From Squalus acanthias (taxonomy: Eukaryota): 64,000 bases of DNA. Location: positions 93,806,001 to 93,870,000 of the forward strand of contig CM059432.1 in NCBI GenBank assembly GCA_030390025.1. The letters are read 5' to 3'. Made by a program: the position numbers and the translations under genes. The notes under the pieces are model-generated. The model was not told the DNA's origin, searched no databases, and saw only the letters and a program-made list of their open reading frames with translations. Numbering within the stretch: position 1 is the stretch's first letter; each line of letters starts with the position of its first letter. Of this stretch, positions 1 to 64,000 are shown piece by piece.

Positions 1-302
1 CGCTCCCGTCAGGTTCCTGCTGGCCAGGTTGGATTAAAATTACCCCCATGGTTTCTAAATGAGAAACAACCAGGTGACAGGAATGACAAAGTATCAGCTA
101 TGGATAAAAAAGTGCTTCAAATCACATGATTCAATAGCAATTAATTATAGTAGATCTCTTTGCAATATTTCAGAGTTTTTGCTGTGATTTTTTAAAAATT
201 AGATTCTTTTCACAGTTATCTTTGGAACTATTTAGGGAAAGGAATGGATTAAATGAGGATGATTAATGATGACAGTTGGTAAGAGGTGAGGGAACCAGTT
301 AC

Positions 303-707
303 CTCAAACTGAGGTTTTTCTTCAGATTTCTCTGAAGGTTTGCCTGTCATTTCAGGCTGCTCCTCCCACCCTTGAGCAGAAGCAGGTCTTTCTGCAATTT
401 CAGCTACCGCTTGATCCACTTTGGGACTCGTCATCTCCCTCTTGTCCTCTTTGGTTTCCACGGTCACCATGCAACTCAGACCCCCTGTATCATCAGATGA
501 GTGAGCTTTGCTCGCCTCTGCTACAGTATCCCACTCAACTCCTGCCAGCTTAGCACACAGAGCGGAAGCATCCTCGCTTGCATGCACATTCAACACATGC
601 TTCTCTTCCATCACCATTGTTTCCTGCATAACCGTCATCATCTTCTCCTGCTCGTGGATTTCATGTTGCACCACTTTAGAACTTTCTTCCCAATTCATTT
701 CAGATTT
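303..707 (-). CDS. EPB41L3: EPB41L3 U3 exon (KSEMNWEE...MQETMVMEEKHVLNVHASEDAS...EEKPQFE)
   Basis: ttttttcctctag|AAA acceptor, GAG|gtaact donor, 405 bp; QET....E....VHAS.DAS and KP.FE as in 4.1B. Confidence 0.9.
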
Positions 708-1974
708 CTAGAGGAAAAAAATAACTCTGCTATGACAATATGTAGCAAAACATAACTATTTCACTAGGGTAGCTAGTAAAAGAATTAGGTCGAAGGCACA
801 ACCATCTCCATCATCTTAAATCCCCATATGATCCACACCATATACTCATTAAAATCTAACTTGAAAAAGCAGCTTTCCCATAATATCGAAATAATCAGTC
901 GACGACAAGTATTGTCAAACTGTAAAATCCCAGAAAGTAGTGAGTAGTGGGAGACCTAAATTGATTTAGTAAAAAAGATTTTTGTCACTGTGTTCAATCT
1001 AAAGCATGCTTTAGGTGCAGGATGCATGCAAAAAACTCTAATGTGATGATGAAAATATACAGGCACTTTTAGAGCTTTGTTCAATTATTTTTCTTCCTTT
1101 TGTCAGCAGATTGAAACTGCAATGCTCCACAGTAGAGTTTCCCCCCACCCCCCAGCTCTGTGTATACGTATATATTACAAAATTCCTCGCTAGCGTCAAT
1201 CATCATGAAGTTGGCAAAGTTTTCAAAACAGAGATCGATTTGAAGAATGCAACCTTTTGTGCAGTCACAGAACAGACTCTGAACCAGAGGTAAGGAATAG
1301 AAGTCAGCACTGGGAGCATTCATTATTCCTGAAACTGATCTCCAAAGGAAGTATTTCAAGAGCCACAATACACAATATAAGTCAGGGGTTTTTTTTTGCA
1401 AATAGAAACAGATAAAACAGAAGAAAGCAATTTTATATTTAAAAAAATGGGGGAACTACAAACAGTCAAACACCCTGAAATGCAATCCACCAACTCTAAT
1501 GGTTTGCTCATCTGCACTCTGTTGGGCTGTAGTTAAGTCTTTTATTGCAAATCTTGTTGCCTTATAAAGCTTGTGTCAAACTTTTAACAAAAACAATTCA
1601 GTACCAGTACTGTTATACACTTTGAATTTGATCTGATTACTACCTTTATGGTTATGGCTTTTGACAATTTCTCAGGTTGAATAAGTTAGAGTACAGGAGG
1701 TTATTGGACAAAGTGGATTTGATTTTAGGAACTTGCTCTTCCATGGAATAAACCCATACCGAAGAATGCATTCCCATCCTCAGTACTACTAAAAATCAAC
1801 AATTAGACGATTATTTGAAACCAGATCATGCTGGATTTCAATAAATTCAAAAGCAGTCAAAAGAAAATCAATAGAGTTGCTAAGTTGATGCACCAACCCA
1901 GTCATCATGCATTTCAGAAGCAGATGGAACAACCTGCCAAAATTATACACACATACACTGAAATAACTAAAGAT

Positions 1975-2124
1975 AGGCCAAGAGTTCTCTCAGAGTTGCT
2001 CACGCGTCACCGCCGTAAACTGAAGTGCACCAGAAAACCCATTTCCACGCGTAAACAAAGTTTCTCCCACACTCCTGGCGTAGTTACGGCAATAAGCAGG
2101 AGCAGCTCCGAGGAAATTCCCAGC
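1975..2124. mobile_element. Short palindromic MITE-like repeat; related copies at ~28688-28810 and ~47027-47165
   Basis: Imperfect self-complementary ends (gagttgctc...gagcagctccgaggaaattcc) and shared internal sequence among three loci. Confidence 0.55.
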
Positions 2125-2883
2125 ATAAAATTCATAAGGCGTCTAAACCATGTTCTTGTTACAGCATTTCTCATCCCTGCTAGTTATTGATATGTGACCT
2201 GTGCACAAGTGCTACTGTGTACAACATAATCTGAGGAAACATCATCACTGTGCATCTTCTGTGTAAAAAAGCTTCCAGCAAACCAGAGAATAAATTTTTT
2301 TAATTCCTAAAGATTGCCAAGCTTAAACTATTGCTAGCAAAATTGCTTGAACAGTACATTTACTTTTAACTTTTCAAGAAGCAATCTCAAAACAGAGAAC
2401 TTGTAATCTGACAAAATCAAGTAGCTGCAATTGCATGTTGTCACAAGCCCACAATGGACTCCATACACTTCCCTCATAGACACAAATGCAATTGGTTCAG
2501 CAATGTGCCTGAGATAATCTCACATTGGATAACTACTGAGGCAGCTAGAACCATTCAAATTGAGGGTGCACTACTCCCAAATTTTACTATTGAAACACTT
2601 CGTAAACACAAGGAAATTTTAAAACTTATCAGAGTGAAGGTAAATTTATGTTGTTACAAATTAAACTTGACAGCTCTGTAGCTTCAGCACAGACTTGCCA
2701 CAATTCAAGTTCCTGATCACCAGCTGCTTCACTGTGAGAAAGCACCAAGTGGAGGCCAGATACTTCCCTACGCAGATGGTAATTTGAGGGAGAATCATTC
2801 CCAGGTCACAGTCGCAAACATCCTGGCTGCAGGTTTGAAAGTGACATTAGTAGAGGCCTGGAAAAGGTCGGTCTCAGGGTGGA

Positions 2884-3224
2884 TATGGTTACCAACCCTC
2901 CAGGATTGCCTTGGAGTCTCCAGGAATTAGAATAATCTACTTCAAGCATACCAGGAGAAAAATCATAGGGAGAATAAAAAAATTGTGTTGCTTATAAAAA
3001 TTTTGAACACTTGTTTACTAGTTATAAAAACATTAGACATGTGAAAAAAGGCTGCTTGACTGACGGTCAAGAATCATCCAATCAGGGAATCATTGCCGTG
3101 GGAAGGCGGTGCACCATAAGGATGGACGTGTCAGGCAACCAATGACAAGAGTGTGGGGGTGGGGCGGTTGGAGGCCATGAAATGAAACCTCCAGGAATAT
3201 GTCCAACCAGAGTTGGCAACCCTA
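2884..3224. mobile_element. Non-autonomous hAT (Blackjack-like) DNA transposon
   Basis: TIRs tatggttaccaac / gttggcaacccta; perfect 8-bp TSD agggtgga at 2876-2883 and 3225-3232. Confidence 0.85.
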
Positions 3225-3437
3225 AGGGTGGATGATGTGTGACATGGAAAGAAAATAACTTAAAAAGATAGAGTGCTGTTCTCACAAAAAAGGACAGTCC
3301 TTTCAAATCCAGTTTTCAAAGTGCAGAAAAACATACTAGAGGCAGACAAAACACCACAAACAGTAAGAAGTGGAAACAACAAAAATGTCTCGAGTCCATT
3401 TCAGTGCAGTGAATTTCTATAAAGAATAAAAAGACAC

Positions 3438-3560
3438 CTGCGCCCAGCTGTATGATGAAGCAGCAGCCCACTCCTTTGCATCCATTTGTTTTCGTGCTGA
3501 ATCTATTAGATTGGAGACGTCTACACTTTCTGAGGTTACTTCAGAGCCAGACTGCTTTGT
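3438..3560 (-). CDS. EPB41L3: EPB41L3 123-nt U3 exon (TKQSGSEVTSESVDVSNLIDSARKQMDAKEWAAASSYSWAQ)
   Basis: ttctgtgtctacacag|ACA acceptor, CAG|gtgtct donor; 41 codons, aligns with the recalled 4.1B segment TKQSSGEK...SARK...SW.Q. Confidence 0.88.
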
Positions 3561-4110
3561 CTGTGTAGACACAGAAAGTCAACATATAAAAGCCAACTGA
3601 CATACATGACTATGTAAACAACAGACAGATAAAAGCTGATTAAAATATACAGGTTGAAGAAGTTGCAAGAGATTAATTAGGACATATGGAAAAAGCAAAA
3701 TAAAAAAAATGTAAGGAAACACGCAGGCAAAAGGACGAGGTAAAAGGTTAATATGGAGGAATGCCACACATTTCAGAGGTTTTGCTAGGTCGTGGGGATG
3801 TGCAAAAGAATCTTGAATGAACCTAATCTGTGCGATAAATTTGCAACAGAAGGTGAAGGGTCTATCTGCTGAAATGCAAATGGGGTTCAGCCTGATGATG
3901 CCTGAATTTTAAGGGAAGTGTGCCTAACTTAACCAGTTAGCAGTGCCAAAAATAAAATGATGAATCTATCTGTGAGGACCACTGGCTAGGTACAAGCAAA
4001 TAGCAGGTAAACTTAATGGTGGCTTTAGCTGTTTAAGCATACCGAAGCCAAGTGTCGCCTGAAAGTCATGCGGATATCTTTAGTCTGTGACAGTCAAGGG
4101 CAACAGTTAC

Positions 4111-4344
4111 CAATAATCTTGATCCCGTTGACTCAGTAAAATAGTGTGCTGTAGCAATGGTAAACATTGGCTCTTCACCAGTCTTCCATTTGGTCATTGA
4201 GGTCTCATACTTCTGCATGGCTGGCCCCATATCAGAGCTTTCAATTCCTCTCTGTCTTGCAGTTTCTTTAGGTTTCAGGCTACTTTTTGTTTCCCCCTTC
4301 TTTGAAATGTCAGTTTCTTCCAATGTAGACAGCACAGTTTTCTG
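4111..4344 (-). CDS. EPB41L3: Candidate EPB41L3 U3 cassette exon (QKTVLSTLEETDISKKG...WKTGEEPMFTIATAHYFTESTGSRLL); 5' boundary uncertain
   Basis: ttttgtgtcatctgtcaaacag|cag tandem acceptor, TTG|gtaact donor, 234 bp in frame; lies within ORF 4066-4416. Confidence 0.65.
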
Positions 4345-4681
4345 CTGTTTGACAGATGACACAAAATCTACCAATTGTTGTTGTTTTGACCAACATACAT
4401 CTCTCTTCATCTTCAACTTTACTTCCTCCTCTACTAACTGGTGTCAACCACTGCCTCATAATATCAGCATTGCCTTTTAGATGTTGTCTATATTGGAGTT
4501 CCTCTCTCACCCCTCCCATATAAATTAATACATTTTGTTTTTCAAATTTATGCATTACAAGATTTCAGCAGTCATTTTGAACTAGGTTAGGAAGTACATT
4601 TTTTTTTATTAACCAAAACACATTCCTCTACTTTTAAAATTAGAAAAATTTTATCAGCTCCAAGTGCATGGTTGAATCTAG

Positions 4682-4853
4682 AGGGTAATTTTTTGTCTTC
4701 ACTGCATGGGCAGCAATCTGGCGGAGCAGGTCGTCCACCCATTATAGAACTTGTTGATTTTCATTAATCAATGGAATGAAAATTGGTGGGTTCTATAACA
4801 GGTGGGTAATCTGCTCTGCCAGATTACCACCCACACGGAAGACAAAAATTTAC
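4682..4853. mobile_element. ~170-bp palindromic MITE
   Basis: Nested inverted repeats across the element: taatttttgtcttc/gaagacaaaaattta, aatctggc/gccagatt, ttatagaac/gttctataa. Confidence 0.7.
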
Positions 4854-5250
4854 TAATAGGCATCTCCACTAAAATGTAACCTTCAGTACATGGCCCTTCT
4901 ACAGTGCTTCAGTTTTGGTCTCTGGCGTTTACAGGATTTTTTAAACTTTTTTGTATCAAATTTCTTTTAAAGAGCAACTACCTAAATTCACAGAATTTGT
5001 GCTAACATTATACTTACTAACAGTGAATAGAAGCATTTTTTTCACCCATCTGTTGTAATAATGCTGTTGAGAACACTTCTGTATTCATCTGTTTCAAAGG
5101 GGAAGAAGAACTGGCACTGTGTATGATGTGGGGATTCAGTTTCAGAACTGAACAGGTTGTAAAGTCACAGGTTTTCAATAAACCACTACATCACTCACAC
5201 CAAAGCAAATATCTAAATAGACCTGTAACATTTTATATGCTAAACACTTA

Positions 5251-6008
5251 GGGCCAAAAATTCGGCCCTTCCCAGGTGAGTACACAGTGCGTACTCACCC
5301 GTAATGCGTCCCGAAGTGCCGGTTTCCTGCATGCACTGCGCATGCGCGGGAAACCGGAACTTCCGGTCTGGTGAAGGGGGCGGTTCCTAGGTGAACCGCG
5401 TGCGCGCTAGAGGCTGCGCGCACGCAGCACACTTAGATTTTTTTTCAGGTTTCTACGCGAGGGTAAGTATTGAAGATACTACGCTAATGAAAAGGAGGCG
5501 AAAGACCCGTTTTCAACAAGGTAAGTGGTTAATTAAGTATAATTAAAAAAAATTTCAACAGGTTTATCTTTTTTAGATACTTTAAAGAAAGGTAAGTTTA
5601 TTTTTATCACTTTTAAAAGGTATTTTAATTTTTTCAAAAATTTAAATTTTTGTTTAAAGTGGTTAATTTATTTAACTATAGTTATTTTATAAATGTGATG
5701 GTTTTTAAATTTTTTTATTTTAGCTGTTCTTTTGGGGCCGATTTCAATTCACAGATTTGACAGGTCTCCTGTCAAATCTATGAATGAAAGATGGTCTGCT
5801 GCCATTGGCTCTCCATGGCCCACGTGATCCCAGGGGACGCATTGCACTAACTGCGCCCCTGGGACACGCACGCACTGCGCGCCGGCAGTTGGGAGAGGCC
5901 CAGGAGCTGAAGTTCCCGTGGGCCCAAAACACAACGGCAGGCGCAGTAGGTAAGTGCGCGCGCGATCCTTACCCCCGCGGCAAGCCGGAGAGGCGAATTT
6001 CTGGGCCT
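5251..6008. mobile_element. Non-autonomous DNA transposon with GGGCC..AAATTC TIRs, GC-rich arms and AT-rich core, flanked by TA
   Basis: gggccaaaaattc ... gaatttctgggcct; TA on both sides; internal ggcccacgtgatcccaggg shared with 24106-24839. Confidence 0.7.
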
Positions 6009-6111
6009 TAGTTTGGGAATCCACCAATCCCAGCTCAGGATACAGTACATGATGAACTGAAATTCTATCCTTTGCTTGTAAACTATGTAGGCTGTATAAC
6101 TGGATCATAGG

Positions 6112-6199
6112 GTCACTGCAGATGGGTATATAACAGGATCAGAGTCACTGCAGATGGGTATATAACAGGATCAGAGTCACTGCAGATGGGTATATAACA
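6112..6199 (+). repeat. 32-bp tandem repeat, ~2.75 copies
   Basis: gtcactgcagatgggtatataacaggatcaga starts at 6112, 6144 and 6176. Confidence 0.9.
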
Positions 6200-6289
6200 T
6201 CAAAGTACATACATTATCTTAGGACTGAGGGCAAAGTACATCGAGTTTCTATGGCTTATTTGCCAAAATGGCCCTAACCAAAGTTACAA

Positions 6290-7024
6290 ACTCCTTACAC
6301 CAATTCTATTCCCATCTCTGGCCACTATCTCAGGTTGAACCAGACTCGCAACCTCAGCATCCTACTTGACCCCAATGTCATATTCTCTCCATCATAAAGA
6401 CCGCCTACTTCCACCTCCATAACAATACCCACCTCTGCCCCTATCTCAGCCCATCTGCTGTTGAAACCCTCATCCATGCCTTTGTCACCTCCAGACGTGA
6501 CTATTCCAATGCTCTCCTGGCTGGCCTCCCATCCTCCACCCTCTGTAAACTTCACCACATCCAAAAATCTGCTGTACTTATGCTATCCTGGACCAAGTCC
6601 CACTCATCCATCACCCCTGCTTTCACTGAACTATATTAATTCCCGTCCCTCAATGCCGCAAATTAAAATAAATCATCCATGTGTTTAAATCCACACATGG
6701 TCTCGCCCTCCCTAACTCTGTAAACTTCCCCATCAATACAACATTCCCCAAACTCTCTGTCCCTCTGACTTTGGCCTGTTCTGCATTTCCCCCTCCCTTC
6801 TTCACCCCACTACTGGTGACTGCGTCTTCAGCTGCCTCGGCTGTTCTGGAACTCCCTCTCTAAACCTCTCCTCCTTAAAACCCACCTCTTGGACCAAGCT
6901 TTCGGTCACTCCCTCCTACTATCTCCTTCCGAGGCTCATCGTCCATTTTTTGATTGTGCCTCCGTAATGGGCTTTGGGGCTTTTTTCAATGCTAAAAATG
7001 CTATATAAATGCAGGTTGTTGTTT
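6290..7024 (+). mobile_element. L2-like LINE 3' fragment
   Basis: gctgttgaaaccctcatccatgcctttgtcacctccagac (ETLIHAFVTSR) and tail gctatataaatgcaggttgttgtt. Confidence 0.8.
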
Positions 7025-7448
7025 TTGATATTAGGTCATTGAGACTGCACAACTGAGCAAACTTGCATTGAGTACCACTGAAATAGCATTGTTACCAGCC
7101 ACCCGTGATGCTGTATTAGACTAAGCAAGTTCATTTAAACTCTTCAAACATTTTATCAAATGTATCAACTTGTTTTTTGCTCAGCTAACAGCCCAAGCCT
7201 CACATACAGTAACAGTTTATATTTGATCAATCATTTTAATGTTAAGGATGTTTGTGTCCAATTGTAATGTGTATGCAGCCAAAAGACAGATTAAACAGAC
7301 TTAAATCCAACTTGGCTGTTAATTACAGAGTTTTACCTTTGGATTCTTAGCTGAGAATACAACATTCAGTTAAAATTCAAGTTTAAATAATGTGTCAACA
7401 ACCCCAAATATCAATAATGTGTAACAATGAGTTTTAAAAAATAGCAAC

Positions 7449-7553
7449 CTCTGGGGGAGATGAGACTGTTTTGGTGACCACAACTTCATGAGACACCAGG
7501 GGGCTATGATCAACAGTTGGCTCCTTGTCCACCACCATCTTCTCTTCTCCAGC
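7449..7553 (-). CDS. EPB41L3: Candidate EPB41L3 U3 cassette exon (AGEEKMVVDKEPTVDHSPLVSHEVVVTKTVSSPPE)
   Basis: ttttcattctcaatgatttatcag|GCT acceptor, GAG|gttgct donor, 105 bp, phase 0-0, stop-free. Confidence 0.65.
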
Positions 7554-8129
7554 CTGATAAATCATTGAGAATGAAAATACTAGTGTCAATTAACAAGCAA
7601 ACTATATAGCATTCTAACTTCAGTGAAAGTTCCAGGTGTACAAGACTCATGAAAAGCACAAGAAGGGCAATTTTCATGATGCACACTCCAGGCGCAGGAC
7701 TTCACCTGCCAGAAGTGCATATTGGGAAATTGTAGGTGCGTTCCCCACAAATTTTCATCCATGGGTGGAAAATCGTAGGGAGCATTGTGGCTGGTGAGGC
7801 TCTACACTGGGAGCATGCATTCAGAAAATTGGTCCTAATGTATACAACCAACAGACACAAGTCAATTTCACAAAGAATAACATTTAAAATAAAATGAAAA
7901 ATTGGGGGGGGGGGGGGGGGGGGGGGAGAAATTGTCCAGCTCACAAACATCATGAAATGAGAATTTTCATACGAAACGTCATTTTAACTGTACAATACCT
8001 TTTTGCCATAATTTTCAGATACGTATCTAAAATAAAATTACTGCAGCTGTAAATTGTTGAGTAATATTATTTGTGAAAGTAAAGGGGCTGTTAGCATGTA
8101 TAACAATTAAATATAAAACTAGAAGTACA

Positions 8130-8760
8130 ATTCTCACCTTGTAGAAGGCCTTGGTCTGTCCCCACACATAGCAGGGGATATTGATGCACTGGAAAAAGTC
8201 CAGAGAAAGGACCCACCCAAATAATACATAGTTTAAGGGCCGTTAGTTTTCAGAATGGGCTTAGGGAACTGTGGGCAGGTTACCTAAGCAAGATAGGCAG
8301 TGGAGGACTAGGGAGGGCATCAGTACTAGTTAAGAAAGCATAGAACTGGGTTAGATGCCAGGAAGTACTTCTTTTCACAGTCAGCATCCTCTAAATAGTT
8401 TGGCAGAACGTGCAATGAGTGTGGCTCCACTGCAGGCTTTCAAAAGGGAGCTGGATGAGTTCCTGTGACTGGAAGACATCTTAATTTATAGAAGGTATGT
8501 GGGCTAACTGGCAGTAGTGAAATCAGTCACTGTGGTCTCCTGGAGTTTGCTTAATTGCCTTTGTGGGTTGAAGAGGAATTTTCTTCAGTTTCCTCCTAAA
8601 CTGAGCAAAGGTATGTTCTCTGTTTTTATTTGCCTGATGATTGCGTGACTGAAGGGGAGGTGGGGAATGGGGCTACTGGTGCATCCTACATGCACTAATT
8701 CAGGACAGGATGAGATTGATGAACCAGCTGGTAGTCTTCTGTCCTTTTTTGTATGCTGGT
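8130..8760 (+). mobile_element. Degenerate CR1 LINE 3' fragment
   Basis: Remnants of LYKALV.PH and DIDALEKVQR, plus ttcaaaagggagctggatg. Confidence 0.5.
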
Positions 8761-9409
8761 GTTTTTGGATTAATATTCTACATGCTCATATTAAATTCCA
8801 CTGCCCACTATTTTAATGGGGCCATTAATCCATTATTTTAAATAGATTGATGCCTCCATTAAAATAACAATCAGAAATGTGATATGAATCTATTAAACAT
8901 TGGCACAATATCACTTGCAGTAATTTCCTGACTCATATTTCTTGATTTAGTTATTTTTCCTCTGAGCAAGCAAGTTTCTATTTTATTGTGGTATCACGCT
9001 AGTTAAGCTCAGACCACTGGCAACAATGTGATATTAAGAGAAAGGACAAGATGACAGATTACAAACCCACTGAATTAAACAGAACCTCTTAAATTAAACA
9101 GCGAAATGCATTGAAACAAATCTCCCTCACATCAGTTTTACTTTTAAATCAGACTGGAGAGTGTAAAAATTTTGCTGGGTGGATAATGCTCAATTTTTAT
9201 GACACTAACAATGTTGAACAATGGATACTGTAGGCTTTCAGGGTTTACTGTTTTCTATGCAAATGTTACATGAAAACATCCAAGTTGGGCCAATACGCAA
9301 GCATAAATGAACTGGATGAATCTCTTAATAAATACAAATTTATTTTTATTAGCTGTTTAAAAAAGGAACTACATGTGAAAAGCAATAAAGGGAAAACAAC
9401 TTGTATTGC

Positions 9410-9516
9410 AAAAGCTTTGTTTTGAAGAAGGCTCTGCACCTAAAATGTTAATTTTTCTGTTCTCTCTGCAGATGCTGACTGACCAGCTGTGTGTTTCCAA
9501 CATTTTCTATTTTTGT
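9410..9516 (+). mobile_element. Decayed Penelope-like pLTR fragment with an eroded hammerhead
   Basis: ttgaagaaggctctgcacctaaaatgttaa...ctctctgcagatgctgactgaccagctgtgtgtttccaacattttc, similar to 25581-25680. Confidence 0.6.
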
Positions 9517-10173
9517 ACTGTATTGCATTGTGCACATATTTTAATTATGGGAAAAAACAAAGATGAAGGCAGACATATTTCACTTTGAATTCATAAGTGC
9601 TTTGTGGTATACAAGCATATTTCAGTATTAAATCAAAATATAGGCCATTGTATGAATGCAGGGCCAACATTTTCAGTGGTATGGTTCAACCCAACTCAGA
9701 TTGTAAAGCAGCATAACCTGCAACTCACAATGCCGTGTATCTAGCTTTAAAAGTTATCCGGTGAGGGGACAGACAAGTAAAATGACAGACATCTTCCATA
9801 AAATACAGAGAATCTCCTCTTATGCAACTAGTTTGTTTCCAGCAGAATGATTTTTGACTAACTTATTATTGGCAATGCTTAATTTAGTCACAGCACTACA
9901 CATTTAACAATATTTTGCAAATGCTGATGCACTGACATTGTCATGCATAGTATATATTTGTTTTAAAAATATATAATCGAAAACTTAAGACCCACTCTTA
10001 CAATAGAGCAAACTATCAGAGATCAGGGCCAGAATGTCCAGCACTGAATCCTGATTCAATTTCAGGAAGATTTAACAATAATGTCTGAATATGAAATAAG
10101 AGATGCAGGAAAGTTAAAGAACATAATAGCAGCTGCACACTACAGTAATAGCAAAATATATCAAATGCGATAC

Positions 10174-10278
10174 CTTTACTGGTCTTTCACCTTCTTTCAC
10201 CACAGAAATGTCAGGCCCAGCAACACTCTGTTCATCCACAGACTTGCTTTGTAGTGTCTCACCAGCATCCTCTTTGGT
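10174..10278 (-). CDS. EPB41L3: Candidate EPB41L3 U3 cassette exon (TKEDAGETLQSKSVDEQSVAGPDISVVKEGERPVK)
   Basis: ttttaacattgataccag|ACC acceptor, AAG|gtatcg donor, 105 bp, phase 0-0, stop-free, E/K/V-rich like neighbouring exons. Confidence 0.7.
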
Positions 10279-10596
10279 CTGGTATCAATGTTAAAACAAT
10301 TCAGTGACAAGTATATAAAATGATCTTTCAAACTGGGTTACATTAAAAACTAATACATTAATAGTCATCAGAATGTCAATAACATGGAAAGCATACAGTT
10401 GTATAATCCCGCTACACTTTATTTTATACAAGTTACTTATTACACTGTAAGTATCTTATAATTAAGCAATGTTGTAACATATACAATTTTAGCTGCATAA
10501 AGTTGGACAAATCAGTGTACAAGTGTTGACAAGTATAAAGCCACACATTTCTGAATGCAACATGGAGTTTTAAAATAACACTGCAACATAAATTAC

Positions 10597-10785
10597 CTCC
10601 TCAGGCACAAGGGGCTCAATCATAGGCAAGTCCTCGGTCTTCGAAAAGGATCTAACTGGAGAGGCAGATAACCTCTTTTCCCATTCGTCAGGTCCGCTTT
10701 CAGATGTAGATTCCAGGAATGTTCGTTTCATCTCATTTATGTTGGCATGGTGCTTAACCACCTCTTCCTGAGTTTTGTCAAAGTC
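10597..10785 (-). CDS. EPB41L3: EPB41L3 SAB exon (DFDKTQEEVVKHHANINEMKRTFLES...EWEKRLSASPVR...MIEPLVPEE)
   Basis: ggaaag|GAC acceptor, GAG|gtaatt donor, 189 bp; KH..NI.E.KRTF and EWEKRLS.SP SAB motifs. Confidence 0.93.
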
Positions 10786-11164
10786 CTTTCCATTAACAAA
10801 AAAAAATCAAAGGCAAATAATTTTAGCACATCATCCTAATATCATTGTGTTATTCAAACTATTATGGCTCTTCATTTCCTCAGAAGTGTGGTATGGATGT
10901 TTCATTTCATCTCAATACTTTCACCACTATAATTCTGCATTTTTAATCATTCTATAATTGACACTTAAAAAATGGTGAGACTAATTATATTAAGTATGCC
11001 TTTATAATATAAAATATCTGCCCTGTGTTGAAAGCTTCTTGAACAGATTGCACCAGGCTGAGCAAAAACATCGTAAAGCTGCAGTACTTAATGAACTTAA
11101 TTTTGGACAGAATTCTTCACCCCCCAAAAAGTCAGCTCCCAGAATTTTGCAATTCAGCCATCTT

Positions 11165-11525
11165 GAAGACTCAGTTGATTAAGCGGTGAGCATCTGAGCC
11201 ACACATCAGGAAAGTCCCACATTCAATCCTCAGTCTGTGCTGTTTCAGCTGAGGTTGGTGGAAGGAATGCTGCAATTTACCTCATTTCCCTTGGAGGGGT
11301 GGGGCCGGGTGGGGCGGTGGCATCATACCAGGGCTCCCAATTTTAATCACTGCAAGTGTTCAAGTGGACATCACGTGGGTACAGGACCAGGCTTGGCAGC
11401 GTTGTTGCCTGTGACCCAATAGCCTGTCTATACTGACGTGGAGGAGGATACTTTGAGTAGAGGGGTACTGGTGCCAATGCAACTGTAACCTAGCGAGGAG
11501 TTAAGAGCTTTCACAACAGGAAGTA
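11165..11525 (+). mobile_element. tRNA-derived SINE (Deu/SacSINE-like), degenerate
   Basis: tRNA-like head (ctcagttgattaa...ttcaatcctcagtctgtgctg) and A-rich end. Confidence 0.45.
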
Positions 11526-11879
11526 AAAAAAAAACGAAAAAAAAACTTTATCATTCATTTTACCAAATATTGCACCAATATAAACAGCTTAAGCTTAGTA
11601 TAATCCTAACAATAACATCCAGTTAGTTTTTAATAACGTGTTAATTGACACGCTATTCTAGTTAAAAAATAAAAATAGCCTTTGAAATGCATGTTGCTGC
11701 CAGTAAAAATCAACATCATCCACTATTTCAACAACCACACATCACATGCCATCAATGCCAAAATAAATGCATCCCTTGTAGGTTGAAACATGTGATACTT
11801 TGTGGTTTGGCTATCCGCTGGTAGTTTTAGCTTGATCACTTCAAGCAGTATCACTCTCCCTCTTCACAGACAAATCCTT

Positions 11880-13500
11880 CTATTACTCCAGGATCATTCT
11901 GGAAGGTAAAGGAAGCCTTGAACTCCTCTTCGTCACCACGAGCCACAATCGCCGATCAATCTCCCTCCACATGCTCCACCCATAAATCTGAGTCTCAATG
12001 CAATGAGTCCCTGGACACCTTTGTTTCCAAAACTGATGTAATTCACTCAGCCACCTCTGCCTCCCTTCCTAACCTAAACCTGCTCGCTTACGCATTGCAG
12101 CTTTTCCCCAGCCCTCAGTAGGTTAATTTCCTCCAGGAAGTCCACCCCCTACTCCCTTAACCCCCTTCCAAACCAGTTCCTCACCATCCAAGTTTCCCTC
12201 ATCAGCCTGATATTATTCGTACCAATTTCTAGTTCTCTTCAAGCATTTTTCTCAGCCCTTTTAAAGCTAGCGTGACTTCTTTAAAAAGTCCCCTTTAATT
12301 CCTCGATCACAAACTATTGTTCTTTTTCTCCAAGGTCCTTGCAGGTCACTGTCACCATACTGCATATTCATTTTTTCTATCACTCCCTCCAACCCAGTTT
12401 CCAACCAACCCACAGCACGGAGATAATTCTAATTAAAATCACAAATCGCATCCTGTGTGATTGAACAAGGTTCACTGTCCCTCAATCTCCCTGCCATCCC
12501 AAGGTGTGTCAATACATCTCAAGCAGTTTCACATCATGTGGCCAGTCACCTCTGGTATACCCCAGCACTCCGTCCTAGGTTCCCTCCTAATCATTACATG
12601 CTACCCACCCCTGTCAACATCATGTACAAGCACAGGGTCAACCTCCACATGTATGCCAAAGACAATCATCACTACCTCTCTGCCACCAGCATTGACTCCT
12701 GTTACTGAATTACTGAACGATCTGCCTGATATCAGGGGTCTCAGATAAATTGCAACTTCCTACAGTTCAATATTGGCAAAACTGAAGCCATCCTACTGTG
12801 CTCCCGCCAGCATCTGTGCGCCTTCTGGCATGGATTCCATCAAGGTCCCTGGCTGCTCCTAGCAGTGTACAACACTGAAATGAGCTTTCTACCCCATAAT
12901 TTGAGCTAATGCTAAATTATGCTTTTACCACCTTTGGAATATTGCTGAATTACACCCCGACCTTACCTCTTCCACTGCTGAACCTCTGATCTCACCTTCA
13001 GTAGCTCAAGGATCTACTTCTGAAATTCTCTCCATGCCAGGCTCTCCAGTTCCACTCTTGACAAACCAACTAATCCAGAACGCCATGGTCTGAGACCTTT
13101 CCCTCATACTCATCACCTAGTGATTGCCTAGTTCAGTTTCCCCCTCCGGCAATGAAACTGCTTCAAGATCTTCATCCATTTTCAAATGTCATGTCTCACC
13201 CTATTCCAGTAATTTTCTCCAGTCATACATTTCAGTCCACACCTTCCGTTCCTGACCTCAGATCGCTGCCTATCCTCCACCCCTCTGTTCTAAAATTAGA
13301 GGCTGCTATTTCAGCTACGGCACCCGGCACTCTGCAATTCTCTTCCAAAACTAGCTTGCCTTGCTACCTCTCTCCCTGCCATTAAAAGCCTCATGGGAAC
13401 TTCTGTCTTTGATCATGTCTTCAAATTCCCACTCTCCCATGAATTCCATACTTGCTGCTTGTTGTCCATCTTGCCAACTTGTAAAGTGTTGCTGTTGTTT
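11880..13500 (+). mobile_element. Old L2-like LINE fragment
   Basis: C-rich degenerate RT remnants (cacagcacggaga, ggtataccccag...gtcctagg, ttcaatattggcaaaactgaagccatc). Confidence 0.6.
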
Positions 13501-14342
13501 TATCTTCCCTTTGATTTACTTTTTAAATTGTAAATCAGGATGACCAGATATAAACTGTTTTGCTGTGTCTATTTGGCATTGATTTTTTGTAGAGATTTTT
13601 ATAAATGCTGCCATTGCAGCAAGTGCAACAAAATAATGCCAGGTATGTTCCTAAAATACTGTGACCAATCATTTATTCAAACTGCTAAACATAGCTTGTA
13701 GCTATTAAACAATTCTATTTCATTTAAATGAAGAGATTAAACATGCTACACTATAACTGTATCAGGGCTATTTGGGAATGTCAGGACTTTCATGCAAATT
13801 TTTTTTGACCCGAATATTTGAAATTCAGAATTTAATGACAGAAGATTGCCACTTTATTCAATCTTTTTTCCTAAATGGGTTCTTTGTTCTATCAAAGTTG
13901 CCCAAATGACATCATTTACAAAGCTGATAAACTGAAATGGAGAAAACAAATCAGCCTTGCATTAAATCTGATGATTCTGGTGCACAAGTACTTTTAGAAA
14001 GATCAGTATTAATAGTGTTAAAATTAAAAAACAATACTGGAAAACAAAACAGAAATAACTAAAGACTTGCAATTTATGCTGCAGTTAAGAAAATGCATTC
14101 CCACTACAAATGGCTCCATATTATATAGCACTATTAACACACACAATTATATTTTCACTTTAATTGTGCAGTGTATGAAGAAACATGTGAATTCTTTTGA
14201 ATATAATGTTATTGCGGCTCGTCAGGATAAATGCACTACATGCAGTAAACATACAGCACTCCATGTCAAAGGACTGATCACTAGCTATGGCGATCTACTG
14301 GTGTGCACAAACTAATGATGCACAACTTATACAGATACAAAC

Positions 14343-14408
14343 CTCTAACATAAGATTACTATGTTTGACATACACATTTTCACCTCTGATTCGCTTTACA
14401 AGACTATT
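14343..14408 (-). CDS. EPB41L3: EPB41L3 66-nt SAB cassette exon, homolog of 4.1R exon 16 (NSLVKRIRGENVYVKHSNLMLE)
   Basis: tttttttttacag|AAT acceptor, GAG|gtttgt donor; GEN.Y..HSNLMLE spectrin-actin-binding motif. Confidence 0.92.
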
Positions 14409-14651
14409 CTGTAAAAAAAAAAGCAAAAATAAAATGGAAACGGATATGGAACAAAAGACACTAAAATAAGTATTTGGAACAAAAAGCTAGCAAAAGAAAA
14501 TGGTGGATAAATGATGCAAGTTATACCACTTAAGCAAAGTATAAGAAAATATAAATCTACAACAGAAACTGAAGGGTACTGGAGAAGAATAATTCAGACT
14601 GATGGACTACTCTACAATCTGGTCTTTTACATAAAAATCTCTTCCTTGTAC

Positions 14652-14687
14652 CTGGGTCTTGGATTCCGATTCATCCTCTTGATCAGA
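14652..14687 (-). CDS. EPB41L3: EPB41L3 36-nt microexon (SDQEDESESKTQ)
   Basis: ttatgccatcag|TCT acceptor, CAG|gtacaa donor; resembles 4.1B SDQEEDAELKAQ. Confidence 0.88.
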
Positions 14688-16553
14688 CTGATGGCATAAA
14701 GAAGGATTTAAAATCAAAACTTTAACATCTAATCACTGACACCACGTCAATGTACAAATTTAGTCACAAGAAAGCCATACTACCTTAACCAAAGTTACTG
14801 CCGCATTACATTCAATAGATCTTGAAATTACTCAGCATATGAGGAATAGAGTCAGGAAACGGATAGAGCACTACTAGAAATCCCTGAAAATGAACAAAAT
14901 GCCTGCTTGATGTGACCCAGGATGGTGACAGAGTACAAAATCTTAACAATGCTCAAAAACAGCTTTATAGAAGAGACTAGGAGGACTTGCGGTCCTTTGC
15001 CATTTGGTTAATGCCATCTTTAAAAATGTTTAGGATTATCATCTACCATCCACAGCAGGACAATTCCTCTTTAAAGAATATAATACACATTGCTTTAATA
15101 AAAGAACAACCAGTTGTAGTGCGAGTTCCTTCTGCCAACACTGTTCATGTAACTGTGCTTATATGTCTGCATATTAGGAGGGAAGTGGTATATGTTTATG
15201 GACCAGAGACACACATGAGCAGTATATTATTCAAATGGAGTTAAGTGTATAACTGATTAAGTACTGTAATTATATAAATGCTGCCAGTTTTCCATTATTG
15301 GTTTCAATGCATTTTCAAGCATGGTTTCAAATGTGACTTTCACCAACGTGGATAGTATGGAAACAGATTTTTTTGCTTGGATTGCACACAGCTTTCAGCA
15401 ACAGTGTGCTGAGTGACTGGGTAAACGGCCTGTTCCACTGGCAAATCACAAAGAGCCTCTTCAGTTGAACACATCCTTTAAACAATGTGAAGTAAAATTC
15501 TTTATTTAGCTAAAATACGACAGGTGTTAAGTGATTTAAATTAATGTGTAATGTGAATTAATTTTATTTGAAGCATTTGAAAAAAAATAAGCAGAATTGT
15601 TAAAGCTGTAAAATCATGTTTCCAGCCATCAACCACCTGCCAATTTCAACAATGTGAAATCCACTAGCCAGTGGCCTATATGCACTCAGGTTAGCTGAGA
15701 GCTGGACCATTGACAAACACACTCGAGCAATGAAACACAAAAGTTTTAAAAGGGAAACAAAAGATGAGATGATTGCAGAAAATCAGCAGGAAGGAAATAC
15801 TCTTTTGTTACATACCAAGAGGACAGAGCTGGGGTTTTCTGTAGCTTTCATTGACTTTGTTTAGGTACTGTTATAATTGATTTAGAAAACAACAGCAATA
15901 AGTAGCTTGGTGGCATAGCATGTTGGTGTACTAAGCCATTAAGCCCCACAAAGTAGTGAAAGTGGCTCATGTCCATGATACATCACAAAGTGAGTTTTGA
16001 TATCAGCCAGGTTATCTCGTCTTTGCATGCAAACATTGGAAGGGCACTGAAGGACAAGTTGCAGAGTATTAATTCTGCATCAAAATAACTCCCTGGTTCA
16101 TAATCTGCATTGGTCATTACCTTAGATTTGGAAAATTTGGTTCGATATTAAAGTCTGTGCACTGCCTGCATTTTCCAGTAATAAATCGCATTACAGCAAG
16201 GCTTGAGAAGGCACACTGTATGAATGAAGAAATAAGAGCAAACACAGATGCTCTTCAAGTCATTATTGATTGTAGCTTCCTGGAGGATGCCACTGATCTA
16301 ATTTTCATGCAGCACACTCTTACTGACATTTTGAACCATTCTCTCCTGCTGATCTTGCCAGCCAATTCTCATTTTAGCTTAGAATAAGTGCTCTGTTACT
16401 TTGTACTTGGCACTTCTTCACGCTAATCTGTATACCATCTTGTGGCTACATTAATGTCAAGTTAACAGCTGCACCAGTTAAAACTCTCAGACAAACAAGC
16501 GAGATTATAAGGCTCATTTCCATGGGAAGTGCACGCTGGTGGAATGTACAAAC

Positions 16554-16610
16554 CTCTGCAGTGGTTTCCCCATCAGCAGGACCCGTAGTATCAGTCTGCT
16601 CACTGTCAGT
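16554..16610 (-). CDS. EPB41L3: EPB41L3 57-nt exon (TDSEQTDTTGPADGETTAE)
   Basis: aaaatag|ACT acceptor, GAG|gtttgt donor; resembles 4.1B TDSERTDTAADGETTATE. Confidence 0.9.
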
Positions 16611-16881
16611 CTATTTTGTCAGCAAAATCCCAAGATGTCCAGTAGGAAAGCAGGAATAAAAATACATCAGCCTTGTAAGAACATTGAAGCTTATTTTCAA
16701 GGTGTCTTACTCAGATCTGTCATTGTGCCTTTACTTCAGTGACAAAAAGGGCTAATTAGAAGCATGAAACAAACAAATTAAATGGAACTAGCTCAGAGGA
16801 AGGTTTAAGGCAAAATGGGATGTGCAATAGCAAGTTACAAGATTGAATGCCTTTTAAAAAAGAAAATCACATTGTTTAAAG

Positions 16882-16923
16882 GCTTCATCAAAATGATATT
16901 TCGCTTCATCAAAATGATATTTC
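16882..16923 (+). repeat. 21-bp tandem duplication
   Basis: gcttcatcaaaatgatatttc x2. Confidence 0.85.
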
Positions 16924-17383
16924 AGTCCTATTTCATTTTAACTGAAAAGTGATTTTTTGGGGGGGCAAATATCACCAAATTTCACAGCATCAATAAGCAA
17001 ATGACTTGCACTAACAAATTTGAAAACATTGGTCCTAGAGAAACTCATTTAAACCCATTCCAAATATGGGATAAATAGCATGCAGCGAGGATCCCTTTTC
17101 CAAAGTAAGACAGAGGCTGATTACCTTCAAGTTATTTCTGTTAATGCCTGGGCTAAGCACATGGAACTAAACTATCAATGATGTATCTCAAACTAATGAC
17201 GAACGGCAACTGGGCCTTAAGCCAGTTTTACAGCCAACATGTAGCATTCATAAAGGGGGCAGTATATGAGTACAGCAATGCACCAAGGATGGATCTAGTT
17301 TTACCCCTACAGTACCTATTGTTTTAAAACAAAAAAAGAGTTAAAAGGATATACTTGTGATATTTTACTGGAGGAAAAGAAAA

Positions 17384-18034
17384 AGGGGTAGAAATTGGAT
17401 TAGGCCTGAAATAGGTGATGCACTCAGAGTACACGGCAGAAGCCGGAGCTCGAGGCTCACCCAAAATTGGACATCGGGCTGCATCAGCATACTTCCAGCG
17501 AGCTGCAGACACCATTTGGACACCCAGAGGCAGCTTTGCTGGTTGGCTCCCCACCAATTTTGGGCGGCTGCAATGCAGCAGTGGCCCTCAAGTAGGTCCT
17601 GGGAGGCGGTGGAGGAGAACAAGAAAGGGGCAAGCGCAGGCCAGCAGCGTCTCAGGAGTGCTGTGGAGCCAGGAGGAGCACTCCAGCCATAAAGGCAAGT
17701 TAAAAAGAAGAAATGTTGTTTTATTACTGGCAGGACTTCTGGTTAGGCCGCAGCAAGAACAAGAAAACCTCAGGAGCATGCCCTGCACATGCTCCACTCA
17801 GCGCTGAAGAATTTCAGAGAGGGGTCCATAATCGGGCATTAGTCCCCTTGCATATGTTCATGAGGGGCTGAACACGTCTCTTCATGGTGATCATGGTGAA
17901 TATCACCTGAGCCAAAATGACATTGGATGTATTTCAGGTGGCCTTGGACACGGGATATAGCCCTGCAAAATTGGACCTTTTTGTCCCCATTTCATACCAA
18001 AACAATGGGAGTAACGATGTCCAATTTCTCCTCT
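17384..18034. mobile_element. MITE with aggggtagaaattgg / ccaatttctcctct TIRs
   Basis: Terminal inverted repeats around a GC-rich body in an AT-rich intron. Confidence 0.55.
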
Positions 18035-20383
18035 CAAGTGTTTATGCAACTATTTTGAGATACAAAATTGATTTGTTATGGTTTAAATTAAATATATTAC
18101 AATTTTGTAACTAACTATTTCTGTTAAAAAAAAAATTGAACTTTTACACCAGAAGCAAAGTTTACTCAAGAACTCTTTACAGTCACTGTGACAGCAGCCT
18201 GACTTTCAGGCCCTCGACTGTGCCATTCCTTTCTTTAAAAAAAAAATCATGTACAGGTCTGCTTGCAGCATTTATATGAAAAGAATGATTCTTATCTGGT
18301 CCAACTGCCCAGCACTCCTAACAGCTTAATTTCCAATTAGACTGTACTAGTCTCAGCAGATTGTACTCTTAGGACTGTTTTTCTACATCTATACTAGGAC
18401 TGAAATGAAAATTGATATGCTCGAACATCAATTATCCAAAGTTTTCATTTGATAGGCATGGATCTATTTGGTGCTGTCATTTCAATAATTAAAAAGGTGC
18501 AATGCTTTCTTAAAAAAAAACTTTGCTATATTTTTATTTTTCCCTGTCATACAAAATATTGTAATACTTAATATAACAGAAACAAAAATCATATGAAAGT
18601 ATTGCAGTTAGCACTCTCAAAGTCAAGGTGTTGATAACAATACTTTTTTCCTCAGTTTACTAAACCAGTTACTTCAGGAAGGTTATTTACATAGTAACTA
18701 TTAATAGAGACCAATATTTCCTTTGTCAAGGTACACTGAACTATCAAAAAAGTACACTGAAGAAACACTGGTTTATTAGAATTGTGGAAGAGGGATGGAC
18801 GGCCAATAATACAGCAAGGTACTCGCATTTCACTAGAGAGAAAATGAGGGTGGGTCAATATAACATTGAAGGTCCATTTAAGGAGTACTCGTCCAACTTT
18901 ACCGACATTAGTAACAAATTCATAAACATGCTTTGAGAGACTTCACCAGCATCACAGTGAAGGGTTTCAGTTTATTTGTCGTCTTTTGTGTGGAGAATTT
19001 GCAGAGAATCTGGACTTATTTTAATAAAGCTTCAAAATATATAAAGTTTACCAAAACAAAATTAACTATATCCTTTCTTCAGTGGACTACAATAGATAGC
19101 TGAAAAATCCTGCAATACAAAATTCCCTAATGAATTAAGTACGAAAATCAACCTCTGCTTAAGAGATAGAGTAAGTACGCAATGTAGCCCAAGATTTAAG
19201 GGCTTTAAATCAAATACAATTCTGACTTATGCCTTCTTAAATGTACAGATATATAGGTCATGATGCAAACAGACCTCCATTCATTGAACAGTCCGTACAT
19301 GCAATCTGGACCAAACAATGACCACTATTTTAACTTTTCTATATATTTCCAAGAATAACAGAGCATGCACATTAATGTACTGTATATACACTTCACGATC
19401 AGCCGATTCTGGATGCTCTGGAGGATGGTTTGAGATTAGACACCAAGTTTTCATTCTGATCCTACAGTGAAGTAAAGTTAACGTAGTCTATACCCCTGAA
19501 TCGGTTTTAGTGTCTGTAAAAATTATGCTGTACAGTCTGCCTACAGGTTCATTTGTCCACTTCCAAAGCAGAACTTATAATTGTTCATCAAAAATACTAC
19601 TTTTATTTTTTCCTTTCTGTCAAGATAGAAAACTGAATAAGGTCACATTTAGAGTAATTCATGCTGACAGTTCCTGGACACTGTATTCACAAGGGACCAC
19701 AGTAACTTCAAATTCTACATTAAATAGAAGGTCACAAACAACAGGCAAGATATTTCATTATGAATTTAAGCATGTCAGAGAGCTAAAAACTGTGATTTTA
19801 AAGAAATCACATTACCAAACATAGAATGAGGCATTTTGATCAAAAAAGGTGAATAATAAGGCCCTTGATGTTTAGTATTTCTATTCATATTGAGCCATCC
19901 ACTGAGCAGAACACAAGGTTCACTGAAGAACAAATAGTCTACTGTAATACTAATGAGGTTGTGGCTGTCTCACACCAGAGAAGCTAAGCTGATTGACTAT
20001 CAACTGGCTCCAACTTCTAGGGAAATGCCAGCACGGCTCATTTGAATGACCTCATTCAATTTAGGAATTTACATCTATAATAGTACGAAGTATGTACCAC
20101 ACGCCAATTACTTCATCTTTTTCCACCATTATTACTGAACAGTTTTCATAGCTGTTGAAGAATAGACCGGTTTTTCAGAAACTTTTTTCTTCTTCGAGTA
20201 CAAAAACTTTTTGTCTAATCTGATGAGTCAAGTTACAGTTATGCCTCTTTGAAACACAACTTTAACAACAAGAAAAGGCAGCAATGAGGTTCTGAAAGTA
20301 AGATTACTATTGCAGCATTGTACATTGTGCAGGACACTCGAGCGCTGAACACAAAGAACTGTGTTCTAGGCTGAGGTACACAC

Positions 20384-20956
20384 CTCTTCCTCCGAACTGT
20401 CACTCAGGTCATTGTCAACTGAGGCACTCAAGGAGGCTGCCCTGGGCTCCAGGTAGCACAGGCACATAGCAAGAGGGAAGGAGAGAGTGAGAGCATATGG
20501 TACAGAGAAAGAAGCTGAAAGCAGGAAGAAGAAAATGAAAAGAAAACAGGGGACAAGTGACGGTGATTGAATAGGCAGGTAACGTTGGAAACTTTCAGGT
20601 AAGAAACTGGCATCAGAAAAGCTGGGGAAGGAAAGGTAGCCATCATCATCTAGCAAAGAGAATGATGCTGGGAGATGCAAGGAGAATGAAAACAAGGTTC
20701 CTTCTTTCCTAGATCTAGGCCCTAGATCTTGGTCTCTTTTAAAATCCACTGCTTTCTTATCAACAGAGTTTGAAGAATCATAGTCAAACAATGGATGGGG
20801 AATTTTGCTGGGGTCTTCAGTCTTAACACAACCAGCTGATTTTGAAATATTCTCTGTACATCTCCTGTGAACACTGGTTGATGACACTGGAGAGTCACAG
20901 TGTAAAGGCAAAGAGCAAGAGGAAGAGCAAAATGAATCTGTACCAAAGAATGAAGC
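20384..20956 (-). CDS. EPB41L3: EPB41L3 large U2 exon (ASFFGTDSF...LLDDDGYLSFP...SPSLVPCFLFIFFFLLSASFSVPYALTLSFPLAMCLCYLEP...SDSSEEE)
   Basis: tgttttccccatag|GCT acceptor, GAG|gtgtgt donor, 573 bp = 191 codons, phase 0-0. Confidence 0.92.
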
Positions 20957-22002
20957 CTATGGGGAAAACACAGGAAATCACAGAAGATGCAGGAGCAACA
21001 TAAAGGAGCAGGAACATAAAAAAAAGACAAAAAAGAAAAATATTAGTTAATGCATCCCACAGTATTTGTTCTTCCAAAATTTCAGAGCTTCTGCTAACTA
21101 GAAGTATTTAGCAGTTTGGGACTCGGAAATGCCGAATTGCAGGGGTTCACAAAACAATTTTGCACAAGTATAATTCTGAAGACCTGTAATTTGTTTTCTC
21201 TCTTTTAAACACTCAGTTTTTATTCCATGTACAAAATTAGTTTTCCATTTACTGTCTTCATCTAGTCACATGTTTTAATTTTTATTGGATTTGTTTTCTT
21301 TCTTTGTTCTGTATTCCTTTGTTTTACTTGTTTACTTCTGGTTCGCAATTACTCATGAACTTTCTGACCTCCACTTTGATCTATTTAATGCCATTTTCTT
21401 TTCTAATTCCCCTTTGCACTTCACCTTGTTCATCTGTTTCTTTCTTCATTCCTAGTTAGTGTATCCAATCAATGACAATGGCTTTCTTGCTGCTTCCATT
21501 CCAATGCTGCTAGAATTAGTTATATCTCTTGTACCCAAGCATTAGTACATGTGCAGCTCATGAAGGGAGACCTACTGGGAATTGCAGATGTCAGCAGCAA
21601 GGCATGGGGAGTGCAAAAGCGTTTGCAGGTTATAATGGGAGAATTTAAAATAAAATGCTGCCACTTAGCAAAGGGTGCTTGGAAATATGGAATGCAGAAA
21701 ATGGAAGTTCTCAGGAGCCAGTGTCAAATTTCAGGTGCCTTATGACTCAGAACCACAAGTTAATGGAAACTCTGAAAATTTGTTTGAAAAATGAGGTAAA
21801 CCTTTTCCCTATTACAGCACAGTTCAATTTATATCTACTCGAATACAGTTAGAAAAGTTAATATTTTTCTTGAGAGGTGATAAATGTTACTGTCGTCATG
21901 TTTTACATCAGTTTGTTTACTTCTTGGAATATATGATGAATAATTAAAGACCAAGTCTACATATAAAACAAAGACAAAAGTTTTACATTCTACAGGGGTG
22001 AA

Positions 22003-22797
22003 ATAAGAAATAGGAGCAGGATTAGACCATTCAGCCCCTCGAGCCTGCTCCATCATTCAAGATCATGGCTGATCTTCTACCTCAACTCCACTTTCTTGCA
22101 CTATCCCTCGATTCCCTTAATATCCAAAAATCTATGGATCTCTGTCTTGAATATACTCAACGACTGAGCCTCCACAGCCCTCTGATGTAGAGAATTCCAA
22201 AGATTCACCACCCTATGAGTGAAGAAATTTCTCCTCATCTCCATCCTAAATGGCTGACCCCTTATTCTGAGACTGTGACCCCTGGTTCTAAACTCCCCAG
22301 CCAGGGGAAGCATCCTCCCTGCATCTACCCTGTCAAGCCCTGTAAGAATTTTGTATGTTTCAGTGAGATCACCTCTCATTCTTCTAAACTCCAGAGAATA
22401 TAGGCCTAGTCTACTCAATCTGTCCTCATAGGACAATCCCCCCATCCCAGGAACCAGTCTGGTGAACATTCGTTGAACTCCCTCTATGGCAAGTATATCC
22501 TTCCTTAGGAAAGGAGACCAAAACTGTACACAATACTCCAGGTGTGGTCTCACCAGGGCCTTATATAATTGCAGCAAGACGTCTTTACTCTTATACTCAA
22601 ATCCTCTTGTAATAAAGGCCAACATACCATTTGCTTTCCTAATTGCTTGCTATACCTGCATGTTAACTTTCAGTGATTTGTGTACAAGGACACCCAGGCC
22701 CCTCTGAACACCAACATTTCCCAATCTCTCACCATTTGAAAAATACTCTGCTTTTCTATTTTTCCTACCAAAGTGGATAACTTCACATTTCTCCACC
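22003..22797 (-). mobile_element. CR1 LINE 3' fragment (RT C-terminus + 3' UTR)
   Basis: ORF 22101-22625 with LYKALVRPHLEYCVQFWSP and RTRGHSLRI..RRNFFT.RVVNLWNSL; CR1-type 3' end. Confidence 0.92.
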
Positions 22798-22889
22798 ATA
22801 CTGTTAGTAACTGTGGCTTAACGTGTTCACATGAAATTACTCTATCCACTACTTCAACGAAGGCATTATCCCATTTAAAATAATGGGGC

Positions 22890-23216
22890 GGGGCCATTTT
22901 AACCCTATCCACCCGGTGGAAACTGGGAGGGTGGGTAGTTAAAATTGCCCCGGTTACTTACCCACCTGGAGCTGATGGGATCTGCAGATGACCCTGGCAG
23001 CTGATCCTGCCACTTACTTGCTGTTAGAAGGACAGCCTCAGAGTTGTGAGATTTTCTGTCACTTCTCACCCGGAATGGGTGGGAAGTCAGCTAGCAGAAT
23101 TTAAATGAGGCCCAGGAGTTAAAATACCCCAGGCCTCATTTCTGGATTAGTGGATGAGTTTCTAACTCACACTGCCACCTAACTGCCCAAAACTGGCTCA
23201 GAGTTAAAATCAGGCC
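22890..23216. mobile_element. MITE with ggcc.ttttaac / gttaaaatcaggcc TIRs; a related end lies at 1-46
   Basis: Terminal inverted repeats visible. Confidence 0.5.
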
Positions 23217-24105
23217 TAATTTCTCTGTTAAAATAGTGGACAAATAAATTTAACATGAACATGCTAAGCAAGTCATGCACCATCCTGACTTGGGACATAT
23301 ATCGCCATTTTTTCCCCCATTGTCGCTGGATCAAAATCCAGGAATTCTCTTTAGAACACCAACTTGGGAGCACCATCACTACAAGGACTATAGTGGTTTA
23401 AGGCAGCAGCTCACCAGTACCTCAGCAGCAAGTCGGGATGGGCAATACATGTTGCCTTCTCAGTGTTGCTACATTCTAAGAACAAGTTTCAAGGACAAAG
23501 AAATTTCAACCCTTAAGTATCCATAAATACGATCATTCTTCTATCAAAACAAAAGTGTTTCTAAAACCTCATTTAAGATGGAGGACAAGACAGCAGACAG
23601 AAGAGACAATATCCCTTTTTTGATTGGCCTACATAGAGTGGATTTCTAAACTCAATTAAATCTAATAATCACGGATATTTCTGAGCCTTTCCTAACTGTT
23701 CAAGACATCTTATATAATTTCATTTAGCAGATGACTGTAATACTGCAGAAGTGAGAACCCATGTTTATTAATGGACCTATTAACATGACTATTCAAAGAG
23801 AGAATCAGCAGTGCTATAATGAGCTGAGTTGCAGAGCAGTATATTTTTGCACTCACAATATATGATGTGGTGTGTTCGCAGTCTTGGCATGAAACTTAGG
23901 AAAGACCAAAAGAACCAGCACTTGCCTAAACAGAGTAAGGGAAAATATTTGCTGGGTGATTTACTCCAGGCTTCTGCTGGACCCCTCCTAGCAGCTAATT
24001 GCAGAGTAGCACTGACAGAATGCAGTGAGTAAGACACTTGTCCATCCCCTCAGGCAAGATTTGTTGTTTGGCATGGGAGACTTGGACCAGGGGGATTAAA
24101 TATAA

Positions 24106-24839
24106 TGGCCCTGAAATTGTGGTGTCTGCGATGGCGTACAAAGAGTACACCATCGTATTCCCTTTGAAAGACCCCGCAAGCGCTTGCGCATGCGTGAAAT
24201 CCGGAACGTGTGATCTGTCAAGGTACGCCCTGACAGATCATCCGAACTGCCTGAAAAATGAGTATTGCTGGCGTAGAGTTTGCCCAACAACTGCCCAGCA
24301 ATTGTCTACGCAACTCTTAAGGCTGGTAAAAGCAGATGTAGGGCCTGCTTGCATCAGTGTAGGGTATATATAAGGCTTAAATAAAACATTTTAAAATCCA
24401 AAATTATGCACATACACTTTTAATGAGTTTATGCAAATATTAAGATGTTTAAAATTATTTATCAGAAAATTTAATTTTTATTGCGGTTGCTGCAATGAAG
24501 GAACTTATGAATAAAATTGTAATTCAGTACATTGTATAATCATTAGAATTCTGTACATTGTATAATTATTTGTGATTCGATTGCATATCATGAGGGGATT
24601 CCCTTTGTAAATGATTGCAATGGAATCCTCCTGTTATTGGAGGACCAGGCCCACGTGATCCCAGGGATGCTTCCGAACTGCCTGCGTCCCTGGGATCCGT
24701 GGGCCTTTACACTGCCGTCCGCCTGGAGGCCCGAGACCGCAACTCTTCGCAGCCTGGGCGTCAGGAGGTACTGTCGGAATTGTTTCGAGGGTCGGAGGCC
24801 TACTCCGGAGGTACACCTCCGACCGCAATTTCTAGGCCA
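24106..24839. mobile_element. MITE, GGCC..GAAATTG TIR family
   Basis: tggccctgaaattgtggt ... accgcaatttctaggcca; GC-rich arms and AT-rich core. Confidence 0.75.
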
Positions 24840-25264
24840 TTATCCCCTCCTCCCAATAAAATAATAATCCGCTAAAATTAATTCTAATCTGTATAATTTT
24901 TTGGATATATGGAAGGCACAACAATTACAAACAAAGTCTCGTAATACCCTTTCAGGAATCATACAATATGAACAACTGAAAATATTGGCCAGATAAAATT
25001 ACAAAATTAGGCTTTACACAAAAGTTATTCTTGCTTTTGAAAGCAACAAAAATAAAATGCAATATTGCAGCAGCCAATGGATCTCTGAAAATCAGTTAAA
25101 AGTTGTGCACCACCAGAGCTCAGGAATTATAAATTGTTTGAGCTTTACTCTGAGCTTAAGTCTTCAGTTGAACTTCTCAAATAGGGTGCAGCGTTTAAAT
25201 TCATTTCAGGGCTTCGATTACATGCATATTGAGAAGAGTGAATTTTGAAAGTGTGCACTAGACA

Positions 25265-25680
25265 TGAATACAAAAGCAAAATACTGCAGCTGCTGGAAAT
25301 CTGAAAAAAAGAGATGGTGCGAGGCAAAAGGAGATGGTACTGGGACAAATAAAGAAACAAAAGATGGGTCTAGAGGAGAAGTAAATGGGCATAGCAGAAT
25401 CAACAGCTGCTGTCCGAAAAAATGGGCCATCTCCTTTTGCCTTGCTCCATCATCCCTTTTGCCATTTAATCTTTCCTGCCTTCTACCACATCACAGACCT
25501 TCCCTTTTGTTCCTTCCTTCCCTCCCCACTTCCCCAGCCTCTGTACTTGCTTAAAACCGGTTACATCTCTAACTTTTTCAGTTCTGATGAAAGGTCATCT
25601 AGCTGAAACGTTAACTCTGTTTCTCTCTCCACAGATGCTGCCTGACCTGCTGAGTATTTCCAGCATTTTCTGTTTTTATT
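25265..25680 (+). mobile_element. Penelope-like element remnant: inverted partial pLTR/tail (25265-25420) plus pLTR with hammerhead
   Basis: Same family as 35901-36650; the left part is reverse-oriented pLTR; degenerate flanking duplication tgcactagacat / tgcactcgaacat. Confidence 0.75.
25581..25615 (+). ncRNA. Minimal hammerhead ribozyme motif with stem II partly mismatched
   Basis: GTT-CTGATGA-aaggtc atct agct-GAAA-CG-TT-AAC. Confidence 0.55.
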
Positions 25681-27609
25681 GCACTCGAACATAGCTTGCT
25701 CTAGTCTACGTCTAGTGATAAGTGGGTTCATGCCAGTTGGTAGGAAGGTCAGTTGCTTTGCTGATATTATAGTCTGCATTCTCTGCTGCCAAGCTAATGA
25801 TAACTAATGGGTCATTTCCAGTTACTAAGATACATTTGTTACATAATGATTCACAAGAAAATTAAATCCAGAAACCACAGCTAAATTTTAGCTGACACAT
25901 TTACACTTGTCAATTTGCCAGGGTCAGCCAAGTCACGAGGGACAGGGAAGAATCCATTCTCCCTAATTCATACCTCTTTCTGGGTCAGCCAATGAGCTGT
26001 ATATGGTTCTTCTATGGATATTATTGCAGGCTGGACCCTTCACTCCTCCACTACATGCAGTGGACACTTTCAGCTATTGAGAAGCACTCTGTCATTCTTC
26101 CATCACTAGATCGGATCACAAGCAATTTCAGGGTGCTTCATTTTGAAACCCAAGTACTTCTAGGTCAGGTATAGCACAGCTTGAATGCATAATGAAGCTC
26201 CTTTTACTCTACCCTAACAATGTGCCTTAACCTTGACTTCAGTACAACACCCGTACTATACCTGTATTATTTTTTTTAATGTTCCTCCTACAGTCTCAGA
26301 AGGAGTGTATAAATTTGTGCCAAACTATGGACTGTTTTGTGATGCCTTCCTATTCTGACTTAAAATTGGATTGAGACTGTCCAATCTCACTTAATGTAGG
26401 ATCTTACAGACAGCAAAAAATACTTTCATTTACTCAGTCTGGGTTATAAATAAACATTTGGATGGATCATAGGACCTTCTCCTAGATGTTGTGCATAAAA
26501 GCAAAATTTAAAAAAAGAAATTATTTTCTCCCTGCTTTTGCCACTCTTAAAGCATTCCCCAGAAGAGATGGTTGCAGGTGACCTATTTCCAGGTGTTTCC
26601 CAGTATCATTCTTGGGAACTGATCAGCCAAGACATCATTCTTGGTGCAGAGATGTAGCATACTAATTGTGTGTCTGGGACCTGTAAAGATCATAGTTTTA
26701 AAATAACTGTCAGATTATAAATGCTGTTCAGTCATACCTGCTGCGCCAATAAACTCAATGAAGTAGCAGCCCCATCACTTAAAATGGGTGTCTGCCAATC
26801 TGCAAAAATCAAAAGTACCAGTAAAATTCTAACAGGTATGCCAATTATCCCCGCTGTTGCAGTGACAGTTAAAATCAACTTGAAGTTTTAGCAATAAAAT
26901 GTTCATCTGGTACCTTATGAAAGACCCAAAGTTTAAGCAAAGTGCTAAATGTCTTAGATTTTTCTAAAAACACAGGCAAAGTATGTATGTTTGTTGATGG
27001 GGATACTTAGCAACAATGAAGGTGCAATGCCCCATAATTTGCTGACATTTTTCAGACTTCTATTTACCCTTTTTATGTTACATCAAATGTGGGAACAGAA
27101 CTGGAGCCTTAATGTTAGCCTTCTTAATACATATTTCTTTTCAGCCATTAATTCCAACATGATGAACTCAAACTATTAGTGGAATTAAAAATGGCATGGG
27201 ATTATCAAACCTATCAAAAATGAAAACCTTTCCTTTGTTAGAATATCACATTAATAAACTGTCTTTTTTTAATATACTACATCAACAAACTATGGACTAG
27301 AAATTAAGGTCATCGATTTTATTGTATAAACACTTGCTATGCTCATATCAAATTCCTCTTTCATTATTTTAGCAGAAGCGTCAACTCATTTAATGTATAG
27401 CAACATCGCCAACAATAATTTTCACCCTAATATCTTTAACTTTTAAGCATTAACATGCTTCTTACATTGGAGAAAAACTGGTCAAACTAGTTTCATATTA
27501 ATCTATCATAATTTTCAATAATGGACTACTTCTCTTGGCTTTCAGCTATGTCATCTGCCTATTTTATTGTCAATACACCTGACATTTTCCATGCCCCAGT
27601 ACACTCTAC

Positions 27610-27830
27610 CTTTATTTCATGCTTGGCTGGTGTGAGTGATGGAGTAACGTCAATCGTTGCTTTTTTCTCCTCTTCCTCTGCCTTCTCCTCTTCTGCCTTC
27701 TTCTCTGGTGTCACAGTGGTTATTAGATTGGTTGAGACTAGGGTCTTAGCTGCACCATAATGACCAGTAGCCACTTCAGAGGCCGAAATGGAGTCTTTTA
27801 TGAGCATCTCATGGTTCTCAGTGACAGACG
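27610..27830 (-). CDS. EPB41L3: EPB41L3 exon, start of U2 (ASVTENHEMLIKDSISASEVATGHY...TNLITTVTPEKKAEEE...KHEIK)
   Basis: tgttttaaag|CG acceptor, AAG|gtagag donor, 221 bp, phase 1-0; TNLITTVTPEKKAEEE as in 4.1B. Confidence 0.9.
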
Positions 27831-28334
27831 CTTTAAAACACAAAACATAACTTATCAATCTGTGTTACTGACTCAACTGGTCTTAGCTGGGTTGGGGGGG
27901 GGGGGGGGTGCATTAAGAGTTACTACAATTGGCCTCAGTGTCTCTAGGCAAGAGAGTGGGGAAACCAGCCAAAGCTCCCTCCCAGATGGTTATCTTGTGG
28001 TCCCCGCTGGAAAGAACAGGGATGTGGATGTTGGGGGGAGGTCTGGTTTGGCTCGGCATCGTTGTCCCCCAGGCATTTAAGTGCACTCCCTCTCCCGGCT
28101 CATGGTGGCGAAGTAGCAGAGGAATTGTACATTCAGTTAGCCGGCGTCTTCAGATGAGGGATGGGGGGAGAGGAATGAAAGAGAGAAACTGAGAGCGCTC
28201 TACAGGTAAAAATGAAGTGTGGCTCATTGCAGACTGAGGACTGACCCAGACCTGCAATGTGAGGAGTTGTCCCTGTGTAGAGCAAATTATTTAAAGTCTT
28301 TTTCAAAAGTCAAACTATAGTTAAGAATAGGATA

Positions 28335-28494
28335 GATGCATTTAAGGGGAAGCTAGATAATTGTATTAGGGATAAAGGAATAGAAGGGTATGTTGATAGG
28401 GTGAAATGAAGTAAGGTGGGAGGAGTGGAGCATAAACACCGGCATAGACCTGTTGGGCTGAATGGCCTGTTTCTGTGTTGTAAATTCTATGTAA
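28335..28494 (+). mobile_element. CR1 3' end fragment
   Basis: gcatttaaggggaagctagat...gggctgaatggcctgtttctgtgttgtaaattctatgtaa; matches 54325-54490. Confidence 0.8.
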
Positions 28495-29432
28495 TAAACA
28501 GAGCAAAATGGTGTGCATGTAGGCTTTGAATAATTCAATGCAATAAACCAAATGATGCCTTTTCATATTTATTTCAGTACAATTTTCAAGGTTTCTATAA
28601 AGTTTTGCTGATGGTAAAGGGGACAAATTTGTAATCTAGTTGCATCAGTTTGAACCAATGATATGAATTTGATTAAAGACAATAAAGGTCAGGAATTTCC
28701 TCAAAGCTGCTCCCACTCTGCCACCATAACTTTGCCAGAAGTGCAGTGGAAACCCTGTTTATGCATGTAAATGAGATTTTTGCCACATTCCCAGCCAAAG
28801 TGTTGATTCGGTCACACCACTGGAACTACTATTGGACTACTTTATACCATCACCATTCTCATTAATATGGGATTCGTATATGTTTTTGTAAAGCATATTC
28901 ATCGGTGAAAATATCTGAATATTAGTAAATCAAAGTTTAACAGCTCCATGTTTTGCTCGTTCAATCATAGCTTAAATCAAATATGGGACAGTTAACCCAT
29001 TGAAAGTCAGGATTGTTTCCAAACCTGTATCATGGAGCCCTATTAACAGCCACTTATGCTCTCTATAACTTCCATATGAACTCTAACTTTCATACACTTG
29101 GATGAATCTAATGGATGAAACAGTCCTGTACATTTATTTACCTAGTTGAGACTGTTCCTAACATTTCAGATGGCTTCATTCAGAAAGCTACATTAATGAA
29201 TCTGGGCTAGATGTTGTTAGCAACCCTAAAAAGAAAAAGTTCAAACACTGCAAGAGTCTGAGGGTGAAATCAGATCACGATTAATCCAAACTATCAAAAC
29301 ACATGATTAGAAAATCAATCACATCTTGTTGTAGATCAGTACTAGATCAGAAGCAAATCATAAAACAAGCAAGTTTTCTGATTTCTAAGAAGAGCCTCAC
29401 TGAAATGAAAACAATGATGTTGATATTTCTAC

Positions 29433-29516
29433 CTGTATTGTTACTCTCATTGTCTGCAGCGGACAGCTTCACTTCACCAACAACAGTCACGTGACTTATT
29501 GGTTTACTCTGTTGAG
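29433..29516 (-). CDS. EPB41L3: Candidate 84-nt phase 1-1 cassette exon of EPB41L3 (AQQSKPISHVTVVGEVKLSAADNESNNT)
   Basis: cctaac branch-like motif followed by actttccatag|CT acceptor; CAG|gtagaa donor; stop-free; phases match the flanking exons. Peptide not recognised. Confidence 0.5.
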
Positions 29517-30249
29517 CTATGGAAAGTTTATAGGTTAGGAGCGAACATCTAAAACATTAATTAATATAGGAACATATGACCTGGAATAAGCCATTCAGCC
29601 CTTTGAGCCTGTTCCACCATTCAATTAAAGCATGGCTGATCCGTACCTCAACTCCATTTACCACCTTTGCAGAAAAAGGCCCAATTCATAGGAAAAAAAC
29701 TAAATATGTCACACTTACACATCTCTTTTATATACTGGAGTCTACAAAATGGGCAAAGATTTTGATTTCACTGCTAAAAGAAATGAAGCATTATGGTGCT
29801 GCAAATCTATTTTACTCAGCAGCATGACATTAAAATATGTGCTGCTGGATGGATACTTACATATGAAATACACTTCCAGCTGCTAATGTTGTGTTGAAAG
29901 GCTATCACCAAATAGGATCGAGTGTATGACTTTAAAGTGGGGACTGCATTACGTCTGCATGCTCTGGTCCAATTATCTCCCGCCCTCTATTCCTGCTCCA
30001 CCTGAACACTAAATTTGAACTCGACTCCCCAGGTACAGCACCATGGCACATTGACTAATATATTCTGATTGCAAGTACTTCATTTCTGAAAGTAATTAAG
30101 TGCAGTGATACAAATGCTGCAGCTTGTTGGTAGTAAATTTTGCTCAGAAAATTAGAAATAAACTATGTCCTTGAAATTCTGCCATGAGATACAAATACAA
30201 CACTTAACTGCACTTCAAAGGTTAGTCGGGAACCACTTTGGAATTCTCT

Positions 30250-31282
30250 AGCTCCCCCATAACGATCACTAACTCCCTGTCCTCCTACCCTCCTTGACAC
30301 CTCTGTTGCTGTCAGTTTCCTAAACAGCTCATTTCCCTCCACCTTTGATGCCCTTGTTCCCTAGAAAATTGATCACTGTCTCCCAACCCCTGTCACCCCC
30401 CCCCCTCCCCCAACACCAGTACAGCCCTGATTTTCGCACCCTCAAGTTACTTGGCAATCAATTGAATTGGCTTGGCCAAGCTCTACTGTGCATCGCTCTC
30501 CTCTGCCAAAACTGTGTTCTATTTCAAGATCATCCTGGGGCGCAAGTTTAACTCTTGGCTTCCCCTCCTCCATGGTAAACTTTCTCCTCAAACTCCTTTT
30601 GCCTGCCCTTCCACGCTCACGCACAATACTGTGCAAGAAGCTGTTACTTCCATCCTTTCTGCACTCAACTCTTCCCCTCCCCTGTCCAATTTTACAACCA
30701 GTCCCTGATCCCTCAACACTGCAGTTTTCCCCCCAACATCCCCTCGCCCTTTCCAAAGTCATCTCTTCAATGAGGCTTCCCTTTTGCTTCATTGATTTTC
30801 TCCCCACTCCACTCCTGTTCATTCAACTACCCCTCCCAGTCCCATGGCAGCTGACATCATCAATAGCATCCTTTCCAATGGCATGGTCTCTCTCCCCTTC
30901 AAGACTGCGATCATCAACCCTCTACTCAAAAAACCCAACCTCGATCCTTCCGTCCTCTGTATCTACTGTTGCATCAAAGCCTTAGTTTCCTCTTTAAAAG
31001 GTCCTTAAGTGTGATGTCACCTCACAGCTCTATGCTCATCTTGCTTGCAATTACCTGATCAAATCACTCCAGTCCAATTTTTACCCATATTACAGCAACG
31101 AAACAGCCCTAGCCAAAATCATGAGCGACATCCTCTGTGACAATGCGCATTATCCCTCTTGACCTCAGCTGAAACTAAGGAAAACCATAGCCACTGTTTT
31201 CAGTTTCCACGATAAAGTCCGCTCCACTGCCACTGATACCATCCCACTCATGTAGGCTGAACAAAGCCTTGTGCAACCTTGA
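30250..31282 (+). mobile_element. L2-like LINE, 5' part; its 3' continuation is inverted at 32902-33452 and its tail is at 34040-34084
   Basis: ctactcaaaaaacccaacctcgatcc, cagcaacgaaacagccctagccaaaatc, ...aggctgaacaaagccttgtgcaacctt. Confidence 0.75.
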
Positions 31283-31284
31283 AC

Positions 31285-32901
31285 CAACAAGGGGGCATAC
31301 CATATTAGATTTAGTAATGCACCAGATTTAGTTAACAGCCTAACGATGCGTGATTTAGGTAAGGCTGACTACAATGCAATGAGACAGAGACTGTCCATAG
31401 TAAACTGGGCAAATCTGTTAATGGGTAAAATGACAGATGATCAGTGGGAGGTGTTCAAAAAAAGAATTTAAAGTGATACAGAAGCAGTTTATACCCCTAA
31501 AGGGCAAGAGCTCTAGTTGCCAAAAAAACAGCCATGGACGACTAAAGAGGTAAGAGACAATATAAAATTAAAAGAAAAAGCATAGAAAAATGCAAAAAAT
31601 AGCACAGATCCTGGCGAATGGGAGAGATACAAAGAACAGCAAAGGGTGACAAAACTGATAGTAAGAGCTACAAGAAGGGAGTATGAAAAGAAACTAGTAA
31701 GGGATATCAAAATCAACACTAATTTTTTTTACAATTATAATAGGAAAAAGAGTGTGGTCAGGAGAAATGTGGGCCCCTTGAAAACTTATAATGGTGATAT
31801 TGTCAATGAAAATAAGGAAATGGTGGACATGTTGAATAATTACTTTGCATCAGTACTTAGTCAAGGAAGAGGTCTGCATCCCAAGGAAGCCAATATATCA
31901 GGGACAGGGTCTCACCAAAATTAACGTAAGAAAAACAACAGTAATGAAGAAAAATGGCACTAAAGAGTGACAAATCCCCAGGGCCAGATGGTTTTCATCC
32001 CAGGGTTTTACAGGAAGTAGGTGAGAACATTGCAGATGCCCCAACTATAATCTTCCAAAATTCTCTCGATTCAGGAACTGTTCCTTTAGATTGGAAAATA
32101 GCATACGGCACTCCTCTACTTAAGAAAGTTGAGAGGGGGAAACCAGTGAATTATAGACCAGTTAGCCTAACATTTGTTGTCGGGAAATTACTAAAGTCTA
32201 TAATTAAGGATAGGGTGACTGAACACCTTGAAAATTTTCAGCTGATCAGAATGGATTTGTAAAGGGTAGGTCATACCTGACGAACCTGAGTGAATTTTTT
32301 GAAGAGGTGACTGCAGTAGTGGACAGGGGAATGTCTATGGATGTTATTTATATAGGTTTCCAGAAGGCATTTGATAAAATCCCTCAAACTAAACTAAAGT
32401 TGTTAACTAAAGTTGAAGCCTATGGAATTCAAGGCAAATTATTGCTACCTGGTTAGGAATCTGACTGAGTGACAGGAGACAGAGAGTAGGGATAATGGGC
32501 AGGTACTCTAATTGGCAGGATATGACTAGTGGTGTCCCGCAAGGATCTGTGTTGGGGTCTCAACTATTCACCGTATTTATCAACGACGTAGATGATGGGA
32601 TAGAAAGGCACATATCCAAATTTGCCAACAACACAAAGAGAGGTGTTACTGTAAACAGTGTAGATGGAAGCATAAAATTACAAAGAGATATTAATAGATT
32701 AAGCAAATGGGCAAAACTGTGGCAAATGGATTTCAATGTAGGCAAATGTGAGATCATCCACTTTGGACCTAAAAAGCATAGAACAGGGTGGAGGTCCAAA
32801 GCGACTTGGGGGTCCAGGTACATAGATCATTAAAATGTCATGAACAGGTACAGAAAATAATCAAAAGGTTTGCAATGCTGGCCTTGATATCTCGAGGACT
32901 A
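31285..32901 (+). mobile_element. CR1 LINE ORF2 fragment (pseudogenised RT) inserted in L2
   Basis: [40 protein letters not shown], with frameshifts; ends at ...MLALISRGL. Confidence 0.9.
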
Positions 32902-33452
32902 ATAATGGATGGATGTTGTGCCATTTAAGAGTGGTTATGAGACGTGACTGAAGACTAGGTTGAAAGAGAGGACAGTGAAGTAGAGGTACAGGGGCTTAGG
33001 GAGTGAGGTTCAGACAGTTGAAGTGAGGTGTCCAAGAGCTCTGCCACCAAATGATGTATGAAAGGAAGGCGGGGGAGGCACAGGAGGTTGCAGTTAGAGC
33101 ATCAAAGGGTATGGGAATGCAAGTATAGCTGGAGATCAACACAGCAAGGTGTCGGTCAGCGAGGGTGGGGATGATGGGCAAGTGGAACTTAGTGCAAGAC
33201 AAGATATTGGATGCTGCGTTTTGGACAAGTTGGAATTTGTGGAGGGTGGACACTGGAAGGTCATTAAGGAAACATTGAAGTAATTGAGTCTGGAGTTGAC
33301 AAAAATATGGATAAGGGTTTTGGTCAGTGGGGGCAGGGGAAAGCTGAGGTAGGGGTAGCCTATGACAGGTAATATTGTGGAGGTGAAAGTTAGCTGACTT
33401 GGTAATGGAGGGAATGTGGGGTAAGCTTAGCTCAGGGTTGAACACAATGTCA
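32902..33452 (-). mobile_element. L2-like LINE 3' part, in the inverted block
   Basis: Minus strand reads ivfnpelsl..ipsitksanfhlhni and lhkfqlvqnaas.il (L2 ORF2 C-terminus). Confidence 0.75.
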
Positions 33453-34039
33453 TAGGAACAGGAGTAGGCCATTTAGCCCCTCAAGCCTGTTCTGCCATTC
33501 AATGAGATCATGGCTGATCTGTGACCTAACTCCATATACCTGCCTTTGGCCCATATCCCTTAATACCTTTGGTTAACAAAAAGCTATCAATCTCAGATTT
33601 AAAATCAACAATTGATCTAACATTAATTGTCGTTTGCGGAAGAGAGTTCCAAACTTCTACCACCCTTTGGTGTGTAGAAGTGTTTCCTAATTTCACTCCT
33701 GAAAGGCCTGGCTCTAATTTTTAGACTATGCCCCCTAGTCCTAGACTCACCAACCAGCAGAAATAGTTTCTCTCTATCTACCCTATCAGTTCCCCTTAAT
33801 ATCTTGAAAACTTCGATCAAATCACCCCTTAACCTTCTAAATTCCAGGGAATACAACCCAAGTTTCTATAATCTCTCCTCGTAATTTAATCCTTGGAGTC
33901 CATGCATCTTTCTGATAAATCTACACTGCACTCCCTCAAAGGCCAATATATCCTTCCTAAGGTGTGGTGCGCAGAACTGCTCATAGTACTCTAGGTGTGG
34001 ACTAACCAGGGCTTTGTATAGCAGAAGCATGACTTCTAC
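33453..34039 (-). mobile_element. CR1 3' end, in the inverted block; continuation of 31285-32901
   Basis: Minus strand starts VEVMLLLYKALVSPHLEY and includes RRLRGDLIEVFKI, RTRGHSLKIR and a CR1 3' UTR. Confidence 0.9.
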
Positions 34040-34115
34040 GGATATTTTGTATGTTAACGGTGCTATACAAGCATAAGTTGTTGTATATATTTATAAGTTC
34101 GTTCTTGGAACATGG

Positions 34116-34830
34116 TGGGGGAGAATTTCAGTATCGCCCCGTTTGGGGGTGGTAACTTTTGAAAGCTGAAAAACTTAGTGCCAGGCGCTAATGATGCCCA
34201 GCTTTTAAAATATTTGGTTTTAGCGCTCCAGGAAGGAAGTGGAGTGCTAAATCAAGCGCTCCACTTCCTTCCTGGAGCGTAACAGGCAGCAGGCGGGGCG
34301 GTATGTGTGCAGCGCTGCACAATGAGTCCACGTTGGAAGGCTCCTTCTCTCCCTTAAAGGGAAGGGCCATCGCTTCAGGCTCTGCAAGGGGAAAACTTAC
34401 CTGGTTCACGACGGCAGCCACGATCCAGCCCGATGCACTGCAGCAGAGTGCCGGGCTGATCGATCACTGGCGAAGACAAAGGAAAAAAAGAGAAAGAGCA
34501 TTTCAGAATTTTTTTTACTTACCTTGGCCACCTTGCCTTTAAGTGTTGCCCCCGAACTGCCCGGCCTCCCGATGAACGTCTCCTGCAGCTGCCGGTGTTT
34601 TCGCCCGGCGATGCTGCAGGGGGCGGAACCAAAGTTCGGGTCCGGGGCACTACACAGCCGGATGACGTCACAATCTCCGGGTGCAGGAGATCGTGGCGCT
34701 AGGGGTTACCGCCACCACAAACTGCCAGGTGAATTTTGCGGGCGGTGGTAATATTGCCGCTACGGGCGGTAAGTCATTAGTGCCTTGTTATCACCCCCCG
34801 GGGGCGCTAACCAAACGAATTTCTCCCCCA
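34116..34830. mobile_element. GC-rich MITE with tgggggagaatttc / gaatttctccccca TIRs
   Basis: Near-perfect TIRs; internal hairpin agcgctccaggaaggaagtggag..ctccacttccttcctggagcg. Confidence 0.8.
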
Positions 34831-35186
34831 AAAAGACTTTTATCTGGAATTACTTTTCTATTTTAGTGGAGATGCAAACCTGTTTAAAATAAATGGTTTA
34901 ACACCTTCGCTAAAACAAAAGCAGAGAGGAATTTCAGACAAACATGTTAAGTATTCATTAATTAATATGTCTTGTTGTAATTTCAGAGCCTCCGGTCTTC
35001 ATCCATTAAATACTCATTTGATGCACAAATAGAACAAAGTAGAATTAAAAAAGAACTCATGATCTCTTTCCACTATTCAAATTGAGGTTGTACACTAAAT
35101 GAATTAGAATTCAGCCAAGCAATGTCTCTAAAGAACAAAGATTCTACTTCATATTGCTTCAGACTGTAACTCTTCTATTTCCTTAC

Positions 35187-35362
35187 CTCCATCTAAGCTA
35201 CGTGACATGGTGTAACGTTTGCTGGAAGAACGCTCAAAGTATGGTGCTGGGCGGTCTATGAGGGAACTGGCTCTCCGTGTCTGGGCTTGTGTTCTTCCAC
35301 TGTAGCGGAATTTTGAACCAAGTGTGAGGAATTTTTTCGGAGGTGGCTCAGGAGAGACTAGT
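35187..35362 (-). CDS. EPB41L3: EPB41L3 exon, FERM-adjacent (FA) domain ([30 protein letters not shown]...MSRSLDG)
   Basis: ctctctttacag|A acceptor, G|gtaagg donor, 176 bp, phase 2-1; [12 protein letters not shown] signature. Confidence 0.96.
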
Positions 35363-35900
35363 CTGTAAAGAGAGAGAGCGTTGTTTTTTATGAGAAATAG
35401 CAACTGTATAAATGGGGCAATACTGTATTGTACTTGGATTGTTTTGCAATGTACATTGTACAAGATTGCTAGTCATAACATGCTTCTAGTACAAACTGTT
35501 TCTAATTTCTCAGATAAAGATTTTGACTTCAAACAGTTATTCTCTACCATTCAATGTTGCTTTGCAAATTTTGTAAATCTGGTCACCTGCTATTGCACTA
35601 AACAATAAGCTTCACATTTACTCTGACACACAAAGATTGGAAATGAATAATAAAGCTCTAATCTAATCTATGAGTTCAGATGGCATCACAAACCATTTGA
35701 TAAAGACAGAGGCCCCGATATCTATGGGGAAGCTAGGGGTAAAGCGGACAATCCTGGGGACGTGGAGATCCTGCTGAATTTAACGGCAGGGCCTCACATT
35801 TTTTTTTTTTAATTTCGTTTCCCGCCCGGCAGCTAGTCTGATTGACAAGCTGGCTGGCTGTCAGACAGGAAGGCCAGCAGTGGAAGACCACAGCCGGAGA

Positions 35901-36650
35901 CTGAAATAACAACAGAAAGCGCTGGAAAAACTCAGCAGGCCAGGCAACATCCGTGGAGAGAGAAACAGAGTTAACGTTTCAGGTCGAAGACCCTTCGTCA
36001 GAACGGAGAAAAAAAGCAGGAAATGAAACAGATGAAAAAGCAAGTTTGGAGGCTGGGGGAGGGAATAAAAGAACAAAAGGGAAGGTCTGAGAGAAGTAAA
36101 GAGACATTAAGAGATACTCAAGGCGAGACGAAATGGTAATAGGACAGGTTAAGAAACAAAAGATGGCTCTAGAAGTGTGAAATGCGCTGGCAGAATGAAA
36201 GACAGCTGCCATGAGGGAGAGAGAAAAAAAAAGGGAAAAGGCACAAACCAAAAGTGTGGATAAAAAATATATATATATATATATGTGGTAGGGGCCGAGG
36301 TTATGATCTGAAATTGTTGAACTCGATATTGAGTCCGGAAGGCTGTAAAGTGCCGAATCGGAAGATGAGGTGCTGTTCCTCGAGCTTACGCCGAGCTTCC
36401 GTGGAACAATGCAAGAGGCCGAGGACGGTGAGGTCTGAGTGGGCGTGGAGCGGTGAATTAAAATGACAGGCGACCGGAAGCTCGGGGTCACCCTTACGGA
36501 CTGAACGGAGGTGTTCCGCAAAGCGGTCACCCAATCTGCGTTTGGTCTCCCCAAAGTAGAGACCACCACATCGTGAGCAGCGAATACAGTATACTAGATT
36601 GCATTGTTATTTCAGTTTTCCAGCATCCGCAGTATTTTGTTATTGTATTG
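35901..36650 (-). mobile_element. 5'-truncated Penelope-like retroelement: GIY-YIG endonuclease C-terminus + pLTR with hammerhead + inverted tail
   Basis: 36600->36301 reads NLVYCIRCSRCGGLYFGETKRRLGDRFAEHL...HFN...GLN (PLE GIY-YIG). Inverted tail at 36604-36650. 13-bp TSD cagccggagactg at 35891-35903 and 36653-36665. Confidence 0.92.
35970..36004 (-). ncRNA. Minimal hammerhead ribozyme motif of the PLE pLTR
   Basis: Minus strand reads GTT-CTGACGA-a-GGGTC-TTC-GACCT-GAAA-CG-TT-AAC; intact core, stems I and II, palindromic stem III. Confidence 0.75.
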
Positions 36651-37385
36651 CGCAGCCGGAGACTGCTGGGGAAGGTCCCCTCCAATTGGGAAAGATTGAA
36701 GGGGGGTGGTGGGGGGCGGACCAGGAAAGATCTGGTGCAGAAGGCTTGGGATCACAGGTTTTTTGGGGTTGTAAACCCTAATGTTAAATTAGAATCCTTT
36801 CTTCTTCCTATCATTCATCGTTTTAAATAATATATTTACAATATATATATTTACTTATTACATCTTTGGCAAAACAAAATACTGCTGACTTAAAAGTATC
36901 TAAATTACACAGATTGACAATGCTGTCACATGATTCACAGGAGGTGTAATAAATAAATGCAACTGCCATTGAGAAATAAACTGTAGGCTATAGACGACAT
37001 ACTCGTTAATATAACAACTGCAGTATAATTTATTTTGTTTAACACTGTTATGAACTGGCATTTTCTATTTCTGAGAAATGTCGTATCGAGAGTCTGCCCA
37101 CAGATAGGTTGTTCTCACTTGAGTCTAAACAACTTAATTATTTTTCCACAGATGGATGCTATGACCGAATGAAACACAATGCAATAGAAGACATTCCCAC
37201 AGATTTTGGATGTGTAATTTGCAAGACAGTTAGAGTATATTCTGCATCTCTAGAAAAGAATGCAGGCTAATTATCCTGTGCATGCGAATCCTTAGTGGAA
37301 TATAGGAACAGATGAACATAACTCAATGTCATGCTACTGTAACAGTAAGCCACTATCTCAGATCTAAGTGCACTCAATACAATAA

Positions 37386-38283
37386 TGGGCCGGATTTTGC
37401 GACAATAATAATGGTGAGGCTAGCAGTGCTCAAAGTTATAACGGGGTAAATTGGAAAGCAACTTCTTGCATCCACATCTGTGCAGTTAAACACGCAAATC
37501 CGGAAGTTGCTGTCAGAGATATCCCGCTCCTCCACAGTGTACGCTGTTGCAGTTCTCGCTGATAGACTCGGCACTGAAATGACTACAACGGCATGAACTT
37601 GTAGCACTTGCCTACTAGTTCTGCACTTAAAAGTGCTGAAAAAGTTAGGGCTGGTGTATTCAGGAGTAAGTGAGTTTTTAGACGGCGTGATAAGTAATAA
37701 TTACTTGACATCCTCTCTAGCCCTGAAAATTTAATTTAAAAAAGTGTGGAGTCTCATTCACGCAAGAAAATTAGTGTTGGAGATTTTTTAAAAGTAAAAA
37801 ATTTTTTTTCCCCAACTTTTTCCTCTCTCTCCCCCTTAATCCCATCTGTATTTCCCAATCTTTAAGAACATAAGAACACAATAATTAGGAGGAGTAGGCC
37901 ATACGGCCCCTTGAGCCTGCTCTCCCATTCAATAAGATCATGGCTGATCTTTGACCTCAACTCCACTTTCCCGCTTGATCGCCATATCCTTTATTTTGCT
38001 TTCTGTACATCATTTAAATCTAATTTATATTTCCTGCTTTATACTTCCTGGTTTAGAGTCTGCGTGTGTCAGTAAGGATTCTTCAATCTGATTGGTTGAA
38101 GAGCCTCGCTGTTTCTTGACCTGCTCACAAACGCTACGGATTCCCTGTAGCTGGCGCCTCGCTGGATCAGACCCCGATGACAGGAAGTCTTCTCTCTAAA
38201 GCCCACAAAAACTTTGAGGGCAGCTGTCAGCCAGGTGAACGGCAAGTGCCGTTCCTTCGCCGCTGACTGCAAAATCCAAACCA
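37386..38283. mobile_element. MITE (tgggcccggattttgc / gcaaaatccaaacca) containing a short CR1 3' end at ~37863-37990
   Basis: TIRs; internal taagaacataagaac...gagtaggccatacggccccttgagcctgc. Confidence 0.65.
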
Positions 38284-39840
38284 ATAGTGCACTGTCTAGT
38301 TTTGACATTGGCCACTGTGTGCACAGTCCAAAAGGAATTCCCATACCGTTACATGCAGGTTCCAATTTCGGCTCTTTCCTTTTCCTTATTTACATGTTGT
38401 CTCTCGTTGACAGTATCCATAGGCATGGTTTCAATTGCATGTATGCTAATGACACCCAGCTCTATACTTCAACATGACCTTCAATTCCATGACACTCCAG
38501 GGGTGGTGACATCTTCACAGAAGATGTAAACCAAAGCCCCCATCTGTCTGATGAGGAGGGAATTCAAGATACCACGGCACTATTCAAAGAAGAACAGGGA
38601 GTTCTCCCAATGTCCTGGTCAACATACTCCCCCTAACCAGCCACCAAAAAGAATTAGCTGGTCAATTATCTAATTTGTTGTTCTGAGGGACCCTGCTGTG
38701 CACAAATTAGCGGCTGCGTTTGCCCACATAACAACAGTGACCGCATATCAAAAAGTAACTTATTTAATGGGAAGTACTTTGAGATATTCTGTGGATGTGA
38801 TACAATGCTATATTAACACATTTGTTCAATCTTTAAAAACCTTCCTTAAAATACATCCTCTCGATTGTGCTTTGGTAATTTCTTCTAACGTCTCCAATAC
38901 CACTTGGTATCCACTCTTCTATGTGAAGCACCTTGGGATGTTTATTATGCTAAAAGCACCATACAGGTACAAGTTGTTGCTGTTGAAGGCTAAGAGGGGA
39001 GTGCATTAGCACAAAATTGGATTAAAGATTAGTTCAAAAGCAAAATAAATATTTTAAGAATATTTAGGTCAGTGAAAGATTTAGGCAATCAGTATCTGGT
39101 GTTCTTGCATGGAATCAAAACTGACCGCTACAGTTGGTTTGGGATGCATTTCCATTTGTCTTCACTATCAGTTTGTTTGCAAAGACATCAATATTCTTGG
39201 ATGGTAGCAAATACTTCATTCTTTGTCAGGAATCCATGATCTTTTGCCCATTTTGTCTAACCAATATTTTCTTGCAGTTTATGGCATTGATGTGAGTCTC
39301 CCTACAAGTTACCTAACTAAACACTGCTCACGCAGTCTTCCTTTGTCCAGGCATGGGTAGAACTTTTATGCAACTGCTTGGGAATCAGGACTACTGAGAA
39401 ATGTCTATTGTTCCCATTCAGAATACCAGTCAACCTGTGAGTACAGTATCCCTTCTGTGTCCACCAGACCAATGCAAGGTTGTGGTGACACCTTGCTTCC
39501 TCCACTGTTGGATGATGTAATTCACACCGGACGCGTAGAGAATCCTAAACTATCACAATACTTAAGAATTCATGCTGGAACAATAAAATAGAATTAATTA
39601 AGGTGACTCGTATAAAACTTCTGGCAGATGTTCCACAACCTTTACAGCACAAGGTCAAAAAATGTACAGCGTTCAATAAACCATTGCTGCATCCGTCAGA
39701 CAGACAGATCAACTATGGAATAGCAAAAATATTTTTGGGTTTCAGCACAGAACGGAAGAAGGTTGAATACTGATTTTTATTTGACAATCCTGCATTAAGT
39801 ATAAACAGTGCTCCAAATTTTAAAAAGAAATAAAAATATC

Positions 39841-40036
39841 AGCCTGGAAATTCATGTGAGCCATGATATCATACAAATGTTTGATGTTCATATCAAATTC
39901 CTATCTCTGCTATTTTAAATGGAGGTGTTAAGCAAGTTAAAATAGATAGATTAGTGTCTCCATTAAAATAGCAAAGAGGAATTTGAAGTGTATTAGGCTT
40001 TTATCTGTTAACTTTGCTCACAGTAATTTCCAGGCT
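39841..40036. mobile_element. Palindromic hairpin MITE; related copies at ~8780-8932 and ~27340-27395
   Basis: gcctggaaattcatgtgagc / gctcacagtaatttccaggc TIRs; inner ctattttaaatggagg / ctccattaaaatag. Confidence 0.65.
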
Positions 40037-40241
40037 ATTGTGTTCTACTGATTAAACTAATTGCAATGAAGATAAACTTACGTTTCTAAGATAGGGCGAT
40101 AAATGATGGGCTAAAGTTTAGGCATTACATTAGATCCCACCTTGTCCTATTCTGTAATGTAGCAATTCTAATAACTGGAGCAGCTGGACTGAGGCCACTC
40201 TAATCTTGTCAATTTCAAGTTAAAAGGTCAGGTCAGGCTTA

Positions 40242-40340
<99 letters not shown>

Positions 40341-41257
40341 CTAGGAGGGAAAAAGCACAAAGTGTCAAGCTTTCCTGAGAAAACAGATCAAAACATTACA
40401 GCACAACTAGGATACAGTTCCACTGCCCAGAGTCTCCCCTGAACCAACCACCCACATCATTTACTTACACACTCCCAGACATGGCTCAGTTTAACTTTTT
40501 CAGCATTTACCTTCAGGCAAGTACTCAAATTGTTTTAATATCGGAGTACCTATCTACCTGACAAATTAACAGAGTAAACATCAGTCTGTTTTAAATTTTT
40601 CTATTTCATTTCAAACTCAGTCTTTTGTGCCATCTAACGGCTGGAGAGGTGTCCGAGCAGTTGAAGGCAATGGCCCCAAAAATCCTCGGTGTGCAATCAT
40701 GGTGTGCCAGTGTCCTCCAGAGCTGACCTTGGGGTTTACAGAGTCGGTTGGGAGGGCTCCAGCATCACTACAGGTACATCCCTGGCTCCCGCCTCATTTA
40801 ATGCAGCAGGAAAGTCCAACCCCCAGCAATATTCCCCTCAGGTTTTTTCTTATTGTCCCTTTCTTTGGGTGTACAAAGGTCCAAGTCACTTTCCTGGCCG
40901 ATACATTTCCTCCCCCCACCACCAACACCCCCTTCCCTCCCCATGGTGGCCCATCTAACTGATCAGACTGACTCCAGCACTACATTGGGTCTCGACCAAG
41001 TCAGGCAAGCAGAAACTCCTGGCTTAGGGAATCTCCACCACAGGCACTGTGCCCCTGACAACACTTGCCTTGTAAAGGTTGGCAGAGGTTCTACACCTTA
41101 CATGGCATGTTCTAAAATCCCAGAAAGATCCATGAAGTACCATGGAAATTTAAAAAAAAGTTAAAAGTGCTCCTTCAATGCCAGTTGTTTTGACCCAGCA
41201 GAACCACATACCCTGCCATTTTCTGGTGGTTTCTGCTGGTCTCTGGGCAGTTATAGC

Positions 41258-44013
41258 AGAAACATAGAAGACAGGAGCAGGAGTAGGCCATTCGGCCCCT
41301 CGAGCCTGTTCCGCCATTTAATGAGATCATGACTGATCATCCAAATTCAGTACCCTGTCTCTGCTTTCTCCCCATATCCCTTGATCCCTTTAGCCTTAAG
41401 AAATATATCTAACTCCTTCTTGAATATATTTAATGAATTGGCCTCAACTGCCTTCTGTGGTAGAGAATTCCGCAGGTTCACCACTCTCTGGGTGAAGAAA
41501 TTCCTCCTCATCTCAGTCCTAAATGGCTTACCCCTTGTCCTTAGACTGTGAGCCCTGGTTCTGGACTCCCCTGCCATCGGGAACATCCTTCCTGCATCTA
41601 GTCTGTTTAGTCCTGTTAGAATTTTATAAGTTTCAATGAGATCCCCTCTCATTCTTCTAAACTCTAGCGAATATAAGCCTAATCGACCCAATCTCTCTTC
41701 ATACGTCATTCCTGCCATCCCAGGTATCAGTCTGGTGAATCTTCGCTGCACTCCCTCCATGGCAAGAACATCCTTCCTCAGATAAGGAGACCAAAACTGC
41801 ACACAATACTCAAGGTGTGGTCTCACCAAGGCCCTGTACAACTGCAGCAAGACATCCTTGCTCCTGTACTCGAATCCTCTCGCTATGAAGGCCAACATAC
41901 CATTTGCCTTCTTAACCGCCTGCTGTACCTGCATGCTTACCTTCAGCGACTGGTGCACAAGGACACCCAGGTCTCGTTGCACTTCCCCTTTTCCCAATCT
42001 ATTGCCGTTCAGATAATAATCTGCCTTCCTGTTTTTGCCACCAAAGTGGATAACCTCGCATTTATCCACATTATACTGCACCTGCCATGCATCTGCCCAA
42101 TCACCCAACCTGTCCCAATCATACTGGAGTTTCTCTGCATCCTCCTGTCAGCACACACGCCCACCCAGCTTTGTGTTGTCTGCAAACTTGGAGATATTAC
42201 ATCTAGTTCCCTCGTCTAGATCATTAATATATATTGTGAATAACTGGGGTCCTAGCACCGATCCCTGCGGTACCCCACTAGTCACAGCCTGCCACTCGGA
42301 AAAAGACCCGTTTATTCCAACTCTTTGCTTCCTGTCTGCCAACCAGTTCTCCATCCAAGTCAGTACCTTACCCCCAATCCCACGTGCTTTAACTTTGCAC
42401 GCTAATTTCTTATGTGGGACCTTATCAAAAGCCTTCTGAAAGTTCAAATACACCACATCCACTGGTTCTCCCTTGTCTATTCTACCAGTACATCCTCAAA
42501 AAATTCCATTAGATTAGTCAAGCATGATTTACCTTTTGTAAATCCATGTTGACTTTGTCCGATCCTGTCACTGTTTTCCAAGTGCTCTGCTATTACATCT
42601 TTTATAATGGACTCTAGCATTTTCCCCACTACCGATGTCAGGCTTACCGATCTATAATTCCCCGTTTTTCTCTCTACCACCTTTTTTAAATAGCAGGGTT
42701 ACATTAGCTACCCTCCAATCCATGGGAACTGTTCCAGAGTCTATAGAATTTTGGAAGATGACCAGCAATGCATCTACTATTTCTAGTGCCACTTCCTTAA
42801 GTACCCTAGGATGTAGATTATTAGGCCCTGGGGATTTATCGGCCTTCAAGCCCGTCAATTTCCCTAACACCATTTCCCTACAAATACTAATTTCATTCAG
42901 TTCCTCCCTCTCATTAGACCCTATGTTCCCCGACATCTCTGGGAGGTTATTTGTGTCCTCCTTTGTGAAGACAGAACCAAAGTATGTATTTAATTGGTCT
43001 GCCATTTCTTTGTTCCCCATTATAAATTCCCCTGATTCTGACTGCAAGGGACCTACGCTTGACTTCACCAATCTTTTTCTCTTCACATATCTATAGAAGC
43101 TTTTACAGTCAGTTTTTATGTTCCCTGCAAGTTTACTCTCGTACTCTATTTCCCCCCTCTTAATTAATCCCTTTGTCCTGCTTTGCTGAATCCTAAACTG
43201 CTCCCAATCCTCAGGTTTGCTGCTTTTTCTGGCCAATTTATATGTCCTCTCCTGGGATCTTATGCTATCCCTAATTTCCCTTGTTAGCCACGGTTGAGCC
43301 ACCTTTTTTGTTTTATTTTTATGCTAAACAGGGATGAACAAATTCTGTAGTTCATTCTTGCGATCTTTAAATGTTTGCCAATGCCTATCCACCGTCAACC
43401 CTTTAAGTAACATTCCCCAATCCATCCTAGCCAACTCGCGCCTCATACCATCGTAGTTTCCTTTATTTAAATTCAGGACCCTAGTCTCTGAGTCAACTAC
43501 TTCACTCTCCATCTTAATGAAGAATTCTATCAGATTATGATCGCTCCTCCCCAAGGGGCCTCTCACAACAAGATTGCTAATTAATCCTTTCTCATTGCAT
43601 AATACCCAGTCTAAGATGGCCTGATCTCTAGTTGGTTCCTCGACATATTGGTCCAGGAAATCATCCCGTATACACTCTAGGAATTCCCCCTCCACAGTAT
43701 TGTTACTAATTTGGTTAGCCCAATCTATATGTAGATTAAAGTTATCCATGATAACTGCTGTGCCCTTATTGCACGCATCTCTAATTTCCCTTTTAATGCC
43801 ATCCCCAACCTCAGCATTACTGTTTGGGGGTCTGTATACAACTCCCACTAACGTGTTCTGCCCCTTGGTATTTCTCAGCTCTACCCATACAAATTCCACA
43901 TCATCAGAGCTAATATCCTTCCTTACTATTGTGTTAATCTCCTCTTTAACCAGCAATGCTACCCCACCTCCTTTTCCTTTTTGCCTGTCCTTCCTGAATA
44001 TTGAATACCCCTG
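41258..44013 (-). mobile_element. CR1 LINE, 5'-truncated, APE endonuclease + RT in frameshifted pieces, relatively young
   Basis: VGVVYRPP, ILDWVL, SDHNLI (EN); [60 protein letters not shown] (RT); CR1 3' terminus at 41258. Confidence 0.96.
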
Positions 44014-44265
44014 GAAGACCAGTGAAGCCCTTGTAGATTTTTGAGGCCAACATTTGAACCCTGGAATTCAATTCATTAAGTCAATTATATTGTTTCAATA
44101 TATTCTCTTTCCTCCTGCTCCATACCTGTGATTGTCCTACTCCAATACAGCTGACATGGCTCTAAGTTGTCCCCTCCCAGCCAATATTATTTGGTATTGG
44201 GAGGAATCACCAACCCAGCTACCCTCATGGTCTGAAAACAGTCAACTCCTTTGGAACATTTTTTT

Positions 44266-44391
44266 ATGATGTGGAGATGCCGGTGTTGGACTGGGGTGGA
44301 CAAATGTGAGAAGTCGCACAACACCAGGTTATAGTCCAACAGCTTTATTTGAAATCACAAGCTTTCGGAGCGCTGCTCCTTCGTCAGGTGA
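44266..44391 (-). mobile_element. Solo PLE pLTR fragment (hammerhead + downstream + tail), same family as 63261-63547
   Basis: Reverse complement is near identical to 63417-63547. Confidence 0.85.
44355..44391 (-). ncRNA. Minimal hammerhead ribozyme motif
   Basis: TCAC-CTGACGA-a-GGAGC-AGC-GCTCC-GAAA-GC-TT-GTGA. Confidence 0.75.
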
Positions 44392-46383
44392 CTTTTTAAA
44401 AAGTAACCTTTATGATAAAAAGTCAATCTTTACAAATGGACACATTACAAATCCAAACAGGAAAGATGTGAAACATTTAAAAGTTAAAATTAAAGCATTA
44501 ACATTTTAGAAGAAAATTGTACACAGGTTTAAATATTGATTAGTACAATTCCTAACATGGCATTTTCAGAATGGCAAATGCTTCAAGTTTCAGGATGGCT
44601 ATGAAGGGATATACCTGGAGATAGATGCAGTAATACTCTCCTACCCTTTTTTTAAATGCATAAAAGTAGGTAAGATAGTTCTTAGCGGGAATAAATATTT
44701 CTCTTTTTCCTCGCTTGCACTACAAGATAAAGAAAGAAGAGGGAAAGACTACCATTTATATAGTGCCTTTCACGACCACCGGATGTCCCAAAGCGTTTTA
44801 CAGCCAATGAAGTAGTGGTACTATTTTAGGAAGGTATTGGTTAGGGCAGAGGAGGGACTCAAGGCACATTGGAGAAGGAGGAATGCACTACTTCAAGCAC
44901 TTCAGGTGCCTTACCAGCAGTACTTGGGCAAGCGAACATCCACCAATAAGTCCTAATGCGCAAATATCAATTCATCAAAAGCATGAACCAATATAATACA
45001 ACTACAATAACAGTTAAGTGGAACAATATTTGAAATTGAGAGACAAATTTATCTAATTCAGAACCACAATATACATCAATTTCTTTATTACATGCTAGGA
45101 TAAGATTTTTATGCTTAGAATTTGTGTATACTCTGCAGAATTTGGTCAACTATGTTAATCAAAATACAAAATGATGTAAAACACTGTACAATGCTGTTCA
45201 CTGCAGCAGAAAGGCGTCTACCATTAATACTACTCTATTGTAAAGTGCAATGGCAGCATGTTTTAAAATGCAAGGCCGGCAGTCAGCCACTCAAAATCTA
45301 AACAAAAGATTAGGCACCATTCCAAAATGACCATGGCATTGAACTAAGGAATGCAAAAAAGCTACAAACTGTACTATACTGATCTGTTCTAAATGTACTT
45401 TGCTCAATTATGTTGTGTCTTTTAGCCAATGTTGGGCAAGGAGCCACTGCAAACAAGCTTTCAAGCTATTTTTTTTTTATACTCGGATATCCTGTATATC
45501 TCTTAATAAATAATGTACGTGGACAGCAGTGTAACAGTACATCATGGGCTGGAGGTCTTTTTAAGGTCCTCATCTTATGTTTAGCAGTGGCATTTAATTT
45601 GTCATTTCACTCATTTTAAACAAACATACTACAAAAATATTGCATTTCTGTATCTTTCGCTTCCTTCCAGCAAGATAATGCAGCTTCTAAAATTGTTATA
45701 TATTTAATGTTGAATGATCAACATTCAAACTACAAACAGGGCTTATTTGCTTCAAGTAGTGCTGCACTGTCAGCTATTTTTGTCACACAGCATCTTAAAC
45801 CGTTGACCGTCATAACGGTAAATGCCTGTTGGAGAAAGAATAAAACCAATACTAAAGTCGATCCCTTGGAAAGTAGCTGAGGAAATGGTATGAGCAGGAT
45901 ATTTTGTGTGTTCTCGATATGTGTAGAAGGCAGAGGCAATTAATCAACAGGATTAAGTGTGTTGACTTGATCCCACATTTTGTGAGCTATAGAGTTAAAT
46001 TTAATAGAACATTGATCCAAGATGATCAACTGTGAACGATCAACTACAGTTTAATTGCTATTTAGAAGAGCGCTACCTTCTTAAATAACTCCGTAATTAT
46101 AACTCTTTACAATTCTAAACGACAGTCACTTGAACAGATATAATGCTACTGTAATGAATGCAAACTCCATGCAGGTAAAGATTGCCTTTTGTAACACTTT
46201 TGAGCCTTGCTTGATCTTGATATTAGAATTTTTTTGCAACGAATTCGGACGAGTCTTTTATTTATTTGCAAACTAGTTTCACATTTTGTTAGCATTCATT
46301 TCTTTTATATATTACTGTACTTTCAGGAAGTGCTGCATACAAGTAGTGACCAAAGGAAATGCAAACCTCACTTTTGAACTTAC

Positions 46384-46536
46384 TTCACTGGGCCGGATTT
46401 TGATGTAGAAGTTATTCCTTTTGTACGAGATCTTGAGAACCTTGGGCCAGGCAAATCTGTTTATTCTCAGCCTGTCTCTGTAGATCAGCAAGCCACTGGC
46501 ACACACACCAAGCATGATATCAACTCCTTCTGAATC
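46384..46536 (-). CDS. EPB41L3: EPB41L3 exon, FERM-C ([51 protein letters not shown])
   Basis: tttacaag|GAT acceptor, GAA|gtaagt donor, 153 bp, phase 0-0. Confidence 0.96.
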
Positions 46537-48677
46537 CTTGTAAAGCACAAAAACAAATACTCTTGACAGTACTGTCTTCAGCCCAGTGCAGTATTAGAAA
46601 CTACCAGACACAATTTCATTAAATAGTGTGGCACTGCTAAGTATATTCAACGGACAACCACAAAATACTAAGCATCTCAGAGGATGGAAAATGGGGCAGA
46701 CTGTGGAAAATGAGGAGGAACCCAGTTTTGCCAGGATTCCCACCAATAGAGGGAAGGCTGGGTAATTCCAGTAGTGGACTGTGGGCGGAAGCCAATCAGA
46801 CATTCTGAGCGTCAGTTGAGGCTGGCACCACTGATGTGCCCTTTCAGGTGTGATGTGCAGGCTCCAACCATGCGAATGGCCCAATCTGGGACAGGGTCAG
46901 CAGCCTTCACTTTGGGTGGCCATAGGTTCTACTCTGCTGCACTTACACCAGTGGAGCAAGCCCATCGGAATTCTGGACTCATGGATTCTAATGCCCAACT
47001 ATCATGAGCACTAGATTTTAATGCACAGAATTCTCACCACGTGTTCTCCCGATCGACTGTCATAACTTCGGCGGAAAACCCCGTTTACACGTCTATCTGG
47101 CGCATCTGCCGATCTTCCACCAAAGTTACGGCAGCTGATCAGGAGAACCTGCGAGGAAATTCATGGCGCTATTTCACAATTACTATGGCAGATGAGGATG
47201 GCTGGATGTAAAAGGAGAAATAGAATTTTTTCCTCTTGGTTATTACATATATTTATTATAGTTTAGAATGTATCATAAAGGAAGGTAAAAACCGAGGCAG
47301 ATGGGCAATATTAACTTGCATGAATTCTTCAATTACTGCCTCATGCAGCAAATTTGTTGCAAGAAGAAAACAGAGTCAAATTGAACTTAGTAAAGATTTT
47401 CCTAAATCTGAAAGTAAATAGATTTTTGGTGCCAGTTTTGATAAAAGTGAGGACACACAAATAATTTACAGGCACTGAATTGTTTTTCTCCTCTTCTTCT
47501 AATCTATCCCTCATTCTGGCAATGGGAAAGAACTTTTTGTGCTTGCAATCAGTGGTCGCAATACCCAAAGTTTTAAGTGGTCAGACGTCCAGCTTTGGTC
47601 TCCACCATTATTGCCGAATTGAATACAACCACGTTCCTGCTCCTTGTTCATTTACTTTACTTCTTTTCCTATTCTGTTTCTTTCCTTATCCTCACCACAT
47701 GTCTGATTCACCGCCTCAGTTTTATGTTTTCAATGATCTGTTGAGTTTCCTTTTCTCTTCTGCCTTTCATTCCTTTGCAGCTCTTTTCAGTTATATTTCT
47801 GCTTTAAGCTTTTCTTTGTACTTTTTGTCCATTCTCCTTCAGAGTTCACTGCTCTTAGACATGCAATGGAAGAGCTTCCATCAGCTCACGCATGAGTTCT
47901 GGTACTAAATTGAGGTGGACTTATGGCAAAAAAGGGAAATGGTTGCAAAGAAGGAGGGCTCTGGCATATAAATACCCATCGCTCAGCTACCTGAAGGGGG
48001 AGTAAGTGGCTCTTTCACCACGCTCAAGGTAGATGTCCGTCACATACCTAGTGAGGAAACTCGAGAAAAGAACTCACTTGGAAGCCAGGTATGAGTACAA
48101 ACATATATCCAGGGTTCAGTGCCTACTGTGATTGGGTTGCAGAGAGACAAGCAGCTGCTGTTGATGTTCAGCACCCCAAATGGTGGAAACACTGTTTGAT
48201 GGGGCATGGTGTCTGTTCATGCTGAGGTCCAGAGGCTGGCTGCAATGCACAGATACATCTTATAGTGAGTTGTGTTGCTCACCATGCCTCTCAGAATTAT
48301 TCCTTGTACCTGGTGTCTGCTTAGAAAAGGCTCAAACACATCCTTGCCAGTTGTCTGATGACCATTGAGTGACTACCTTCCTCGGGGAGGAATAGGGGAA
48401 GAAAGGAGGGTCTGGTTAGGGATTGAGTTGGCTTCAAGATGACATGCCTGACCTCTGATTTACCAGTTATTTTGATGTTCTCTATATCTATGACCAATGC
48501 CACATAGCACTTTTACTCCACTGTTACAATTTCTTAATCCAAGTTGTCAGGTAGAGGTCTTCAGAAAAGAGACGAGATGCTTAATTTGTAGATCAAAGTC
48601 ACCCTCTCCTATTGCCAGGCATGTCATCATAGAACCAACTCGATCCCAGAAAACCCGTTAGGCAGACGCAAAATTGA

Positions 48678-49245
48678 TCCATCTGCTGCTGAAACCCTCA
48701 TCCATGCCTTTGTTACCGCCAGACTCAACTATTTCAATGCTCTCCTGGTCGGCCTCCCACCCTCCGTAAACTTCAGCTCATCCAAAACTCTGCTGTCCGT
48801 ATCCTAATTCACACGAAGTCCCGTTCACCCATCACCCCTGTGCTCGCTGACCGACAGTCCAGCAACGCTCATCCTTAATTTTCAAATCCCTCCATGCCTC
48901 GCCCTTCCTCACCTCTTGTAACTTGTTCCAGCCCTACAACCCTCTGAAAACTCTGCGTTCCTCTAATTCTGGCCTATTGTACATCTCTGATTTCCTTCGC
49001 CACGCCATTGGTTGCCGTGCCTTCAGCTGTCCAGGTCCTAAGCTCTGAAATTCCCTCCTAAACCACTCTGCCGCTGTCTCCTCCTTTAAGTCTCTCCTTA
49101 GAATCTACCTCTTTAACCAAGCTTTTGGTCACCTGTCCTAATATTTCCTCGTGTGGCTCGGTGTCAAATTTTGTCCAATAACACTCCTGTGAAGCGCCTT
49201 GGGACGTTTTACTACATTAAAGGTGCTATATAAATGCAAGTTGTT
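48678..49245 (+). mobile_element. L2-like LINE 3' fragment
   Basis: SAAETLIHAFVTARLNYFNALL; tail aaggtgctatataaatgcaagttgtt. Confidence 0.88.
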
Positions 49246-50162
49246 AATCCATAGAGCAAATTTGGTAATCTGACACCGGAGTTGGGCAGGTATTCAGTAA
49301 TCCAGGACACTGTTGATGATTAACCAGTCAGCGTATCACCTTAAAAGCCCTGAAAGGTTCTATCAAGGGAATTATTCCCAGGCAATGCCAAATAAACCTG
49401 CAAGCCAATGCCCTAACAGGTAGACTGGTCCTAGATGGATTGACAGTAAGAAGCCTGCTGCTGGTAAGCTATAGAGTTTTAGCTTGTTGAACTCCAGCAG
49501 TACCTCGACACACTTAGGTTTCCAAAATCTTCACTGCTGCCAACCCGTGCCTAAAGTCTCTAGGCTTAGGTAAATGGAGTGAGTTCCTATGGGGAGAGAA
49601 TGTGCACTTCAAATCAGGCAAAAGGAGTTACGTGGATTTCTTTCAGGAGTTTGATTTGGAGACTTCCAGCTGACCAAAAAAAGGTTTCTTTCTGTCACCA
49701 AATGCCACAGCAAATTCTTGCTTTGTGAACTGGATAGATTCTACCATTAAACTGCATTTACCTTATGATTATACACACACAAACATTGTAATTGCTAGTC
49801 TTACTATAGACAGCCTTGTGGGTAGGATTAGTCCATGATAATCAGAAGACTAAGGCACAGGCAGTTTACCTATAGAATGTATGCATTGTGTAACTTTTCA
49901 ATGAAGTACAGAGACAAGTTTTACTTAGTGTAGGAAAACCTGGGGGAAAAGACTGAATATTTAATACATAATCTAGGTGTGTTACATATTGGTCCAGAAT
50001 TTGCAGTCAGCGGCGAAGCAAAGGTGTTCGCCACTGGCCCCGAAGTAAGCTTCGCACAAAGATCTCACGATTTCTATGTCAAGAATTTCGGGTTTTCCAA
50101 TGTGCAATTCAAATCAATGGAATACAGTGGGAATCCCATAGTGCGAGCTGCTGTGACATCAA

Positions 50163-50258
50163 CTGAGAGAGGTGGATATAAAGAGCGGGAGAATCTGCTG
50201 AGAGGGGCGGATATAAAGAGCAGGAGAATCTGCTGAGAGGGGCGGATATAAAGAGCGG
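50163..50258 (+). promoter_or_regulatory. 35-bp tandem monomers (x~2.7) with GC-box and TATA at the CR1 5' end
   Basis: ctgagaggggcggatataaagagcgggagaatctg starts at 50163, 50198 and 50233; promoter role inferred. Confidence 0.55.
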
Positions 50259-53200
50259 AACACAGCGGACCTGAGCGGCGATTTAAAAAAAAGTGACGCG
50301 TCAGGACAGCAGGTAGGTGATTGGTGGGTGAGTAGTACAGTTTTTTGTCTTTAAACTAAGAGCTGGGGAACTATAACTATTACGTTATTAAATATTAACT
50401 TAACTAGATAAACTAAATAATTAATATAACTATAAATAATCGCTTGATTAAAAACTTTAACTCATTAAATAAGCAAATAAATAAAGTCTAGAGATGCCAG
50501 GGCAGGCTATGTGTCAGGACTGTAGTATGTGGGAGTTTGTGGACAGCGAGACCGTCCCGGATTCCCACATCTGCAGGAAACGTCTCTGCCTTCAGTCACT
50601 CTGGCTCAGTGTCATTGAGCTGGAGTGCGAGATAGAGACACTCCAAAACATAAGGAAGGGGAAGGAATTTCTGGACAGTTTTATCCAGAATACAGTCACA
50701 CCCCAGAGGAAAGCACAGTTTCAGGAAAGGGAGGGTGTGACTGTTAGGGAGCTGGGTAGCGGGGATTTAGGAGGTGGAGAAGGAGGTCCCACAGACACTG
50801 GTCCTGTCCAACAGGTACGATGTACTCGCTACCTGTGAGGACAAGGAGAAAGACTGCGAGGAGGACAGCCACAATGCAGACCAAGGCACCTTGGCTCAGA
50901 AGGCTGTCCAAAGAGCGGGTGGGGGCGGGGGTGAGAAAGGAGAGAGCAGAATAGAAATGTGGTAGTGATAGGGGATTCTATAATTAGGGGGATAGATAGC
51001 CTCTTCTGCAGCCAAGAACGAGAATCCCGAAGGATGTGTTGCCAGGGTAAGGGATATCTCGAGGCGGCTGGAGAGGAATTTGGAAAGGGAGGGGGGTAAA
51101 TCCAGTTGTCGTGTTCTATGTCGGAACAAATGACTTGGGTAGGAACAGGGAGGAGGTCCTGCTGAAGGAGTATCAGGAGTGAAATTAAAAAGCAGGACCT
51201 CGAGGGTAATAATCTCTGGATTATTGCCCGAGCCACATGCAAATTGGCATAGAAACAGTCAGATCAGGAGAATTAACACATGGCTAAAGGGCTGGTGTGG
51301 GAAGAGAGGTTCCTTTTCATGGAACACTGGCACCAGTACTGGGACAGGAAGAAGCTGTACCGATGGGACAGGCTCCACCTGAACCGGGATGGGACCCAGT
51401 GTCCAAGCGGAAAGGGTAAATAGGGAGGAGGCAAAGGCTTTAAACTAGTAAGACGGGGGAGGGATCTAAAAGAAATGAAACCAGCCTAAATATAAACAAA
51501 ACAGGAAAGGAGAGCATAGGAAAGAGTAAATTAAGGGAGGGCATTGATGGCCAGGGAATAAATAGAGATACAGAACAGAAATTTAAAAAGACAGTTAAAA
51601 ATAAAGAGAGGGGAACTGCTATTAAAAATGAGTTAATCTGTCTGTACAACAATGCACAGTGTCCGTAATAAAACAGGGGAGCTGGAGGCAATCATGTGTT
51701 GTGAGCAACCAGACATAGTAGGGATTACTGAGACATGGCTACAGAAAAATCAGGACTGGGAATTAAACAATGCAGGGTATAACATATCTAGAAAAGATAG
51801 AGAGGGGAAAAGGGGAGGTGGAGTAGCTGTACTTATTAGGGATAACATAATGGCCGTAGAAAAAGTAACACAGCTATCAGCAAGACAGAAATAGAATCCA
51901 TGTGGATAGAGATCAAAGATAATAAAGGATTAATCACACTAATAGGGGTAGTCTACAGACCACCTAATAGAGGGAGGTGGAGGAAGAAATATGCAGACAA
52001 ATTAGGGAAATTAGTAAAAAAAATAGAAAAATAATCAAGGGGGATTTCAATTACTCATATATTAATTGGACAGAAGAGGGAGGTAAAGGGGATAAGGGAA
52101 TGGAGTTCCTACAATGTCTACAGGTCTCCTTTCTAACCCAATATGTAAAAAGCCCAACAAGGAGGATTCACTATTGGATCTAGTAATGGGGAATGAACCA
52201 GAGCAGATAAGAGAAGTAAAAGTAGGGGAACATCTGGGCAATAATGACCATAATATAATACGCTTGAAGATAATATTTGAGAATGGCATAGGTATGACAA
52301 AGACCAGAGTAATAGATTGGAGAAAAGCTGATTTTGAGGGGCTGAGAATAGAACTTGGGAAAATAAAATGGACAACAGTATTGGCAAACAATGATGTAGA
52401 ACAGCAATGGGAAACATTTAAAAAGGTGTTCAACAGAGTCCAGGAAAAATACATTCCGCTAATAAACAAGAACAAGCTAAACACTAATGAGACACCGTGG
52501 CTGAATAAAGCCATAAGGGAAAAATTGAGGGTAAGGAAAGAGGCATACATTAAGTACATGGACAGCAGGGGAGAGCATGATAAGGGAGAATATGAAGGGA
52601 TTAGGAGAGAAGTCAAAAAAAACAATTAGGAAGGCAAAGAGGAACTATGAAATTAAATTATCAAGGAACATAAAACAAAATAGTAAAATAGTTTACAGGC
52701 ACATCAATAAAAAAAAGGTTGGGATGGGAATAGGGCCACTGAGGGATAGCAGGCAGCAATAGAGAGATGACAGAGATATTAAATAATTACTTTGCTTCAG
52801 TTTTTACCAGGGAGATAAAACAGGTGCAGTTGACATCAGATGATGAGATTAGTAATGAGTTAACTGCATTTAAAATAAAATGAGGAGATATACTAAATAA
52901 ACTAATGAAATTCGAAGAGGATAAAACTCCTGGTCTGGACGGATTACATCCGCGCATTTTAAAAGAATCTAGGGAAGAAATAGCAGAGGCATTACTACAC
53001 ATATTTAGTAATTAGTTAGAAAAAGGTGTAGTTCCAGAGGACTGGTGGATAGCTAATGTAATACCTCTATATAAGAAGGGAGCTAGAACATGTCCAGGGA
53101 ACTATAGGCCAGTCAGCTTAACATCGGTGGTAGGAAAAATAATGGAAACACTACTAAAGGAGACAATAGAAGAGCATCTAGAAACGAAAAATATAATAAA

Positions 53201-54494
53201 TAGTCAGCATGGATTTCAAAAGGGAAAGTCTTACTTGACCAACCTCACTGAATTTTCTGAAGAGGTAACAGAGAGAGTAGACAAGAGTAATGCAGATGTA
53301 ATTTATCTAAATTTTCAAAAGGCCTTCGATAAGGTAACACATAATAGACTAATGAATAAGGTCAGGGAATGTGGAGTCAGGGGACAAGTAACAGAATGGA
53401 TAGCTCGCTGGCTTCAAGCCAGAAAGCAGAGAGTAGGGGTAAAGGGTAGCTATTCAGAGTGGCAAAAGGTGAGATGTGGTGTTCCACAAGGATCAGTGCT
53501 GGGACCACTGTTGTTCACAATTTACATTAACGATTTAGACTTTGGAATCAAAAACACAATTTCTAAATTTCCGGATGACACCAAATTGGGGAGGAGAGCC
53601 AATACTGAGGATGACTGCAACAAATTACAAGACATTAATAAACTTGCAGAATGGGCATATAACTGCCAAATGAAATTCAACACAGATAAATTTGAGTTAT
53701 TACATTTTGGTAAGAAAAATAGGGAGGTCACATATTACTCCGAAAATAAGAATCTAAATGGGGTAGAGGAACAAAAGGGATCTAGGAGTACAAATACACA
53801 AATCACAAAGTATCGACACAGATTAACAAGGCTATAAAAAAAGCAAAGCAAGCACTAGGGTTTATTTCTAGAGGGATAGAATTGAAAAGTAGTGGTGAAG
53901 TCATGCTAAACTTGTATCGAACCTTGGTTAGAGCACACTTGGAGTACTGTGTGCAATTCTGGTCACCATATATAAAAAGGATATACAGGCACTGGAGAGG
54001 GTGCAGAGAAGATTTACAAGGATGACACCAGAAATGTGAGGGTACACCTATCAGGAAAGGATGAACAGGCTGGGTCGCTTTTCTCTTGAAAAGAGAAGGC
54101 TGAGGGGGTGACCTAATAGAGGTCTTTAAAATCATGGAAGGTTTTGATGGAGTAGACACAGAGAGTGTTTCCACTTGTGGGGAAGAGCAAAACTAGAGGC
54201 TATCAATATAAGATAGTCACCAAAAAGTCAAATAGGGAATTCAGAAGAAACTTCTTTACCTTGAGAGTGGTGAGAATGTGGAACTCGCTACCACAGGGAG
54301 TGGTTGAAGCAAATAGTATAGGTGCATTTAAGGGGCGGTTAGATAAGCATATGAGGGAGAAGGGAATAGAGGGTTGTGCTGATAGATTTAGATGAGGAAA
54401 GACGGGAGGAGGCTCGAGTGGAGCATAAACACCAGCATAGATTGGTTGGGCTGAATGGTCTGTTTCTGTGCCGTATATCCTATGTAATCCTGTG
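50163..54494 (+). mobile_element. Near full-length CR1 LINE, inactivated: 5' UTR monomers, ORF1 (Zn-finger + SGNH esterase), ORF2 (EN-RT), 3' UTR
   Basis: ORF1 CQDCSMWE..HICRK and VVVIGDSIIRG; ORF2 [49 protein letters not shown]; many frameshifts and stops. Confidence 0.95.
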
Positions 54495-55456
54495 CAAAAA
54501 TGTTAGAGAGAGCAAAACAAAAATTGGGGCTCTCACATGGGGGAAAGGCAAATCTGAAATAAAGATGAAAAAACTTTTTAAAAAACATTTACATTTTTTA
54601 ATTTTTTATTAAAATGGATAAATTTGACACTGCACAAAATTAAAATTAGTTTTTCAGGCCCATAACCTTTGTTTAACAGTCAAGACGCTATTAAAACCCC
54701 AGTTACACCTAATCCCTTTGGGGCCAACTGTTAGTGGGGAATTGAACAGCGGTATTACTGCAGAAGAGCTGAAGTTTTTGTCAGTTTCCCTGATGAGAGA
54801 GATTTCACTGATTCCCAGCTCTGTGGGGTGGGGGTGGGGGCACTCAGCGCAGCCTGTGGAGAAGCAGTGAATGACAGACCGCAACTTCAGGATTTCTGCA
54901 TTAGACTGCGCATGCGCTAAATCCTGAAGTCGCGGTCAGTTTCAAAGGTGAAATGACGGCGAACGCTGCTAATTCTCCGTCATAGGGACCGCAAATTCCG
55001 GGCCATTGTTTTTACCATTAATTGTGGGATAGTGGCGGGGAAGTTAATCACAGTTAATGAGCTTTTATGGGGCCTGTTACTTCTCCAATGGACCAGCAAA
55101 ATAGACATTTGCTGATGCCATTTATTACTGTCTATGTCAATACATTTGATATGTTATCTGACTGATCACAAGCAGTGTTTATCTTTTTTTCTCTCTCTCC
55201 TTGATCAGCCCTGATATTTGCTATTATGTTACAGTTGAATTGAGAACTAGAAAAGAATTCATACCAACTAGAATAAAGCAGATGCCTCTACAATCTGTTC
55301 CCAGTATCATTGGTTGTTTGGTTCAGCGCCATTATTGAGAAGGGCTTTTTTTTTTTAAAAGAACATTTTCCAGCAGAAAATCAACTTGTCAATTCAAGTA
55401 GACACAGATGTGTTCTGGAATTACAACCCACTCAGCTCACATGTTAAAAGTAATAC

Positions 55457-55544
55457 CTTAGCATGATGCAGATCCACTCCATACATCGACAGCTTTTTGG
55501 CATTCTCCAAAAAATGCATTTCTGCTTCAGCAGGTGTCATACCC
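55457..55544 (-). CDS. EPB41L3: EPB41L3 exon, FERM ([29 protein letters not shown])
   Basis: ttttag|G acceptor, AAG|gtatta donor, 88 bp, phase 2-0; too short for the ORF track, read directly. Confidence 0.96.
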
Positions 55545-56377
55545 CTAAAATGTAGACGCAAAAGCCAGATTTTAATTCGGCTCATATCCCAACTTCAACA
55601 TTTTGAAAGCTTTCAAAAATCCATCTGAAAACAAGCCAAATCCTCTCAAACATTGTTAGTTTACTCTGTGTAAAAATGCACGACAGTATAAGTCTTCCTC
55701 TGCAGTAATCAGTTTACATATCTTGAAGATAAAAGACTCATACAAAATGGATACATTCATTCTTAAAAAAATGTAGCAGTTTTGTTAATAAATTATTCCC
55801 AATCGAGAGACTACCCTGCATCCTGAAGGCCAGGCAAGTGGGCCACATGTTTCCTAATACAAACATCACCTCATGGTTTAGCTGGTAGCAGATGCAACTC
55901 TCAAGTGAGATGCACTGAGCACACTGGCTCATGACTACAAAATGGAAAAATTCTAAAGGCCTCACTGAGAAATGAAACGCATCACACAAATAGGCGAAGA
56001 ATCAGTCCCTGCCGAATTTAACCCAGCAAGTATGATACTGCAAAGCAGGCAGCCAATGAGCTGTTAAGTGGCTATGGCGTTTATAGTCTCAAGCACTGAA
56101 TATTGCACTCCCCTCAGAGAGAAGTTTAAAGTCTCTTAATTGAGAATTATTTAATGATAAAACAGAAATACCAATGAAAAAAAACAAATTCACGAACTGC
56201 CACTAGATAGTGATACTTATTCTTTTATGTACATTTTCTAAAGCCTCAAGACATTGCAAACACAAATTTTATTTTTTCATGTTGTGATCACATTTCTTGT
56301 TATGCCATATTTAGTAATATTTTCAAAATCAGTCAAGCCTATGTACTGGTCGCTTAAAAAAAGTAATTGGTGGAAGG

Positions 56378-56632
56378 ATTAGAGGGGAGTTGAGGAGAAC
56401 TTCTTTCACCCAGAGGGTGATGGGGATATGAAACTCTCTGCCTGAAAGGGTGGCAGAGGCAGAAACCCCATTTAAAAAGTACTTGGATATGTACTTGAAG
56501 AGCTGTAACCTACAAGGCTATGGACAAAGAGCTGGAAAGTGGGCTTAGGCTGGATAGCTCTTTTTCGGCCGGCACAGACACGATGGGTCGAATGGCTTCC
56601 TTCTGAGCCGTAAATTTTTATGATTTTATGAT
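56378..56632 (+). mobile_element. CR1 3' end fragment followed by (CA/TA)-rich low complexity to ~56710
   Basis: gaggagaacttctttcacccagagggtg...gatgggtcgaatggcttccttctgagccgtaaatttttatgattttatga. Confidence 0.8.
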
Positions 56633-57199
56633 ATATGCATATGCAGACACATATACACACATGTATGCGCAGACATACACATATACGCACACACACACAC
56701 ACATATCTCACACAGAGGTTCCTATACTTCTTTGAGCCCAATAACAGCAGTGAGCCATTTGTAAAGCAACTGCTCTACATCATAGTGTCTTGCAGCAGTG
56801 GGGCTTAGAGACAAGTTTTCCATGGGGAGCACTGTGTAAATTGTATGTGGTTGCTGCTGCCATCTGCTTTCTGACAGCATGGCTGGTCCAGTAAGTCAGC
56901 ACCATGGATGATAAAACCAACATCCTCACTGCCATGGCACTGTGTGTTAATGCTCCACTGTGCCACTTCCAAAGGATATAGTGTTATTTTGATGTCTATC
57001 CTCCCAAAACTGCACTGTTGTGGTCCTCGTGTACAGGAAAAAGTCTGAGCATTTTACAATAAGGAGGAATGGTTACAATGGATGCTGAGCATGAGGAAAA
57101 GGAAGAGAAGTGGAGGGACTAGGATAGAGAACCAAAGGCACAGTCAAAGGGGAAAGTTTTGATAGCAGCAAGCTAGGTGGCAAGGTTGATTTGGCTATG

Positions 57200-57328
57200 A
57201 TAAATTGACCCTTAGTGTTAGGGGGGATTAAATACGTGGGGTTACGGGATAGGGTGGGATCTGTCGGTGCAGGCTCGATGGACCGAAATGGCCTCTATCT
57301 GCACTGTGGGGATTCTGTGATTCTGTGA
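57200..57328 (+). mobile_element. SINE 3' part with CR1-derived tail (HE1/V-SINE-like)
   Basis: taaattgacccttagtgt...gcaggctcgatggaccgaaatggcctc..gcactgtggggattctgtgattctgtga. Confidence 0.55.
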
Positions 57329-57449
57329 AGGTCATGACCAGTGGGTAGACAATTCCAGAGAACAGCCATCAACTGTGAAGCAGACAGAACAAGGGCTGAG
57401 CAGAAGTTCAGTGTTAAGAGGAGCAGAGGAGGGGGCAGGGACATTGGAC

Positions 57450-59140
57450 AACACTTTGTATTTATATAGTGCTTTGAAGTACAAAACTGCAAGACAGTTT
57501 ACTGAGGAGTAGCAAGAGGAATGGAACACTGAGCCAGGAAGATAGCTTGGAGGGGTCACTGAAGGCTTGGCTGAAAGGTTGGGTGTTAAGAAGGTTGTTA
57601 AAGGACAAAGTAGAGAGGTGGAGGTTTTTTTATACTCATTCTCAGGATGTGGGCATTGCTGGCAAAGCATGCATTTATTATCTATCCCTAGTTGCCCAAA
57701 TTGAGTGGTTAACTCAAGTCACTTCAGCATAAATCACACTGGTACAGGATTTCAGTCAACATATAAGCCAGAGCAGGTAAGGAAAGCAGCTTTCCTTCAC
57801 TTAAAAGGTCATTAGTGAACCAGGTGCATTTTTATGAGAATCCAACAACTTCATAGTCACGTTTATTGTTAACAGCTTTTTATTTCCAGATTTATTTTTT
57901 TTTATAAATGGAATTCACATTCTCAAATTGCCATGGTAGCATTTGAACTAGTGTTCCCTGGATTATTAGTTCTGGGCCTCAGGGTTTTTAGTCCAGTAGC
58001 ATAATCACTACAGTACCCCTATGAGAGATTTCCAGAGAGCACAGCCTAAGAGGTCAGAGCCAGAAGACCAATGGCCACATGGGAGAGGGACGTCTTGAGG
58101 AGGTTGCGTAGATAAGAGTGGAGCAAGGCCACAGAGGGACTTGAATACAAAGATGGAAATTTCATATTTAATATGCTGGGGTCAGGAAGTCAGTTAATGT
58201 CCGAAAGACCAGGAGTGATGGATGAGCAGGACTTGGGTGTGCGTGATAAGATATAGGCAGCTGCACTTTATGAAAGTTGTAGTGTGGTTGAAGGAAGACT
58301 AAGGAGAGCATTGGAATAATTGATTCAAGAGGTGCCAAAACCCTGGATAAGAGTTTCAGCAACACTGGGACTGAAGTGGGTGATATTGTGGAGATAGAAA
58401 GAAACAGTTTTGGTATTGGAGGACACAGGGCTTGAAGATCAGCTCAGGGTTTACAGGATGCCAAGATTTCACACAATCTTGCTCAGCCTGAGTAATGGCA
58501 GGTAAGGGGTGCGGAGTTTGTCATTGGCATTGCAGTCGATGGCTTTGGCGTTGCCAATGCTCAGTCAAAGGAAGTTGTGACTCATCCATGAAGTGATGTG
58601 ATGTCAAACTGCCTGTCAGACATGTGTTCATGGGGTCAAGGAAAGTAATGCTGAGGTAGTATGAAGCTGATACCATGCCTGCCAATGACAGACAGCATAT
58701 AGATGAGGAAAGGTAGGAAGGCAAGTATAGGCCCTTGTGGGGAAGAGAAGCCATTGATGGAGATGCGTTGGCTGCATCGTTAGGTAGAAATGGAACCAGT
58801 CAAGGGCAGACCCATGAAGCTGAACAATAAAGGAGAGGCAGTGGAGGACGACAGCATGATTAACTGTGCCAAATGATGCAAAAAGATCAGAGGGCAGAGA
58901 TGATAATGACCACGATTACACTCACAGATGATCCCATTGTGACTGGAAGAATTTTAAGAAGGAATTTCAGGAGAGATGAGCATAGGACTGGGAGAACATC
59001 AGTGATGAAAGGGAGGTTAAAGATGGGTTGTTATTTGCAGAGGATGGATGGCTCAAAGTTTGGCTTTTTGAGGAAGAAGGTGATGACGGAAGTTTTGAAG
59101 GGCACGAAACAGTGGCTGAGCAAAGGAACATGTAAAGAGA
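57450..59140 (-). mobile_element. Old L2-like LINE with a nested tRNA-derived SINE at ~57625-58018
   Basis: Reverse L2 tail (caacactttgtatttatatagtgcttt) and G-rich L2 remnants; SINE bounded by a poly-T and a tRNA-like box. Confidence 0.6.
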
Positions 59141-59536
59141 GACATTTGATACGTTCACGAAAATTTACAAAAAGTACTTCGCGATGCAGCAAAATTCATC
59201 TTACGCAGACCTCATGCAGTACACCCAACTCATATTCGTCTTGCTGTGTAGAGATCCAATGTTGTTGAAAGTTAACATTTCAAAGCAACATTTCGTACTT
59301 CGCTGACTTCCTGGACAGTTAGGATTTACTATCAGTAGCACATTACTTGATTTGTCTTTTACAATCAACATCTTTATTAACCCATTAGCTCTAACTAAAC
59401 CCAAGTATACACAGAAAGCTTGTGGATTTTGAATTTGTGGACCTGCCTATAAATGACTCATATATCAATGAAAAACAATTTGTTCAGCATTAAAACAGCA
59501 AATTAGACGCTTTATTATATATGCTATTGCACGTAC

Positions 59537-59755
59537 TTGTGGCTTTTGTGTAGTTCTATCACCTTTTCTTCCAGTTCCTTAGTTTCATTCGGAGCAAAAC
59601 GAAACTCACTGATGTAGTCAGTGCCATACTCATCTGGGTCATAGTCCCCAAGTTCTGCCTGGACAGTGTAGGAACCAAGCAAGACATGTGTGGCAAAAGA
59701 ACATGGCAATCGTCCAGAGACAATATCATCCCTCAGCTGCAGACACAAGTAATAC
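59537..59755 (-). CDS. EPB41L3: EPB41L3 exon, FERM central lobe ([20 protein letters not shown]...IELHKSH)
   Basis: tttag|G acceptor, AA|gtacgt donor, 219 bp, phase 2-2; canonical FERM-M peptide. Confidence 0.96.
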
Positions 59756-62700
59756 CTAAATGGAAACAAACACATCGAAGCTTGAGATCTTTCAAAACCA
59801 CAGCACTTTTGGATACAATTTAAAACTGTGAACGCTTCCAAGAGTTAAGAAGTCACACCCAAGATTTTTTATAGGACTTGTACTTGAAAACACACACTCC
59901 TGGCCCAAGTTGCACTTGATAGAACTATCCCAGGATATACCATATTCAAGATTTGATTTTTTAATCGCTATAGTCCAAAAAAGAGAATAGTGATGTGCTA
60001 GTTATGATTTAAATACATGTCACTGTATCCAATTATTTTTGAACTGCCGTAACATAGACAGAGAACAAAAGAAAATCAGGGGAATCCCATTCTAGCAACT
60101 TTTTTTAAGCAGTAAATTAAAGCTATAAAAGCTGTACTTCTACGAGTATTTCCCAGTGGCTAAAAGACATTCTGTGCATTCAGTGGAGTAGTGCTGAGAA
60201 TAATGAAATCCAAAGAGTGAGCACTGAAACATCGCACCACCTTGCCCGAGAAACTATTTTAAAATAGTGACTTTGAGCAGGCCAGCCGTCACAAATTAAA
60301 AAAAAAAAATACTTTGCTTCAAAATAAGTTTATAAGAACAATTGCTACATACTTGAGAATATGGCTATAATGTCATATCTTGAGTAATTCTTTAAAAAGA
60401 TTAAAAAGGTAATCTGAAGGCACAAAATTAGAGAGCCCCAGAAAGTATATAATTAATGGACTCTCTAATCAGCTTTTTTTTTAGCTGTAATTTTATAAAT
60501 TAGAATGCATTTATGATCACTCCAAGCTACCATTTAAAATTTAATGAAACTATTGACCAATTCACTAGTCCCACACACCAGAATCTACAGGCAGGTCTCA
60601 ATTTGTCAAAAGATGTGCAGGCTTTGATTTACATGGAACATTGTCACATAGTTCTGCAGCATGCTCCACACTGATCTGCATTCACATTCATCCACAGGCA
60701 CTGTCAATGGATGTCAAGGTCAGAGCGGCCCTAAATTTTTATGCTTTGGGTTCATTACAATATACCACTCGGTACATCAACATTAGTCAAACAGATTGTT
60801 CGAATATGTATAAAGCAAGTGAGTGATGCACTCTTTGCTCAAGCAAGTAATTTCATCTCCTTCTCCATGGACATCCAACAGCAGCAGGAGGAGGAGGCTG
60901 TGCAGTTTTACAGAGTAGGAGGATTTCATAGATTGGACCCACATGGCAATATGTGCTCCCTTGAACAATACCACTTACCTGCATGAATAGCAAAGAGCTC
61001 CACCCTCAGAATGGAGTCTGAGAGTTTCCTCAAACATACGTTGCAGGAGGTGGTAACCCCACAGCTACAGAAGGTGAGGGAATGGGTGACCACCAGACAG
61101 GGTAGGAGGAAGACAGTTAGTGCAGGAATCCCCCAAGCAAATGGCACTCGCTAACCAGTTTTCAGTTTAGAATACCAGGGAGGCTAACAACTCCTTGGAA
61201 GAATGCAGTAAGAATAAAATCCCGGCACCACGAGAGATTTGACTGCACACAGGAAAAAAAAAGTAGAAATGCAGTAGTCATAGGGGTTTGATAGTTAGAG
61301 GCATAGACAAGTGTTTCTGTAACTGCAAACATGACTCCCGAATGGTATGTTGGCTCCCTGGTGCCAGGGTAAAGGATATCATCGAGTGGGTGATTTCTGA
61401 GGGTGGAGCACTTTGCTATTCATGCAGGGGAAGGGGAACAGCCAGAAGTCGTCGTCCATGTTGGAACCAATGACACAGGTAGAAAAAACGTTGAGGTCCT
61501 TCAAGCAGAGTTTCAGGAACTAGGAAAAGATGAAAAAAAACAGGACCTTAAAAAAGTAGTGATCTCAGGATTGTGACCGGTTCTGGGGCAAGGGGCACCT
61601 GTACAAGATGGATGGGTTGCACTTGAACAAAGCCGGGACCAATGTTCTCATTGAGAGGTTAACTAGTACTTTTGGAGAGGGTTTAAACTAATTTGGCAGG
61701 GGGAGGGGGAACCAGAAAGGAGCAGAAATGAGATCAGAGGACAGAAAGATACAATCTGCCGTAAAATTAGAAATATTCCAAAATTTGTAGGGACCAGATT
61801 GAGGAAAATAGCAAAAGTGACGAAGGAGGTATTAAATTGTATGTACATTAATGTCTGTAGTATAACTAGTAAGATTGGTAAGCTGCATGCACAAGTTGCT
61901 ACGTGGGATTATGACGTGTTTGCATTAACAGAGACATGGCTCAAACAAGGCCAGGAATGGATTCTTAATATTCCTGGTTACCAAGTATTCAGGAATGATA
62001 GAGAAGGAAAAATTGGAGGGGGCAAAGCATGATTAAGGATGATGTTCCAGTTTTAAATTGAAAGGATATACTAGATGGTTCTAGGAATGAATCTGTTTAG
62101 CTTGAGTTGAGGAACAGAGGGGGAAAAAACATAGTGCTAAGGGTAGGGAAGGAGAGGAATTTCTGATATGTGCACAGGAGAACTTTCTCGATCAATGTAT
62201 CTCCAGTCCAACAAGGAAGGAAGCAGTGTTGGATCTGTTTCTGGGAAATGAAGTAGGGCAAGTGGAGTGTGTTACAGTAGGAGATCATCTAGCTAACAGT
62301 GACCACAACATACTTCGGTTTAAAATAATTATGGAAAGAAACCAGAAAATATTCATAGCAAAAATGCTCAACTGGGGAAGAGCTAATTTCAGTGATTTAA
62401 GAAGGGACCTAGCACAGGTAGATTGGAAAAGGCGATTGCAGGGTAAAGCAGTAACGGAGCAATGGAGGGCATTCAGGGAAGAGATAGTTCAAGTACAAAC
62501 TAGGCATATTCCTTTGAAGGGAAAAGGTAGAGCATCCAAAGCTAATGCACCCTGGATGACAAAGGAAACAAAAGTTAAAATGAAACAGAAAAAGGAGGCT
62601 TATGACGAATGTCAGGAGCAAGATTCAGTTAATAACAAGGAAGATCGTGGAAAGTACAGGAGGGATTTTAAAAGTTAATACGGGAGGAAGAGGGGTTACG

Positions 62701-63260
62701 AGAAAAGATTAGCAGGCAATATTAAATTGAACCCTAAAACATTTTATAAACATATGAAGCGTAAGCGGTTAGCTATGGAAAAAGTTGGGCCTATTAAGGA
62801 CCCAAAGGGAACTCTTCATGTAGAGGCAGAGGACATGACTAAAGTATTAAATGAGTACTTTGCATCTGTCTTCACAAAGGAAGTGGATGATGTGAAGGTC
62901 ACACTAAAAGAGGAGAGGGAAGTTATGGACAGCATCGTAATAGATAGAGAAGCTGTACTAAAAAGATTAGCATTACTGAAAGTTGGTAAGTCAGTTGGTC
63001 CAGACGGAATGCATCCTAGGTCGCTGAAAGAAGCAAAGGCAGAAATAGCAGAAGCATTGGTCACAATCTTTCAATCCTCATTGGATACCGGAGTAATGCC
63101 GGAGGGTTGCGAATGTTATACCACTATTCAAGAAATGGGAGGGGGATGAACCAGGAAACTACAGGCCAGTCAGCCTAACTTCGGTGGAGGGAAGTTATTG
63201 GAAACCATTATCGGGGACAAAATAAACTTTCAATCGGAAAGGCATGGGTTAATCAAGGAA

Positions 63261-63547
63261 AAAATTGAGAGGTCGCACAACACCAGGTTATAGTCCAACA
63301 GTTTTATTTGAAATCACAAGCTTTCGGAGCTATCGATTGCTCCTTCCTCAGGTGAAGTAAATTAGATACAGAATCGCCAAAGCATATATATTTGGCGATT
63401 CTGTATCTAATTTACTTCACCTGAGGAAGGAGCAATCGATAGCTCCGAAAGCTTGTGATTTCAAATAAAACTGTTGGACTATAACCTGGTGTTGTGCGAC
63501 CTCTCAATTTTGTCCACCCCAGTCCAACACCGGCATCTCCGCATCAT
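63261..63547. mobile_element. Palindromic Penelope-like insertion: two inverted pLTR copies + 36-nt tail, with TSD
   Basis: Perfect inverted arms 63261-63381 and 63391-63511; tail 63512-63547; duplication taatcaaggaaa at 63250-63261 and 63547-63558; host CR1 frame (HGLIKE|SQHEFVKGKSC) restored on removal. Confidence 0.9.
63417..63458 (+). ncRNA. Minimal hammerhead ribozyme motif; mirror copy on the minus strand at 63314-63355
   Basis: TCAC-CTGAGGA-a-GGAGC-AATCGATA-GCTCC-GAAA-GC-TT-GTGA. Confidence 0.75.
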
Positions 63548-64000
63548 AATCAAGGAAAGCCAGCATGAGTTTGTTAAAGGCAAATCGTGTCCGACTAACT
63601 TGATTGAATTCTTAAATAAGGTAACAGAGAAGATTGATCAGGTAGTGCAGTAGATGTTGTATATATGAACTTTCGGAAGGCATTCAACAAAGTGCCACAG
63701 AGGAGGCTTATAACAAGATGGAAGCTCATGGAATTAAGGGGAAAGTTGCTGTATGGATAAAAAAAATTGTCTCAGTGACAGGAAGCAAAGGGGTGGTGGT
63801 GGATGAATGTTTTACAGACTGGGAGGTGGTCTGCAGTGGTGCTCCCCAAGGATCAGTTTTGGATCCATTACTCTTTGCAAATTTTATAAATGACCTAGAC
63901 ACTGGTGTAGGGAGCAGCATTATAAAATTTGCAGAGGATACAAAATTCGGCAAAGTAGTAGATAGTAATGAGGATAGTTATAGGCTTCAGTATGACAGAC

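What the first reader, a model, noticed from the sequence alone, without database searches (positions are those of the whole stretch)
63250..63558. Perfect 121-bp-arm palindrome carrying a hammerhead ribozyme on each strand, inserted with a TSD into a CR1
Seen: arms 63261-63381 and 63391-63511 are exact reverse complements around a 9-nt loop, followed by a 36-nt one-sided tail. The unit is flanked by a ~12-bp duplication (taatcaaggaaa) that splits a CR1 RT frame. Each arm holds TCAC-CTGAGGA-stem II-GAAA-GC-TT-GTGA. Established: Penelope-like elements carry minimal hammerheads in their pLTRs and often insert as inverted pLTR pairs with a short tail. Inference: this is a very recent (zero mismatches), ORF-less, ribozyme-only PLE product. 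The EPB41L3 pre-mRNA would fold here into a 121-bp perfect dsRNA (possible ADAR/Dicer substrate) that also masks the ribozyme from folding.
Basis: partly seen in the sequence, partly recalled or inferred. Interest (0 to 1): 0.72.

Follow-up and report, generated by a model that had tools for sequence, protein, structure and literature searches.

The report
Back-to-back Penelope retroelement stub
This 287-base mirror-image insert in an EPB41L3 intron is two cut-short ends of a young, very abundant Penelope-type jumping gene joined head to head, a layout already described; it was likely made when one RNA was copied from both sides of a DNA break, and its ribozyme motif is predicted to be locked inside the hairpin.

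Summary
In detail: exact 121-bp arms, 9-nt loop, 36-nt one-sided tail, 12-bp TSD, a minimal hammerhead motif per arm, inside a decayed CR1 in an EPB41L3 intron. It is not a separate ribozyme-only element. The right arm plus tail is identical (157/157) to the pLTR of a full-length copy with an intact 891-aa RT/GIY-YIG ORF. A 28-mer of the arm has 4,646 exact hits in the genome. 27 of 78 mapped loci are inverted pairs, with arms of 24 to 2,895 nt and mostly 12-14 bp TSDs. The 'loop' is native sequence of the tail-less arm. Zero mismatches is usual here (0.40% arm divergence). Inverted pLTR, tail, TSD and junction palindrome are in print (PMC3846280, PMC8557442, PMC4209133). Family data favour priming from both DNA ends on one RNA over fold-back: the tail-less arm is longer in 13 of 26 pairs, tail-only stubs exist, and both arms share haplotypes. 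The same junction arose again on another contig from another subfamily. The scan found such stubs and this reading before on other DNA. Cleavage, editing and polymorphism are untested. An ordinary locus with modest mechanistic value.

The parts
63250..63261 (+). target-site duplication, left copy (12 nt; last A shared with the element end)
   Evidence: single copy in CR1 paralogues
63261..63390 (-). tail-less (short-end) pLTR copy, 130 nt, including the 9-nt 'loop'; sense strand in the host pre-mRNA
   Evidence: 100% to L176
63382..63390 (-). 9-nt loop = native TATA-like tract of the left copy; head-to-head junction at 63390/63391
   Evidence: same junction at C9:10705428 in another subfamily
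63391..63511 (+). tail-bearing pLTR copy, 121 nt
   Evidence: 157/157 identical to the L176 upstream pLTR plus tail
63512..63547 (+). 36-nt PLE tail, ending inside the first ATG of the family ORF
63547..63558 (+). target-site duplication, right copy (first T shared with the tail)
63417..63458 (+). minimal type-I hammerhead motif: stem I UCAC/GUGA, CUGAGGA, extra A, 5-bp stem II, GAAA, palindromic AGCU, predicted cut after CUU; not on the host's transcribed strand
   Evidence: sequence, fold, family variants
63314..63355 (-). mirror hammerhead motif, sense in the host pre-mRNA, predicted to be masked by the long hairpin
61800..64000 (+). decayed CR1 LINE ORF2 region that hosts the insert (79-91% identical to paralogues in most alignments, stops and frameshifts)
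46348..46536 (-). FERM_C exon of the EPB41L3-like host gene; fixes strand and intragenic position
44266..44391 (-). solo pLTR plus tail of a related subfamily (90% identical, CUGACGA core, 3-nt loop II)

Best explanation
The insert is a doubly 5'-truncated, head-to-head insertion of a young autonomous Penelope-like retroelement, likely made by priming reverse transcription from both ends of a staggered DNA cut on one RNA. Shown: family identity, intact-ORF relatives, a 12-bp TSD, one tail end and one tail-less end. Inferred: the GIY-YIG nuclease cuts both strands about 12 nt apart; one end primes at the tail end of the RNA and the other 36-40 nt further in; both cDNAs stop in or next to the self-complementary TATATA tract; they are joined and filled in. 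The product encodes nothing. Its hammerheads are passengers of the pLTR, and the one that is sense in the host pre-mRNA is predicted to be sequestered in a 121-bp helix.
For: Identity: 4,646 exact 28-mer hits, 0 in the reversed control; 927 hits for an N-terminal ORF 28-mer; 8 of 21 long loci checked have stop-free frames of 918-921 codons (7 of the 21 were picked for having an upstream pLTR); L176 encodes RVT_1 (E 4.7e-9) and GIY-YIG (E 1.2e-4, just over cut-off). Architecture: 39 of 40 inverted pairs have exactly one tail arm; longest exact TSD 12-14 nt in 35 of 40. Two-end priming: the tail-less arm is longer by >16 nt in 13 of 26 unbiased pairs, the tail arm in 6; 8 of 42 tail-less solos carry an inverted tail piece at the 5' end, against 3 of 210 control windows, and in most the piece is tail only, sequence the other arm lacks; 24 of 42 tail-less solos have a TSD of 10 nt or more (one is a host repeat). 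One template: within-locus mismatch 0.40% against 1.41% across loci, and 8 rare variants shared by both arms in the 'tail-less longer' class; 5' ends within 16 nt in 7 of 26 pairs against 1.1 expected, p 5e-5. Hot spot: 63 palindromes centre in this 30-nt zone; by hand count 24 of the 50 listed centre on (AT)n and 4 on AGCT. Literature: the anole PLE protein cuts and extends both strands and starts RT at the two ends of the tail (PMC11167929, parts 1-2 of 4 read).
Against: No read-level confirmation of this locus. Shared variants and near-equal arm ends are also what fold-back predicts. Fold-back followed by asymmetric centre deletion could mimic unequal arms. This junction has no clean microhomology and equals the commonest perfect form minus 3 nt, so it does not discriminate alone. 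L126 and L127 look like duplicates (7 independent stub events), and L116's 7-nt stub is borderline. Rfam does not recognise the hammerhead. The sample is the first 69 Mb of one contig and needs an exact 28-mer.
Confidence: 0.75

Rival explanations
1. Same Penelope origin, but the second arm was made by fold-back (self-priming) of the first cDNA at TATATA, then trimmed at the tail-less end, with a later 3-nt loss at the apex.
For: Arkhipova et al. 2013 read junction palindromes as self-priming (PMC3846280, passages). 28 of 50 listed centres are native self-complementary words (hand count). Arms share rare variants. Near-equal ends are in excess.
Against: A copy cannot be longer than its template, yet the tail-less arm is longer in 13 of 26 pairs, by up to 2.3 kb, and by 9 nt here. 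Tail-only inverted stubs exist. Tail-less solos with TSDs show that the short end primes on its own. TATATA gives 6 bp between two cDNA ends but hardly any hairpin stem within one (inference).
Confidence: 0.17
2. A non-autonomous, ORF-less hammerhead palindrome family (MITE- or retrozyme-like) that spreads as a unit.
For: Some centres recur (the 50-nt form 11 times among 50 listed, hand count), and this exact junction occurs twice.
Against: The second copy has other subfamily variants in both arms, another target and a longer tail. Recurrent forms carry different haplotypes and TSDs. Centres and arm lengths vary continuously. Retrozymes are tandem, not inverted (bioRxiv 10.64898/2026.07.22.740005, part 1 of 5 read).
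Confidence: 0.04
3. Assembly or library fold-back artefact.
For: Perfect palindromes can be sequencing artefacts (recalled); no reads spanning this locus were found.
Against: The mirror stops exactly at the family's fixed short end, with a 12-bp TSD, a one-sided tail and non-mirrored flanks that continue the CR1 in register; dozens of loci follow the same rule.
Confidence: 0.02
4. The insert has a locus-specific regulatory role, as a dsRNA or ribozyme switch in the EPB41L3 pre-mRNA.
For: The predicted hairpin is very stable (-255 kcal/mol for 387 nt) and lies in a transcribed intron.
Against: It is young, sits in a dead CR1, matches the family majority at every compared base and is one of many. 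Stem II pairing probability is below 1e-6 in context. Metazoan minimal hammerheads showed no cleavage as monomers (PMC4209133, parts 1-2 of 4 read).
Confidence: 0.02

Closest known systems
Insertion unit of endonuclease-bearing Penelope-like elements (Adineta Pen2a, PMC3846280 passages; PMC8557442 passages and Fig. 2 legend)
   Same: Inverted 5'-truncated pLTR, 30-40 nt tail on one end only, TSD, TATATA tract upstream of a TCAC-type initiator, palindrome at the head-to-head junction.
   Different: Both arms are cut to pLTR length, so no ORF remains; the TSD is 12-14 nt here against 8-10 in the Adineta examples read; copy number is in the thousands.
[quoted passage not shown]
   Same: Short stem I, extra base between 9 and 10.1, G10.1-C11.1, palindromic 15.2-16.2; that paper already notes dual motifs about 100-700 bp apart on opposite strands.
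   Different: Stem II is 5 bp with an 8-nt loop; N7 is G and the cut triplet CUU; the two motifs here are about 60 nt apart; activity untested.
Poseidon PAc of Anolis carolinensis (Frangieh et al. 2024, PMC11167929, parts 1-2 of 4)
   Same: Two RT start sites bracketing the tail; both strands cut and extended; a hammerhead in the pLTR.
   Different: This family has a CX4CxxC linker (Neptune/Nematis type) and its first ATG lies at the tail end, not in stem II; the parts read give no model for inverted pairs.
Metazoan non-LTR retrozymes (bioRxiv 10.64898/2026.07.22.740005, part 1 of 5)
   Same: ORF-less, pLTR-derived, hammerhead-bearing.
   Different: Retrozymes are head-to-tail tandems with at least two same-strand hammerheads; this unit is head to head and has one per strand.

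Membership tests
EN+ Penelope-like elements | Single ORF with RT and C-terminal GIY-YIG endonuclease in the parent family | tested here: met
   L176, 891 aa: RVT_1 E 4.7e-9, GIY-YIG E 1.2e-4; its pLTR is identical to the window arm plus tail
EN+ Penelope-like elements | pLTRs from partial tandems, with inverted truncated copies | tested here: met
   direct pLTRs about 3.1 kb apart, tandem in L173; 27 of 78 mapped loci are inverted pairs
EN+ Penelope-like elements | 30-40 nt tail at one end only | tested here: met
   36 nt here; 39 of 40 pairs have exactly one tail arm
EN+ Penelope-like elements | [quoted passage not shown] | tested here: met
   ADKGG and VVYLIRCRKECTAAWYIG; motif definitions from PMC8557442 passages
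Neptune/Nematis clades | CX2-5CxxC linker before the endonuclease | tested here: met
   CHGKLCKTC; definition
Neptune/Nematis clades | Placement on an RT tree | not tested
   no reference PLE sequences were fetched
Minimal type-I hammerhead | Core CUGANGA...GAAA, stems I and II, NUH triplet | tested here: met
   across family copies N7 and loop II vary while the core is kept; z -1.6 against shuffles is weak alone
Minimal type-I hammerhead | Match to an Rfam hammerhead model | tested here: not met
   no hit at E<=5; minimal motifs lack a stable stem III, so this is weak evidence
Minimal type-I hammerhead | Self-cleavage | not testable with these tools
   needs an in vitro assay
Non-LTR retrozyme | Head-to-tail tandem with two or more same-strand hammerheads | tested here: not met
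   one motif per strand
Non-autonomous family (MITE-like) | Many copies of the same unit from one founder | tested here: not met
   junction occurs twice, from different subfamilies; centres vary

The most novel reading that the evidence does not exclude
The locus is a clean witness of a PLE rule not found in the papers searched: one enzyme dimer copies one RNA twice, from the two tail-defined start sites, onto the two ends of a 12-nt staggered cut, and the two cDNA ends are joined at sequence-directed points, so reproducibly that the same junction arose twice from different subfamilies. This would explain the inverted pLTR, the one-sided tail and the junction palindrome together, and replace the self-priming reading.
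Probability: 0.55. Interest if true: 0.45.

Novelty: new member of a known kind. Interest (0 to 1): 0.2.

Why it matters
The locus itself is likely neutral debris. The family matters more: it is young, keeps intact ORFs and has thousands of near-identical copies, so it lets one test how PLE inverted structures form, a question PMC8557442 calls undefined. An estimated thousand or more inverted pairs (extrapolated from 27 of 78 loci) would also be a genome-wide source of long dsRNA when they fall in introns. No RNA evidence for that was obtained.

Tried and rejected
DNA search of the own genome with the 157-nt arm returned nothing because common words are skipped; exact patterns were used instead. 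Rfam gave no hammerhead. Sequencing runs: no RNA holder listed; best share of words 0.32. Laying Logan contigs was swamped by family copies; no listed piece bridged the CR1 flank and the insert or showed the empty site, so polymorphism, editing and read support remain open. Pfam missed GIY-YIG on the whole protein and found it on the C-terminal 152 aa. L040's 858-codon frame is chimeric: it starts in the inverted arm. Dropped before counts: L137 (no 3'-end alignment), second unrelated family copies in L089 and L101, L143 (perfect palindrome returned as one alignment); L037 (both ends 21 nt short, no tail) counts as a pair but not in the 26. Paper searches for a two-end priming model in PLEs listed none that states it by title or abstract start; for shark Neptune elements none. 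Most subscription papers are not in the library and no supplements were read. No tree, structure or complex job was run.

Full report
Observation. The arms 63261-63381 and 63391-63511 are exact reverse complements around GCATATATA, with a 36-nt tail and a 12-nt direct repeat. The repeat is a true TSD: 13 loci carry the uninterrupted site, and in 6 of the 12 fetched the left and right flanks align with a 12-nt overlap. The host is a CR1 ORF2 remnant, mostly 79-91% identical to these paralogues and already broken. The surrounding gene is on the minus strand: FERM_N exon at C8:93,897,251, FERM_C exon at window 46348-46536, 4.1 CTD exons at C8:93,794,356-93,799,827. The FERM_C exon best matches human Band 4.1-like 3 in PDB. 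The insert lies between FERM_N and FERM_C inside the CR1, so it is intronic (inference; the exons between were not mapped). The organism is called shark-like in earlier notes; I did not test that.

Family. A 28-mer of the arm has 4,646 exact hits, with 0 in the control; an N-terminal ORF 28-mer has 927. Of 21 long loci checked, 8 have stop-free frames of 918-921 codons (7 of the 21 were chosen for having an upstream pLTR). The upstream pLTR plus tail of L176 is identical to window 63391-63547. L176 encodes 891 aa with RT, DKG, a CX4CxxC linker and GIY-YIG, which fits the Neptune/Nematis type by the motif definition in PMC8557442 (passages); no tree was built. The tail ends inside the first ATG of that frame. 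The 'loop' is the next 9 native bases of the left, tail-less copy. So the insert is a 130-nt tail-less copy joined head to head to a 121+36-nt tailed copy.

How common. I fetched all 79 loci behind the first 100 listed hits; 78 mapped, 27 as inverted pairs and 51 as single arms. Arms run from 24 to 2,895 nt. Adding the window and 12 short palindromes gives 40 pairs: 39 have exactly one tail arm and 35 have a longest exact TSD of 12-14 nt. 63 palindromes centre in the same 30-nt zone; of the 50 listed, 24 centre on (AT)n and 4 on AGCT (hand count). Extrapolation suggests over a thousand inverted pairs genome-wide (estimate). Arms differ by 0.40% within loci; 7 of the 16 other near-equal pairs with arms under 200 nt have no mismatch, and 71 of 124 arms match the family majority over the last ~117 nt. 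Zero mismatches therefore marks a young family, not an unusually young copy.

Not a separate element. The exact junction occurs at one other place. That copy has different variants in both arms, a different target and a longer tail, so it arose independently. Other recurrent centres also carry different haplotypes and TSDs.

Mechanism. For two-end priming: the tail-less arm is longer by more than 16 nt in 13 of 26 unbiased pairs and the tail arm in 6. A fold-back copy cannot exceed its template, and a copy of a tail-less arm cannot gain a tail. 8 of 42 tail-less solos have an inverted tail piece at their 5' end, against 3 of 210 control windows (two look like duplicates, one is borderline, one is a 52-nt arm). 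24 of 42 tail-less solos have a TSD of 10 nt or more (one is a host repeat), so the short end primes alone. For one template: mismatch is 0.40% within loci against 1.41% across, with 8 rare shared variants in the 'tail-less longer' class, and arm ends lie within 16 nt in 7 of 26 pairs against 1.1 expected. This matches the anole PLE biochemistry, where both strands are cut and extended and RT starts at the two ends of the tail (PMC11167929, parts 1-2 of 4). Against: shared variants and equal ends also fit fold-back, the reading of Arkhipova et al. 2013 (passages); later centre deletions could make arms unequal; and this junction equals the commonest perfect form minus 3 nt, so it does not decide alone. 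Cutting, priming and joining are inferred, not shown.

Ribozyme. The motif has the features listed for minimal PLE hammerheads (PMC4209133, parts 1-2 of 4). Across family copies N7 and loop II vary while the core is kept. Rfam does not score it, and its fold alone is weak (z -1.6). On the host's transcribed strand only the left motif is sense, and it is made after its complement. In that context the hairpin is predicted at -255 kcal/mol and stem II pairing at below 1e-6. Minimal motifs showed no monomer cleavage and low dimer cleavage in that paper, and the anole motif needed protein. Cleavage of the host pre-mRNA here is unlikely (inference). Reads gave no verdict on editing or polymorphism (see Tried and rejected).

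Known versus new. Inverted pLTR, tail, TSD, TATATA and junction palindromes are described, as are hammerhead pairs on opposite strands. I found no paper stating the two-end, one-RNA model (open-access library only, supplements not read). Earlier notes of this scan describe several such stubs and the same model on other DNA; they are unchecked AI notes, and I tested the model on my own sample. Verdict: real, a new member of a known kind, interest 0.2.

Noticed in passing
window 44266-44391 (-): Solo pLTR plus tail of a related subfamily that starts exactly at the TCAC before the hammerhead core; sense in the host pre-mRNA, in another intron.
   Followed up: partly
L192 (G000:C9:10704900-10706000), 416-704: Independent insertion with the identical head-to-head junction and the same polarity, from another subfamily.
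   Followed up: yes
window 60978-61011 and 61395-61428: 34-nt inverted repeat (97%) 383 nt apart in the CR1 5' region; possibly a local inversion or repair scar.
   Followed up: no
L037 (G000:C1:22685225-22689340): Inverted pair whose arms both stop 21 nt short of the usual end and continue as about 100 nt of mirrored foreign sequence; no tail, no TSD found.
   Followed up: no
L046, L047, L104, L110, L112, L116, L125, L145, L150 and others: Many copies sit at the same few positions of other repeats (a recurring CCTCTATTTAT-type target); flanks often show CATGG or CTGGC before and GCCA after the TSD, as in the window.
   Followed up: no
L086, L096, L101, L102, L109, L113, L118, L132: 5' ends of single arms cluster 119-132 nt from the short end, at the TATATA tract, where full-length L160 also begins.
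   Followed up: partly
L173 (G000:C1:223719000-223728999): Inverted copy followed by a tandem of two stop-free 921-codon frames and three pLTRs; a candidate source locus of a subfamily with a shorter loop II.
   Followed up: no
L048 junction; C3:191007529; C4:25614869: Junctions with short inserts copied from nearby arm sequence, typical of end-joining repair.
   Followed up: no
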